A stretch of 56,891 nucleotides of DNA from a virus (Duplodnaviria; Caudoviricetes). A program made the translations under genes and the position numbers. The stretch is taken from positions 1 through 56,891 of IMG/VR virus record IMGVR_UViG_3300024261_000036; one strand, written 5' to 3'. Each line of letters opens with the position of its first letter. Positions within the stretch are counted from its first letter, which is position 1. Under the pieces are notes generated by a model. That model made no database searches and was not told the DNA's origin. It saw only the letters and a program-made list of their open reading frames with translations. Positions 1 to 56,891 of this stretch are shown in pieces.

Positions 1-22
1 TTTCCTCAGCGCTTCCGGGGAT

Positions 23-148
23 GATATCCCCAAAAGACGCGAGGCCTCCGGTGCCTTGTGCCATGCCATATCATGTATCCTCTGGGTTAATCACCGCAGA
101 CTCAATGACGTTCAAACATTGGGCAGGCGTGCGCTCCGGGAAAGACAG
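23..148. repeat. Terminal overlap, copy 1 (identical to 56766..56891); contig circularises
   Basis: 126 bp gatatccccaaaag...gggaaagacag are identical at both contig ends; the length is typical of a de Bruijn assembly overlap. Confidence 0.95.
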
Positions 149-277
149 AGCCAGCTCCTTGCCCAAATGAGCCATCATGAACCGGGCGTCCACACTCGAA
201 TGGATAAAGAGCTGCACCCGCCAACCCTCACCGTCCTCTTCAGGCTCCACCCCAATGGGGCAAATCTTAACTATCAT
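71..277 (-). CDS. Hypothetical protein (68 aa), directly upstream of the metallophosphoesterase gene on the circle
   Basis: ATG at 277 follows AGGTGA; the stop at 71-73 lies 1 nt before the ATG at 69 (= 56812). Confidence 0.6.
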   Translation of the reverse strand: MIVKICPIGVEPEEDGEGWRVQLFIHSSVDARFMMAHLGKELALSFPERTPAQCLNVIESAVINPEDT

Positions 278-443
278 ATCGTCACCTATGTCGCATTGCG
301 TCAACTGTCCGTCAGGCCGCTCAGGCGCAGCAAGCCCAGATTAACGAGCCAGGAACCCACATGCAAAAGCCGATATGAGAATTTGGTGTGTAATTTTTGT
401 GGGGGGTTATCCTATTCTGTCCAATCTGAATTTGGGGAAAGCT

Positions 444-490
444 CCCCCCCCCCGGGGGGGGGGATGCGTTGCCGTTGCCGTTGCCGTTGC
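444..490. repeat. C10G10 palindrome followed by (CGTTGC)x4
   Basis: Read directly: 10 C (444-453), 10 G (454-463), four CGTTGC units (467-490), abutting the Gp88 stop codon. Confidence 0.9.
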
Positions 491-1390
491 CTAATTATTG
501 AAAAACGGGCTGTCGATTAGATCCTTATTGTTTGGTGTCGACTTCAATTTAAGCCAAACAATCGAATTAGGTTTGTCTATTGGTCTGATGTCGTGGGCGT
601 CTCCATCAACCGTTTGATAATTCCAGAAGCGGGCCGGTCTTTCCCGAATGCCGACAACCGCAACCGATCCGCCGTTTGCCATCACCTCTTTGCAAAGCGC
701 TGCATTGTAACCGCTAAACGAGTGCACTAGGTGGTAATTGCCGGGTGGATTTCGTCCGAAGACTTTTGTATAATCGTAGAAGCGGCGCATGGGTCTTCTC
801 GCCGAAGAAAAGTCAAGACCACAGTCGTTCCCTGAGTACATCTCAAAAAGCCAAGGGGCTACCAATTCGAACGGAATATCTGAGAGTACGTTCAGGCGAA
901 TAAACGTCTTCGGGTCCAGCTTATCGATGGCGTAGACAAGCAACCGCAAGAATGCTTCGGGGTCTGCTAGCAATGCAACTGATCGACAAATCTTAATTTG
1001 TTCGTTGTATTCCAAGACATTATGACCGGATCCGTTTAGACATGCCTTAATACAGTCTTTCGATGCTCCGACGCAGAAATTGACCGGTTCGTTTAGCCAG
1101 TGTCCAGCTGTCTTATGAGGTGAAAGTGCAAGGCCGATTGCTTTTTCCTCTTGTGTCCCGATTTTCTCGAGCTTGAAATTCTGGCTGAGCAATGCGCTAG
1201 CAAGCTTGGTCGAGCTCGAGTATTGCTTAATTGCCGGGAAAAATGGGAAGATCCGTTCGTATGCTTCTTCCAGGCTGATGGCCATCACACGTCTGCGAGT
1301 CGTGATAGGCAAGCGGGATGCTCGAAGGGCCTTTAAAGGCATTCCAATTACCGCCTCGAGATTGCTTAGGATTGATAGTGCTTTAGACAT
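491..1390 (-). CDS. Gp88-family phage protein (Cys-rich, CX6CX3C)
   Basis: Motifs CVGASKDCIKAC, RLNVLSDI, FYDYTK, NYHLVHSFSG and VDGDAHDIRPID are characteristic of the gene product 88 family; start placed at ATG 1390 after a purine-rich leader. Confidence 0.8.
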   Translation of the reverse strand: MSKALSILSNLEAVIGMPLKALRASRLPITTRRRVMAISLEEAYERIFPFFPAIKQYSSSTKLASALLSQNFKLEKIGTQEEKAIGLALSPHKTAGHWLNEPVNFCVGASKDCIKACLNGSGHNVLEYNEQIKICRSVALLADPEAFLRLLVYAIDKLDPKTFIRLNVLSDIPFELVAPWLFEMYSGNDCGLDFSSARRPMRRFYDYTKVFGRNPPGNYHLVHSFSGYNAALCKEVMANGGSVAVVGIRERPARFWNYQTVDGDAHDIRPIDKPNSIVWLKLKSTPNNKDLIDSPFFNN

Positions 1391-1424
1391 GGTGTTTCTC
1401 TCTTTCGTGTGTGTTTTTGTTGGG

Positions 1425-2111
1425 TTATCGGGTTTCGAAGATGCGGCAAAGGCCATTCTGGTCATGAAGCTGCGCATCAATGTCTTTATGGCTTAAGATT
1501 TTAGTGCCTTGGAAATTCTCTGCATACTGCGCAAGCCATTCAGGGCTGCGGACCACGGCGCAGACCGGAGGATTCTTCCGTGGGTCGTCCATCTGTTTCT
1601 TGATTTGACGGATTACTTCAGCGCGTTTTCCATTCTTCTTGGATTCTTGGCTCCAGACGTGGATGGGTGTTGCAAAAGTCGCGCAAAGGCCTTCGCCCGT
1701 CTTTGAATATTCCCCGTAACATAGATAGATCGGGGCCCATGTGAGGCTGAATTCGGATAGGATCGCATCTACGAACAAGCCTGTAAGGGCTTGTTTTACT
1801 TGTTCTTTTTCGGCCTTGCGTACGTATTCGCAGGATTCTTCAATTCCAAAATATCGGACTATTTCAGCGCCGGGGTTTTGGCCGTTAACGTATTGATTTA
1901 TCATAACTTTTCGCTCCTGCGCTTTTTTTGCGCAGACGATGCCCCATGATAATTCCTCGGCCAATTGGCTGATAGCGATGGCGTCACCGGGAACCATCCC
2001 TGCCAGATAGCTCGATACCAATGGGATGTTATGGCCAAGCGCAAGCTTGCGCGCCAAGCTCTGGTCTTTGCTGCCGCGAATTAAGCTTGATATTTTGAGA
2101 TAATTTTTCAT
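1425..2111 (-). CDS. Hypothetical protein (228 aa)
   Basis: Long ORF in an operon with the Gp88 gene; ATGA overlap with the upstream 23-aa ORF. Confidence 0.7.
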   Translation of the reverse strand: MKNYLKISSLIRGSKDQSLARKLALGHNIPLVSSYLAGMVPGDAIAISQLAEELSWGIVCAKKAQERKVMINQYVNGQNPGAEIVRYFGIEESCEYVRKAEKEQVKQALTGLFVDAILSEFSLTWAPIYLCYGEYSKTGEGLCATFATPIHVWSQESKKNGKRAEVIRQIKKQMDDPRKNPPVCAVVRSPEWLAQYAENFQGTKILSHKDIDAQLHDQNGLCRIFETR

Positions 2112-2179
2112 ACCGCACCCCCGAAAATTGTCGCCACTGTTGCTGCCGCTAGGATTAGATCTAAGATATTTTGAAACAT
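2108..2179 (-). CDS. Small hydrophobic peptide MFQNILDLILAAATVATIFGGAV (23 aa, one putative TM helix)
   Basis: Not in the ORF track; shares a 14-nt leader with the Gp88 gene and its TGA overlaps the next ATG (ATGA). Confidence 0.6.
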   Translation of the reverse strand: MFQNILDLILAAATVATIFGGAV

Positions 2180-2246
2180 GATTTTTCTCTTTCGTGTGTT
2201 GTGTTTTCTGCCTACGCAGGTCAAAAAGTGATCTGCGTCTTTAACA

Positions 2247-2276
2247 ACACTACCATGTATTTATAAAAAAGTGCAA
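2247..2276 (-). promoter_or_regulatory. Putative sigma70-type leftward promoter
   Basis: TTGCAC (-35), 18-nt AT-rich spacer ending TGG, TAGTGT (-10), upstream of the 2179 operon. Confidence 0.5.
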
Positions 2277-2309
2277 GGTCAATAAAGAAAGATCTGCATA
2301 AAAAGATCC

Positions 2310-2356
2310 GCATCCCGGTTCAGCTGCGTCCCGGTTCAGCTGCGTCCCGGTTCAGG
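2310..2356. repeat. 16-bp tandem repeat x3 (GCGTCCCGGTTCAGCT)
   Basis: gcatcccggttcagct / gcgtcccggttcagct / gcgtcccggttcagg. Confidence 0.9.
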
Positions 2357-3037
2357 CGGTTCTTGAGAACCGCCCATTAATAGGTGTAGCGCGTTTTAGG
2401 CATGCACTACGCGGAACCGTTTAGGCGGTTCCGTCAAGTGCCTGTTATATATGGGGTTTTGCCATATGCGGTACCGCGTACCGCGTAAACCCTTGAAATA
2501 TAGGCGGTTCTGAATACGCAGAATCGCGTACATTTCTCAAAATCCAAAACAAAACCATTTCCGCTTACGCGGTTCCATCCGAAGGAATGGGAACCGCTGA
2601 GCGCCGACCAGTTCCAATAAATCAGATCGCCGTGCGGCAGATTGCCGTGCAGGTTAGGCGGTTCTGAAAAGCAGAACCGAAGCAGTTCCGCGTAACGACC
2701 CCCCACCCCCGCACCTACGCAGAACCGCATAGCGGAACGCCGGCCGGAATGGACGCGGAAGGAACGCGGAACCGCATAAGGGAGCGCCGACCCGGAACCG
2801 GCCCACGCGGAACCCAATAAGCGGAACAGCCATACGCAGATTGCCGTGCAGGCTTCAGCTTACGCAGAACTTTGAGTGAACACACAGATTGCCGTGTACG
2901 CAGAACATAACATATGACTCATATATTATTTTTCATGTCCCTCTTACGCGGAACATGCCCCTACTCCCCATCCCCATTGCCGTCTGGATTGCCGTCCAGG
3001 TCCAGGTTGCCGTCCAGATTCCCGTGTGCGTTGCCGT
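2310..3037. repeat. Dense array of short GAACC/GGTTC, GCRGAAC and TTGCCGT motifs, mostly intergenic and running into the terS 3' end
   Basis: 16 GAACC/GGTTC cores in 2317-2814 in both orientations; 17-bp direct repeat GCAGATTGCCGTGCAGG (2637, 2836); 7 TTGCCGT in 2642-3037. Confidence 0.85.
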
Positions 3038-3575
3038 GTGGTTCTATCTCCGCGTCTATAACTTCCGGCTCATCGTCTGCAGCCGAAAGCGCAGACTTCA
3101 AGCCGTCGGCCCAGGAGACCGCAACCTGCACCGGATTCTCTCCACCTTCGATGGTGGTGACGCTCTTCCTGGCCCAATTTTGATGATAGCTACGCTCCAA
3201 GAACCACGTGGCCGCACGCCAATCTTCTTTGTCTAACGCAGTAGATGCAACAGTCTCGACGAGACGCTGTTCTAGCTGTGCCCGTGCTTGAGAGACCTCC
3301 CTGTAAAGCTTGATGTATATCAGGGCATTAGAGGGCGTTGCTGCGCCATCAGCTAAGCCACTGTATTCTTTACCCTTATCGAGCCATAGGTGCAGCGTAG
3401 TCTCGTCAACATTCACCAGCTTAGCCGCCGTCGTCAAAAACAGCCCCCTCGACACAGCGTCAATGATTTTTCCCAGGGTATCTGGGGTCAGCGTAGACCT
3501 GTGTGCTATCGCCCGCTGTTTTTTGGCCAGGGAACTGGTCACTTGATATATTCCTGTCACTGATTGTTTGTTCAA
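2961..3575 (-). CDS. terS: Putative terminase small subunit (HTH protein)
   Basis: N-terminal HTH (LTTAAKLVNVDETTLHLWL), helical middle, DWRAATWFLER motif typical of TerS-like proteins; true start may be GTG 3542. Confidence 0.65.
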   Translation of the reverse strand: MNKQSVTGIYQVTSSLAKKQRAIAHRSTLTPDTLGKIIDAVSRGLFLTTAAKLVNVDETTLHLWLDKGKEYSGLADGAATPSNALIYIKLYREVSQARAQLEQRLVETVASTALDKEDWRAATWFLERSYHQNWARKSVTTIEGGENPVQVAVSWADGLKSALSAADDEPEVIDAEIEPHGNAHGNLDGNLDLDGNPDGNGDGE

Positions 3576-3846
3576 TTGTTGTCATGTGGAGATCATTTCG
3601 TCAACTTCGGTGTCCTGCGACATGCCGATTTGTGCAGATCTACCCATGTCAAGCTACGTTGTGTAACCCAATAACTATGCACTGTTTTTTAAATAACAGA
3701 TCCCTGTGTTTTATTTGGTGATCTGAGCAGATCTATGCAAGTGGCCAACAACCCTGGGGAATATCCCATCGCCAGCGTGGGTGTATAAGGAACAGGGCTC
3801 CATCCTATATATTTCAGCGACTTGTAAAATAGTTTTGGTTTTGTGC

Positions 3847-3875
3847 TTGCACTGCGTGGTGTTTTCAGGCCTAAT
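3847..3875 (+). promoter_or_regulatory. Putative sigma70-type rightward early promoter
   Basis: TTGCAC, 17 nt, CCTAAT; same -35 hexamer as the leftward promoter at 2271-2276. Confidence 0.5.
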
Positions 3876-4198
3876 CGATCTCAGAACACAGGAGGTGAGA
3901 CATGAATGACTGAAGAGGATGCCGGAGGACGCCCCCCTCTGTCCGGCTGCTCACACGCGGGAGATACGCGCCCTTCAATGCGATGCGCCCGGACCCCAGG
4001 CATCCCGGCTGGGGATTTGGCGTGACAGATAGGAGCGAATCATATGTGACAGCAAGGCGAAAGCGCCACCAACGCCTGCAACAACGCGGGACATTACTCC
4101 CCTCAGTGACGCCCAAATACGGCTAGAGGACGACGAGACCGCTCCCAGGCTAATGCGGCTGGGCTTGATACGTGTAACCCCTGACCCCGGAGGACATC

Positions 4199-4747
4199 AT
4201 GAGACTCACAGACGACCGACTCGCCACAACCGAGTACTCCCGCGACCTGGACGAGAACATCCACGTTCGCTCGTTCACCCTCGCTGCCAAAACTGAGGAT
4301 CTGCTCAGTGCGCTCCAATTCGCGATCTGCGGCGAGTACGCGTTTGTGTATCCGAGTGACGAGTCCGGCGAGAGCGAGATCGGGTTCAGCCAGTGCTGGG
4401 ACGAGTCCGAGCGCGGCTGGGAGACCACCATATTCGTCACTGCCCCACGTGACGAGATCAAACGCGCTGTGCGCGACCTGCGCCGTGTCTACCGGCACAT
4501 ATCAGCGACGATCCGCATCGACCTATGGACAGCCCCTGAGAGCGCCAAGAACGGTCTGCTCGCGGGCGACTGGGTCACGTGTGGCGACTACGTGCGCGGA
4601 CCAAACGTGCCGCCGATGATCGCCAAAGTGGCCGGATGGCGCGGACAAACGATGCAGGTGATCCACGCAGACATCGACACTGGACGATTCGACGACGAAC
4701 AATACGCGACCCTACGACGAGGACTATCGGTCACTCGCGCAGATTGA
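4199..4747 (+). CDS. Hypothetical early protein (182 aa)
   Basis: GGAGG SD; first long ORF of the rightward early operon. Confidence 0.75.
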   Translation: MRLTDDRLATTEYSRDLDENIHVRSFTLAAKTEDLLSALQFAICGEYAFVYPSDESGESEIGFSQCWDESERGWETTIFVTAPRDEIKRAVRDLRRVYRHISATIRIDLWTAPESAKNGLLAGDWVTCGDYVRGPNVPPMIAKVAGWRGQTMQVIHADIDTGRFDDEQYATLRRGLSVTRAD

Positions 4748-4764
4748 GAAACTGAACCACCACC

Positions 4765-4779
4765 GAGGCATTGCCTCAC
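4765..4779. promoter_or_regulatory. Palindromic element GAGGCA-T-TGCCTC(AC), copy 1
   Basis: 15 bp identical to 5150-5164; immediately upstream of an SD. Confidence 0.6.
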
Positions 4780-4790
4780 AGGGAGACGAC

Positions 4791-5126
4791 ATGAAAAAGA
4801 TGCAAATCAGAGACAGGCAGGTCGACGTTTTCCAAAAGTCAGACATCCAGAACCTGGCCGAGCGTGGTATTTTCGAGCTGGCAGCTCACTACTGGTGCGC
4901 TGACTGGGAGGACGACGGGTCGCCCGCTCACGGGACTTGCGTTGCTGGAAACGGTCTCGCTGTCTGGTATTGTGCACCGCGCAAGCGCAGCCCCCGACTT
5001 CTGATCGTCGTGCAGCCCCCGCACAACGCAACGGGATGCGAGCCCCATCACGAGGGGACCCTCGCGTGGCTCAGGGAGCGCCTCGGAACTGAGGACGTCT
5101 GCTACTGTCCGGGAAACGTGGACTAG
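4791..5126 (+). CDS. Hypothetical early protein (111 aa)
   Basis: GGGAG SD, ATG start, same operon orientation. Confidence 0.75.
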   Translation: MKKMQIRDRQVDVFQKSDIQNLAERGIFELAAHYWCADWEDDGSPAHGTCVAGNGLAVWYCAPRKRSPRLLIVVQPPHNATGCEPHHEGTLAWLRERLGTEDVCYCPGNVD

Positions 5127-5149
5127 AGCCGGGAAACGAAACACAAACA

Positions 5150-5164
5150 GAGGCATTGCCTCAC
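5150..5164. promoter_or_regulatory. Palindromic element GAGGCA-T-TGCCTC(AC), copy 2
   Basis: Identical to 4765-4779; upstream of the SD of the 5179 ORF. Confidence 0.6.
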
Positions 5165-5178
5165 GCACAGGAGATATT

Positions 5179-5373
5179 ATGACCACCAACAGCAAACCGC
5201 GACCGGGCGCGATTGATCACGTCAGATTCGAAAAAATCAACAACCGATGGGTTGCAATGATTTTCGTCGATCCAGCCACATGCGTGTCGTGGCAAACAGT
5301 CGGAACGCTGCGCGACTGCGAACTGATCGCCCGCACCCAACTCTCAGAAATCCCAACATTTTTCACCAACTAG
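5179..5373 (+). CDS. Hypothetical early protein (64 aa)
   Basis: AGGAG SD, ATG start. Confidence 0.7.
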   Translation: MTTNSKPRPGAIDHVRFEKINNRWVAMIFVDPATCVSWQTVGTLRDCELIARTQLSEIPTFFTN

Positions 5374-5384
5374 CAGGAGACGAC

Positions 5385-5891
5385 ATGACCAAATTCAACA
5401 CATATTCCGAGGCTCTGACCCACGTTCAAAACTCGTTTTCTGCCGATTTCGAGTGGGGCGGCCTCGCTAACGCGGAGGGATTCGCCAGTTATCTGTTTTC
5501 ATGGCCAGGCGGTTTGTCGGACTACCTGCGCTACGTAGGCGAAAACCCTGCGGACTACGGTCTGCCCGAGCCCGCCCCCGAGCGTTCCCCTGCTCGATAT
5601 GAGCTGACTGACTTTGATATCGATCAAGCCGAGATCCAGCTCGCGGTTCACGATGTGGCGAACAATGAGTATAGCTGGCTGCACGTCAGCAGTGCCGGCT
5701 ATGTCGATTCCCTGGACCCGTTCGGCAGTCGCGACGAGGTGAGCAACGATCACAGATTCGTGGGCGCTGCCCGTGTGGCTGCTGTCGAGTGGTTTTGCTC
5801 TGAGTTCGCAGACGAGATTGATGGGGAGGGCGACATTTTAGCGCTGTCTCTTGCGAAGAAAAATTATCTTTGTGGAAGGGACCCGTCATGA
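5385..5891 (+). CDS. Acidic hypothetical early protein (168 aa)
   Basis: AGGAG SD before ATG 5385; about 29 D/E versus 10 K/R. Confidence 0.75.
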   Translation: MTKFNTYSEALTHVQNSFSADFEWGGLANAEGFASYLFSWPGGLSDYLRYVGENPADYGLPEPAPERSPARYELTDFDIDQAEIQLAVHDVANNEYSWLHVSSAGYVDSLDPFGSRDEVSNDHRFVGAARVAAVEWFCSEFADEIDGEGDILALSLAKKNYLCGRDPS

Positions 5892-6223
5892 CTCGCGAAT
5901 CAGTCAACATAGAGCTGCCAGACTCAAACCGCGAATTGGAATGGGACGATCATTTGGGCGAGGGCGTCCTGCGGTCATGGGAAGTGGAGAAATTCCCCAA
6001 GCCGGAGCCGGGATCAGATCTTCTTGTCGAGTGGTTTTTTGACGATGAAGACCTGCATTATTCCTGCATCGAAGACGCGTGTCCGCGCCTGGCTGAAGCG
6101 CTCGCGGAATCTCGCAGCGGTGCAAAAGTTTGCGGCAGGCTGCTGGAGTTCAAAATTGTCCCCGCAGAGGATGGCAAGTCGCTAAGGGTTGAAACTTTAC
6201 ATGCAATTTGGGTGGAGGGATAG
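5888..6223 (+). CDS. Acidic hypothetical early protein (111 aa)
   Basis: ATGA overlap with the previous gene; about 26 D/E versus 12 K/R. Confidence 0.7.
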   Translation: MTRESVNIELPDSNRELEWDDHLGEGVLRSWEVEKFPKPEPGSDLLVEWFFDDEDLHYSCIEDACPRLAEALAESRSGAKVCGRLLEFKIVPAEDGKSLRVETLHAIWVEG

Positions 6224-6226
6224 ATC

Positions 6227-8236
6227 ATGGAAAAGGATAAGATCATCATCGACAATGCGGGCGAGTCTGTTTTTGCGTATGCTTCCGGCTACTTGGATGG
6301 AACCTTTTGGGATTTTCGGGACGCATGTGTGGAAGCTGGCGCGGCGTGGAACAGGGAGCGCGGTGCCGATAGTCGGTATGTGATCGCTGCAGTGGATGGC
6401 CCTGCGCTGGTACAGGTGCTCCAAGATGCCGGGTTCGATGTCCAGGTGACACCAACGGCTGCTGATATTATGAAAATCTCCTCACGGGCATCTGACGCTG
6501 CGTCAGAGCGATTGATCGACAGCACGCAGGCGCACATTGAATCACTGGGGCTGCCTTTTTACGGCTACCAGGAAAATGGAGTATCGTTTTTGCGTGCCCG
6601 GATGCGTGCGCTGTTGGCCGATGATATGGGTTTAGGCAAATCGATCCAAGCGCTGGGCGCGTTGGACCCGGCTGCGATGGCAGTAGTGGTTTGCCCTGCC
6701 GGGATCAAGGAATCCTGGCGCGGCCAAGTCACAAAGTGGAGACCGGACCTTGAGCCGGTGGTGCTCAGCGGGCGCGGTTCATTCCGCTGGCCCGATGCAG
6801 GCGAAGTCATCATTGTCAATCCTGAGATTTTACCTGAGACCCCAGCCATTGCCATGCAGGGTCGCCCCCAGTTTGAAATGCTCGGGAATACAGGTGCGCG
6901 GCGAAAGACAGTGATCATCGCTGATGAGGCCCATTATTTTAAGGGCTCGGCCAAGAAGGTCGCCCGCGTGCGTCGGTTCAGGGCATTGGTGAAAGAAGCA
7001 ACCGGTGCCGATGGCAGGGTCTGGCTGCTGACTGGAACGCCGATGAAAAACCGCCCCAATGAACTATGGAACCTGCTCCAATCTGCTGGCCTGGCCAAAG
7101 AGGCGTATGGTAGCTGGCACAAATTTCTGAGTGCGTTCAATGCGGAGCAGGGCCGGTTCGGAATCGAATGGGGCGAGCCCACAAAAGAAGCCGCTGCCGG
7201 GTTGGAGCGCGTTTCGCTGCGCCGCTGCAAGGGTGATGTCCTGCCTGACCTGCCTAGCAAAAGGATCGAAGACGTATCCGTTGCCGTAGGTAGTATGAGG
7301 ATATGCGATAAGGTGATGGAAGAGATCCCCGAGGGGTTCGACCTGACCAGAGCTGATTTCGATGCGCTCAAAAGCGTGCTTGCATTCGACAAAATATCAG
7401 CCGCCCGCGCTGCGCTGGCAAAAGCTAAGATCCCCGCCCTAGTGGAGCATGTCATTGGCTATGAGGAAGCCGAGACCCCGCTGGTGGTGTTCTCAGCCCA
7501 TCGTGCTCCCATCGATGCCCTTGGAGAGCGTGATGGCTGGGCAGTGGTCACTGGCGATACTCCAAGCGAAGAGCGTGGCCGCATCCAAGAGCGGTTTCAG
7601 GCTGGTGAACTCAAAGGTATCGCCGGTACCTATGGCGCGATGGGGACCGGGGTAACCCTGACCGCAGCCGCTGATATGATCCTCTGCGACCTGCCATGGA
7701 CCCCGGCTGACCTCAATCAGGCTATGGACCGGATCCACCGTATCGGCCAAGAGAGCAGCTGCCTCTATAAGATACTGCACGCTTCCCACAACCTAGACGC
7801 GCTGGTCAACAATCTGATCATTGAAAAGAGCGGTCTCATTGATGAGGTCATCGACGCGACCAACGATGCATCAAACGATGGTAAGACCCTGTCCGTGGAC
7901 GCTGAAAAGCGCACTGATGAATTGCTGGAAACGGTGGACATTGCCGTGGCCCCAGAACCGGAGCCGGACGAAGAATACGCCGATCCCAGGGTCAAGGGTT
8001 ATACAGAGCTGACCGAGGCGCAGATATCTTGGGTGTTCAAGGGCCTGGCTGTTCTTTCCGCAGAGTGTGACGGCGCAGTCCAAAAGGATTTCGCGGGATT
8101 CAGTCGCATCGATGCATACTTTGGATATGACCTCGCGAAGCAATCAGCAGCAGGGTCATTGACACCACCACAGATTGAGCATGCAGCAGAGCTGCTAAAG
8201 AAATACCACAGACAAATCGGGAAGTTCCCAGCATAG
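6227..8236 (+). CDS. SNF2/SWI2-family (HARP/SMARCAL1-like) helicase-ATPase
   Basis: LLADDMGLGKS (I), IADEAH (II), LLTGTP (III), GTGVTL, PWTP, QAMDRIHRIGQ (VI). Confidence 0.93.
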   Translation: MEKDKIIIDNAGESVFAYASGYLDGTFWDFRDACVEAGAAWNRERGADSRYVIAAVDGPALVQVLQDAGFDVQVTPTAADIMKISSRASDAASERLIDSTQAHIESLGLPFYGYQENGVSFLRARMRALLADDMGLGKSIQALGALDPAAMAVVVCPAGIKESWRGQVTKWRPDLEPVVLSGRGSFRWPDAGEVIIVNPEILPETPAIAMQGRPQFEMLGNTGARRKTVIIADEAHYFKGSAKKVARVRRFRALVKEATGADGRVWLLTGTPMKNRPNELWNLLQSAGLAKEAYGSWHKFLSAFNAEQGRFGIEWGEPTKEAAAGLERVSLRRCKGDVLPDLPSKRIEDVSVAVGSMRICDKVMEEIPEGFDLTRADFDALKSVLAFDKISAARAALAKAKIPALVEHVIGYEEAETPLVVFSAHRAPIDALGERDGWAVVTGDTPSEERGRIQERFQAGELKGIAGTYGAMGTGVTLTAAADMILCDLPWTPADLNQAMDRIHRIGQESSCLYKILHASHNLDALVNNLIIEKSGLIDEVIDATNDASNDGKTLSVDAEKRTDELLETVDIAVAPEPEPDEEYADPRVKGYTELTEAQISWVFKGLAVLSAECDGAVQKDFAGFSRIDAYFGYDLAKQSAAGSLTPPQIEHAAELLKKYHRQIGKFPA

Positions 8237-8245
8237 GAGAGAGAC

Positions 8246-8599
8246 ATGGAAGAACACTACACATCGGACACCGACTACGTGGTTGAAATGCTCATTGAGC
8301 ACACGCGGGGGGGGAGAAAAACAGAGGCAGTCGAGTTCTTCTGCGACCTAGAGGGAGAGGTCATGCCGTTCGATTGCCCAGAAGACGCCCACCGTCATGC
8401 CCTGGGATATCTGCACGCGGCAGATTTGCTGGGCAAGCGATCACCGCTGACCTGTCACTCGTTCGTGAAATCCCGACTGCTCATGTTCAAGGTGCTCAAG
8501 CGTGAAAAGTCATATGTCTGCGCCGCTGCAGACGACTTCTGGGACGAGGTTGACTGTGAGGTGACCGTTGAAAGGATGGTGCATTGTGACAACGCCTAG
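8246..8599 (+). CDS. Hypothetical protein
   Basis: AGGAG SD, tightly packed in the operon. Confidence 0.7.
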   Translation: MEEHYTSDTDYVVEMLIEHTRGGRKTEAVEFFCDLEGEVMPFDCPEDAHRHALGYLHAADLLGKRSPLTCHSFVKSRLLMFKVLKREKSYVCAAADDFWDEVDCEVTVERMVHCDNA

Positions 8600-8729
8600 G
8601 CTGAACAGCATCAAGAAACAAAACATCGAGAGAGAAATTGCCATGCAGCAGATAGCGCTGATCATGGCGACTCTAAAGATAAAACAAAAAACCAAGGAGC
8701 TGGAAATGCTCCAGAAAGAGAGGCGATAA
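8586..8729 (+). CDS. Small basic coiled-coil protein (47 aa)
   Basis: GTG start fills the gap; its TAA overlaps the next ATG (TAATG). Confidence 0.45.
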   Translation: MTTPRLNSIKKQNIEREIAMQQIALIMATLKIKQKTKELEMLQKERR

Positions 8730-9001
8730 TGGGTATCAAACTACACAATGCAGGGATGGCGGACTATTTGGACGAACCGTCCAATTCGGTTGCAGAACCA
8801 CCATATGACACAGAGAACTTTGATGGAGTCAGGGAGCGGCATGCGCATGCGCTGCAGTTCCTATCTTCAGAGATAAAGGACATGAAGGCGATGATGAAGA
8901 GGTTTTCATCGGGTCGCTGGAAAGCCTTAAACGATAGCATGCAGGATCAGGTGGACTTCGCTGAGAAGGTCATGGACATCCTGGGGTTTGAGGATGACTG
9001 A
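8729..9001 (+). CDS. Hypothetical protein
   Basis: GAGG SD, operon packing. Confidence 0.7.
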   Translation: MGIKLHNAGMADYLDEPSNSVAEPPYDTENFDGVRERHAHALQFLSSEIKDMKAMMKRFSSGRWKALNDSMQDQVDFAEKVMDILGFEDD

Positions 9002-9650
9002 TAGGCACAGCAAACGACATCCAACCATAGAGTTTGCCGTGCCCCACCCTAAGGACAATCTATCAAAGAGGCACAAAGAGGGACCGTTTCTCCCGCTATA
9101 CCGGGAGGAGCGTCCCATGTGCATAGGCGATTGCATACCACCATGGGATAGAAAGTCCGCAGTCTATGCGCTGATGGGTGGAAACAAGCACGACATCTAC
9201 AGGGTCTGCTCCCCATTCATGGAGCACCAAAAAAGAAACATAGATCGTCTAGTAGGAACGGTTTACCCGAAAGATGACGATGGGAATTACATCAAAGACG
9301 AACACGGTAATCGCGTAGCCGAAGAGGGTATTCCCCCTTGGATATACGACCCAAACGACAAGGACAACTGCTTTGAGGGCATACAGCTCGTCAAACTGTA
9401 CCGAATACGATCTGCCGGACCGCAGGGAGTCGCCATGGTTAAGTGGTATTCCCGCGACACAAAGGTGTACCGACTGATGGCAGAGGATGGAAGCCTTCTG
9501 GAGATGAAAACAGACAACGACCGCTACTGGTTCAGAGAAAGGGATAGAAATGACCGGGACCAAGAAGAAGAAAAAGAAGAGCAGATACAAGAAAAAGAGA
9601 CTGACCAAGAAAGACCGCATGGCAATGAGGGAGAAAAGGAAGGAGAATGA
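8994..9650 (+). CDS. Hypothetical protein with acidic C-terminal tail
   Basis: Long ORF from ATG 8994, overlapping the previous stop. Confidence 0.65.
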   Translation: MTDRHSKRHPTIEFAVPHPKDNLSKRHKEGPFLPLYREERPMCIGDCIPPWDRKSAVYALMGGNKHDIYRVCSPFMEHQKRNIDRLVGTVYPKDDDGNYIKDEHGNRVAEEGIPPWIYDPNDKDNCFEGIQLVKLYRIRSAGPQGVAMVKWYSRDTKVYRLMAEDGSLLEMKTDNDRYWFRERDRNDRDQEEEKEEQIQEKETDQERPHGNEGEKEGE

Positions 9651-10617
9651 AAGGAAACGCATCCAAAAGGCACTCGATAAGACCATCGAGGCGATGGCAC
9701 CATCAAACATAGTGGTGTCATTCGAGCAGGTGGCTGGTAAGAAGAAGGAACCGTATCAGGAAATCAAGAAATTCTTTACCAAGCACTGCAGCCAGAGGGT
9801 CGCCCCAAAAAGCAAGAACAGAGACGATAGAGCATATGCATTCGACACCATGCGTAGCGCCATTGAGAACGTATTCAATGGGGTGAGTGTATCCAAGAAC
9901 ACCTTCTTTATCCCAGGCTCAGACAAAGCCAATGCAGCAGTGACGGACATGGTCGGTGGCCTGCAAACATGGGACGTTTTTGTGAACAGGTGCAGCATAG
10001 GGGAGTCAAGACAATATGAAAACAAACTGATCGATACCATCAAGGATGCCAAGATGGAGTTCAGGAACCGGGTAGCGAACCAGCCGGTCAGTGGTGAGTA
10101 CGCATCTATCGTTGGGACCAGATGGGTGTCAGACAAGATACGCTACCTTCGCAGGCTGTGTGACGCGATGGGATCGAGACGTGCCCACGATGCCCTAGCA
10201 GGGCTATGTAAGAGCAGGGACGAGTACGCCGCGAACGGAGGATGCAATCTGCCGATGTACTGTGAGATACAAAAGACGCTGGCTGAATCATTCGATATGC
10301 GATGGCAGGAGGAACAGGTAGCTCGGTGGGTAAACTGGCGCGGCGGAGATGCTGACATCCTCAAGATGAAGACTGGGACCGTGGCGCAGGAGAGAATCGA
10401 GAGACGCGCTCTGAAGCTCCTGGATGGCATGAGGGCGTACCTGGAAGACCCCACAGAGGACAACCTGTATGAAGTGAACAAGCAGAAGATGCGCGTGTTG
10501 ACATGCGCAGATTCTTCAATCCTGCCCAACTATGGGACGAAACAAAAGCACCCACACAAGTTTGAAGATGAGGAGATGTGGATGTTTTTCCCCGAAGGGG
10601 ACGAGCCTAACCCTTAG
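9550..10617 (+). CDS. Hypothetical protein with Lys/Arg-rich N-terminus
   Basis: 355-aa ORF; start uncertain (9550 or 9619/9625). Confidence 0.7.
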   Translation: MTGTKKKKKKSRYKKKRLTKKDRMAMREKRKENERKRIQKALDKTIEAMAPSNIVVSFEQVAGKKKEPYQEIKKFFTKHCSQRVAPKSKNRDDRAYAFDTMRSAIENVFNGVSVSKNTFFIPGSDKANAAVTDMVGGLQTWDVFVNRCSIGESRQYENKLIDTIKDAKMEFRNRVANQPVSGEYASIVGTRWVSDKIRYLRRLCDAMGSRRAHDALAGLCKSRDEYAANGGCNLPMYCEIQKTLAESFDMRWQEEQVARWVNWRGGDADILKMKTGTVAQERIERRALKLLDGMRAYLEDPTEDNLYEVNKQKMRVLTCADSSILPNYGTKQKHPHKFEDEEMWMFFPEGDEPNP

Positions 10618-11086
10618 CGTCCATGGTGCTGTAGGTCTGCTCACCCTTCTTAGAGGCATCGAAGACCACCAGCATGCTCGGGGATGGAGCGGGATTCCCC
10701 GGTGTGCCGGTGGCAGGGTCGAGAAACTTCAGGCGACCCTTGACAAACACAATCTCCGTGGACCTCGCACCATAGAGATGAAAAGCTTTCGTATCAGTTC
10801 TAGCAAAAGTCAAAAGAACAGAGCTATTGCCTCGCACCATTTCATCATAAGCTTTTTCATACCAGTTTATGATGTCTGAATATGGCGGGTTGCACCATGT
10901 CCAGGTCTCCCATGGCTTTTTGAGGCCATCATCTGATTCAGTATAAAAGCGCTCGCACTTCGTATTGGAGTACGATGCGCATGCATCCAGGTTAAACCGG
11001 AACCGAGCGTTCACCCTATCAAAGAACACGTGAGGAGTAGCCCACGTATCCGTACCGGTGGAGAAGTGGATGCCGCCGAGAGTCAT
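10607..11086 (-). CDS. dam: Phage DNA N6-adenine methyltransferase (Dam family)
   Basis: DTWATP, FNLDACAS, DGL..PW, WCNPPYS, ARTDT and GRLKF motifs. Confidence 0.92.
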   Translation of the reverse strand: MTLGGIHFSTGTDTWATPHVFFDRVNARFRFNLDACASYSNTKCERFYTESDDGLKKPWETWTWCNPPYSDIINWYEKAYDEMVRGNSSVLLTFARTDTKAFHLYGARSTEIVFVKGRLKFLDPATGTPGNPAPSPSMLVVFDASKKGEQTYSTMDAKG

Positions 11087-11283
11087 TTGGACTGAATCCA
11101 GACATCACCAAACTGACAGTCACATGTACGCCGAAACTCTTCAGATATGCTCTTTGGCATAACGGTCCCGTCTGTTTGCCTTCGGAGTACAACCCTGCAG
11201 GCTTTTGCGGTATACCATCCCCGGTTTAAGCACTTGGGGCAGTTCGGTGCATACTGTATATGGTTGTCAGTCAATTTTGCCAT
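11083..11283 (-). CDS. Small Zn-binding protein (CxxC...CxC)
   Basis: CPKC..RGW and CDC, as seen near phage DnaC genes; ATGA overlap with dam. Confidence 0.6.
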   Translation of the reverse strand: MAKLTDNHIQYAPNCPKCLNRGWYTAKACRVVLRRQTDGTVMPKSISEEFRRTCDCQFGDVWIQSK

Positions 11284-11492
11284 TCATCTCTCTTTTCACA
11301 TGCGTAAAAATGGTTGTCCCCATTTAAATCCATGGGAAAATCATTATCATCATTATCTACGCACCATACAAGTCGAGCACCACACTTTGAGCAGTTTAGA
11401 TTCTTGCCGGTGAGCCATTCAACGAGTGTAACCATGCGAACATGCATGTCTTCAATGAACTCATCAATCGATACCTGTCTGTCGTTGTCCAT
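11271..11492 (-). CDS. Small Zn-ribbon protein
   Basis: CSKCGARLVW...PMD...HF..C pattern. Confidence 0.6.
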   Translation of the reverse strand: MDNDRQVSIDEFIEDMHVRMVTLVEWLTGKNLNCSKCGARLVWCVDNDDNDFPMDLNGDNHFYACEKRDEWQN

Positions 11493-12315
11493 GGGTAGCC
11501 CTCATGCTCATCTTTTCGTCGGAAATCACCCATCCGCTCCCCCCTGATTCTTTCAAATGAAGCATTCTGTCCAGCATATCGTTACCGAAGACCGAATCGA
11601 AGCGTTTTTTATCGACGCATCTCGTCGTAAGTATGGTCCCACGGTAGTGGTCTGCTCTTTCACAACAAATCATCAGAACATTCCGCACACTCATGGCTGA
11701 ATCGCCAGCCGAGCTGAGAGACAGGACCTCATCGAGCGTGACGATGCCGGGGAGATCAATGATTTCCCTAATCTGAGCCTTTCCCTCCTCGGTAGACGAT
11801 ATCATCGACCATTCGCTACGCTGCACAAATCTTCCACGAGTTCGGTATGATGCCCATGCGCCGCATACCGTTTTACCGCTTCCATTGTGTCCAGCTAGGC
11901 ATAGAAGTCCTTTGTTCTCTGCATCAAAATACTTCCGGGTAGCGATTGTGAGGGACGTATCTCCGGGGAGCTTTGGGTCAGGGTCATTGGGGGACACTCC
12001 GATTACAACCGCAGCAGATGCCGGGAGACCAGACCTCCTGCATCGATTACGAAGCCTCTCCTTCTTGTTTTCTTCTTCCATCTTCTGCTGCTCTGGATCG
12101 ATCAGTTCCTCGCCTTCAATGCGTCGAAATGACTCCTGACAGCTATCGCACATGCAGTTCTCGGTGCCGATATTAAACCTGAACGCATGGGAAACAATGT
12201 TGTCACAGTGGTAACATTTTACATTTTGCTCAAAGCCAAAGTCGAGCTTGTTTGGTGATCTCTGCGTGTGCGGTTGCCTCTTCCTCAGTTCTTCTATGTG
12301 TTTACTTTTGTCCAT
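11464..12315 (-). CDS. DnaC/IstB-like AAA+ helicase loader
   Basis: Walker A GHNGSGKT, Walker B TLDEV, N-terminal CxxC pairs, directly downstream of the initiator. Confidence 0.8.
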   Translation of the reverse strand: MDKSKHIEELRKRQPHTQRSPNKLDFGFEQNVKCYHCDNIVSHAFRFNIGTENCMCDSCQESFRRIEGEELIDPEQQKMEEENKKERLRNRCRRSGLPASAAVVIGVSPNDPDPKLPGDTSLTIATRKYFDAENKGLLCLAGHNGSGKTVCGAWASYRTRGRFVQRSEWSMISSTEEGKAQIREIIDLPGIVTLDEVLSLSSAGDSAMSVRNVLMICCERADHYRGTILTTRCVDKKRFDSVFGNDMLDRMLHLKESGGSGWVISDEKMSMRATHGQRQTGID

Positions 12316-13561
12316 GATAATCCTCCCAGTCCTTTCTTGTTGCGAATCCTTCGTCTCTCCACGGTCCCCATGAGCCTGCGTCCGCCTGAGATGTGCCCTC
12401 AGAATACATCATCAGCCACTTCTCAAAATGCTTCGCCAAATACGACCAACCGCTAAACTTTCTGCGCTCCACCCAGGTGTCGGTGGCCATTCCGCGAATG
12501 GCCTTGCAGACATCGGACGGAGTATATCCATCAGTCAAAACGATCTGTTTGGCCATTTTTTTAACGGACTGTGATTCAGGCTTAAGCTTCGTGCCAAAGC
12601 AGTCACCGTGAACGGATACGAAGGCAGATAACACATCGTAGTGTTTCGAAGAAGTGCTCCTGGGCCACTCATCGCAGGAGCCAGACTCAACCTCAGCGAC
12701 ACTGGCCGAGTACCGCTTGGAATCCTTTTCTTTTTTTTGTGTCTTTTTTTTCTTTTTGTTTAAACAGTTTAGATTAGAATTAGAAGAATTCTTAATTGGA
12801 TCAATTAAATTAATTCTAGATGAATCAATTAAGAATTCTTTATTACTCTTATTTAAATTATAATTATAATTAATTAAATTAGAATATTCAAATTTAGATA
12901 CAGCAGATTTGGACCCGGCCGAATCGCCATCATCCGCCTTAACATCCTGATTTACATAACCTTCCACCGGAAACCCCCCTTCACCGTCCGCGTAGACGTC
13001 TACATTTTTTGCCTGTAGACGTCTACATGACTCATCGCGTTGTTCTTTGTTTTCAGTGGGTTGCGCGATGTAGACGTCTACATTTGGCTCGTGTAGACGT
13101 CTACATTTCGGGCCTTCTCCATGTGTGTCCTGAGTGTTTTCGGTGCCTTGCGATGTTGAGCCCTGCTCATTTTTGTCAGAAACACCGACGACTTTCCGCC
13201 TATATCGTTTCTGTCTTTCGGCTTTCCTCTTTCTTTTCTTGGGGATAGACCCAGTCCAATCGTCCCAGCCGACAACTTCGACCGTTTCGGAATCCACCAA
13301 TCGCAGCAAACCAGCATCAATCATCCGGCGAACCACATCAGCTTTGGGCTTGAGGCTTCCTGAGAGCCCCTCTGAGGCGATTTCAGCCATCCGGGTATAT
13401 CCCAGGGTACCAGAGGGGTGTTTATCAAGCACACAGGCCCACACAGAGACCAGCCAGCCAACGGTCTGGTGGATGTTTTTCCGCCCCCTAAATGCCTGAC
13501 TCAGTGCGTCAATCCGCTCGTCTTTGAAGATTTCACCTGACACCAATACGACGCTTCTCAT
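12302..13561 (-). CDS. Replication initiator protein (lambda O / DnaD-like architecture)
   Basis: Winged-helix-like N-terminus, RKAERQKRYR motif, low-complexity middle carrying iterons and an AT tract, followed by a loader gene. Confidence 0.8.
   Translation of the reverse strand: MRSVVLVSGEIFKDERIDALSQAFRGRKNIHQTVGWLVSVWACVLDKHPSGTLGYTRMAEIASEGLSGSLKPKADVVRRMIDAGLLRLVDSETVEVVGWDDWTGSIPKKRKRKAERQKRYRRKVVGVSDKNEQGSTSQGTENTQDTHGEGPKCRRLHEPNVDVYIAQPTENKEQRDESCRRLQAKNVDVYADGEGGFPVEGYVNQDVKADDGDSAGSKSAVSKFEYSNLINYNYNLNKSNKEFLIDSSRINLIDPIKNSSNSNLNCLNKKKKKTQKKEKDSKRYSASVAEVESGSCDEWPRSTSSKHYDVLSAFVSVHGDCFGTKLKPESQSVKKMAKQIVLTDGYTPSDVCKAIRGMATDTWVERRKFSGWSYLAKHFEKWLMMYSEGTSQADAGSWGPWRDEGFATRKDWEDYHGQK
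12720..13105. promoter_or_regulatory. Putative replication origin: four palindromic iterons plus AT-rich unwinding region
   Basis: (T)GTAGACGTCTAC(A) at 12992, 13014, 13069 and 13092; very AT-rich 12720-12900. Confidence 0.85.
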
Positions 13562-13653
13562 CTTTTTTCACCGCCCACAGTTTTTGCTATTGACTTAGCG
13601 ATTGCAACGTGACAGCTTTGCCGTCAAAAGTCAACACAGAAAGGATAAACATT

Positions 13654-14631
13654 ATGCTGAAGAGAGAAATGGGGATCGGCGGCACAGACATAGCAGCGAT
13701 CATGGGAGTCCACAAATACAAAACAGCTCATGACGTATTTATGGACAAGACGGGGCGCTCTGCGCCTCTCGCCATGAACGAGGCTATGTATTGGGGGTTG
13801 AAGAAAGAACCCATCATTGCAGACAGATATCAGGAAGACCACCCAGAGATCACTCTGGTTAGAGATCTCGGGATAATGAAAAGCCCCAAGCATGATTGGT
13901 GGCTGGGTTCCCCGGATGGACAAATCGAAAAGGGCGGAAACGTCATCAGGGGTCTGGAGATCAAAACGGGCTCTGTCTACCGAAAGAAGGAATGGGGTGA
14001 CGAAGGAACCGACCATATCCCTCGCGAGTACCTGATGCAGTGTATGTGGTATATGCCCCTTCTTGGCGTGAATGAGATGCACGTTGCCGTTTTGCTTGGG
14101 CAAAGGGACTACACAGAGTTTGTGGTGAAAAGAGACAACGACCTTCTCACCATGATGTACGAATCTGGCAAAGACTTCTGGGAAAACTATGTAAAGAAGG
14201 ACATGCCGCCTCCGACTGATGGAAGCGATGCGTGTAAGGATTACATGTCTGAGAAATATCCCGAGGCATCTGACGATATGCTGGACCCGGATGATGGCAT
14301 CCATGATCTGGCCGCTCGTTATAACGGTATTAAAACACAAATAGGGCTCCTGGAGGAAGAGCAGGAGAAGCTCAAGAACATTTTCAAGAAGGAGATTGGG
14401 GAGAAGAAGGGATTCACTTGTGACGATTGGCGTGTGACCTGGACAAATCGGAAGTCAAACAAGAAAACCGACTGGGTCAGCGTGGAGGGACACTTTGTTA
14501 GGACGCTTGAAAAGTCTGGTGTCGACGTAGAAGAGGCCCAGAGCATTGTTCAGAAGATCATTAAGTATCACACCACCGGGGGCGTAAGGTCTGAAAAGCG
14601 GGCATTTACTTTTAGATGGAAGGGAGAATGA
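13654..14631 (+). CDS. YqaJ-like viral recombinase exonuclease
   Basis: GIGGTDIAAIMG, WG...E, SPDG, LEIKT, QCMWYM. Confidence 0.92.
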   Translation: MLKREMGIGGTDIAAIMGVHKYKTAHDVFMDKTGRSAPLAMNEAMYWGLKKEPIIADRYQEDHPEITLVRDLGIMKSPKHDWWLGSPDGQIEKGGNVIRGLEIKTGSVYRKKEWGDEGTDHIPREYLMQCMWYMPLLGVNEMHVAVLLGQRDYTEFVVKRDNDLLTMMYESGKDFWENYVKKDMPPPTDGSDACKDYMSEKYPEASDDMLDPDDGIHDLAARYNGIKTQIGLLEEEQEKLKNIFKKEIGEKKGFTCDDWRVTWTNRKSNKKTDWVSVEGHFVRTLEKSGVDVEEAQSIVQKIIKYHTTGGVRSEKRAFTFRWKGE

Positions 14632-14632
14632 G

Positions 14633-15352
14633 ATGAGTAAAGAAAACACAGGGGAAAGCGGAGAGATCGTGGAAAAGGCCATTCAGAAAAAAGACACCAG
14701 GGAAAAGTCCATTCAGAAAAAGGAGGACATGTTGGTCAACGGGACCGGCATCCAAATCACATCAATGAACGAGTTGCAGCGTTTTTGCAAGATGGCTGCG
14801 GCTGCTAAGGTTTTTAAGTCCACTACCGATTTAGCCAAGGCGTGCATGATTGCCCAGTACGGGATGGAGATGGGCGTATCTCCGGCGACCGCACTGCAAA
14901 ACATGCATATGATCGAGGGACGTGTGTGCATTGGAGCTGGCCTCATGGCTGGCCTAGTTAAAAGGACCGGCAAGTACAGTTATAAGATGACTGAGCACAC
15001 CAGAGAGGGATGCACCCTGGTCTTCATCGAGAAGGACGTTGGGGAGCTGGGCGTGTCGTGCTTCGACCGCGAAGACGCGATGGCCGCAGGCCTTCTGAAT
15101 AAGCACAACTGGAAGAAGTGGCCCAAGGCCATGTTCTACAGTCGGGCGCTATCCATGGGAGCACGCATGTTCTGTGCTGACATGTTCGTGGGCGCTGCAG
15201 TCCACACCCCGGAGGAAATATCCGGGGGAGAATACATCGACCATGCATTCGCAGAAGCATGGGGCATGGAGTCACCTGAGCAAAACACTAAAGAAGTATT
15301 CAGCGTAGCTGAAGATTTGAAAGAAGAACTTAAAAGAAAGGCAACGAGATGA
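14633..15352 (+). CDS. RecT-like single-strand annealing protein
   Basis: Follows YqaJ; G.EMGVSP..ALQNMHMIEG and W.KWPKAM...RAL...AR motifs. Confidence 0.75.
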   Translation: MSKENTGESGEIVEKAIQKKDTREKSIQKKEDMLVNGTGIQITSMNELQRFCKMAAAAKVFKSTTDLAKACMIAQYGMEMGVSPATALQNMHMIEGRVCIGAGLMAGLVKRTGKYSYKMTEHTREGCTLVFIEKDVGELGVSCFDREDAMAAGLLNKHNWKKWPKAMFYSRALSMGARMFCADMFVGAAVHTPEEISGGEYIDHAFAEAWGMESPEQNTKEVFSVAEDLKEELKRKATR

Positions 15353-15729
15353 TGAGCTTATTAAAGAAGGACAAAATCGACTGGGCGAAGGCAAAAATAC
15401 AGTGCATGCATTATGTTTCCGCACAGTCTCAGACACATGCGATCGACATGAACTACATCTGCTTTGAGGAGGAAGGTCCAGACGGAAAACAAAGACCAGA
15501 AGTAATCAAGAAGCTTGCTGCTGTCGCATTGGCTTTCGGCGTCGCGCGATTCATTTCAGAGACCGAATCCGACCGGCCTTTTCTTAAGGACCTCGTGGAG
15601 GATATCATTATGGGCAAGTCTACAGGCGACGGACCATTCACGACCCAAGAGTATCGAGAGATAGCACAAATCCTTGAGGCAAAAGATTTCGACAACCTAT
15701 TCAGTAACGAGAGCGGAGAAATCCATTGA
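15349..15729 (+). CDS. Hypothetical protein
   Basis: ATGA overlap, operon packing. Confidence 0.7.
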   Translation: MMSLLKKDKIDWAKAKIQCMHYVSAQSQTHAIDMNYICFEEEGPDGKQRPEVIKKLAAVALAFGVARFISETESDRPFLKDLVEDIIMGKSTGDGPFTTQEYREIAQILEAKDFDNLFSNESGEIH

Positions 15730-16316
15730 TAACCATTGGAGTTGATCCTGGAACAACGTCTACCGGGGTTGCAATATTTAAAGAAAGAACAGCAAATTAT
15801 GACGAACTTTTATTTTCGACACAAGGAAACCCGACGGAAGTCATTGATGAGGCAATCGACATCGTCAGATCGGAAGGGGAACAAACAAAGATTGTCGCTG
15901 TTGAGAGCTTGTATCCAGGTCCAGGGCGGGCTGGGCCAAAGAGCATCTACACGCTCGGAGCGTCTACAGGTTTCATCATCGGTACTCTCAAACACGCTGG
16001 GGTCTACGACGAAAACACCTGGTTATGGCGACCATACCCGGTCACATGGAGGAAGCATATCGTCGTGCCGATGGGAGGGAAAGAAACGACTTTGAACGCA
16101 AAGAGCAGGGAGCAGGCTGCAGACATGGCGATTCAGTTCGCCCAGGCTGTAGCCCAGGACGCGATGCTCGGTCCAAGAGGAGGACCGCAAATAGATAGGG
16201 CGATGGCAATCTGTATCGGAGTGAGTGCGCAGATTGAATATACGAAGTGCAGGGCGAAGGCGACGGGAGTAGAAGGATGGATGAAGATTTCAAGTGGCTC
16301 AAAGTTGACAAAATAA
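15726..16316 (+). CDS. RuvC-like Holliday junction resolvase
   Basis: IGVDPGTTSTGVA, VAVE, P..WRK, C-terminal D.A.AI. Confidence 0.75.
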   Translation: MITIGVDPGTTSTGVAIFKERTANYDELLFSTQGNPTEVIDEAIDIVRSEGEQTKIVAVESLYPGPGRAGPKSIYTLGASTGFIIGTLKHAGVYDENTWLWRPYPVTWRKHIVVPMGGKETTLNAKSREQAADMAIQFAQAVAQDAMLGPRGGPQIDRAMAICIGVSAQIEYTKCRAKATGVEGWMKISSGSKLTK

Positions 16317-16507
16317 CATACGAAGACTTCCTGCAGGTATCGATATCTTCGGTACCACCGGGAGCATTGACATCTGCAGAGGTGGTAAGTCCGCTGGACG
16401 TCCACCCGGAAAAAGAAAGGAAGGAGAGAACGGCATGCCTAGATTCGATCATAGAGACGTCCAGTTGCGCTATCAGGATGGCGGAGAGACAGAGATTAAG
16501 AACATGA
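16277..16507 (+). CDS. Possible small hypothetical protein
   Basis: Fills the gap between the RuvC-like and AbrB-like genes but overlaps both. Confidence 0.35.
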   Translation: MDEDFKWLKVDKITYEDFLQVSISSVPPGALTSAEVVSPLDVHPEKERKERTACLDSIIETSSCAIRMAERQRLRT

Positions 16508-16794
16508 TAAAAGAGGGATACACCATATATATCCTAAAGGAGGCAATGAGAAAATTAACGATGAAGAGCCCTGTCGAGGGAAGAAGAATGGAAATGATTC
16601 TTCGCAAGCATGGGGTGATAAGCGACACCAGAGGGCCAAGCAAGCCTGACCACGGAGACAGAAGACTGTATTCCGTGCAGAGGGCTGGGACGACGAATTA
16701 CATTCGGCTTCCCGTTGACCTCTTAGGTGTAGACCATAAGCAGCTCGTTGAAGCTGAGTTCAAAGAAGATAGAATAACAATCAAAAACGTATAG
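16435..16794 (+). CDS. Protein with C-terminal AbrB/SpoVT-like DNA-binding domain
   Basis: AGGAG SD; YSVQRAG.TNYIRLPVDLLGV...VE..F.EDRITIK resembles a swapped-hairpin fold. Confidence 0.55.
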   Translation: MPRFDHRDVQLRYQDGGETEIKNMIKEGYTIYILKEAMRKLTMKSPVEGRRMEMILRKHGVISDTRGPSKPDHGDRRLYSVQRAGTTNYIRLPVDLLGVDHKQLVEAEFKEDRITIKNV

Positions 16795-16805
16795 GAGAGA
16801 AACAT

Positions 16806-17195
16806 ATGTCAGCACGTATCAGTATTCACGGAAACCTAGGAAAAGACCCAGAGTTGAAAGAAACAAAAAGCGGGAAGAAGATGGCCAAGTTTTCTGTGGC
16901 AGTCAATCGTCGCGCCAAAGTGGGAGACAGTTATGAGAACGTCACGGACTGGTTCAACATCACTTGCTGGGACAAGCATGCCGAGCTGGTGAATAATCAC
17001 TTCTGGAAGGGAAAGGAGATCATTCTTCACGGCACGCTACAAAACAACAACTACGAGAAAGATGGGCAGAAAGTGTATCAAGACGCCATCTCGGTTAGAG
17101 ATATCGAGTTCTGCGGCTCGAAGGGTGAAGACCCGAGAAAGCAGGAATCATCCTCATCCGAATCCTCTGGAGGAGGAGAGGAGCTTCCGTTTTGA
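16806..17195 (+). CDS. ssb: Single-stranded DNA-binding protein
   Basis: GNLGKDPE, FSVAVNR, TDWF..CW, acidic C-terminus ending ELPF. Confidence 0.95.
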   Translation: MSARISIHGNLGKDPELKETKSGKKMAKFSVAVNRRAKVGDSYENVTDWFNITCWDKHAELVNNHFWKGKEIILHGTLQNNNYEKDGQKVYQDAISVRDIEFCGSKGEDPRKQESSSSESSGGGEELPF

Positions 17196-17629
17196 TCACA
17201 TATACTGTGAAGATAAAAGAGATGACCGCTGGGGCAAAGCTCCCAGAGTTTAAAACCAGTGGGGCATCTTGCATGGATGTCTATGCGGCGAAGTCGGTGA
17301 GCGTTGGAAGCATGAAGACGGTGATTATTCCATGTGGTTTCGCAGTTGAAATACCACCCGGTATGGAAGGGCAGCTCAGACCTCGGTCTGGGCTTTCCCT
17401 TTCCGGGCTGATGGTTTCGTTTGGAACGATTGACTCTGACTATCGTGGAGAAGTCGGCGCGATTGCAACAAACCTTACTGACGACCTTAGACGAGTCATC
17501 AAGGGCGACCGCATTGCACAGCTTGCCTTATGCAACGCCAGGACACCATACGCACGTTTTAGTGTAGTAAAACACCTGTCCCATACATCTCGCGGCGAAG
17601 GCGGGTTTGGGTCAACGGGGAAAAGCTGA
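17192..17629 (+). CDS. dut: Trimeric dUTPase
   Basis: RPRSGL, GTIDSDYRGE, GDRIAQL, RGEGGFGSTG. Confidence 0.95.
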   Translation: MITYTVKIKEMTAGAKLPEFKTSGASCMDVYAAKSVSVGSMKTVIIPCGFAVEIPPGMEGQLRPRSGLSLSGLMVSFGTIDSDYRGEVGAIATNLTDDLRRVIKGDRIAQLALCNARTPYARFSVVKHLSHTSRGEGGFGSTGKS

Positions 17630-17826
17630 TGGCTAAAAAATGGCAGGGAGACGGGTCGTTCTGTAGATGGATTATATCGAAGCAGTACGCCCAGTTCGAC
17701 AATGGCAAAATAAAGCCGTTCCTAACCGAGGCCCAGGTTATTTATATGTGGGAGGCGTGGAAGGGAGGGGCCGATGACGAAAAGCGAGAGGAAAGAGCAA
17801 GAGGAAACAGGGCCGATGCTGTTTGA
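17629..17826 (+). CDS. Hypothetical protein
   Basis: TGATG overlap; MWEAWK motif common in small phage proteins. Confidence 0.6.
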   Translation: MAKKWQGDGSFCRWIISKQYAQFDNGKIKPFLTEAQVIYMWEAWKGGADDEKREERARGNRADAV

Positions 17827-18046
17827 CGTCGAAGTAGACAGCATGTTCAGGCGCAACAGTCCTTACAGCGTTATCACCATTGAGTGCGGAAGCTGGATGT
17901 CTCTTTGCGAATACATCGTAAATGAGAGACCGACAACGAAACAGGCAACAGACTTCTCTGACTATGCAAAAAGCAGCCCTCGCTTTAAGTGCCTGCAGAC
18001 CGGCGAGGGTGTCATCAGAGTGGAGATTAGGAGAGACAATGTTTGA
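17774..18046 (+). CDS. Hypothetical protein
   Basis: Operon packing; start may be ATG 17816. Confidence 0.5.
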   Translation: MTKSERKEQEETGPMLFDVEVDSMFRRNSPYSVITIECGSWMSLCEYIVNERPTTKQATDFSDYAKSSPRFKCLQTGEGVIRVEIRRDNV

Positions 18047-18275
18047 GAATTTTGAGAAAAAGCTCCGAGTGGAGTACCTCGCAAATGGCATCTGGAAGCA
18101 GGACCACTTCAGATGCACCTTTGTCGAGTTCATGCAGCGATTGAACGAGTTGAAAGCGACCAGGGCAAAGATAGACCTTCCGCACCCGCGCACGGGAAAG
18201 TGGATGCATTACATATTATTCAAAGGGTCAAACGGAAAATGGTCAGTAAAGGTGAGGGAAGAGAAAATAAAATAA
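18039..18275 (+). CDS. Hypothetical protein
   Basis: AGGAG SD before ATG 18039. Confidence 0.6.
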   Translation: MFENFEKKLRVEYLANGIWKQDHFRCTFVEFMQRLNELKATRAKIDLPHPRTGKWMHYILFKGSNGKWSVKVREEKIK

Positions 18276-18289
18276 AGAGGACAAAACAC

Positions 18290-20107
18290 ATGGCAAACAA
18301 ACAGCAGATGGCGCTGCCGGGATTCACAGACGGCAGCCCTGAAAGAAAAGAGAGAGAGACAATGACAAAAAACAAAGAGAGCGAGTTCAGAACCACCGAT
18401 GCCCATGAGGCGATATTCCACGACATCGTTAACAGGCAAATAAATGTTCAGGTCAGGGCAGTCGCTGGCTCCGGCAAGTCAACCACGGTTATCGAAGCCA
18501 TTAGGAGGCAGGTCGCCAAGGAGCCGAGTAGAAAAATCCTCGTGACGGCATTCAACAAGGACATCGTAACCGAACTGGAGAAGAAGGCGAAAAAGGCAGG
18601 CATAAACACAACAAACATTACGTTCAAAACGATGAACGGCCTGGGCACAAAGCCAGCGCTGGACTGGATGGACAGATGCGGAGCAAAGCGTCCACCATGG
18701 AAAGGAGGATGCACCCAATACGGTGTCTACGCTGAAATGCTTGGAGACGTGTACAGCGACCCAGTGCTAAAAAGTCTGTCCTTGGATGTTCTGTCGAAGG
18801 TCCATGGCACATTTGTTTGGAACCACCCGGAAGAACTATTATCCGATGGCCGTAGGGACGAAATCATTACAGAGATAATCTACACAATGCACAACTACGG
18901 GATCCATGTGCCGGAAACTGATGAGTTGCCAAACCAGCTTGCCAGTGAGATGGATATGGCATCAAGAGTTTTAGATGTAATCAAGCTTAGGATTTCCCGA
19001 CTGTTCAAAGAAGGGGAACACGGTTACAGCAAGTATCCAAAGTACAGCTTTGACGAGCAGATTACATTCCCCCTTATGTTTAATCTGCCCATAGGGAAAT
19101 ACGACCTCGTGATAGTGGACGAGGCGCAGGATTTAAACAGACCAAAGCAGCATCTCCTACGCACACTCGCAATGGACGGCGCACAAATAGTGGCAGTGGG
19201 AGATCCCCACCAAGCCATCTACGCATTCGCTGGTGCCGACTACAGGTCCATGGACACCATGAAGGAAATGTTTGAAATGAAAATCCACGGCTTGCCGCTT
19301 TCGTATCGAATACCAAGAAGCGTGCAGGCGGAAGCAGCCAGGCTTGTCCCTCATATAGAGTGCCTAGAGGACGCTCCAGAAGGAGAGGTGATCCGGTATT
19401 TCGTGGAGAAGGATGATGAGGGCTACTTCTCGTCACACCTTAAGTCGTGTGCCGAGTCGGGGAAATACGATGATGCGATGATTGTTGGGCGATTTAACGC
19501 GCAGCTCATGCGACTGTCGTCGAAGATGCTTAGGGCTCAGGCTAGATTTATATATGTTGGCAGAGACATCGGAAAGCCAATCAGAACGCTTATAAATGAC
19601 ATAAACGCCATACAACACTGCAGCGGGAAGATCGCCGGGGAAAGGGGGCTCCTAGCTTTGATCTGCGAGCACTCCAACAGCATGAAGTCATCGATAGAGA
19701 AGAAGGCGAAAAAGCGCGGCACGGACCCAGGCAGGGAGCTGGACAACCTGCGGGACACAATCGAAAGTGTCGAGATAATTTCCCGGTCAGCGATGGAGGA
19801 TGGTGTCAGTCGCATATCGGACATTGTCGGAGGATTTGAGGGTAAAACTAGGATACCAGGATATATAGACAAGTTTATCCCCGTTCCTAAAAAAGGTGCC
19901 CCGCATGAAAAGGGCGTGTTCAGGATTTCCACCATACACAAGGCCAAGGGTCTTGAGGCAGATACCGTCATCGTGTGGGGGCATAATCTTATGCCGTCCG
20001 AATGGGCGACCCAGGACTGGGAGATGATGCAGGAGAAAAACATGGAGTATGTCGCGGTAACAAGGGCCAAGAGCACGCTGGAACTCGTCAGCATAGAGAA
20101 ATGGTAG
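18290..20107 (+). CDS. UvrD/Rep-family SF1 helicase
   Basis: AVAGSGKST, VDEAQD, VGDPHQAIY, SYR, STIHKAKGLE, YVAVTRAK. Confidence 0.93.
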   Translation: MANKQQMALPGFTDGSPERKERETMTKNKESEFRTTDAHEAIFHDIVNRQINVQVRAVAGSGKSTTVIEAIRRQVAKEPSRKILVTAFNKDIVTELEKKAKKAGINTTNITFKTMNGLGTKPALDWMDRCGAKRPPWKGGCTQYGVYAEMLGDVYSDPVLKSLSLDVLSKVHGTFVWNHPEELLSDGRRDEIITEIIYTMHNYGIHVPETDELPNQLASEMDMASRVLDVIKLRISRLFKEGEHGYSKYPKYSFDEQITFPLMFNLPIGKYDLVIVDEAQDLNRPKQHLLRTLAMDGAQIVAVGDPHQAIYAFAGADYRSMDTMKEMFEMKIHGLPLSYRIPRSVQAEAARLVPHIECLEDAPEGEVIRYFVEKDDEGYFSSHLKSCAESGKYDDAMIVGRFNAQLMRLSSKMLRAQARFIYVGRDIGKPIRTLINDINAIQHCSGKIAGERGLLALICEHSNSMKSSIEKKAKKRGTDPGRELDNLRDTIESVEIISRSAMEDGVSRISDIVGGFEGKTRIPGYIDKFIPVPKKGAPHEKGVFRISTIHKAKGLEADTVIVWGHNLMPSEWATQDWEMMQEKNMEYVAVTRAKSTLELVSIEKW

Positions 20108-20142
20108 AAGGAATTTAAACGTAACGAGAAAGGACGCTTGAC

Positions 20143-20514
20143 ATGGAGACCGAGGAAGACAAAAGAGCAGTGTGGTCAACGAGAGAGAAGAACCTTGCGA
20201 AGGGCGTCATGCACTTCCCGGAGCTGGTCAAGGCCATCACCGGCAACCCAGACGAAAGCGAGGAACCGAAAAACAAGGCCCTGGAAGCCATGAACAAGGA
20301 ACTCAGAGACTTCATCTATGAGGTCTCCGCATTCCTGAACGAATACCCTGAAGACCCGCTACGGGCTCTCTACCATGTCGCCGTAAAGAGGGAGTCCGTA
20401 CTGCATGCGGTGTTTGTTGAGTCAGTGAGAGAGAAGAAAGAGAAAAAACAAAGCGAAGCGATGATGCGGTTTGACTCTGAACAGGCAATCATCGACTTCG
20501 TGAAAGCAAAATAA
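20143..20514 (+). CDS. Hypothetical protein
   Basis: AAGGA SD, 123 aa. Confidence 0.7.
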   Translation: METEEDKRAVWSTREKNLAKGVMHFPELVKAITGNPDESEEPKNKALEAMNKELRDFIYEVSAFLNEYPEDPLRALYHVAVKRESVLHAVFVESVREKKEKKQSEAMMRFDSEQAIIDFVKAK

Positions 20515-20533
20515 CATTCACCAAGGGGAAAGC

Positions 20534-21052
20534 ATGAAAACAAAGGAATGCTCAAAGTGCAACGCGAACAAACCACACGCTGACTTCCACAAAAAGAAGG
20601 CAGCGACGGACGGTCTAAGTTCCTGGTGCAAGCCGTGTAAACATGAGAAGGATACTGCGAGAAGAAGAGAACGTGCGGCAAGAATGACCGACGAAGAAAG
20701 AGAGCTTCACAACAAGAAGAAGAGAGCCCACGGGAAGCTCGACAGAGCGGTTAAGCGTGGGGAAATAGACAAGCCAGAAAAGTGTGAGAAGTGTAACAAG
20801 AAACACGTATCACGAGAGATCCATGGTCATCACCATGATTACGACAAGCCACTTGACGTCGAGTGGATTTGCCGGACGTGTCACCTGAATGAACACGGTG
20901 GCGCACAAACATTAAACTGTAAAATCTGCAATAAGAAATTCACAAGGCAGCGGGGACAGGACAACAAGTTTTGTTCGCATGCCTGTTACTACGTCACATT
21001 ACGCAGTGACTACAAAAAAGGAGGTAAAGCTACGGAGCAAAAACCCAACTGA
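20534..21052 (+). CDS. HNH-type zinc-binding endonuclease
   Basis: CSKC...WCKPC, CEKC...HGHHHDYDKPLDVEWICRTCH. Confidence 0.75.
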   Translation: MKTKECSKCNANKPHADFHKKKAATDGLSSWCKPCKHEKDTARRRERAARMTDEERELHNKKKRAHGKLDRAVKRGEIDKPEKCEKCNKKHVSREIHGHHHDYDKPLDVEWICRTCHLNEHGGAQTLNCKICNKKFTRQRGQDNKFCSHACYYVTLRSDYKKGGKATEQKPN

Positions 21053-21064
21053 GCCACATACGTG

Positions 21065-21652
21065 CTAAAATCTGCCATCTCTCGTAATGTTTTTGATGGC
21101 AGTCGATGCCCAGGAATGAACCTCCGCCACCGGAAAGTTTGGTCCTGGGCATTGTTTTGGTTTCTTACTCCGCATCGCCAAGATGTCGTCGTGTCCGTAG
21201 ACTCCGCATATCTCCGTGTGATTCATCCACAAGTCCCGGCAGAGGTATTTCGTCTTCAATATTTGAGCAGCCGTCGGCTTCGAACGACGAAAATCCCCAA
21301 AGCATGCAACCCCAACAGAAGAGCTATTGCTTCCGGCGCAGTGGGCACCTTTGGCATCTTCTGGAAGATACTGGTACACGTTTCCCTTACGCCCCACGAT
21401 GTAGTGGTAGGGTACATATGCGCGGCTCTTGTATTTTTCCGGCACACCATACTTCCTCCAGTCCCGAATCGCGTCCAGTCGGTCCTCCAGGTTCCCAATG
21501 GTGACCGTGGCTACGCCCTCTGGATCCTCGGTAAAGAACTCCATCACATCGTCCACGACAAGACCTATTTTGATCCTGTGGATGATGATGCTGGTTGTTG
21601 ATTTTCGAACGGGACGGTCAAGACCTTCGGGGATCCGTTCGATCACGCTCAT
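21065..21652 (-). CDS. Endolysin, N-acetylmuramoyl-L-alanine amidase (T7 lysozyme / Amidase_2 type)
   Basis: IIIH, YHYIV, GAHC.G.N, GH, CPG.NF zinc-amidase motifs. Confidence 0.9.
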   Translation of the reverse strand: MSVIERIPEGLDRPVRKSTTSIIIHRIKIGLVVDDVMEFFTEDPEGVATVTIGNLEDRLDAIRDWRKYGVPEKYKSRAYVPYHYIVGRKGNVYQYLPEDAKGAHCAGSNSSSVGVACFGDFRRSKPTAAQILKTKYLCRDLWMNHTEICGVYGHDDILAMRSKKPKQCPGPNFPVAEVHSWASTAIKNITRDGRF

Positions 21653-21870
21653 TTCATCAGCCTTCCGAGTGCCGCAGCCCATGGCATTTTTGCCGCTGCT
21701 GTCTGGCCCAAGGTGATGAGTCCGGCAGCTATCACGGATGTGGGTAGCTCCACTTTGACATCGGGTACACTGAATGCGCCCAAGACCTTTACACCCTTGA
21801 TTTCAAGTTCAAGGTTTCCGTCTCGATCTGCATCGCCAACACGTCCACTTCCCCAACTAATCAAGTCCAT
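21649..21870 (-). CDS. Small lysis-cassette protein of unknown function
   Basis: GGGAG SD; ATGA-coupled to the endolysin gene; hydrophobic C-terminus. Confidence 0.6.
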   Translation of the reverse strand: MDLISWGSGRVGDADRDGNLELEIKGVKVLGAFSVPDVKVELPTSVIAAGLITLGQTAAAKMPWAAALGRLMK

Positions 21871-21907
21871 GTCACTCTCCCTCTGTTTTCATTGGCGAGC
21901 ATTTTTT

Positions 21908-22177
21908 TTATTCGCTCGTCTGTTGTTGAATCCTTTTTACCCTGGCTTCGGCTTTTCTTTTCATCTTTTTTGAAAGCTTTTTGCCACGGATCTCTTCGAT
22001 CTTCTTTACGCATTCTTCCACGTCCTCGATAACATGGGCAACATCCTCTGCCGCCTCAAGCGTCTTCGTCAAATCAAACTTCCCAGTCTGAACCCTGGCC
22101 ACAATAACCGGCGTTATGGCAAACACTAAGGCCACAATCACCCCAAGAATATCGACTGCTATTTCCACGTATTCCAT
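21908..22177 (-). CDS. Putative holin (single N-terminal TM, basic C-terminus)
   Basis: IAVDILGVIVALVFAITPVIVA TM segment; upstream of the endolysin gene. Confidence 0.65.
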   Translation of the reverse strand: MEYVEIAVDILGVIVALVFAITPVIVARVQTGKFDLTKTLEAAEDVAHVIEDVEECVKKIEEIRGKKLSKKMKRKAEARVKRIQQQTSE

Positions 22178-22179
22178 GA

Positions 22180-22773
22180 TTACTCCACAACGTCCGCGCC
22201 AATGGAAAAGTTCCCACTGAGCCCTGTCGGCGTTTTTCTGTCCCCTTGATAAGTCGAATGCGTGATGCCTGCCTCGTCCACAAACCCCGTGTAACCTACG
22301 GTGATGGTTTCTGCTGTCGCATCAAAGTCCGTGATGACTACGAGAAGATTATTCTGCGGAAACCCACTGCTCAAGTCGATGACCTGGCCTAGGCTTATCT
22401 CTGTAAAATCAATCCCCGTCCCAGTCAAAACCCCGCTTCCTGCGGTCACGGCGAATGTCCCTGCCGAGGTCGCGAGAGTTCCCTTGCGAGTCACATCTAG
22501 ATCCCAATAATATTGACCAGGGGTGACATTGATTGTGTCTGCCACGAACAACTTAATGAGCGATTCCCCGCTGGCTGGGACTGTTATCTGGAGCTGGTCT
22601 GGATAGTACGACTGCTTAAATATGATGGACCGGCTGTTGTCGTCATAGACGCTACCCTTAACTGCAAAGCGCAACACAGCCTCGGTGATGTCAACCGGCG
22701 TTGTCCCGTCGCTCTCGTATATCGTAACGCTGAAGTTACGCGAGTCCCCTCGGACGATGCTAATGTCTGTCAT
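22180..22773 (-). CDS. Tail-associated protein with BppU-N-like domain
   Basis: ISIVRGDSRNFSVTI...PVDIT...G.YYWDL pattern. Confidence 0.6.
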   Translation of the reverse strand: MTDISIVRGDSRNFSVTIYESDGTTPVDITEAVLRFAVKGSVYDDNSRSIIFKQSYYPDQLQITVPASGESLIKLFVADTINVTPGQYYWDLDVTRKGTLATSAGTFAVTAGSGVLTGTGIDFTEISLGQVIDLSSGFPQNNLLVVITDFDATAETITVGYTGFVDEAGITHSTYQGDRKTPTGLSGNFSIGADVVE

Positions 22774-22970
22774 TATCCTAACCCTTCCAGCCATGTCTTC
22801 ATCAGGGCCATGTCGGTTTTAATCTCTGCCAGGTCTGCCTCGGTCAAGTCTGGTGTGTCACCAATCTCCAACGCTTGAACTTGATCTATCCAGGCCAGCA
22901 TGCTGCCCCTCCCCTGGCCAGAATAAGGCAGATAGATCTTTGCGGTAGAAAAAGACTTTGCGTACTTCAT
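22773..22970 (-). CDS. Small hypothetical tail-module protein
   Basis: Tightly packed; TAATG overlap. Confidence 0.6.
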   Translation of the reverse strand: MKYAKSFSTAKIYLPYSGQGRGSMLAWIDQVQALEIGDTPDLTEADLAEIKTDMALMKTWLEGLG

Positions 22971-22972
22971 TT

Positions 22973-24433
22973 CTAGCTCCTCACCACGGTCCCAAGACCG
23001 TCTGGAGATGTAAAGTCGTTCTGGGGTAGCGCGGCATATGTTGATGTCCCTGCGTTACCAACCTGCACGTCGGCAGCAGACGTTAGCGACCCGCTAACTG
23101 TTCCAAGCCCAGTTGCTGTAACCCGAGAGGCCAGATCCCATGCAGTGCCAGAGACAGATCCCGTTATCGAGCCAGCGCCAAAACCCTTGATGAACGAACT
23201 GGAACCCTCTTCGCAACGAAGAAAGCTAGTGTAGGTTCCCGCGACAGTCATGGCGACAGTAATCTCCACTCTCGATTCTCCGTTGCCAAAATTCCATACC
23301 CTAATGCACTCCGTTGAGGCCGCCGTGTCGAAGTCGATAGGGTCTGCCGTCTTCATGTAGCCTGCGGGATTAACCGTAACACGCTCGCTAACCTTCGAGC
23401 TGGTTAATAGCATCGTTCCACTGGCGGCAGTCGCTCTCGTTAGATTTCCACCAATAAACGAGTTGGGGCTGTCTTCAAGGTTTTGGTTGTTGACCTCCCC
23501 CGAGGCAAGAAATGCAGATGAGTTGTAAAAGTTGAACAGAAGTGCATTTGTCAATCCGTCCAGGTTGCAATCCCACATCTCTACGCTTTCCCAGATTTCA
23601 AAACTTGCAGCCGCCACGTTCTCAAACTTTATTCCTGCAAACTTTATTGTTACGCCCCGCCCCGAGGCACCGATGATGCTCTGGCTCCCCTGTGTTTGAA
23701 AGACGGTGCTGATGGGATAAATCTCTATGTCGGCAAGACCAATATAGAAGTCAAACGCTGTAATAATATTTATCGTAGGACTGGACGGGCTGGCGACCGG
23801 TACGGACCCAAGACCAAACTCAAAGGCAAAAAACGGAGAACCGGCTGTGCTGTCAAGCATCCAGTGCGAGCCGTCGGTGATAGGATCGGTGAACCCATTA
23901 CTTGTCACAGCATATTGGGCTGCCGTTCCCGGTATGAGGGCTCGCGTCGATGTCGTTGGTATCACCGCAGTTGGCGTTTGATTGATGTTGCCGCCAAACA
24001 TTATGCCCAGTCCGGCCGGGCCAGCCTGCACACTCGTAAGCGCTGGCACGTCGTAGGGGCCATTGTCAAGAGCGTGAAAAACAACATCACCTTCCTGCCC
24101 GTCAACTAGTCCATCAATACATCGTTGAGGGGTACGGAAAGGATTCCCGATGGTTCCATCGCCAGTTTCGTCATCCCCAGTCAGGGCGAAGTAGATATCG
24201 GACGCAGTGTTTTCGGTATAGGATACTGCATCCCATCCAGCGGCCGTTCTCTGGTATGTAACCCCGTTAGCCTGAACGTGAACCAGGCACCCAGTCTTGT
24301 CGAAGTCAGAACCATCAATAGCGTTTCGCCCTGCGATGTCGGCGACAACCCGATACCCGCCGCGAAGGGCGGTATCATCAAGCGATGCGACGCCAACGGC
24401 AGCATTGATTAGTTCTCCTGCAAATGTGGGCAT
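22973..24433 (-). CDS. Putative tail spike/fibre with beta-helix-like body
   Basis: IYFALTGDDETGDGTIGNPFRT motif typical of beta-helix starts; RGGYRVVADIAGRNAI N-terminal fibre motif. Confidence 0.65.
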   Translation of the reverse strand: MPTFAGELINAAVGVASLDDTALRGGYRVVADIAGRNAIDGSDFDKTGCLVHVQANGVTYQRTAAGWDAVSYTENTASDIYFALTGDDETGDGTIGNPFRTPQRCIDGLVDGQEGDVVFHALDNGPYDVPALTSVQAGPAGLGIMFGGNINQTPTAVIPTTSTRALIPGTAAQYAVTSNGFTDPITDGSHWMLDSTAGSPFFAFEFGLGSVPVASPSSPTINIITAFDFYIGLADIEIYPISTVFQTQGSQSIIGASGRGVTIKFAGIKFENVAAASFEIWESVEMWDCNLDGLTNALLFNFYNSSAFLASGEVNNQNLEDSPNSFIGGNLTRATAASGTMLLTSSKVSERVTVNPAGYMKTADPIDFDTAASTECIRVWNFGNGESRVEITVAMTVAGTYTSFLRCEEGSSSFIKGFGAGSITGSVSGTAWDLASRVTATGLGTVSGSLTSAADVQVGNAGTSTYAALPQNDFTSPDGLGTVVRS

Positions 24434-24442
24434 AGCAATCTC

Positions 24443-25210
24443 CTACGGCGTAACAGTAAAGGCCAGTGGCCCGGTGATAGTTGTGTCAATAAGGTTGTCT
24501 GAACGTGCAACCCGATAGTTCTGGATATTCCCAAACGCATTCGTCACGGAAAGTCCCACCTGGACCTCGGTCATATCGCCAGGACCAAAAGAGCCAATCT
24601 CAAAGTTGGTGGGTAGCAAAGGTCCATACGGGTCGGGATATGCGTGAATAATGTACTGGTTCACTGGTGCAATCGTCCCTGAATACGAAGCAGACGAAGA
24701 AAGGCTCTGCGTTACGAGGGCCTCAATATCCGCTTCGGTGTACGGTCCAGCGTTAGCGGTGATGCCCGTGAAAACCAATGGCCGCCAGGTGAATACAACC
24801 TGCCCCGTGTCTGGACTTCCAGCCTGACTTGCCGTCAGTGTGAATGTGACAGTTGCGTTGTTCACCGTCTTGGTGAATGTGCCGTCAGAGCTGAATGATG
24901 TTGGCGTAACGGTTACATCTTTCGCCGGGGTTCCGTCGTCGTCAGTCAGAACAGCGCTGTCGGGTGTGCGGTTGTATGCCGCACTAAATGATGGTGTCGC
25001 AGAAGACTGCCCCACCTCAAAGCTCGAACCAGACAAGGAAGAGAACGATGTAATATCGAAGGCTGGAGCTGCGCAATCTTCAATAATGGTCCCAACAAGG
25101 TTTGGGTCAGCAGCTATCACGCCAGATATTTGCTCCTGCACACAAATCTCCACCGTGACCGTCGTCGGGTCAGCAACCATTCCCCCCGTTATTATGCCAC
25201 TTATACTCAT
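24443..25210 (-). CDS. Virion beta-sandwich (Ig-like) protein
   Basis: Thr/Ser-rich beta-strand pattern; ATGA overlap with the upstream gene. Confidence 0.6.
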   Translation of the reverse strand: MSISGIITGGMVADPTTVTVEICVQEQISGVIAADPNLVGTIIEDCAAPAFDITSFSSLSGSSFEVGQSSATPSFSAAYNRTPDSAVLTDDDGTPAKDVTVTPTSFSSDGTFTKTVNNATVTFTLTASQAGSPDTGQVVFTWRPLVFTGITANAGPYTEADIEALVTQSLSSSASYSGTIAPVNQYIIHAYPDPYGPLLPTNFEIGSFGPGDMTEVQVGLSVTNAFGNIQNYRVARSDNLIDTTITGPLAFTVTP

Positions 25211-27609
25211 ATCGTCCTCAGCAGTGTTTCCCATTTGGCCGCGTCTATCTGGACAGCCGACATGGTAACGGTTATGAGTTCGCCCTCTCCAACTCCTCCC
25301 GGCGTGGAAGCGTTGGCGGTGGCAGCATCTGGAAAGATGCGTCTACGCAAAGTCAAAGGTCTATTATTTGCGTCGTAGGTCAAAGCGTCATCCCTGACAT
25401 TACCACCTGCGTTACCAAATGCGGCAGCAAGTGCTTGACCCGCTGTTCCTGTTGCGAGATGACCAGCAAGAGACTCGTCGAAAATGGCATCGACACCAGC
25501 CGCGTCAATACTCATCGCGTCTCCCGGCGTTGCCCTGGTCGAGACAGCCGCGTCAAGATTGGTGGCGATTGTTGGCTGCATGGCTGCGGTGTCTGCAAGA
25601 ACATCTTGCAGTTCACCGGCCGCAGTTGCGGCGGTTGCCCCAGTAACGCCGAGTGCTTGACGAATCTGTTCTTTTTCTCCTGCGGTCCAATCCGTATCTG
25701 AATCTGACTCCCAAAGACCAGCGCCGTGGGTGCCAGAAAGCTCAGTGTCGATGGCTGTGCGTTCTCCGGCTGTAAGCGTCATCGCATCACCTGGGTCTGC
25801 TGTTCCACGACTGGAAACAGTAGCGTCCAAGTTTGTGGCGACCACCGGCTGCATTGCACTCGTATCTGCCTCGATGTCATCGAGATGCGTATCCACAGAC
25901 CCTGCTGCCGGAGCACCTGCCGTTGGCGAAAGCTTCATCGCGTCACGCACTTGTTGCTGAGTTAGACCAGCTCCGCCGCCAGTCCATGCGCCTGCGCCGT
26001 GTGTCGCGGTAAGCTCTACATCGACCGCTGCGGTTGCTGCTGGCGTAAGCCCCATATTATCCCCGGCAACCGCAAAGCCAGTGGCCGTCTGATAAGACCC
26101 TGCCCCATGACTCGCCGTGACCAAAGCATCCACATCTGCGGCAGTGTGACTGCTCCGCGTAGATATTGCTGCATCGATGTCCGCACCTGGAAAAGGTGTG
26201 GCATCAGACAAAATATCTGCCTGGGCCAATGTGGATCGGGAACTAACAGTTGCGTCAAGGTTTGAGATGCTTGCACCAGCAAACGGTGTTGCATCAGAAA
26301 GGATATCTGCCTGGGTCAAAGTAGACCGAGAACTAATGGTCGCATCGACATTAGCTGTGACAAGCGGCTCGATGGCTGCCGTATCAGCCAAGACATCTTG
26401 AAGTTCACCGGCTGCGGTGGCCAAGGTGGCACCCGTGATGCCCAACGCCTGCCTCATTTGGCTTCGCTCCGAGACTGTCCAGTCAACGCCTGCTCCACTG
26501 GATGCGTCATTCAGGGCCTCGCCAACACTGCCAACGCCAAGGTGACCTGCAATAGGCTCATCCCATACGGCATCAACACCCGCAGCGGTGAGACCCATGT
26601 TGTCTCCAGCCACTGCGAATCCAGTAGCCGTAATGTATGAACCAACGCCATGACTAGCTGTAACCAGGGCATCCACGTCTGCGGCTGTGTGACTTGACCT
26701 GCTGGAGATCGCCGCGTCGATATCTGCCCCAGGAAATGGCGTTGCATCAGATAAAATATCTGCTTGGACCAGCGTAGACCTGGAGCTTACGGTGGCGTTC
26801 AGGTTCGTGGACACCAGCGGCTCCATCGCCGCAGTATCCGCAAGGACATCCTGAAGTTCGCCCGCAGCAGTCGCAGCCGTGAGACCCGTAACACCTAGCG
26901 CTTGACGAATCTGTTGCTTCTCTGCGCCAGTCCAGTCTGTTGCGCTTGCAGACTCCCAGTTTCCAGCGCCGTGAGTTCCACTGAGTTGGGCATCAATAGC
27001 TGTTCTCTCGCCTGCGGTCAGTGTCATTGCGTCACCGGGATTGGCAGTGCCTCGACTTGAAATAGTCGCGTCTATGCTTGCTCCAGCGAATGGAGTAGCA
27101 TCACTTAAAATGTCAGCCTGAGTCAATGTTGAGCGAGAGCTAACAGTTGCATCAAGATTGGGTATCAATGCTCCCGCGAACGGAGTAGCATCGCTTAGGA
27201 TGTCCGCCTGCGTAAGAGTAGACCTGCTGCTGATGGTGGCGTCTAGGTTGGTGCCAACAATGCTGCCTGCCGAGCCAGCACCAAAAGCGCCAGGAAGGGC
27301 TTCTGCCCAAACATCGTCCTGCACGGCGTTCGTTACCCGCATATGTTCAGAGACACGCTCGATGTTTCCGACCAGCGTCGTATGCAGCGCGTCGCTATAT
27401 GTAATGTAGATAATCGAATATCCGCCGATGGCAGGAGCAGTAAACGTACCTTGATAAAGGCCATCTGCAACATGGGAAAGGTTCACCGGGCTTGCAACGA
27501 TGGCAACACCAGCACTATCGTATATTTCAGCCTGCGGAAACCTTGTGGTGTCCCCATCTGCCAAAACAAGCTCCAGTAAAACTGTATCGCCTGTGATTAC
27601 TTCAATCAT
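25207..27609 (-). CDS. Modular repeat fibre protein (~800 aa)
   Basis: QADILSDATPF x5, RQALG.TG.T.ATAAGELQDVLADTAA x3; GGAGG SD before ATG 27609. Confidence 0.75.
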   Translation of the reverse strand: MIEVITGDTVLLELVLADGDTTRFPQAEIYDSAGVAIVASPVNLSHVADGLYQGTFTAPAIGGYSIIYITYSDALHTTLVGNIERVSEHMRVTNAVQDDVWAEALPGAFGAGSAGSIVGTNLDATISSRSTLTQADILSDATPFAGALIPNLDATVSSRSTLTQADILSDATPFAGASIDATISSRGTANPGDAMTLTAGERTAIDAQLSGTHGAGNWESASATDWTGAEKQQIRQALGVTGLTAATAAGELQDVLADTAAMEPLVSTNLNATVSSRSTLVQADILSDATPFPGADIDAAISSRSSHTAADVDALVTASHGVGSYITATGFAVAGDNMGLTAAGVDAVWDEPIAGHLGVGSVGEALNDASSGAGVDWTVSERSQMRQALGITGATLATAAGELQDVLADTAAIEPLVTANVDATISSRSTLTQADILSDATPFAGASISNLDATVSSRSTLAQADILSDATPFPGADIDAAISTRSSHTAADVDALVTASHGAGSYQTATGFAVAGDNMGLTPAATAAVDVELTATHGAGAWTGGGAGLTQQQVRDAMKLSPTAGAPAAGSVDTHLDDIEADTSAMQPVVATNLDATVSSRGTADPGDAMTLTAGERTAIDTELSGTHGAGLWESDSDTDWTAGEKEQIRQALGVTGATAATAAGELQDVLADTAAMQPTIATNLDAAVSTRATPGDAMSIDAAGVDAIFDESLAGHLATGTAGQALAAAFGNAGGNVRDDALTYDANNRPLTLRRRIFPDAATANASTPGGVGEGELITVTMSAVQIDAAKWETLLRTI

Positions 27610-27636
27610 CGCTTCCTCCACTAATAATCTCTACGC

Positions 27637-27798
27637 TCATGACGGTTCTTCTGGGTTTGACGCAACGACTGACGCATGAACGTATTCTTCCGATGCTGTA
27701 TGGTCCGGGTTGGCCTCCAGATGGGCATCCATTCCTGCATAGTTGTCGATGTCGAAAGTCTCTCCGCACGAGCAAATAAAAAGCATCCTTGTAGCCAT
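27637..27798 (-). CDS. Small Cys/His (Zn-finger-like) protein (53 aa)
   Basis: GAGG SD; FICSCGETF...H.....H. Confidence 0.55.
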   Translation of the reverse strand: MATRMLFICSCGETFDIDNYAGMDAHLEANPDHTASEEYVHASVVASNPEEPS

Positions 27799-27800
27799 TT

Positions 27801-29282
27801 TTACGACCTCACAAATTCTAGGGTTAACCACATCCTGTTGCCCTGGCCGATTGCCGTTCCGTTTGTACCAGTTGACTGGCATCTCAGGCGAACGACATCA
27901 GAGGCGGCAAGCTGGACCAAAAACGCAGCGCTGCTGTTGGCAGTGTCGTCAATGGTGTTACGAGAATAAGAGGACGACCTAGAAGGAACGATTTCGACCG
28001 TATTGTTCTCCACCCATCCATCAACGGTTCTTCGAGCATTTGCATTCGTGTCAAACATTATGGAGTATGAAATTCGGTAAACGCCAGCCGTGTTGATCGT
28101 TACATTCTCGCCTGACCGAGTGTAGCTTGAGTCCTGAAAGTCGTTAGCGTTCAGAACCACCGTTGTTGCCGTTGTGTTGATAGTTAGATTGCCGGTCTGT
28201 CGGTACTGAGATACGTTCGGGGTGAAGCCGTCTATAGAAATGTTGGCCACCCCGCTTCCTGCGTCCGTTACGGTGACCGCATCGCCAACAAAGTCAAGGT
28301 TTGTATGAGGGCCACCCGCAACAACTGAACCCTCATCCTCGACAATAATACTGCTGCCGGACCCTGCTGGGCCTTGTGGACCCGTCGCTCCTGCTGCCCC
28401 GTTCGCTCCCACCGTTTGGATGCTTAGGCGAAGGCTGTTGGCAAGCGTGTTTACCTGATCGCTGCCATCAACAACCTGACCCCTAATGCGAATCACGTCG
28501 GAGGCGTTCAGCTCCAAGATGGCAAACCCGGAATTTCCACCCTCTTCTTCGCCTGAGTCGTGAAACCACCTAGATCTAGTTCCGCCAACCTCGGCAAAAC
28601 CACCGCCCGTGTCTAGCTCCACCCAGAACCCAACAGTTGCGTCGTTATTACTTGTCTCGCTTGAAGAACACCCGAAATCGATACGATATGTACCATTCGC
28701 GTTAATGGTAAGCTCGGAAGATCCGCTTAGGGTGAAAGCCGCATTCGTTATTCTTGCCGTGTTGAAAGGGAGGGTGCTAGCCGACGTGGTAATCCCGGCA
28801 TAAGAAACAGAATTATAATAGTTTGCGAAAGCAGCTTCTGGCAGGTCAACCCATGAAAGCCCCGAGGGCTGAACGCTGTTTGCCGTCAGAACCTGCCTTG
28901 TTGACCCCACCGGAAATCTCGCAACAGTGTCCGCAGCCGTTGCAACAATCAGGTCACCCTTTGCGTCCACAATGGTGTCCAAGATTCCATCAACAGACGT
29001 GGTTTGCAGAGATGCCGTTTCGCCTGGGTTCCGAATCGACGCCAGGGCGACGTTCATATCGACCAAAACCACTGTCCCAGAATGAGAACCTGTCAGCGTT
29101 ATGGTTAGAGCATTTCGTGGATCTGCCGACGAAAGCTCAATGACATCAATCAAGTCTGTTCGAGATACACCGTCAACCAGGACCATGGCTCCAAGTTGCA
29201 CACGGTCAAGATTATGTGTAATCGGTATCGACGAGGACGACGAGAATGTTTGAGCAAAAAGTTCTTTCCATGCACCAGCCAT
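27801..29282 (-). CDS. Tail fibre with two C1q/BclA-like domains and a short collagen linker
   Basis: DAKGDLIVATAADTVAR motif; TINANGTYRID and TINTAGVYRIS paralogous domains; GANGAAGATGPQGPAG. Confidence 0.7.
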   Translation of the reverse strand: MAGAWKELFAQTFSSSSSIPITHNLDRVQLGAMVLVDGVSRTDLIDVIELSSADPRNALTITLTGSHSGTVVLVDMNVALASIRNPGETASLQTTSVDGILDTIVDAKGDLIVATAADTVARFPVGSTRQVLTANSVQPSGLSWVDLPEAAFANYYNSVSYAGITTSASTLPFNTARITNAAFTLSGSSELTINANGTYRIDFGCSSSETSNNDATVGFWVELDTGGGFAEVGGTRSRWFHDSGEEEGGNSGFAILELNASDVIRIRGQVVDGSDQVNTLANSLRLSIQTVGANGAAGATGPQGPAGSGSSIIVEDEGSVVAGGPHTNLDFVGDAVTVTDAGSGVANISIDGFTPNVSQYRQTGNLTINTTATTVVLNANDFQDSSYTRSGENVTINTAGVYRISYSIMFDTNANARRTVDGWVENNTVEIVPSRSSSYSRNTIDDTANSSAAFLVQLAASDVVRLRCQSTGTNGTAIGQGNRMWLTLEFVRS

Positions 29283-31429
29283 TACAACGCTCCTCCAAGG
29301 CTAAACTTTATTCCGTTAACGACAAGGGCGATAATGATCACATCCTGGTTTGGCGTCCCATCGTCGGTCAGTTCGACACGGACAAACAAAACGTCGCCTT
29401 CGTAATATGATGACGCATCGAATGCGGCGAACTCCTGGTCAATCGCGTAGTCATCATATGTTGCGGGAAGGACCGCCCCCGCAGGCACTAGGTTCTGGGC
29501 GTCAAACTCTGCGATACCAGTCGTTAAGACATCCGTGTTTGCCAGTATTCTTGGGGTTGGATCGATACCGCCTGCTGGGTCTGCCACCAGATTCCCAGCG
29601 ACCTCTGCCGTGTAGACAGACATCGTAAGCTCCGGCGCAACAGTGATAGGGGTTGACCCATCAACCTTGTAGACGACGGACATGTCCAAGGGATGGGCCG
29701 TGCAGATGCCTTCAGGGATTGCGAATTGGAAGTAAATCGCATCACCCGTTTGATTGAGCCTGCTGTTCGGCATTGGGTGTGTCCAACCTGTCGGAGTCCC
29801 TCCAGACCCAACGTCAACATTGGCCAAAACAACCCCGCCGCTTTCACCGAAAACATTTCCACTGGCAGAAAGGGTTCCGCGCCACTTCGCAAGACCGGAT
29901 GCTGTTTTTCGCCCTCTCCTATTTATTTGTGAAGTGGAAGGCGTCAGCCAGGTCCGCTCAAATGTGGGAAGCACAGATGGGGCAGAAATGATTTCGACGC
30001 ATGACCAATATGCCGTTACTGCATCCACTGACGTGGTTGCCCACGTTGAATCATCGTCAATGCCGTAATGCAGCTCCTCCTCAGAGGATGCGCGAAGAAA
30101 CACATCATTCGCATATCGGTATGATTCTTCTTCGCTTACGGCTTCGACGCCGACATTCTCCCACGCGGCTCCATTCCAAATCTTAAACTCGTAAGACCCA
30201 CCCACCCCAGCGGCGCTTTGGGCTATTTGAAGTCCCCAGTGCTTAATCACTGAAGCTGTATCCTGTCGCAATGACCCGAAATATATCCTGTGTCCTGCGG
30301 CAGTTCCCTGAAACGTGATCGTTGACCCAGAAATACTCGAAGCGTCTGCCGTAACATCCACGAGGCCACCAGTGCCTGTGGCGTTCGAGGTGACGACTTT
30401 TATCCCGTCCGCATATGGCGAACCGCTTCCAGCGTACACGCTAGATCCCTTTTCTGGGAATCCAAAAACGGAGTCAACACCGAATGTCCTTTGTTGCGAA
30501 AAGCTGGTGTCATTTTGCTCTCGGAAGAAACTCAAGCCAAAGTCAGAGTTCAGCATCGCAGGGGGAAAGTTGTAAGCCGTTTCATGATTTGCAGTAATGC
30601 GAACAACTGTACCGGTGCCGAGAAGGGCTGGGTCAGCCAGTACGGCAAACGCCGACTGGTCCATCTTCCCACCGAGGACAGAAAGGTTTATCCCATCGCT
30701 GACTATGTGAATACTGTTTGACAGGTCAAGGGTATTGATTCCGAATATCAAAGTTGTCGAGGTGCCATCGCAGTAGACGCCATCGGTAACATTCGGTGAT
30801 CCGACGTTAAAGTCGGCAATCTGAAACCTGCCAGCCGATTCCCCTCTCACAACAGCGTCAATCGTTCCAGGACCGGGAGGAACATGTATCGACTCAACTG
30901 CAATAACGCCGCTTTCGGTGACCATACACGAACGCAGGCCGCCAGTGTCAAAACGTATCTCAGCTCCGATAATCTTGCCGCCGCCTATTTTTCGCAGCCC
31001 GTTCCCTTGGCCCACAGCCCCATCGCCGTGAAACTGGCAGTTGTATATCGATGATGCACTAGAAACGCCACCATCAAACAAGACACCCGATAATCCCAGG
31101 GTGTCCGGGCAGTCAACAGCAAATCCCTCAATCTGCGAGTCTGCCGAAAGGGTTACAATGTCCGCAACAGCCGATACGTCTCCGATGCGCGTAACCTGGT
31201 ATCCGCCAGAGCTTTTTAGGGTTGTCCCAGCCGGCACAGTGAGCCCAGACTCAGCGTAGGTACCTGGATATACTAAGATCTCATCACCAGACACAGCAAC
31301 AGCCAAAGCTGCGCCAACCGTCAAAAACGGGTGCAGAGGGTCGCCAGACGTACCGCTGGCATCATTGCCGTTGACGGCGTCTACCCAGACGACGTTTCCG
31401 GTTCTTTGTAGCAGTCCTGCTGTGGGCAT
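29282..31429 (-). CDS. Putative tail spike, pectin-lyase-like beta-helix (DUF1565-like start)
   Basis: VWVDAVNGND...PFLTVGAAL..A.SGDEILVYPGTYAE. Confidence 0.7.
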   Translation of the reverse strand: MPTAGLLQRTGNVVWVDAVNGNDASGTSGDPLHPFLTVGAALAVAVSGDEILVYPGTYAESGLTVPAGTTLKSSGGYQVTRIGDVSAVADIVTLSADSQIEGFAVDCPDTLGLSGVLFDGGVSSASSIYNCQFHGDGAVGQGNGLRKIGGGKIIGAEIRFDTGGLRSCMVTESGVIAVESIHVPPGPGTIDAVVRGESAGRFQIADFNVGSPNVTDGVYCDGTSTTLIFGINTLDLSNSIHIVSDGINLSVLGGKMDQSAFAVLADPALLGTGTVVRITANHETAYNFPPAMLNSDFGLSFFREQNDTSFSQQRTFGVDSVFGFPEKGSSVYAGSGSPYADGIKVVTSNATGTGGLVDVTADASSISGSTITFQGTAAGHRIYFGSLRQDTASVIKHWGLQIAQSAAGVGGSYEFKIWNGAAWENVGVEAVSEEESYRYANDVFLRASSEEELHYGIDDDSTWATTSVDAVTAYWSCVEIISAPSVLPTFERTWLTPSTSQINRRGRKTASGLAKWRGTLSASGNVFGESGGVVLANVDVGSGGTPTGWTHPMPNSRLNQTGDAIYFQFAIPEGICTAHPLDMSVVYKVDGSTPITVAPELTMSVYTAEVAGNLVADPAGGIDPTPRILANTDVLTTGIAEFDAQNLVPAGAVLPATYDDYAIDQEFAAFDASSYYEGDVLFVRVELTDDGTPNQDVIIIALVVNGIKFSLGGAL

Positions 31430-31476
31430 CTAATCCTCCAAAAATAATCTATCAAATCGAAAGGTGAATCCTTAAA

Positions 31477-34400
31477 TTAATCTAAAAGCCGTTGTTTTAC
31501 GGTGAGTGATGAATAGGCGCTAGTTAGCGCTGCAATCCCAGTATATCTATCTACTGGATTAATCGTAGAGCCTGGCAGCTTTAAGTCGGCAGCAGCAATT
31601 GTGTCTGGATTCGTGCTGAAAGCGACGGATATTTTCTCCCCGTAGGAAAAGTGTGCCTGGGTATAAATTTTAGCCATGGCTTGAACTTGGGCGCTGAACC
31701 CTGCTGAAATGGTGGAGGTTCTCAGGTTTAAAGTTTCAGTCGCTATGAGCCGAGGCGATCCAGTTCCTAAGTAGTATCCCGTCGTGTGGTCATATTCCGC
31801 ATCAGCATAAATATACATAACGAGCGGGACTGTGTCTCCCGGCAATGCTCCCGTGGGAGCCCCCAACGGGATTGCCACTTCGAAGGCGCACGTTGCCGCC
31901 ACCTCATATATGCCGCTTTCCCCGACCTCAAAATAACTGCCGCTAAACGGACCTCCGGCCACCCCCTCATCTACGGCCACATTGTCTCCATAGTCGTAAA
32001 ACCCCGGAGACGGGGTGTCCACATTGTAGGCAATATTTTTTATGTTCGTGCCGTTTAACGGCAGCGGAGTAGTGAAAAGAGTACCGGTATTATAGCTGAC
32101 GTTGCAGGACCTAGCAGCCGGATAAACGGACACGTTGTCAACATATACACTGCCTGCAACGGCTCCCTTGGCCATGAAAAGCCTTGCGTACCTTGCATCA
32201 TTCGCAGGAGGACCAGTTTCAAGCGGAGCGAAGTACCCCCTCTGGGTTTCCCACTCAAGCGCAGCGGAGGCCGGTCCAGCCGCAAGCACTGTGGTGCCAA
32301 TTGAGGAACCGTCTCCATCAAGAAACTCAACACCGAGAATAAGCGTTGTGGATGTGTTGTCTGCCTGCCACGTGAATTCCACCGCATATGGCGAATTTGT
32401 GTACCCGTCGATAGGTATAAGATCCGATTCAATGCCATACCCAGGTGATGCGATTTCGATAGACAGGGCACCCGTCTTCGACACTGTTGAAGCCAGTATG
32501 TTCGTGTTGTCCCAAGTGTTTGTCGCACTCCAGCCAGTAGGCGGATTCAATCTTCCGTCGGCCCACGTCATAAAGGCGTTGTTTCGGACCTGCGTGAACT
32601 TGCCGCCAAGGTTCATCTGCGACTTGCTCAGGACAGATTGAAGAGACTGCAGCTTCTGGGACTTGGTTAATGCGGTACTTGCCTGCTGTGGGCTGTTTGC
32701 AGGTATTGGTGCCCCGCGTGATTCAAGCGTCATCCACCTGCGGACACCAAGGCTGGGCTGTCCACGAACGGACATGGTTGTTGTCGCCTCATCGGTAAAG
32801 TTGTGACTTACCTGGGAGACGGCAAGATATTGGTTGTCACTGTAAAGGTAGGCGTTTGACTGGAATCCAACGATGTCGTGTATGTCAAGGAACGGCAAGA
32901 GAGGAACGGTCACTGAGTGGTCAAACTCGGGCTCCGACAGATCCTGTATCATAGATGACGCCATTCGAGTCGCCTCGGTGCCCAGGTTGATGTTGCTTAC
33001 AGATTCCTCTTGCACCTCCATAAACCTACGCCCATACTTGGTGATTGAAGATAGGTTTTCAAGTTCTACGAATGCCGGCGTCCTCTCCGTTGCCTCCCCT
33101 GTGGATGGGTTTAACCCGGCATCTCCGTTGAGAGAATTGCCGGACAAGGTTATTCCTGACGGCAGCGTTATGGACGATATGTTCGCGTTCTGCTCCGCCA
33201 CCGTCTCTGCGCTATCATACGAAACCCTGACGACATTCCTCACGCGCTGCGAGGCAAGCTCGGCTTTCGATATAGACTTAATTTCGCTGGGAGAAAATAC
33301 GGCTGATAGAGTCACGGAGTCTCGCTCGGGTTCATAAAGCTGGAGACGGAATGATTCGCTGTCCTCGTCCCATTTGAACTTAACGTCGTGACCAAATTCT
33401 CCCGCAATCGTTCTGATGGCCACAAGAACGGGCTCACGCTTCTGAACCTTATAGTTAACGGCCCACGCCGCACCAGGGGGCGGGTCGTATATGACATCGC
33501 CAGGGCCTGCATAGGAACCTGTCTTTCCATTATCAACAGAGTTGTCAAAAACAATGCCATCAATAACATCATCAACAATGACGGCGGCACCGCCAGGGGT
33601 CGTGCCGTAGCCCACTTCATCCTCGATAAACGTATCGACCAGCAATCCGCCCTTGTCCCTGAAGTTGACCGTAATCTCCTCGGTCCCCCAATCTATCAGG
33701 TCTATGCGACCATCAAGCATGTACCAAAAATCGTCCCCGCTTGCATCCAGACCGAGGGGGACGGTGGCCGCAAATATCCTTATCTGCCTGTATACGTCAA
33801 GGAACCTCTCTACATTATAGGTGCTGTCGTCAGCAAGGTTGAGCTTCGTATCATTCTTGAGGTAGGCGAGAGACAGGTTCTCCTGCTCCCGCAAGAACTT
33901 GACAGAGCCCTGAACACACGCGTTGTCCGGGCTGTTCGACAAGTTAAGATTCGACACAAAGTCGAGACCGTCGAGCTGGGTGGCGTCGTAATACAGGCTA
34001 GTGGTCGCCGGAGATGGCTCAGGCTTCTCCACGGCAACCCTGACTTGACTGCTGGTGTGAAACGGAAGAAGGAGCCCTCTGCGGTAGTCTTCCTCTATTT
34101 CTGACGCGGTAAGCTGGCGGTCCCATAGATATATGCCAGCGACAGTTCCCGTGAAGGGCACAACCATTTGACCGCCACCGCTAGAAGTGTACTGGCCACC
34201 AACCTGCCAATAAGCGTTGGACCCACCTGTTGGGGTTTCGCCGTTGCCGCTAGGACCAGGATCCAATGGAACATCTTCTATATACCTACCATTAACATAC
34301 ATGGAGTATGATATTCTCGTGACAGGGAACGATGGGTTGGGCTTCCTCACCAGGCAAAGGTATATCCACCTGTCCAGCGGGAACTCATAGTTTCCTCGCC

Positions 34401-34905
34401 ACCTGCTTGAAACATTTGACCCGTGCTCGGAGTTTATTTCTATCTTCCCGCTGCTATTCAATATAGCAAACCTAAAAAGAATATTGTTGGCAGAACCCGT
34501 AAGTGCCGAATCTGAGGCGAAAGCCACGACGGATGAGAACGTGGAGATACTGCTGACCTTGAACCAAGCCCCAAAGGTGGCATCCTTAGTTGTTAGTACG
34601 GTTTGCGAATCTATATCCGTGGCAGCAGAATCACTCGACATCGCGTTCGTGGCACCTGAGCCGATAAATCTTCTTCCCATGCCAACGGGAGCATCAACAA
34701 TATATGGCAATAGCGGGTCCGTGACGAATACGCCGCCGTTGTGAGGCCCAAGGTTTTCACCAGCACTTCCCCATACGGATGGGGAATAGTCGCCCGTGGT
34801 CTCATCGAGAAACCATGCACGACTCAACGGCGGGTCAACACCTGAGGGGTCTACCCCTGTCCTAAAGCGCGGGTGAGCCCCTCTCTTTGTGCTTGGCAAC
34901 CTCAT
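31477..34905 (-). CDS. Tail tip hub/central fibre with LamG-like N-terminus and C-terminal carbohydrate-binding-like domains
   Basis: LamG pattern (W.Y.CLV, MYVNG, IYLWDRQLTASEI); hub-like GRIDLIDW and VRNVVRVSY; SITKYGRR. Confidence 0.7.
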   Translation of the reverse strand: MRLPSTKRGAHPRFRTGVDPSGVDPPLSRAWFLDETTGDYSPSVWGSAGENLGPHNGGVFVTDPLLPYIVDAPVGMGRRFIGSGATNAMSSDSAATDIDSQTVLTTKDATFGAWFKVSSISTFSSVVAFASDSALTGSANNILFRFAILNSSGKIEINSEHGSNVSSRWRGNYEFPLDRWIYLCLVRKPNPSFPVTRISYSMYVNGRYIEDVPLDPGPSGNGETPTGGSNAYWQVGGQYTSSGGGQMVVPFTGTVAGIYLWDRQLTASEIEEDYRRGLLLPFHTSSQVRVAVEKPEPSPATTSLYYDATQLDGLDFVSNLNLSNSPDNACVQGSVKFLREQENLSLAYLKNDTKLNLADDSTYNVERFLDVYRQIRIFAATVPLGLDASGDDFWYMLDGRIDLIDWGTEEITVNFRDKGGLLVDTFIEDEVGYGTTPGGAAVIVDDVIDGIVFDNSVDNGKTGSYAGPGDVIYDPPPGAAWAVNYKVQKREPVLVAIRTIAGEFGHDVKFKWDEDSESFRLQLYEPERDSVTLSAVFSPSEIKSISKAELASQRVRNVVRVSYDSAETVAEQNANISSITLPSGITLSGNSLNGDAGLNPSTGEATERTPAFVELENLSSITKYGRRFMEVQEESVSNINLGTEATRMASSMIQDLSEPEFDHSVTVPLLPFLDIHDIVGFQSNAYLYSDNQYLAVSQVSHNFTDEATTTMSVRGQPSLGVRRWMTLESRGAPIPANSPQQASTALTKSQKLQSLQSVLSKSQMNLGGKFTQVRNNAFMTWADGRLNPPTGWSATNTWDNTNILASTVSKTGALSIEIASPGYGIESDLIPIDGYTNSPYAVEFTWQADNTSTTLILGVEFLDGDGSSIGTTVLAAGPASAALEWETQRGYFAPLETGPPANDARYARLFMAKGAVAGSVYVDNVSVYPAARSCNVSYNTGTLFTTPLPLNGTNIKNIAYNVDTPSPGFYDYGDNVAVDEGVAGGPFSGSYFEVGESGIYEVAATCAFEVAIPLGAPTGALPGDTVPLVMYIYADAEYDHTTGYYLGTGSPRLIATETLNLRTSTISAGFSAQVQAMAKIYTQAHFSYGEKISVAFSTNPDTIAAADLKLPGSTINPVDRYTGIAALTSAYSSLTVKQRLLD

Positions 34906-34913
34906 TAAACGGC

Positions 34914-35141
34914 CTACTCCTCAATCGGTGCAATAGTCACCATGGCGGTGGTGCATTTTATGTTTACAGTCATCTCTGAAGATTCCCCACGCTTCATGGA
35001 TGCCTTAAAGCCGGACACGGTCGGTGAATCCAATGAAATGGAAACAGCCTGCCCAATGAAGTTCGTTCCCGGCGATGGAACATCCAGGTCACCATCAACC
35101 TCAATGATAATTTTTCTAATCGGTTTGCGAATCGCTGACAT
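34914..35141 (-). CDS. Small hypothetical tail-module protein
   Basis: GGAG SD, packed between tail genes. Confidence 0.65.
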   Translation of the reverse strand: MSAIRKPIRKIIIEVDGDLDVPSPGTNFIGQAVSISLDSPTVSGFKASMKRGESSEMTVNIKCTTAMVTIAPIEE

Positions 35142-35150
35142 CTACGTCTC

Positions 35151-37370
35151 CTATCTAAAAATCCTTCTATTGTAACCCTTTGTGAAAACAGTTACAATCT
35201 CGTCTTCCTGTAACGCTCTTTTCCATAGCGCCACGCTCTTTATCTTTCCGTCGAATTCGTTTGTGGTGGAGTTCCCCTCTGCACCGATGGAATTAAACCT
35301 TACACCGCCACCGTCACCAGACGAGAAATAATCCTGACCTGGAGCTATCGTTGCATCATCAAGCAGCGACACGGTTGATTGGGGCAATGCTCCAAAGTTG
35401 CTGTAAACTTTTAAGCTCCCATTTAAAAGGTCTATTATCCCAGCCACAAAGTACCACTCTCCCGCGACATAAGTTGACCCGCTGGTTGTCAACTGCAATG
35501 CAGACGTTGGAGGAGGAGTGTCTCTTCCGCCAAAAGTGACGTTTCCGCCAACGTCAGTGGTGAGCCACAGCTTTCCTCCTGCTGTGGATGCTGGCAAATA
35601 AAACAACCCCATTCTTGCCACAACGTCCGCATTAAACCAGGCTGAAACAGTAGCCGCAGTGCTCCCCCCCAGGTCTGCGCTTATATTCCCAAGGGTGTCT
35701 TCGGTTATAAAAGAGTTGTCCGTACCTGCGAACTCATAACAAAGGCCAAAGGATGTGTCGTACACAAGAGACGGTGGATTCGCCCCATCTGGGATGTATG
35801 AATATCCGCCAACTGCATCGCCATGCTCGTCATTGTCCTGGTCTCTGATAAACTCGGGCTCAAGTATGAAGTTTGCGTCTGGCCTTGGGATGCCGCGTTC
35901 TCTTGGCTTCTTGACTTCCTGGAGCGTGAACTCCATGGACCGGTCATTGGTGGAATAGTTGCCACCATGCTGTACATATGGCTCCGATGTCACGTTGCCA
36001 ATGACTTGCTTCGGCGTCTGGCTTCCTATTACGTCGCCAGAAACAAGAAGTCGGGGCATCTTGGAGAATGCGCGTTCCGATGGAGTCAGAGGGCCGTAGC
36101 CATATCGCCCTTCGACTATGACGTCAGCAAGCTGCTGAGGGCTGAGGGCAGAGTGGTAGTTCCTGAAGTCATCTATCGCTCCGATGAAACCACTAACGGC
36201 GGCCCCAAAGACAATGTCTCTTGTAGCGAGAGCGACAGCATAGGCGAAGGTGCTCGACCCGGCCAACGCACCGTTTCGGTAAAGCTTCAGCGTAACGGTT
36301 GTCGGCACGTCAGCAGTGTAGACAAGCGCAAAGTGAACCCACTCCTCGTCAACACTGTTGTTTGGGTCCGCGATGCTTATGTCCGAGGCAGACACGCTTA
36401 CCCCGCGATTAAGCACCATCTGAGTCCCACTAAATGAAAATGACCAAGACGGGAAAACCGGAGCGCCTATCTGGCTGACCACATCCTGTGTGCCGCCCAG
36501 AGCCTCCGGTCTAACCCAAAAGCAAACAGTCTGGTCTATCTCATTGGACAACTGAGGCACGTCGGCACCAGCATAAGAAACAGTTTGGCTGGTCGAGAAG
36601 AAAAGAGAGCCCTCCCCGGACTTCTTCACCTGGCACCCAGAGGCCACATCAGTAACAAGCGCAGAGCTTGCGGCGCCCTGTTTCCCGCCGATGCGGTCCA
36701 CAAAATCCAATGGATAGTCGAATGGGCAATACATCACCATGTCGTTTGCAGATTGCCATTCGTAAACGCCCTGGATGAATGAAGCATCAGCGGCAAACGG
36801 CAGTATGACTAGATCGTCTATGTCGGGGACGATGGATGAGTCTATCGTTATAACGCCATTCTCTACAGATAAAACAAGGGGAAGCCCGACTCCAGCCTCT
36901 CCGTTTTCATATGTTTCGTTGGTTGTCGCGTCGTTGACTTCAGCGTAATGATACCAATCCAGGCCATCAAACGCCCAGAGCATAACTGTATATTTCGTGG
37001 TTGGCAAGCCAATGTCAAAAGACACGTCTGAAGTCATCTCGGCCCTGCCCGACCCAAACCTGCTGTCACCGGATTGGACACAGGATATGCTGGCTATGGT
37101 GCCCGAGGTTGGCCCCACCCCAGAGTCGCTCCACACGTCCTTGTCGAAGGAGAAGTGATGACCGCGCCCAGACACAAGCCCTTCCACCGTATCGGCCACT
37201 GAAGGGCTCTGAAACAGCATGTTGCCCGTCCAGGACCTTGGCAGCAGTCTTCGATTAATAAGCGCACGGTTAGTGAACGAACGGCCAGTGTTCCCAAACG
37301 GTGTGGACACCTCCGACATCCCGCCGTTGACAATGGGCACGTTCCAGCCATTGATCTTGAAAAAGCTCAT
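35151..37370 (-). CDS. Distal-tail-like protein with LamG-like inserts
   Basis: WVHFALVY, LYRNG, IDDFRNYHSALS and WKRAL LamG motifs; N-terminus paralogous to 37367..38344. Confidence 0.7.
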   Translation of the reverse strand: MSFFKINGWNVPIVNGGMSEVSTPFGNTGRSFTNRALINRRLLPRSWTGNMLFQSPSVADTVEGLVSGRGHHFSFDKDVWSDSGVGPTSGTIASISCVQSGDSRFGSGRAEMTSDVSFDIGLPTTKYTVMLWAFDGLDWYHYAEVNDATTNETYENGEAGVGLPLVLSVENGVITIDSSIVPDIDDLVILPFAADASFIQGVYEWQSANDMVMYCPFDYPLDFVDRIGGKQGAASSALVTDVASGCQVKKSGEGSLFFSTSQTVSYAGADVPQLSNEIDQTVCFWVRPEALGGTQDVVSQIGAPVFPSWSFSFSGTQMVLNRGVSVSASDISIADPNNSVDEEWVHFALVYTADVPTTVTLKLYRNGALAGSSTFAYAVALATRDIVFGAAVSGFIGAIDDFRNYHSALSPQQLADVIVEGRYGYGPLTPSERAFSKMPRLLVSGDVIGSQTPKQVIGNVTSEPYVQHGGNYSTNDRSMEFTLQEVKKPRERGIPRPDANFILEPEFIRDQDNDEHGDAVGGYSYIPDGANPPSLVYDTSFGLCYEFAGTDNSFITEDTLGNISADLGGSTAATVSAWFNADVVARMGLFYLPASTAGGKLWLTTDVGGNVTFGGRDTPPPTSALQLTTSGSTYVAGEWYFVAGIIDLLNGSLKVYSNFGALPQSTVSLLDDATIAPGQDYFSSGDGGGVRFNSIGAEGNSTTNEFDGKIKSVALWKRALQEDEIVTVFTKGYNRRIFR

Positions 37371-38344
37371 ATCGACTCCGGGTATCTGGTGTATTCACCT
37401 TCGCCATCCTGGATGACGCCTCCAGAGAGCCTTAAAACAGGAAGCCCAAACGGGGAGACAGGCGTCACCGCGTCAGGGTCGTTTTTGTACCCATCGAGAT
37501 ACTCGGTCAGCTTGAACGCAACGGTCTTGGCATTATTGGCCCCAGGCTTTTGCATATAAGCAATAGATGTGACCTCTCCAGTTACCGGCACACTTGGGTA
37601 TTCCGTTTGCTCGGAATAAGGAGAGACACTGAGCTGCGAGACAAAATAATCTGGCGCGACATAAGGCAGGATGAACATGTCCGAGATGATCGCGCTACCG
37701 CCATTTAAGTCCAGTGAAATATAAAGAATGCCATCAAGCACCCGGACCGACATCCCAAAACCAACAACATCCACGTACAATATGGTATTCATTGTTCCGG
37801 TCTCATATCGAGATTCATCGCCGTTGACATAGACGCTTCCATCGGACCTGAAAACAACCGGCACCATGTTTGCCGATCCATCATAAACAATGAACATTGC
37901 CGTCCACTTATCATCCTCTAGCTGACAGTCCCACGCGAAACAGTCTAAGGATGGGTCCGCATTAGGGGGGACAATCTCCAAAGACCCGCCCGACCAGTAA
38001 TCGCCGGTCGTATTGGTATAGCTGATGCCACCTGATCCATAATCGGTAGTTATCCCACGCGCATTGTATCCGGGAAGAGGTGAAAGCCCAGTCTGGGAGG
38101 TTGGCCCTTCTTTGAATGACCAATAATGCCCCTCTCCATTAATCATATTAATGAAGCCATCAGCCACATCAAAGTCCTGGAAGAGCGCAGTGGCCTCCCA
38201 GGTTCTTCGATATTCTCGTGATGAGGATCGAAGCTCCCCACGAAACGAGCGGTTAGCATCGTTTATCTTCTCAACGCCCCTGGTGCATTGGTTCATCACG
38301 ATTGGTATATTGATGGCGTTCAGCCAAAGAAAGGGTACTGCCAT
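37367..38344 (-). CDS. Distal-tail-like protein
   Basis: First gene after the tape measure gene (TGATG overlap). Confidence 0.65.
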   Translation of the reverse strand: MAVPFLWLNAINIPIVMNQCTRGVEKINDANRSFRGELRSSSREYRRTWEATALFQDFDVADGFINMINGEGHYWSFKEGPTSQTGLSPLPGYNARGITTDYGSGGISYTNTTGDYWSGGSLEIVPPNADPSLDCFAWDCQLEDDKWTAMFIVYDGSANMVPVVFRSDGSVYVNGDESRYETGTMNTILYVDVVGFGMSVRVLDGILYISLDLNGGSAIISDMFILPYVAPDYFVSQLSVSPYSEQTEYPSVPVTGEVTSIAYMQKPGANNAKTVAFKLTEYLDGYKNDPDAVTPVSPFGLPVLRLSGGVIQDGEGEYTRYPESI

Positions 38345-41300
38345 CAGCTTCCTCTGCCTCCGCCGCCGTTCCACCAGTTAGACCCTGACTTGGTCGTGGG
38401 GAACGGGGTTCCACCTTGCGCCATGTGGTCCCTTGATGATTTCTCTGCAATCATATTAGCGAGCTGGTCTGGGTTGGTCGCATCATCTATTCTCATCTCT
38501 CCTATGTTGATGATCATATTATTGCCACCCATTAATGAGTCTGTCGCCATGCTTCTACCCATGAACGCGGAGCCCATGGGTCCTGCCCCACCGGGCATAG
38601 CGCCTGGATCGAGCATTTGACGTGTCAGGTCTGCGATGTCTTTAGCAGCGCCCTCGAACGTGGCCGCGACACCGTCCAGGACAGAACTCCACCTCTGTGG
38701 GTCCGTAGCTTCTGACAGTTTGCTCAGGATTTCGTCACCGGGGGATGAGCTGCTAGATAATGCACTGGCGAAAGCGCTGGACATCCTGCTGAAATACTCG
38801 CGACCGGAAAGATCGAGGATATTGCCTCCGCCGCCCGCCGAAACTCCGCCCACAGCGTCCATCGCCTTGAATCTATGAAGAGCGACCTTGAACCCTGAAG
38901 GGACGTTGGACAGGCTTTCACCGAACTCTTTCGCGTTTTTATCTTCGTCTGCCTGATCGGCAAGAGCGTTTGCCCTGGCGTCGGCCTCTGCCTCAGTCGA
39001 TTTAAGCAGGTCTCTCATTTTTTCATGCATCTTATCAAGGTCAGGCATCATGCCGTTGAGTCCATCAATAACAGATTGGTTTAACTCATCGAAGTCTGGT
39101 ACCAGGCCATCGGCTGCAGCTTCGGCGTCCTCTGCTGCGTTGTTTAGACCAGTAGTGACCGGTGAAAGGATGGCTGGGCCGGGGATCAACTCATCTATCT
39201 CCTTGAAGATGTTTGCCAGTCCGCGCATTAGCCATGCAATGACATTGACCACTCCCTGCGCAATGGTCTCCATCAGGTTGCCCATAAACTGGTGGATCGG
39301 ATTGCCAAATCCCCCAACAAGTATGCTCAATACGCCAGAGACAAAATACCCAATCCCAAGAAGCAGCATTCCGATTCCGACTGCCAGCATCTTGAATCCC
39401 TGGAAGAGCACACTGGAAAGTCCTGCACCGTTCGCGAACGATCCTGCAAGCGGCAGCATAATGTCCATCAAGTAATCAAACAGCCCAACAAGTGGCATTA
39501 CGGCTCCCCACAGCGGGTCAAGAGCCATGACGATCTTGTCAATAGACACGGAAAGCGCATCTTGCGCCCTTCCGCGTTGAGACACATAATCATCATCAGC
39601 GAACTTGGGGTCCTTAAACAGGAGGGCCGTAAAGAATCCACCGAGGGCAGCAGTGAGGATGCCGAGGCCACCTGTCAGGATCCCTGCAACGCCGAGGATA
39701 AACAAGGCAATGGCACCAAAGAGGAGTACCAGTGGCGGGATAATGACACTTGCGATGCCCGCGATTGCCAACACTACGGCAACGATGGTTGCGACAATAG
39801 CTGCGATAACAGCAAAGACTATGCTGACGATGGCAAGAGCCAGGAAGCCGATGGCCGCTATGACCGGTGCAAATATTACAACAAAAGCCAAGGCTGCGGC
39901 TATCATGATGGGAGCCACAATGCTTGTCACGAGCAGACCGACGCCTGCTATAACTGGTCCAAATATCATTGCGAAGGCTGTGGCTGCAGCCAAGGCGAAG
40001 GCAGCGACAATGGCAGCCACAACATGTAAAATGCCTACCACAATGGCAGCGGCAATGGTGACAATGGCACCGACAATAATGGCAGTGGTAGTAGCGACCG
40101 TGCCGACAATGGAGGAGACAATGGCACCGGCGACGGTCGCAATGGCACCGAGAATAGCAGCAGAAATCGCAGCAATGGCGGCAGAAGCAGCTATGACGGG
40201 GGCAAGTGCAGATCCGACTGGAAGGCTTGCTTGCCCGCCCATCCTTACCGCATCGGAAAGCCTTTGGTCCTCAACCACCTTGTCCATCTGGTCGGCCAAA
40301 GAGTCGGCCATCTTCTTGAACGCACCGGCAGTGTTATCGAATATAACCTTGGCGGCCTTTTTGGCCGCATTGACAATGGCCTTGGCGGCTTTGCTTGCCG
40401 CCTTGCCTAGGACCGGCACCATTTCGACAATTGCCCCGGCAAGTGCCCCGATAGCTGCGCCTATGAGGGGGGTAAACTCAGTGATGGCGTACCCGATGCC
40501 TCCGCCGATGACGGCTCCCCATCCGCCTACAGCAGACGTCAGGGCTGTGCCAACGGTGACCCCAAAAGTCACTGCCGGCCCCTGCATGGTTTTGGCCCAC
40601 GGTGCCAGCGCTGTTCCAATCGCACCGCCGATGCTGGCAAAAACCCCGGTAAAAGCTCCCGCTATTTTTCCGCTCGCTTTGGAGAGACCAGTTTTCAGCG
40701 CGCTGGCCATCCCCTCTTTGACGGGCTGCTCCATGCCCTTGAAGAACTTTGCCGACTTAAAGCTGCCGAATATCCCCTCGGATATCTTATCAAGGCTACC
40801 CTTAATCTCAACCTGCGGGTCTATTACCTTGATACTATCCCATTCAAGCGCAACCTCGTCTGCCCTCTTGGCTATATTGGCCATGACCTCTACTAGCTTG
40901 TTCTTTTCAAATTCAGTGCCGGTCGCGTCTACCTTTTCCTGAAGGTGCGCGAACGCCTTGGCAAGTTCCTCGGGTCTCTTGCTCACATCCTCTTTTGAGA
41001 GAACCTCGGCAAGCCCCTCAACCCTTAGACCTGCGAACGTCCCGGCGAGCTTCTTGGATTCTTTCCCCAGCTCATCCAGCCTCGCTTTATCCTCGGCGTT
41101 TACCTTGAGCCGCTCAAAGACCAGGCGAACCTTCTCGCTTTCCTTTTCACTTGGCTTCAGTGTCTTATCAAGATCGGTCTTTTCTATCTTGACTTCTATC
41201 TTTTTGATCTCAAGGCGTCGGAGTCCTTCGGATTTCTTCTCTAGATTGTCCCTGCCACCAGCAATGCCTTCAATGTCGCCCATGAGCTTGAGCATCTCCT

Positions 41301-44300
41301 GGCTGACCGGCGATCCCTCCATCCTGAGCTTTAAGTCGAGGGGCTTCCAGCTGTCCTTAAATGCGGCAAGGGATGCCGCGTATGCTCGCGTTGCTTCAGC
41401 TATTTTATTGCTGAGTTCCCCCAACTCGTCGCTCAGAGACTTGATCTTTTCTGCTAGGCCGCTCTCGTCTACTGGCGCGACGAAGTCTGGGACCTCCGCC
41501 TTCGTCTTGGCTTTTTCTTCCCCTCTGGCCGCTTTGTCTATCATCCTCCAGGCTATCCGCTCATTGGCCTCCGCCATGGCTGGGATGACGTCATTTTTCA
41601 CGTTTTCAAGAAGAGCGTCTCCTGACCTTTGAGCCGTCTGGCCTTCTAGGTCAAATATACTCCCATAATTTCTAAACTCCCCCTTGCCTTCAAGATTATC
41701 TGTCGCGAGATCGATAGCCCTGCTGCTCTGGAGCGACGCACCCGTAATATCCTTGGCGTAAGCTACCTTAATCTTTCTCTCGTTTAGTGCTACTTTGATC
41801 AGCTTGCTTGCTGTATCTAGCTGCGTCTTCGCCATTTTGTCGAAAGCTTTTTTCTGAGCCTTCGTCCGCGTCTTCTCACCCTTCGCCTGCTCCTTTGCCA
41901 ATTTTTTGGCCAGGCGCTCCTTGTTTTTTTCTGCGGCGATTACGGCGTCGTTAGCCTTTCTAATAATCTCAAGCTGCTTGCCGAGTGTAGCCTTGAGGCG
42001 CTTATCCATCCCCCCCGTGGTCAGGTCCCTGATCTTTTCCGCCGCCTCGGCATCACCCTTGGGCAGTTTCCCGAAAACATTATCCTCTGCTGCTTTCTGA
42101 ACCCTGCTGCTATCTACTGTTACGTCGATGGCGAGGTTTTTTGCATCCAGTAGGAAATCGTCAAGCTTCTTCTCAAGCGGCTCGAACACCCATGTTGCCA
42201 TGCTCGCTATAAACTGGAACAGGTTGATGAACATGTTCTTAATGCTGTCGGTCGACTCAGCGAAAGCGTTCTCAAAGGCACCTGCAATGTCGTAGGTTTT
42301 ACCCTCGACCTGTTCCATTATCGCGAGAGTACCAGCGAACGCTCCGACAAGAATGCCTCCAACGAGTATGCCTTTCGCGCCAAGTCCAACCATGGCCATC
42401 TTGCTCATCTTCGTCACATGGGATAGCTGCTGGAACCCAAGGCTAGCGATGGTTAACGACGCCGCAACGTCAAGGATCTTAACTGCGACAAACCCTATGC
42501 CTCCGCCGACTGCTCCAAATTTGGCAGCAGTCACCATGAAGTCTTTAATCCTGTCGTCGAGGTTCCTGGCTCCTACGGCAGCGTCCTCGAAGTCCTTAAC
42601 AAGCTTTTTCACTTCGGGGAGCAACTTGTCCCCAAGTGCCTTGGCGAACGTCTGGACGTTGCTCACGAGTTTGCTGATTGCGCCGCTCAAAGTGTTGAGC
42701 TGCCTCTCCTCGATGATGCTTGCCAGGTCTTCTTGCTTGGCTTTCTCTATGCCGGAGGACAGACTGACGAGAGACTGCGTGCCCTGGGCAACGAGAGCTG
42801 CCATCTTTGGCCCAGCCCTCTCCGCAAACACCTCGAACACGCGGCTAAGGAACAGTGCCTCCTGGCCTGACGCCTTCATCTTGTCTCGTTGAACTTCAAG
42901 GGCAGCGACAACCTTTAGAAAGCCATCCTTGCCGGCTATCATGTCGGAAGATATCCCAAGCTTGTCCATGGCAACTTTAGCCTTCTTGGACGGCTTAATC
43001 ATCGCAACCATGGCTCGCTTAAGACCGGTACCGGCTTCCGTGCCGCGCACACCCACGTTACCCAGAAGGCCAATGGTCGCAGCGAGGTCTTCGATTGGGA
43101 TATTGAGCTGCTTGGCAACCGGGCCGGCGATCTTCAGAGACTCGTTCAAGTCCGTTAGGCTGACGTTCGACGAAGTAAACGCACCGACAAGGACGTTGGC
43201 AGCATCCTTGGTTTTCTGGGCGAGGATTTCTGTGGCCCTGGTCCTAGACATAACCTTGCCGGTATCAGCCTCGAACTCCTCCATTATCTTGTCTGATGTT
43301 ATGCCGAACCCAGCCATCGCATTGGTGACAATGTTGGCGGAGTCAGCCATGGACAGATTGGCTGCTGTTGCAAGTTTGGCCACCGTGGGCATCGCTGCTA
43401 TAATGTCGCTGGCATTAAACCCGGCCATAGCCATGAAGTTCATGCCTTCGCCGACTGCTTTTGCCGTATGCTCTGTCTCGTTTGCTAGGTCTATGGCGGA
43501 CTTCGACATCCGAGAAAAGTTGCTCTCGAAGTCGTCGCCCGTGCCCGTTGTAACTGTCGCCGCACGGACCAGTGATGCCTCAAAGTCCTTGGACACCTTT
43601 GTTACAGCAACGATGGCAGCAGTGGATGCAATGCCCATGACGGCAAAGCCACGTGACAGGCTCCTAAGATGCTGGTTGACACCACTAAGGGCACCACTCA
43701 TCTCGGAGAGCCTCGCCCTCCTGGCGTTATGCATTGCCTGTTCCGCACGGTGGCTATTGCGAATCAGTGCCATGCGCTGCTTGAGCATGGCGCTTTTCTT
43801 GCGCTCCGCAGCCTTCGCGTCGGCAATGTCCTTCTTCTTCAGCGCTGCCGACTCTCTAGCCGCTTTCTTCTCTGCGGCCATCGTTTCGTTGAAGTGCTTC
43901 TTGGCTAGCGCTACCTGAAGCTTACGCGCCTTCTTTTCCACCGCCAGTCTTTCCGACTCAGCAGCTTTAAGGGCTTTTGTTTTCGCCTTCTCTGCGGCCT
44001 TGGCTATCTCGGCCTCGGCAGCCTTGGCCTTGCGAAACAACTTGTTGTTGCCATCTCGGATCTTCTTCTTCTTGTCCCTTGCATCTTTTATCAGCTTCAG
44101 GTCTTCGGCCAGGTCTCTCTTGACGATGGCTGCCTGCTCCGCCATGTGCCTCTTTTTGATGCCTTGGACATGCAGGAACGCCTTGACCTGCTTTCGCTGG
44201 ACCGCATCCAGCTTCTTCGCCGCATCGAGCTGCTCTTTAGTGCCCTTGTTGTACCACCTCGTAAGCTCTTTGACGGCATCCGTCTGCGCTGCCATAGATT

Positions 44301-44493
44301 TAGACGTAGCATCTATCTTTTTCTTTGTTTTCGATACTTTTGAGTCGGCCTTGCTGAACCCGGACGACATCTTCTCTATCGACTGGGTAACATGGGCCAT
44401 GCGTGAATCGATGGCGTCAAGCGTTTTGATAACCCGCTCAAGCGCCTTCAGGTTTGCCTTGGCGAGAATACTGATTTTTACATTATCAGTCAT
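38344..44493 (-). CDS. Tape measure protein (TP901-family core)
   Basis: Over 2000 aa, Ala-rich; MAMAGF, LATA, G.EAGTGLK motifs; start MTDNVKISILAK. Confidence 0.95.
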   Translation of the reverse strand: MTDNVKISILAKANLKALERVIKTLDAIDSRMAHVTQSIEKMSSGFSKADSKVSKTKKKIDATSKSMAAQTDAVKELTRWYNKGTKEQLDAAKKLDAVQRKQVKAFLHVQGIKKRHMAEQAAIVKRDLAEDLKLIKDARDKKKKIRDGNNKLFRKAKAAEAEIAKAAEKAKTKALKAAESERLAVEKKARKLQVALAKKHFNETMAAEKKAARESAALKKKDIADAKAAERKKSAMLKQRMALIRNSHRAEQAMHNARRARLSEMSGALSGVNQHLRSLSRGFAVMGIASTAAIVAVTKVSKDFEASLVRAATVTTGTGDDFESNFSRMSKSAIDLANETEHTAKAVGEGMNFMAMAGFNASDIIAAMPTVAKLATAANLSMADSANIVTNAMAGFGITSDKIMEEFEADTGKVMSRTRATEILAQKTKDAANVLVGAFTSSNVSLTDLNESLKIAGPVAKQLNIPIEDLAATIGLLGNVGVRGTEAGTGLKRAMVAMIKPSKKAKVAMDKLGISSDMIAGKDGFLKVVAALEVQRDKMKASGQEALFLSRVFEVFAERAGPKMAALVAQGTQSLVSLSSGIEKAKQEDLASIIEERQLNTLSGAISKLVSNVQTFAKALGDKLLPEVKKLVKDFEDAAVGARNLDDRIKDFMVTAAKFGAVGGGIGFVAVKILDVAASLTIASLGFQQLSHVTKMSKMAMVGLGAKGILVGGILVGAFAGTLAIMEQVEGKTYDIAGAFENAFAESTDSIKNMFINLFQFIASMATWVFEPLEKKLDDFLLDAKNLAIDVTVDSSRVQKAAEDNVFGKLPKGDAEAAEKIRDLTTGGMDKRLKATLGKQLEIIRKANDAVIAAEKNKERLAKKLAKEQAKGEKTRTKAQKKAFDKMAKTQLDTASKLIKVALNERKIKVAYAKDITGASLQSSRAIDLATDNLEGKGEFRNYGSIFDLEGQTAQRSGDALLENVKNDVIPAMAEANERIAWRMIDKAARGEEKAKTKAEVPDFVAPVDESGLAEKIKSLSDELGELSNKIAEATRAYAASLAAFKDSWKPLDLKLRMEGSPVSQEMLKLMGDIEGIAGGRDNLEKKSEGLRRLEIKKIEVKIEKTDLDKTLKPSEKESEKVRLVFERLKVNAEDKARLDELGKESKKLAGTFAGLRVEGLAEVLSKEDVSKRPEELAKAFAHLQEKVDATGTEFEKNKLVEVMANIAKRADEVALEWDSIKVIDPQVEIKGSLDKISEGIFGSFKSAKFFKGMEQPVKEGMASALKTGLSKASGKIAGAFTGVFASIGGAIGTALAPWAKTMQGPAVTFGVTVGTALTSAVGGWGAVIGGGIGYAITEFTPLIGAAIGALAGAIVEMVPVLGKAASKAAKAIVNAAKKAAKVIFDNTAGAFKKMADSLADQMDKVVEDQRLSDAVRMGGQASLPVGSALAPVIAASAAIAAISAAILGAIATVAGAIVSSIVGTVATTTAIIVGAIVTIAAAIVVGILHVVAAIVAAFALAAATAFAMIFGPVIAGVGLLVTSIVAPIMIAAALAFVVIFAPVIAAIGFLALAIVSIVFAVIAAIVATIVAVVLAIAGIASVIIPPLVLLFGAIALFILGVAGILTGGLGILTAALGGFFTALLFKDPKFADDDYVSQRGRAQDALSVSIDKIVMALDPLWGAVMPLVGLFDYLMDIMLPLAGSFANGAGLSSVLFQGFKMLAVGIGMLLLGIGYFVSGVLSILVGGFGNPIHQFMGNLMETIAQGVVNVIAWLMRGLANIFKEIDELIPGPAILSPVTTGLNNAAEDAEAAADGLVPDFDELNQSVIDGLNGMMPDLDKMHEKMRDLLKSTEAEADARANALADQADEDKNAKEFGESLSNVPSGFKVALHRFKAMDAVGGVSAGGGGNILDLSGREYFSRMSSAFASALSSSSSPGDEILSKLSEATDPQRWSSVLDGVAATFEGAAKDIADLTRQMLDPGAMPGGAGPMGSAFMGRSMATDSLMGGNNMIINIGEMRIDDATNPDQLANMIAEKSSRDHMAQGGTPFPTTKSGSNWWNGGGGRGS

Positions 44494-44983
44494 CGGAGAC
44501 CCCCTCATCAGGCAGGAAGTCTTCCAGCTCACGGTCCAGGACAATCAGGACTGAGTCATCTTCTTCCTCTACAGGAATGCCGATGTTGTCTTCTTCTTTT
44601 TCTTGACGCGCCCGCATCATTGCCTTGAAGTCTTCAAGGGACTTCTTCCCGGACTGTTTCTCAGCGAACCGAGACTGAACGTATGCATTGCTTTCGACAG
44701 ACTCGGTCTTCCGAAAGTTCCTGGGCAGCAAATCTCTGGGCTTAATCTTCTTCTTCACCCAACAGTTCATGAGGTTGGCGCACGTCCATGCCAGGAGTTC
44801 CATATCTCTCTTTGATTTTTCTTCGTGCGCTTCGACCATCACCCTGAACTCCTTCAACGTCAAGCCGGTCCCTATTTGGTCCGGCAAGCCCCAAAATTGC
44901 TCAGGATGAAGACCGATTTCGCAAGCTATCTTTACAAGCTCGTCGAAGTCGAATCGCTGGTGTCCTGGCCTGGGACGAAAGGG
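44486..44983 (-). CDS. Tail assembly chaperone C-terminal (T) frame, reached by -1 frameshift
   Basis: -1 frame reads FDFDELVKIACEIGLHPEQFWGLP...TLKEF, a typical gpT pattern, without its own strong start. Confidence 0.8.
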   Translation of the reverse strand, partial: PFRPRPGHQRFDFDELVKIACEIGLHPEQFWGLPDQIGTGLTLKEFRVMVEAHEEKSKRDMELLAWTCANLMNCWVKKKIKPRDLLPRNFRKTESVESNAYVQSRFAEKQSGKKSLEDFKAMMRARQEKEEDNIGIPVEEEDDSVLIVLDRELEDFLPDEGVSDD

Positions 44984-45372
44984 TTTTCGTCGTCGCCCTC
45001 GTCGTCATCGTCAGAGTATTGCTCGACGTTCATTGGCAAGCCATCACTGATTGTCTCAATGACAACCTGAAGAAGCTCGGTAAAGTCGCCTGAATCATCG
45101 ATCCATCGTGCCACCTTCGCGGTGGACAGCTTGGCTTCCTTGCCTTTTTTGCCGCTGAACTCATGCGCTACGCCGACCATGAGTGCTTCCATAAGGAAAC
45201 GAAGACCCATCTGCTCTTCATTCAAAATCTTCGTAATGCCACAACCAAAACGCCCCTCAAGCGCTGCTATTTCAGCAGTCCGAAAACGGAGCGTTCTAGT
45301 TTGACCACCAAGGCGAACCTTCGCGATTCCCCTTGGCTTGTTTTTCTCTTCTAATACTTTTTTCTTTCCCAT
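44932..45372 (-). CDS. Tail assembly chaperone (G)
   Basis: GGAGG SD; LGGQTRTLRF...ALE..FG pattern; lies between the major tail and tape measure genes. Confidence 0.8.
   Translation of the reverse strand: MGKKKVLEEKNKPRGIAKVRLGGQTRTLRFRTAEIAALEGRFGCGITKILNEEQMGLRFLMEALMVGVAHEFSGKKGKEAKLSTAKVARWIDDSGDFTELLQVVIETISDGLPMNVEQYSDDDDEGDDENPFVPGQDTSDSTSTSL
44977..44983 (-). other. -1 ribosomal slippery heptamer C CCT TTC
   Basis: X XXY YYZ in frame near the end of the chaperone gene; the -1 frame stays open to 44486. Confidence 0.8.
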
Positions 45373-45469
45373 CACTACCTCCAACAGGCCCCCTGTTGAG
45401 AATATTACCAACACAGCAAGTTCCCATGGCCTGGTGCATGATAAGCACCAGACCATGAAAACGCAATAC

Positions 45470-46042
45470 CTATACAGTTGTTGCTGCAGCGTTCGTTTCG
45501 TAATCCGTTCCGCTCAAACGAAGCGAGAAGTCAACAGACGTCGTATCGTCAAGAGGGCTGGATGGGCTAAAGCTTGTTGCGAAGCAGTCTCCCCAGATAA
45601 CCTTAACGAGACCAAGGGCAGTTGCGGTTCCATCTGGAATATACCAGAAGTGATACAGATAGCTGTTGAATGCACAGATGAGCATGTTTTCTTGGCAGGT
45701 GTCATCCTCATCATAACGCATGGCCACATCGGCTGTCTCATCGTGAAAGTTAGGGATGTATGTACGAGCTGTTCCATGCACTGGGTTCCCGGAGGCAGGG
45801 GCGCTGTTGTGAACTGTCGTCTCAAGCTCGTCAACATTGCCTGAAATAGAAACATCTACGAGTGATCCACAAACTTGAACGGCTCCCGCGAACGCAGCCA
45901 GCGGAGGAACTGCTGTCCAGGTTACATTCAGTGGGTTTGCGTTATCTACAGTAGCGGTTGCTCCCGCTGTTACACTCCCACCTGCACTCGCGGCATCGAA
46001 CCCCGCCCAAAATTCTCCTAAGCGTCCTGCTATTGCTGTCAT
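45470..46042 (-). CDS. Major tail (tube) protein
   Basis: Position; DELETT, GDCFATSFS and VDFSLRLSG pattern; GAAGGAG SD before ATG 46042. Confidence 0.8.
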   Translation of the reverse strand: MTAIAGRLGEFWAGFDAASAGGSVTAGATATVDNANPLNVTWTAVPPLAAFAGAVQVCGSLVDVSISGNVDELETTVHNSAPASGNPVHGTARTYIPNFHDETADVAMRYDEDDTCQENMLICAFNSYLYHFWYIPDGTATALGLVKVIWGDCFATSFSPSSPLDDTTSVDFSLRLSGTDYETNAAATTV

Positions 46043-46207
46043 TTCAAATCTCCTTCGGGGTCCTATCCCCATAGTTGTCTAAGGACAAAATCCCCTACTT
46101 AACGAAGATGGGGCGGCAGCAGAATGCTGCAATGACCGACAGGGGGGGACGGTCAACACCCCAAGTTTAACCTAGCAAAGCGAAAACCCACTTCCTAGGC
46201 AAAATGG

Positions 46208-46939
46208 TTACGTGACGTTTACTGTCACAGATCCGAGTGCTTCCGAATTCGACTCGTACAGATTGTACAATATGCCGTTTACGGTAGCGGTTGAGGTTAA
46301 AGAAAAGGGTGTGCTAAAGGCCAATGTGCCGATATCGGCAAATGACTCCGGGAATGCATAGTACATCTTCTCTCCAGCCCCTGTAATAAGAGTGAAGGTC
46401 CTATAGCGAAACCCAGAGTATTCCCTGCTGGCCAGTGCCTCAATGAAGGCAGCGCCGCTGCTTCCAGTGGGGCCAATCCCAAAATAAACATATCTATTAA
46501 AGAACTCGTAAGTCAGGTTTACGTTGATGGACCAAAGGTGGTCTCCATCTTCATCCTGCCCCAGATAGTTGGGGGAACCATCGTTTATCTGGGAATCAAC
46601 ATAGGACGCACTGAATGTGTTTCTATTCAATGCGTCCACAATGGCGAATCCAAGGTTTCTGCCATCTTCAAACTTATATTGGTCTCTTCTTATGGATATC
46701 TGCACGTTTGGATACCTTAAAGCGTGCCACTGATACCCGGTGCCAGAAGAGTTTAAAAACGTCTGCGGCCTTCTGCCCTCAAGCTGAAGGCAGAAAACAG
46801 CGTTCCTGGGCATACCTCCGCCCTGCGATGCGCTCGCCGTGGGGCGCATGGGGCCAACAAACAGGTTATCTCCTGTTGTCAGTTGGGGCAGTGTCGCATT
46901 TAAATATGTGGCGACATCAATGTCTGGCTGAACGGTCAT
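46208..46939 (-). CDS. Tail terminator with extra C-terminal beta domain
   Basis: LFVGPM, YPNVQISIR, YLGQDEDG..WSIN pattern; ~95-aa extension. Confidence 0.7.
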   Translation of the reverse strand: MTVQPDIDVATYLNATLPQLTTGDNLFVGPMRPTASASQGGGMPRNAVFCLQLEGRRPQTFLNSSGTGYQWHALRYPNVQISIRRDQYKFEDGRNLGFAIVDALNRNTFSASYVDSQINDGSPNYLGQDEDGDHLWSINVNLTYEFFNRYVYFGIGPTGSSGAAFIEALASREYSGFRYRTFTLITGAGEKMYYAFPESFADIGTLAFSTPFSLTSTATVNGILYNLYESNSEALGSVTVNVT

Positions 46940-46973
46940 TCTGCCATATCCTTTGTTCCATCATCGTAAGCAA

Positions 46974-47465
46974 TCAAAACGGAACCTCCTCTTCCTCGCC
47001 GCCGTGCCTGCTTTTGCTTCTATCTGCCAGGGGACCCGGAGATCCCTTCTTGTCTGCGAGTGTCGCTTTCACTGCCCCGCTCTCGGCTCGCTCAAGGACC
47101 CTGCTTTCTAGGCTTTTGTCGTAGGCGGGACCATGGAAAACGTAATCGAATGGCCTCTGCAGATAACGGCTAAGTTTTCCGTGATGGAAGGTATACCCCT
47201 TGACATTCTCGTGAACCTCCATCGCGTGCTCTTCGTCATAGGATATCTCGACGCGAATTGAGTCCAGCCCCTCCGTCACCTTGAGCTTTCCAGATGACCT
47301 CAGATCGCCAGATAGCACGGGAACATCTTCTTGGCTTTCCTCAAAAACCGTTACCGCGTCCTCATACACTTCGCTTTTAAGCGCGGATATGACCTTGGGG
47401 CCAAGGTTGGACATTTTGTCCATGAGATTGTTTAGGTCCTTTTTACCCACGTAAGACTTGGACAT
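46974..47465 (-). CDS. Neck/tail completion protein (HK97 gp10-like)
   Basis: SQEDVPVLSGDLRSSG, A.EVHE, YLQRPF. Confidence 0.8.
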   Translation of the reverse strand: MSKSYVGKKDLNNLMDKMSNLGPKVISALKSEVYEDAVTVFEESQEDVPVLSGDLRSSGKLKVTEGLDSIRVEISYDEEHAMEVHENVKGYTFHHGKLSRYLQRPFDYVFHGPAYDKSLESRVLERAESGAVKATLADKKGSPGPLADRSKSRHGGEEEEVPF

Positions 47466-47473
47466 TCCGGCTC

Positions 47474-47797
47474 CTAGAAATACAGATGGTAAATGACGAG
47501 ACTGCCATTTGGAGTTTGAGCTGTTTTGACGTTCATGGGCGTTAAGGATTCTTCATTGCTGGAGGTATCCTTGCCGGGCAGCCATACTCGGTCATAAAGA
47601 CCAACGGGCACGCCCGTAACAACCTGAGTCTCGCTTACTCTTTCCTCGCCGTTCTTATCCCGGATGACCTCCATGCTGGATTCGACTCTGGCCTTCAACG
47701 GACTGGTTGCTGCCGCATATTGCGGTTCACCAAAGTTGTTCCGGCCCGAATAGGCCTGGACCAATATCTCCTGGGTGAGCATTCCGGCAAATGACAT
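47474..47797 (-). CDS. Head closure/stopper protein
   Basis: NNFGEPQY, ARVE, RDKNGEE.VS pattern; position. Confidence 0.75.
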   Translation of the reverse strand: MSFAGMLTQEILVQAYSGRNNFGEPQYAAATSPLKARVESSMEVIRDKNGEERVSETQVVTGVPVGLYDRVWLPGKDTSSNEESLTPMNVKTAQTPNGSLVIYHLYF

Positions 47798-48489
47798 TAT
47801 GCCCCCGGAATGTGCCGATGCGGCACCAGCATTTGGATTACTTCTTGAGGGAAGGATGACGCGGGATAAAGATTGTGAAGGGTCGCCTCTCCGAGGCCAG
47901 TCTTTTCGTAGGTGACCTTATAGGACATTAGGTCTTCGCTCTTTACGGTCCGGTCCCTGCCGCGCATGCGGTAATCACTAGATACTGCAATGGTTGCTGC
48001 TCTTTCGATATCCGCTGGCAAGGTTGGGTTTGCGGACGCGGGCAAGTCGTAGCCGCCGTCATAGGTAACCTTGACAGAAGGCCACTCTTGACCCGAGATG
48101 GGGTCTGGTTTAATGGTTTGGGTTAGCGGGGCAGTCCATGGCCACCCTGCTGGATAATATAAAATGCCTGCGTTTGCGTTTTCGATGATGATTTCACTTA
48201 TATCAAACGGGTAGTATATAGCAGGCGTTGCTATTTGCATCAGCTCTACCGAGGTCACCGAGAGTACCGGAGTCCGGCTCACTCTAATCTTATAGTTGCC
48301 GTAGCCAGGTATTATCTCTTCGTGACCTGTGACCTTGCTGAGCGTGCGCTGAAGGAACACTTCTATCTGCGAGGACACAGCATTGATCAGCATCGTTAAA
48401 TATCTATCATTAGATACATCGGTGCTGGCGATGCCAAGCTCAAGCTTCACATCTTGCAATGTTGTAAGAGCGTTACTGGCTAGAGCCAT
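47797..48489 (-). CDS. Head-tail connector (gp6/gp15-like adaptor)
   Basis: ALTTLQDVKLELG...D..L..LI.AVS..IE; VTY.GGY; LPADIERA. Confidence 0.8.
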   Translation of the reverse strand: MALASNALTTLQDVKLELGIASTDVSNDRYLTMLINAVSSQIEVFLQRTLSKVTGHEEIIPGYGNYKIRVSRTPVLSVTSVELMQIATPAIYYPFDISEIIIENANAGILYYPAGWPWTAPLTQTIKPDPISGQEWPSVKVTYDGGYDLPASANPTLPADIERAATIAVSSDYRMRGRDRTVKSEDLMSYKVTYEKTGLGEATLHNLYPASSFPQEVIQMLVPHRHIPGA

Positions 48490-48764
48490 CAGTCTCCTCT
48501 TTTCCTAGTCTTGGCCTTCTTCTTCTTTTTCTTTTTCACGACCGGCTTTTCCTCTTCCTCCGGCTCGGAAACGGGAGGAGATGGCACGATCACCGGCTCA
48601 GGACTAGCTGCCTTCACCACCGGGGGGGACTCAACTGCAGTCGTAAAGTATTGGGCAACGCCCGTTCTTACATATTTGTCTGCAATGCGCTGGTCGAAAC
48701 CAGCTTTGTCTCCCTCGTTGTAGGGTGAATAACATCTAATAAACTGAATCGTTACTCTTGCCAT
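48489..48764 (-). CDS. Small head-module protein with Pro/Lys-rich tail
   Basis: YNEGD.AGF....A..YV..GVA motif common after capsid genes. Confidence 0.65.
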   Translation of the reverse strand: MARVTIQFIRCYSPYNEGDKAGFDQRIADKYVRTGVAQYFTTAVESPPVVKAASPEPVIVPSPPVSEPEEEEKPVVKKKKKKKAKTRKRGD

Positions 48765-48784
48765 CTCCAAACCCCTTTTACCTG

Positions 48785-49279
48785 TTAAACAGGTTTCCGC
48801 ACGTTACCGGTGCTGATTGCTGCGCAGTGATAATCCACCGTGTCAGCAGCGCCACTGATCGTCCACAAAGCTTGAACACGAACATGTCGTCGCAAGCGAT
48901 GAAGAGGCACAGTGAACGCAAAACTACCAGCCTGTGTTGCGTTATCGAGAGAGATAACGGGGTTGGCGGGCAAGCCGTCAGCTCCGTCAGCAGCTCCCAT
49001 GAACACATCAGCAGCTACGTCAGCGAAAGCACCGGGAGTCCCAGTGCCATCATCGGCAGCATCCTGGAGCGTAAGGGCCAGGGTTGCAGTTTCAGCTACA
49101 GCAATCGTTCCAGCAGCATCACATTGGATGATAGCTGAGCCGAGTTGCTGGTCGCCAGCGGGAATGGTGTCAACAGAGGCACCATCAGCTTCGGGGTCGC
49201 CAGTGGCGAACCTTGCTTGTTGTAGCAGGTTCGATAAGACATAAGCCCCTGCGTCATGAATATTTGATACTCCAGACAT
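48785..49279 (-). CDS. Putative capsid decoration/cement protein
   Basis: Directly after the capsid gene; LTLQDA.D...FADV and RRHVRV pattern. Confidence 0.65.
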   Translation of the reverse strand: MSGVSNIHDAGAYVLSNLLQQARFATGDPEADGASVDTIPAGDQQLGSAIIQCDAAGTIAVAETATLALTLQDAADDGTGTPGAFADVAADVFMGAADGADGLPANPVISLDNATQAGSFAFTVPLHRLRRHVRVQALWTISGAADTVDYHCAAISTGNVRKPV

Positions 49280-49307
49280 ATTTTACTCCTTAAGGCTTAA
49301 GCCCGTG

Positions 49308-50546
49308 TTAGATGCCCCAATCGACGTCAGTGATGACTGCGATTTCGTTTCCTCGTTGACGTGCGCCAAAATCGTGCCGTGCGATTGCTCGGATCACAGT
49401 TTGGTCAGTGCTGATGCCGGATACAACTCCAGCGCCATCATTGAATGCGCCACCCTCGTAAACGCTGACTTGCAGGCTGCTGCTTTCAGCGATAACCAGG
49501 CTGCCAAAACTAGCGAAGTAAACTTCAGTTTGGTTTCCAGGGCCACCAAGGTTGGTCGGGATCTGAGTGGTGGTTTCGTAGCGAAAACCGAGCAAGTTGC
49601 CGCGAAGCATCTCGTCCCGATAAACGAACTGACCATTCACATCACGGATACGCATAAGACCAGACTTCGTTCGAGGAGTCATGATCCAACCCGCAGTGTC
49701 GAGAGGAATGTTGTTGTTTTCAAGTAACAGCATTGCGTTGAAAAGATCGTCAGTGATCTCATCAAGCGTTGCAGCTCCAGGGCCACCAGCAGCAGTACGT
49801 GCAAAGACGTTAGCAGCAGGAGCCCAGTTACGCATACCCTTTGGAGTATTGCCAGCACCCGTGTCACGGATAAAAGCAATATCTTCGCGGAGAGACATAG
49901 TGCGAACCATGTCGTTGCGTACCAATGAATCAACGCTGAAGGAAGAATCCGAAAGGAGGTCATTGGAAATCGGAACCAAGTTAACAAGCTTCTTGGCAGA
50001 CAAGGTGAGCTGACCGTATGAGGGCTGGCTCGGTGGAATGTTTTGAAGCTCTCCAATATAGCTAGCGGTGCTGGCGGTATCTTGGAAAGGCATCGTCAAC
50101 GAACCACGGTTCATGGGGATGCTTTGTGCTCCAAGGGAACGCACAACAGTCTTAGCACGAAGAAGAGGGATCAACTCGTTCATGAACTCTTCAGGAACAA
50201 GGGCACCACCAGCGGCGAAGACACTTTCGTTCAAGCTCTTTGCCATGTAGTCGTCGCCCCAGCCTTTTGCGATTTTAGCCGCACGCTCTGGGTCGCCTTT
50301 ACCGGCAGCCAAAAGACGAAGGTACCGAGCAGCCATCACACCTTTTTCATGGGTGCGAGTATGGATAGCGGCAGACTCTTCCTTGCCAACGAAAGCATTT
50401 GCATACTTACGCTCGACTCGTTCTTTGTTATTTTTAGCGAGGGTTTCTACTTCCTCTTTCAGGGACTTGAGCTGCGCGACAACATCAGTGTTGTCAACAG
50501 CCTCATCCACAATCGATTGCACATCATCTTTATTATCGATGCTCAT
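49308..50546 (-). CDS. Major capsid protein, HK97 fold
   Basis: GGALVPEEF, IGE, PISNDLL.DS, REDIAFI, NTPKG, GWIMTP, AIARHDF. Confidence 0.95.
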   Translation of the reverse strand: MSIDNKDDVQSIVDEAVDNTDVVAQLKSLKEEVETLAKNNKERVERKYANAFVGKEESAAIHTRTHEKGVMAARYLRLLAAGKGDPERAAKIAKGWGDDYMAKSLNESVFAAGGALVPEEFMNELIPLLRAKTVVRSLGAQSIPMNRGSLTMPFQDTASTASYIGELQNIPPSQPSYGQLTLSAKKLVNLVPISNDLLSDSSFSVDSLVRNDMVRTMSLREDIAFIRDTGAGNTPKGMRNWAPAANVFARTAAGGPGAATLDEITDDLFNAMLLLENNNIPLDTAGWIMTPRTKSGLMRIRDVNGQFVYRDEMLRGNLLGFRYETTTQIPTNLGGPGNQTEVYFASFGSLVIAESSSLQVSVYEGGAFNDGAGVVSGISTDQTVIRAIARHDFGARQRGNEIAVITDVDWGI

Positions 50547-51709
50547 CGGTCTACTCCTCTGCTGATCTCACCGACTAGGCTCTTCAGCTCTTGGGTTAAA
50601 GACAAGACTCTTCGCTCAAATGTAGCCTGCGCTAATCTTCGCAAATCGTCATCGTTTGTTTCTACCTCATCTTGCGAATCGGCTTCTTTTGCCTGACCTG
50701 CGTCAAGCGTAAGTTCTTTTTCTTTTTCTTCGTCGTCACGGTCGGCGGAGGACTCTGTCGCCTCCAGCAGCTCATTCGGGATCGGCTCTCCGTCGCGGCC
50801 AATGCTGGACGCCAGCTCCTCGGCATCTGCGGACCTTTCTTCTGCTTTCGCCTCGTGGGACTCTTCCACTGCGTCTTCCTCGTGGGTGAAATGCTCATGC
50901 GCATCTTCTACGATAGACTTCAACTGCGGGGCCCTCTCTTCGGCCTTCTCCTCGACTCTAAACATGTCGAGCTGAATGGATGAATCTTTATTCAGAATGA
51001 AAACCTTGGAGGACGAGTTCTTTCTGACTTCCTCAAGTAAGTGCCGGGGGAGGATCAAGGAACCCTCACCGTCAAGGATTTTCTCTGCCCATGTAACCAT
51101 CGGAGCCAGGTCAATCCCGGAGCTGCGGGCCTGGACCAAGCCTTCAGGGTTGCTTGGCACTGGAACCGCAGACCACTCCAAAAGCTTCTGGGACTTAAAG
51201 TCAACGGGGGAGAACCCCTCCCTCTCTCTGTTGATTTCGTATTCAACTGGCAAGAAACCTACTGACGCCCCATGAAGAAAACCATTTTTATAAAGACGTC
51301 CAACCATATTCCCAAAAGGATAAAGGTCTCTAGAGGGGAACTCGGCAACAGACATAAGGTGGACTGCATCTTCTCCCACGTTCTTTGAAACGGTTTCAGC
51401 AAGATAAGTAGCATTAGCCTTAGCCACAGGTGGAGCTGAAGAGTCATGTGCCCATAGGACGACAGGGTTTTTCTTGTATTCAGACAAGTCCCAGCCGCTT
51501 TGCTCAATCGTGTCGCCGTCGCGGTCAATGTGCCCCGTAGAGATGGTAAAGAAAAGCTTGACACCGTTCTCCTCGGCTTCGCCGTCCCCTTCGCCGTCAA
51601 CAGAGACTTCCATGAACTTGCGAACGCCGTCAGAAGACTCTATCTCCTTTTCGTACTGTTCCTCGTCGCTGGTGTCAAATTTCTTGCTCGTGATATCAAG
51701 CCACTTCAT
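50543..51709 (-). CDS. HK97-family prohead protease with acidic C-terminal (scaffold-like) extension
   Basis: IDRDGD, NPVVLWAHD, ASVGF, LLEWSAVPVPSNP. Confidence 0.92.
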   Translation of the reverse strand: MKWLDITSKKFDTSDEEQYEKEIESSDGVRKFMEVSVDGEGDGEAEENGVKLFFTISTGHIDRDGDTIEQSGWDLSEYKKNPVVLWAHDSSAPPVAKANATYLAETVSKNVGEDAVHLMSVAEFPSRDLYPFGNMVGRLYKNGFLHGASVGFLPVEYEINREREGFSPVDFKSQKLLEWSAVPVPSNPEGLVQARSSGIDLAPMVTWAEKILDGEGSLILPRHLLEEVRKNSSSKVFILNKDSSIQLDMFRVEEKAEERAPQLKSIVEDAHEHFTHEEDAVEESHEAKAEERSADAEELASSIGRDGEPIPNELLEATESSADRDDEEKEKELTLDAGQAKEADSQDEVETNDDDLRRLAQATFERRVLSLTQELKSLVGEISRGVDR

Positions 51710-53081
51710 AGCTCTCCTCCAGTTCGTCTTCGTTTTCGCCGTCCTGGACGTTGTCCTCGATGACTTCTTCGTCTTCTTCTTGGTCGGGCGACAGATCTGT
51801 TAGCTCTTCGGTCAATGCACCGTTAAGGGGTACCCAGTGGACCTCGCCCTCGTCGCCAGGGAGCGGGGCGTGTTCTGCCATCCCGCGTATCTCGTTTACC
51901 GTAAAAGCAAACGGGAAAGCTTTGGCAACGCCAAGGTTATGGTCTTTGTCTTCTGGGACTGGGTTTATGTATTCGATAAGTATGTCATCACCAAACATGG
52001 GCGCGAGGTACTTCTGCATCTCAGTTCGCCAGAACTCAAGACGCGGTACGATCACCCACTTGGTGAAAAGATAATCGGCACTCTCGATAGTGGCGCGGTT
52101 GCTGTTTTCGAGGATGCCGAGTATTTCGGGAGGAACACCAAAAGTGTTCACAATAATGTCCCGCTCGAACTCTCTGAACTGGACAAGTTGTTGGTCTGCA
52201 AATGTTTGCCCAAGCTGCGTCACCTGCATCTCGCCGGAGTGCCAGTGGGAACCATACGCTCGCTTGAACCCACGGTGGTTGTCTTCCCACGACTGCTTGG
52301 CTCCACGGAGCTGGTCTTCGGACGCACCCTTAACTCCCACAAGGAGGTCAGGTGTGGCCCGATTGTAGAACCAGGACTTCACATGCTTGGCTGCGAACTC
52401 GTCCGCATCCAGCTCGTCACCGAGAGACTGGCCGATACCTGTACCGCGACTATAGGGATTGCTTGGATCACAAACCTTGAGCCAGAGCATGTCGCCCTCT
52501 TCGACGATCATATCTGTGGTACCGTACTGTACTCGGTAATACGGGGTCTGTGCGCTGGGTATATCCACCACCCATGTTGGCGGAAGGTTCCACAGCTCCC
52601 TTGGGGTTCCGTTCTCATCTCTTTCAATGAGGAGGAACGTCTCACCTACAAGCTCAAGGTGCGTCTGGCACAAAATGCGTATCTGCCGGCCCGTCATCAT
52701 CGGGTTTCCATCGCAAAGCAGGTCGGACATGGGGCTATCCATGCCGATAAGCTGCGAATGCCCCTGGATGTAATCTTTTAAGATCTTTTGGCGGACCTCT
52801 GTGGATGGTGCGAGCTTCAGCCTGCGCTGAACTCCGGGCATAGATTGGTCCACAACCACCCACTGGGTTGACGCTGTAGCTGTTGCTATCCGATCAACAA
52901 CACTTCTGAGCCAGGGGAGCGTCTTATACGATGCTAAAAGCTCCGGGGTACCACGCTTTGGGGCAGTCCCATACTGAAGAACAGAAGACAGCAGACCATA
53001 CGCGGGATCGCTTGGTTCCGGGAGACCCTTTGGTGCCGGACTGGAGAATATGCTTTTCCATTTGTCAAGAAAACTCGCCAT
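51696..53081 (-). CDS. Portal protein, HK97 family
   Basis: LELVGETF, ELWNLPP..V, FGVPPEILG, NRATIE, TVNEIR. Confidence 0.93.
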   Translation of the reverse strand: MASFLDKWKSIFSSPAPKGLPEPSDPAYGLLSSVLQYGTAPKRGTPELLASYKTLPWLRSVVDRIATATASTQWVVVDQSMPGVQRRLKLAPSTEVRQKILKDYIQGHSQLIGMDSPMSDLLCDGNPMMTGRQIRILCQTHLELVGETFLLIERDENGTPRELWNLPPTWVVDIPSAQTPYYRVQYGTTDMIVEEGDMLWLKVCDPSNPYSRGTGIGQSLGDELDADEFAAKHVKSWFYNRATPDLLVGVKGASEDQLRGAKQSWEDNHRGFKRAYGSHWHSGEMQVTQLGQTFADQQLVQFREFERDIIVNTFGVPPEILGILENSNRATIESADYLFTKWVIVPRLEFWRTEMQKYLAPMFGDDILIEYINPVPEDKDHNLGVAKAFPFAFTVNEIRGMAEHAPLPGDEGEVHWVPLNGALTEELTDLSPDQEEDEEVIEDNVQDGENEDELEESYEVA

Positions 53082-53174
53082 GAATTCAACCTATAGATGA
53101 AAAACCCCAAATACAAGCAAAGAACAACACTGTTATTACTTTTGTCAGAACATTGTATAACGGTGGATGTCGTC

Positions 53175-54569
53175 CTACACAAAGAAAAACTCCTGCACGC
53201 CCTCGTCAGCCAGTGCCATGACCACGGCGTCTGCCTCATCTGGCGACTTAACCCCTCGTTTCTTCATATCTTCTTTCGATTCTATCTGGAGCAGCCCCCT
53301 TGAGTTTATCTTGAAGCGGATGGCCGTCAACTGCGCCAGCAGGGATTGTGAGCTGGGCATAAATACCCGGTAGTCGCCGTTGGGATCTAACTTCTTCCTC
53401 GCCGTGAAGTACCATTCAGCCCTCTTGTTAAGGTAACGCTCGTTCTCCGTGGCCCGCATTCCACCCCGCATTTCCACCACCACGTTCCCGAGTTGCTCCC
53501 TTAGCCGGTCGAACACCCCGGCTCCAAGTCCGTCTGCATCTACCCGTATTTCGTCCACATTCTGGAACGCCCCCTTGTCATTGAATGCCTTGATGATATG
53601 CCCCACTGTCTCCATAGTGTCTGCCTTTGGGGCGCGGACCACCTCCGTTATGCCGTCTTCACTTGCGAACGCGAACACCGTATGATCGGCTCCGAATCGG
53701 GCCACATCAACAGCCATAACCAGTCGCTTCTTGCTTCCCACCTTATTATTCTCGTAGCGGGACATCGCAGCCTCAGCCCAGGATAGCGGCACCACTACTG
53801 AATCCGCAGCCTCTGGGAAGTTGCCCATCACACGGCTCTGCCACATTGGGGTGCTTTCGTCCCACTCAGCCTTGCGCTCATCCACCCATTCCTTGGTGCA
53901 TAATCCAGGGATAAGAGACTTGCCAGCCTTGACATTGGGAACGTCATACGCGCTGATGTGGAACTTCGCGATGTTCTCACTATCTGTCTTAAACAGGTTG
54001 TAGAATGGGCCAGACGTTTCGGTGGGGTTGCCAATGCAGAGCAGCCGGTCGTGCTCACCTACGATAACACCCCGTGCCGCGTCCCAGATATCAGGCGCAA
54101 TGCCGGGTGCCTCATCGAAGATGGCGAGTATTCCCCCAGGGCTATGCCAACCTTGGAAGCTCGTGGGGTCATCCGTACTAAAACCCACGCATAACCATTC
54201 ATCGTCCACCACCAGCCGGGGCGCTTTTGGCAACAGCTCACCACCCAGCCCAGGTCCTCCGACTATCTGCTCCGCCCTCTTGTGGGACTTGCGTATCTCC
54301 TTCCATAGAAGGTCCGTAACCTGCCGACCCGTTGGTGCCGTCGTTATAACGGTGGAGAATGGTCTCGTATAAAGCCACCAAAGTGCGAGCTGGGCCGCAA
54401 GGAATGTCTTTCCGCTTCCATGACAACTGCGGACGGCTACGATGCGGTGGTCGTTTAGGCCGTTTGCGATTTGGATCTGCTTTTCCCAGAGCTTTGCGCC
54501 GAGGACGTGCTCGATAAAAAGCTCTGGTCTTTCCTGTAGTTCTACTACTTGCTTCCTGCTTAGATTCAT
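53175..54569 (-). CDS. terL: Terminase large subunit
   Basis: Walker A SCHGSGKT, TAPT..Q, FDEA, IGNP, VDVARFGAD, KSPDEADA. Confidence 0.95.
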   Translation of the reverse strand: MNLSRKQVVELQERPELFIEHVLGAKLWEKQIQIANGLNDHRIVAVRSCHGSGKTFLAAQLALWWLYTRPFSTVITTAPTGRQVTDLLWKEIRKSHKRAEQIVGGPGLGGELLPKAPRLVVDDEWLCVGFSTDDPTSFQGWHSPGGILAIFDEAPGIAPDIWDAARGVIVGEHDRLLCIGNPTETSGPFYNLFKTDSENIAKFHISAYDVPNVKAGKSLIPGLCTKEWVDERKAEWDESTPMWQSRVMGNFPEAADSVVVPLSWAEAAMSRYENNKVGSKKRLVMAVDVARFGADHTVFAFASEDGITEVVRAPKADTMETVGHIIKAFNDKGAFQNVDEIRVDADGLGAGVFDRLREQLGNVVVEMRGGMRATENERYLNKRAEWYFTARKKLDPNGDYRVFMPSSQSLLAQLTAIRFKINSRGLLQIESKEDMKKRGVKSPDEADAVVMALADEGVQEFFFV

Positions 54570-54625
54570 TCCTAAATTCCCCTGTCTTGATTTATGGACT
54601 GTTATAACTGTATAAGAACATATAT

Positions 54626-54868
54626 ATGCCATACGACAACAATGGTAAATGCATACACCTCTATAAACAAATGGGGCGTCATGATGATGGGAAAATATTC
54701 CGCTGCGAACACTGCGGAGTAGCGGTGAAAGCGAAGGAGAATAAGCCTATGTTTGACAGTGACATGCGGCTGCTGCGTGATGACGAGGCGATGGGCAATG
54801 ACGAAGAAAAAACCAGCATCGGAATGGGTGATAAAAAAGCACATCCCGGAGATCCTGAGGCTATATGA
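54626..54868 (+). CDS. Possible small Cys/His protein
   Basis: CIH...CEHC; overlaps the next ORF by 71 nt. Confidence 0.45.
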   Translation: MPYDNNGKCIHLYKQMGRHDDGKIFRCEHCGVAVKAKENKPMFDSDMRLLRDDEAMGNDEEKTSIGMGDKKAHPGDPEAI

Positions 54869-55037
54869 GGAGAAAAAGGGCATATGCTCTATTGCTGTTC
54901 GCCTTGGCATTTCAGCTCGCCTGGTACGTTTCGTTCTTGACGGTCGTCCAGACCCAATTACAGGGGAGATTATAGATTATCATGGCTCTTGCGGGGCTTG
55001 CGACACTTTTTCTGTGGCAATGCGGCGTCATGATTGA
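54798..55037 (+). CDS. Small HTH DNA-binding protein
   Basis: EILRLYEEKKGICSIAVRLGISARLVRFVL is an HTH pattern. Confidence 0.6.
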   Translation: MTKKKPASEWVIKKHIPEILRLYEEKKGICSIAVRLGISARLVRFVLDGRPDPITGEIIDYHGSCGACDTFSVAMRRHD

Positions 55038-55100
55038 TTTAATGGGGTGTATATTCGAAGTATCGTCGGGTGCGACCCGATAGCCAAAAGGAGACGGCTT

Positions 55101-55382
55101 GTGACACCATGGATATCTTTAGGAATAAGTAGCTGCGCAAGCCTGGTGTTTATCGGAATAGCCTGGGGAACGCTGAGGTCCGAGGTCAAGCAAAACGCAC
55201 TGCAACTGAAAGACACGACAGAAAGCATGAAAGAACAGATAGATGAAATCAAGCGCACCAAGACCTCCAACGAGAGGATGAACGCATTTGAAGACCGCAT
55301 CGACCGCTTCGAAGAAAGTCTCAATGAGAAGATTGATGAAATCAAAGAGTCTCTTAAAGATCTGCAGCGCAGGGGTTCCTGA
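55101..55382 (+). CDS. N-terminal TM plus coiled-coil protein (holin-like or spanin-like)
   Basis: AGGAG SD before GTG 55101; WISLGISSCASLVFIGIAW followed by heptad repeats. Confidence 0.65.
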   Translation: MTPWISLGISSCASLVFIGIAWGTLRSEVKQNALQLKDTTESMKEQIDEIKRTKTSNERMNAFEDRIDRFEESLNEKIDEIKESLKDLQRRGS

Positions 55383-55421
55383 CACATTGTAAAGAAAATA
55401 GTGCGACATAAGTACAAAAAG

Positions 55422-55450
55422 TTGCAAATGATGGAAGTTGCATATATTGT
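55422..55450 (+). promoter_or_regulatory. Putative sigma70 promoter
   Basis: TTGCAA, 17 nt, TATTGT with A-rich upstream sequence. Confidence 0.6.
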
Positions 55451-55456
55451 AAAAGC

Positions 55457-55549
55457 AGTGGAGCATGTTTATTGTGGGTGACACTCGTTTTCATGCCTCT
55501 CTCTTTTCTGTGTTTGGCCCCACCTGAGTTAATCGGGTGGGGTTTTTTT
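55457..55549 (+). ncRNA. Candidate ~90-nt small RNA
   Basis: Bounded by a promoter and an intrinsic terminator; no credible plus-strand ORF; carries a pyrimidine-rich anti-start/anti-RBS tract. Confidence 0.5.
55518..55549 (+). terminator. Rho-independent terminator
   Basis: CCCCACCTGA-gttaa-TCGGGTGGGG 10-bp stem (one G-U pair) followed by T7. Confidence 0.9.
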
Positions 55550-55645
55550 ATTGCGGTGTTCTTGCTCCAGGTTTACGGTGTGCGCTCGCGCCCCTGGTCC
55601 GCATTAACTTAGGAGTGGGTTCTAGATTTACGCGGGCCATGGGCA

Positions 55646-56812
55646 TCAAGCATCTAGCTGCCCGATGCATCCTTTTTCCTCATCTATGATATAAGCCGAC
55701 AGCACACGCTTGCTGCCCACAAACCCCTTACGACTGTGCCAGCGGTCTGTCCCGGATAGACTCCCCATCTGGTACATCATCACACCTTTGTGTTCCTTGA
55801 CCTGCTGGTGGTGCAAATGCCCCGAGAAGACCATCCGGTGTTCTGCCTCACCCCATTCTTGCGCAGCCTCATACGCCATGATGCCTGGGATATCCGTACT
55901 CCTGGCGCTGTCACCATGGGTCACGCAAATCAGGCTATTGCCATAAGTCACGTACTGCCGCTCCGCAGGAGTCGTGGTTGTGGTCACGCCTTCCGTATCC
56001 TTATACATATGCGTCAGCAGAGTCATCAGCCCCAGACTGGATGTCCGGTCATGGTTACCCGGCATGAATATCAAGTTGATGCTAGGGCAAAAAGACCGCA
56101 GCATCTCCACGAAATCCACAAAGAGCTGGCAGCCTTCAGAGAAAATCTGCGCATAGCTGCCATCCGTATCCTGTGGCGTACCCGCAGTTGTGGTCCCGCC
56201 ATCCGTATCAATGTGGAACCAGTCTGAACCAACCCCAACATACATCACATCCGGCTGACCATACTTGGCAACCAAACTCAGCAGGTCATCCGTCCGCTGC
56301 ATCAGCAGCGTTCTTGCCTCATCCCGCGAATAGCCCGTGTTCGTCTCAACCGACCACCCGTATTTCCCATAATGAAAATCAGTCGGCGTACAGAAAACCG
56401 CAAATGGATCTTGGTCCTTCTTCAGCTTCAGCTTCGGGAGCCTGGGCGGTGCCTCTATCTGGATATCCTGTATCGGCAGCCGGTCACCCTCAATCGCACG
56501 GATATGCCTATATATCCAGCCCTCGATTATACGGGGCCGTCGCTTATCCGTCTTCAACACATAAACATCGCGGGGAGCATCATAGTAACCCTTGTCAGCC
56601 TTGTGCGCCTCGTTCCGCTCATCGTCTTCATGCAGAGCCTCGATGTCATCAAGGACAGACTCCCTCGCATTGTCATCTACATAGTACAGATAAGCCCCAT
56701 ACAAAGTGTCCCACTTGCGCTCAACCGTGCCCCTGCGCCCACGTTTGCGTAATGCCTCCGGGGAAGATATCCCCAAAAGACGCGAGGCCTCCGGTGCCTT
56801 GTGCCATGCCAT
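55646..56812 (-). CDS. Calcineurin-like metallophosphoesterase with N-terminal HTH-like segment
   Basis: TDFHYGK, GSDWFH, PGNHD, THGD, SGHLHH. Confidence 0.88.
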   Translation of the reverse strand: MAWHKAPEASRLLGISSPEALRKRGRRGTVERKWDTLYGAYLYYVDDNARESVLDDIEALHEDDERNEAHKADKGYYDAPRDVYVLKTDKRRPRIIEGWIYRHIRAIEGDRLPIQDIQIEAPPRLPKLKLKKDQDPFAVFCTPTDFHYGKYGWSVETNTGYSRDEARTLLMQRTDDLLSLVAKYGQPDVMYVGVGSDWFHIDTDGGTTTAGTPQDTDGSYAQIFSEGCQLFVDFVEMLRSFCPSINLIFMPGNHDRTSSLGLMTLLTHMYKDTEGVTTTTTPAERQYVTYGNSLICVTHGDSARSTDIPGIMAYEAAQEWGEAEHRMVFSGHLHHQQVKEHKGVMMYQMGSLSGTDRWHSRKGFVGSKRVLSAYIIDEEKGCIGQLDA

Positions 56813-56891
56813 ATCATGTATCCTCTGGGTTAATCACCGCAGACTCAATGACGTTCAAACATTGGGCAGGCGTGCGCTCCGGGAAAGACAG
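56766..56891. repeat. Terminal overlap, copy 2 (identical to 23..148)
   Basis: Direct comparison of the two contig ends. Confidence 0.95.

Follow-up and report, generated by a model that had tools for sequence, protein, structure and literature searches.

A conserved CU-rich tract and a strong intrinsic terminator at a convergent gene junction of a marine siphophage: a possible c4-like antisense RNA

The stretch of DNA that we analysed (the window) comprises 56,891 bases and is an entire viral record of the IMG/VR type, whose two ends overlap (11-148 versus 56754-56891, 98.6% identity over 138 nt). This overlap suggests that the record, which is listed as 'linear, 73% complete', is probably an effectively complete, circularly assembled genome; once the record ends are joined, the start of the exonuclease gene (56812) lies directly after the Gp88 module. 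The phage is a siphophage of ~57 kb in which a long minus-strand block carries the structural genes and a plus-strand block carries the replication and recombination genes, and the runs that hold it are seawater and marine metagenomes. It has no close cultured relative: the region 55000-55700 had no nucleotide match in the phage collection, where all matches of the large terminase were below 60% identity. The element under study (55422-55549) lies inside a 263-nt gap (55383-55645) between a plus-strand cassette and a convergent gene, in the following setting:

minus strand: structural genes encoding the tape measure protein (2066 aa), the major head protein, the protease and the portal
2961-3575, minus strand: small terminase
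53175-54632, minus strand: large terminase
54626-54868, plus strand: zinc-ribbon protein, cassette gene 1 of 3
about 54798-55037, plus strand: HTH-like protein, cassette gene 2 of 3
55047-55382 (probable start 55101), plus strand: transmembrane plus coiled-coil protein, last cassette gene, conserved in the related loci L001 and L005, with weak PHROG and Pfam matches
55646-56812, minus strand: metallophosphoesterase/exonuclease gene, convergent with the cassette

The plus strand is the coding strand at the cassette, because the cassette proteins are conserved in relatives of this phage. In distant relatives, whose exonucleases are 42-45% identical, small zinc-ribbon genes follow the exonuclease gene in the same direction, and in at least one locus of the L021/L040 type a terminase-like ORF comes after the zinc-ribbon genes that trail the exonuclease; this co-directional order suggests that the plus-strand cassette of the window is probably an inverted segment. 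The original prediction had placed the targets of the element in an 'early leftward operon', a label for which we found no support; the exonuclease gene of the distant relatives is co-directional with and just upstream of the large terminase gene (in L021/L040, the terminase-like ORF). A role of the RNA in blocking a superinfecting phage was likewise not supported. None of the ORFs scanned could be recognised as encoding an integrase or a repressor, and no informative family or solved structure was found for Gp88, for the 228-aa protein encoded near it or for the cassette proteins.

Several observations concern the terminase genes. The large terminase ORF probably begins at an internal methionine (MNLSRKQ..., about 54569), as it does in L005, which would put the divergent starts of terminase and cassette only ~56 nt apart (54569-54632). 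The small terminase gene is located ~5 kb from that of the large terminase in the window. In the L001 type, a small terminase homologue (~30% identity) is found at 2782-3312 (minus strand in that locus), within the inverted plus-strand cassette and on the strand opposite to the large terminase.

Within the gap, the following features could be distinguished:

55417-55450, plus strand: promoter-like island, consisting of AAAAG, a -35 hexamer TTGCAA (55422-55427), a 17-nt spacer and a -10 hexamer TATTGT (55445-55450)
55457-55491, plus strand: variable 5' part of the putative RNA, which would start at about 55457; poorly conserved, with an 8-nt indel relative to L005 and L029
55492-55515, plus strand: CATG plus CU-rich tract, the putative seed (CATGCCTCTCTCTTTTCTGTGTTT); conserved, with 55500-55515 single-stranded in the minimum free energy fold
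55516-55549, plus strand: intrinsic terminator with a 12-bp stem (7 G-C), a 5-nt GTTAA loop and T7 at 55543-55549
55354-55494, minus strand: 46-aa ORF, rejected as a gene since in L005, L006 and L029 the same ATG is directly followed by TAA

The strong intrinsic terminator that had been predicted here was borne out. The hairpin at 55516-55549 is the strongest intrinsic-terminator match in the whole 56.9-kb window, and the fold of 55455-55552 reached -33.4 kcal/mol (z = -3.8). Both marks of such a terminator were found, namely a G+C-rich stem-loop with a U-tract and a position downstream of a co-directional transcription unit: the hairpin begins 134 nt past the stop of the conserved gene 55047-55382, so that the mRNA of this last cassette gene would end at the same terminator. 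It is one-directional, because the minus strand has no U-tract after the hairpin. The stem is identical in L005, L006 and L029, in which the changes are confined to the loop, and searches of viral_contigs with the hairpin pattern and with a 25-mer (seed plus stem) each returned only the two L005-type contigs.

The promoter that had been described as good fared less well. TTGCAA-N17-TATTGT agrees with the sigma-70 consensus at 8 of 12 positions, which is below the scan threshold, and a promoter scan of 54000-56891 returned no promoter-like site. In this genome, one match of this quality (8/12) is found for about every 658 nt of single strand. Sigma-70-like sites are not enriched anywhere in it, and no promoter motif common to other sites in the phage was found. 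Relative to L005 and L029 the island is conserved, with 11 of 12 hexamer positions (the -10 being TATTAT there) and 12 of 17 spacer positions identical, while the DNA flanking it on both sides is poorly conserved; the sole argument for a putative promoter at this place is this conservation in the single further lineage carrying the element. The 5' part that would follow it is predicted to form a weak stem through CATG palindromes.

It had also been proposed that the RNA is cis-antisense to the 46-aa ORF on the minus strand, as in type I toxin-antitoxin loci. The ORF does exist at 55354-55494, with a leader resembling a Shine-Dalgarno (SD) sequence and antisense to the putative RNA, as a toxin opposed by a plus-strand antitoxin would require, but it has no Pfam or PHROG match, and in L005, L006 and L029 the next ORF past the ATG-TAA lies in a different frame and encodes an unrelated 50-aa peptide. 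As the ORF is conserved neither in frame nor in length nor in sequence, the toxin-antitoxin reading fails, and we give it almost no credence. A plus-strand peptide gene was also rejected, since the ORFs of the window and of L005 are in different frames and stop at different places, lack an SD sequence throughout, and run through the terminator. No conserved ORF is therefore present on either strand of the element, and the absence of one behind the minus-strand 'leader plus ATG' is as expected if the plus-strand RNA were an antisense image of a start region.

The sequence similarities on which the original prediction was built were confirmed. The window contains CATG-CCTC-TCTCTTT-TC-TGTGTT at 55492-55515, CATG-ATTTT-TCTCTTT-CG-TGTGTT at 2177-2200, TCTCTCTTT-CG-TGTGT at 1397-1412 and GCATGAAAAC at 20532-20541. 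The similarity of the tract to two gene leaders exceeds chance: TCTCTTTNNTGTGT occurs three times in the window against 0.01 expected, and AACACACGAAAGAGAGA with up to 3 mismatches has three copies, all on the minus strand, against 0.13 expected, although both patterns were chosen after the fact. Read on the minus strand, the 17-nt motif AACACAnnAAAGAGAGA is found at 1397-1413, 2184-2200 and 55498-55514, and each copy is followed within 3-6 nt by an ATG, at 1390 (the Gp88 start, fixed by alignment with relatives), 2179 (a 23-aa peptide, the stop of which overlaps with the 228-aa gene at its start) and 55494. A promoter motif for a phage polymerase was rejected, because none of 36 large ORFs matched a single-subunit RNA polymerase and the motif has only 3 copies. 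No family reached its gathering score in an Rfam search of the element; membership in RF02837 (anti-hemB), RF02399 (NsiR1) or RF02278 (Betaproteobacteria toxic sRNA) was rejected, as these weak matches, which extend over the hairpin of the terminator and some of the CU-rich tract, scored 18-19 bits (E 0.22-1.5) against gathering scores of 39-50.

Outside the phage and its relatives, a 21-mer search of genome_contigs returned no match, and an 18-mer search with the seed returned two unrelated contigs, L058, where the match falls inside coding sequence, and the viral contig L059, where the exact 18-mer (as reverse complement) is an RBS leader 5 nt before a terminase-like ORF. The latter suggests that the motif may be just a common flavour of purine-rich RBS leader. 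Repeats of other kinds accompany the Gp88 module. Just past the Gp88 stop, a perfect C10-G10 palindrome (444-463, and 470-490) preceded by four GCAACG repeats separates the module from a small ORF and the exonuclease gene, and could be a strong minus-strand hairpin or terminator, or an assembly oddity. Upstream of the 23-aa peptide leader, CCCGGTTCAGCTGCGT is directly repeated two and a half times (2314-2355), followed by a GGCGGTTCTTGAGAACCGCC hairpin (2356-2375); repeated AGATC(T/C)GCAT boxes are also present in 2290-2375. Lying as they do between the genes for the small terminase and the Gp88 module, these repeats may serve as an operator, an origin or a packaging signal. Where two putative tail chaperone ORFs are situated, upstream of the tape measure gene, the string GAAAAAATCAAAGAGAGA (44800-44825, minus strand) contains one of the 5 genomic copies of AAAGAGAGA and is by its appearance a possible -1 frameshift site.

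Exonuclease-based searches returned 24 viral and 17 metagenome loci, among which nine distinct contigs were close enough for comparison and spanned the site of the element. The element was present in three of these (L005, L006 and L029), which form one lineage with exonucleases 77-79% identical to that of the window. In the other six (L001, L002, which is the same contig as L028, L003, L004, L017 and L031) the region 55383-55539 was absent and in its place were ~1.3 kb with three more cassette genes, after which came a pyrimidine-rich 3'UTR of unrelated sequence and another terminator; the T-run at 55540 is where homology to the window resumed. Relative to the L005 lineage, 55497-55551 was identical at 52 of 55 positions, against 74% over the whole alignment of 5074 columns, and tied for second among all its 55-nt windows, the other top windows falling in terminase and exonuclease coding sequence. 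The 30-nt perfect run relative to L005 at 55498-55527 was the second longest in that alignment; across 55498-55551, L005 and L029 differed from the window at two loop positions only, while the non-coding DNA next to the element was ~50% identical, with indels. A conserved, accessible seed with a variable remainder was found in this way, over two lineages only. Promoter-like hexamers kept at 11/12 positions, a body that varies on its 5' side, and a seed and terminator stem without change together fit the usual pattern of a small RNA, as does the compact predicted unit in which a promoter-like island and a variable 5' part lead to a single-stranded CU-rich tract and then to the strong terminator. 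High identity over two lineages could also reflect recent exchange in a mosaic region instead of selection. The DNA runs X2 and X3 were identical to the window across the element, with no variants, and the contigs of the metatranscriptome runs X23 and X24 held parts of the phage outside 55290-55749.

The window is indeed a mosaic. A comparison of 55540-56891 with 54000-55349 and 53-2433 showed that the exonuclease gene and 55540-55645 are ~92% identical in nucleotides to the L001 type, while the cassette, the element and the Gp88 module are closest to the L005 type (~68-78%), with one recombination breakpoint inside the T-run of the terminator (55540). The element and the Gp88 module are both present in the window and in the L005 type, and neither was found in the complete 57-kb L004 genome (G001), which contains no copy of the motif; homologues of Gp88, the 228-aa protein and the 23-aa peptide were absent from the 12.3 kb of G001 that flank its exonuclease gene (first 6 kb plus last 6.3 kb). 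With two related lineages set against one, this co-occurrence is weak evidence; it may be one vertical event, and searches with the cassette HTH protein and with Gp88 returned no new close lineage. Gene insertions are visible in the relatives. In the L005 lineage, the coiled-coil gene is separated from the element by an additional, inserted gene of 178 aa (L005 4007-4543, minus strand in that locus), after which the last codons of the coiled-coil gene (GGTTCCTGA) remain as a remnant. In the metagenome relative L032, the Gp88 leader (CAAACACGAAAGAGAGA...ATG) is duplicated along with an inserted small gene at about 1467-1706, which suggests that this leader may act as a recombination junction for gene cassettes.

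We calculated duplex energies with the 25-nt conserved tract as seed and ranked 65 start regions of the phage, from a semi-automatic gene list in which the Gp88 start was set by hand. The start regions of interest were:

16405-16437, plus strand: RBS of gene 16435-16794, with a generic GGAAGGAGAGA SD sequence; -26.1 kcal/mol, rank 1 of 65
11281-11297, minus strand: RBS of a small zinc-finger gene, ATG at 11283; -23.6 kcal/mol, reached by 0.2% of shuffles, rank 2
8246: start region of the gene at this position; -21.9 kcal/mol, rank 3
1388-1416, minus strand: Gp88 leader and start codon, ATG at 1390; -21.1 kcal/mol, 0.2% of shuffles, rank 5
2177-2200, minus strand: leader of the 23-aa peptide, ATG at 2179; -17.9 kcal/mol, 2.8% of shuffles, rank 13
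HNH gene start, ATG at 20534; -15.9 kcal/mol, 24% of shuffles, rank 23

The predicted pairing with the leaders of both Gp88 and the 23-aa peptide gained support from these energies for the former. The predicted Gp88 duplex comprises 21 bp in blocks of 7, 10 and 4 and spans the SD-like AAAGAGAGA and the AUG, and its complementarity is not random, as shuffled seeds averaged -12.2 +/- 2.7 kcal/mol with this leader and 0.2% of 500 dinucleotide shuffles reached -21.1. It is kept in the relative: the seed of L005 with its own Gp88 leader gave -22.4 kcal/mol (1.2% of shuffles), the three substitutions between the Gp88 leaders of the window and L005 all lie outside the 7-bp and 10-bp paired blocks, and the paired blocks are unchanged in L005 and L032. 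In contrast, the pairing with the 23-aa leader was weaker, fell to -14.8 kcal/mol (12% of shuffles) with the seed and leader of L005, and involves an ACACA part that is kept in neither L005 nor L032. Complementarity to the HNH gene start, which had been put forward as a third target, is at chance level, since the 10-nt match at 20532-20541 has a blastn-short E of 2.1 and its energy is reached by nearly a quarter of the shuffles. None of these three targets came out on top of the ranking (fifth, thirteenth and twenty-third), and the second-ranked zinc-finger RBS, with an 11-nt perfect complement (GAAAAGAGAGA), is a candidate target that was absent from the original prediction.

Over all start regions, 8 of 65 reached -20 kcal/mol or lower, compared with 4.1 +/- 1.9 when the seed was shuffled (a count of 8 was reached in 4.3% of 300 shuffles), and the best start-region energy was not unusual, being equalled by 16% of shuffles. 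Among duplex sites of the whole genome, Gp88 came in about 16th place when self sites were set apart, and the leader of the 23-aa peptide fell outside the top 30 listed (29 non-self); a genome-wide scan with a 37-nt query was set aside, as its duplexes were long and implausible. That any CU-rich RNA pairs with SD sequences is a point against the small-RNA reading, and by these predictions the tract acts like an anti-RBS sequence of a general kind, for which Gp88 is the one specific partner with good support. For the pyrimidine tract that precedes the terminator in G001, of the L001 type, G001 itself offered no second-site match longer than 12 nt, and start regions were not enriched (3 versus 4.0 +/- 1.9), so it was rejected as a functional analogue of the window's tract, and a pyrimidine tract before a terminator is not in itself evidence of a small RNA.

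We propose, with a probability of roughly 45%, that the element specifies an RNA of ~95 nt, which either has a promoter of its own or is the 3'UTR of the cassette, and which in the manner of c4 would mask ribosome-binding sites of the AAAGAGAGA type in genes of the same phage, above all in Gp88. In this model the plus strand would yield a short non-coding RNA (about 55457 to 55549) ending at the genome's strongest intrinsic terminator, which would begin at its own weak sigma-70-like promoter or be the 3'UTR end of the three-gene cassette mRNA. Its function would reside in the tract CAUG-CCUCUCUCUUUUCUGUGUUU immediately before the terminator, which is strictly conserved and predicted to be single-stranded. 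This antisense image of an RBS leader would pair in trans with AAAGAGAGA-type leaders, chiefly that of Gp88, and by covering the SD region and the AUG would block the initiation of translation, as for the c4 RNA of P1 and P7. The tract may have originated as a relic RBS leader that was left beside the exonuclease gene when the cassette was inverted and is now transcribed in antisense. The analysis shows the terminator, the pattern of conservation, complementarity beyond chance and the lack of a conserved ORF on both strands; from these we infer that the promoter would fire, that the RNA would accumulate and pair in vivo, and which genes it would control.

The main alternative, which we consider quite possible although short of an even chance, is that 55516-55549 is a plain operon terminator that ends transcription of the cassette where it converges with the exonuclease gene. 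The 134-nt 3'UTR before it would then do nothing in trans. The CU-rich tract would be a copy of the module's RBS leader, left as a relic or at a recombination junction, or else a pyrimidine tract of the generic kind, and the promoter-like hexamers would be a product of chance. The position of the hairpin behind a conserved co-directional gene at a convergent junction is what such a terminator would have, the match to a promoter is at chance level, and the claimed targets are not top-ranked. Moreover, the L001 type has a different terminator at the same place, directly after its last gene, also preceded by a pyrimidine-rich tract and without a promoter-like island, and the region is a hot spot of mosaicism, as seen in the breakpoint in the T-run at 55540, the 178-aa insert of L005 and the leader duplication of L032. 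However, a neutral relic should not remain identical at 18 of 18 positions where the background is 74% and the neighbouring non-coding DNA ~50%, chance does not explain a conserved island at the promoter-like hexamers, and the window's tract is unlike a generic pyrimidine tract, of which that of G001, lacking second-site matches above 12 nt and enrichment, is an example.

The minus strand might instead be the functional one, with AACACAnnAAAGAGAGA plus ATG serving as a translation-initiation leader or as the RNA site of a phage translational regulator, used three times in leftward genes and, in its third copy, carried on transcripts that read through from the exonuclease gene. All 3 copies have the same orientation with an ATG 3-6 nt or less away, the same 18-mer is an RBS leader in the unrelated L059, the leader was duplicated with an inserted gene in L032, and transcripts of the exonuclease gene would probably read through the hairpin, which is no terminator on the minus strand. 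Nevertheless, we regard this as unlikely, as no conserved ORF follows the third copy (46 aa in the window; in L005, L006 and L029 ATG-TAA, then a 50-aa frame of unrelated sequence) and no candidate RNA-binding regulator was found in the phage proteins scanned. The same read-through transcript could be the only target of a plus-strand RNA, which by interference from convergent transcription or by RNase III cleavage would insulate the cassette and the late genes from leftward transcription. The convergent layout and the lack of a minus-strand terminator between the exonuclease stop (55646) and the element would suit such a cis-antisense RNA, and cis-antisense RNAs such as OOP and sar are the commonest known phage regulatory RNAs (PMC12197685). 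This reading leaves unexplained why the 18-nt tract alone, and not the whole overlap, is invariant, and why the tract matches two distant leaders, and we consider it distinctly improbable.

The c4 RNA to which the model appeals matures by processing from the operon that also contains its target, and provides immunity in a temperate phage. According to PMC12197685, it is a 77-nt trans-acting antisense RNA of P1 and P7 that targets the region around the RBS of ant mRNA, and the putative RNA would resemble it in being short and phage-encoded, with short complementary blocks predicted around the RBS of one of the phage's own mRNAs and with its target elsewhere in the genome. Unlike c4, it has no sequence or Rfam similarity to c4 or to any curated RNA family, the phage has no integrase or repressor recognised among the scanned ORFs, and the putative RNA is convergent with its putative target operon. 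The same source describes lambda OOP, P22 sar and sas, and BTP1 STnc6030 as cis-antisense phage RNAs that repress phage genes by base pairing, and like these the putative RNA would be a small phage RNA ending at an intrinsic terminator (PMC12197685). Those RNAs overlap their targets with full complementarity, whereas the best candidate targets here are at least 2.6 kb away and would pair through blocks of 7, 10 and 4 bp. One general class of bacterial small RNAs derived from 3'UTRs shares the terminator of an mRNA, with the seed just upstream of it. The element may resemble them in its conserved seed directly 5' of a strong hairpin and long U-tail common to the upstream mRNA, with an internal promoter possible.

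A bolder form of the proposal, which we hold only tentatively and as rather doubtful, is that a siphophage with no recognised lysogeny genes keeps a c4-like RNA encoded by a copy of its Gp88 module's RBS leader that is transcribed in antisense. Such an RNA would shut off this module, and perhaps other AAAGAGAGA-type starts, upon expression of the convergent cassette, and regulator and module would be inherited together while the exonuclease gene between them is swapped by recombination. To our knowledge, very few phage RNAs act in trans on the RBS of their own phage, the c4 RNA of P1 and P7 being the textbook case, and in the literature consulted we know of no such RNA from uncultured marine phages. 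If the RNA is not real, the locus is simply the terminator of an operon, of the ordinary kind, at a hot spot of recombination. If the proposal is true, RNA switches of this sort would exist outside temperate coliphages, in a compact design of a 25-nt seed and a 31-nt leader, and one route by which they originate, the antisense transcription of a leftover RBS leader, would be shown.
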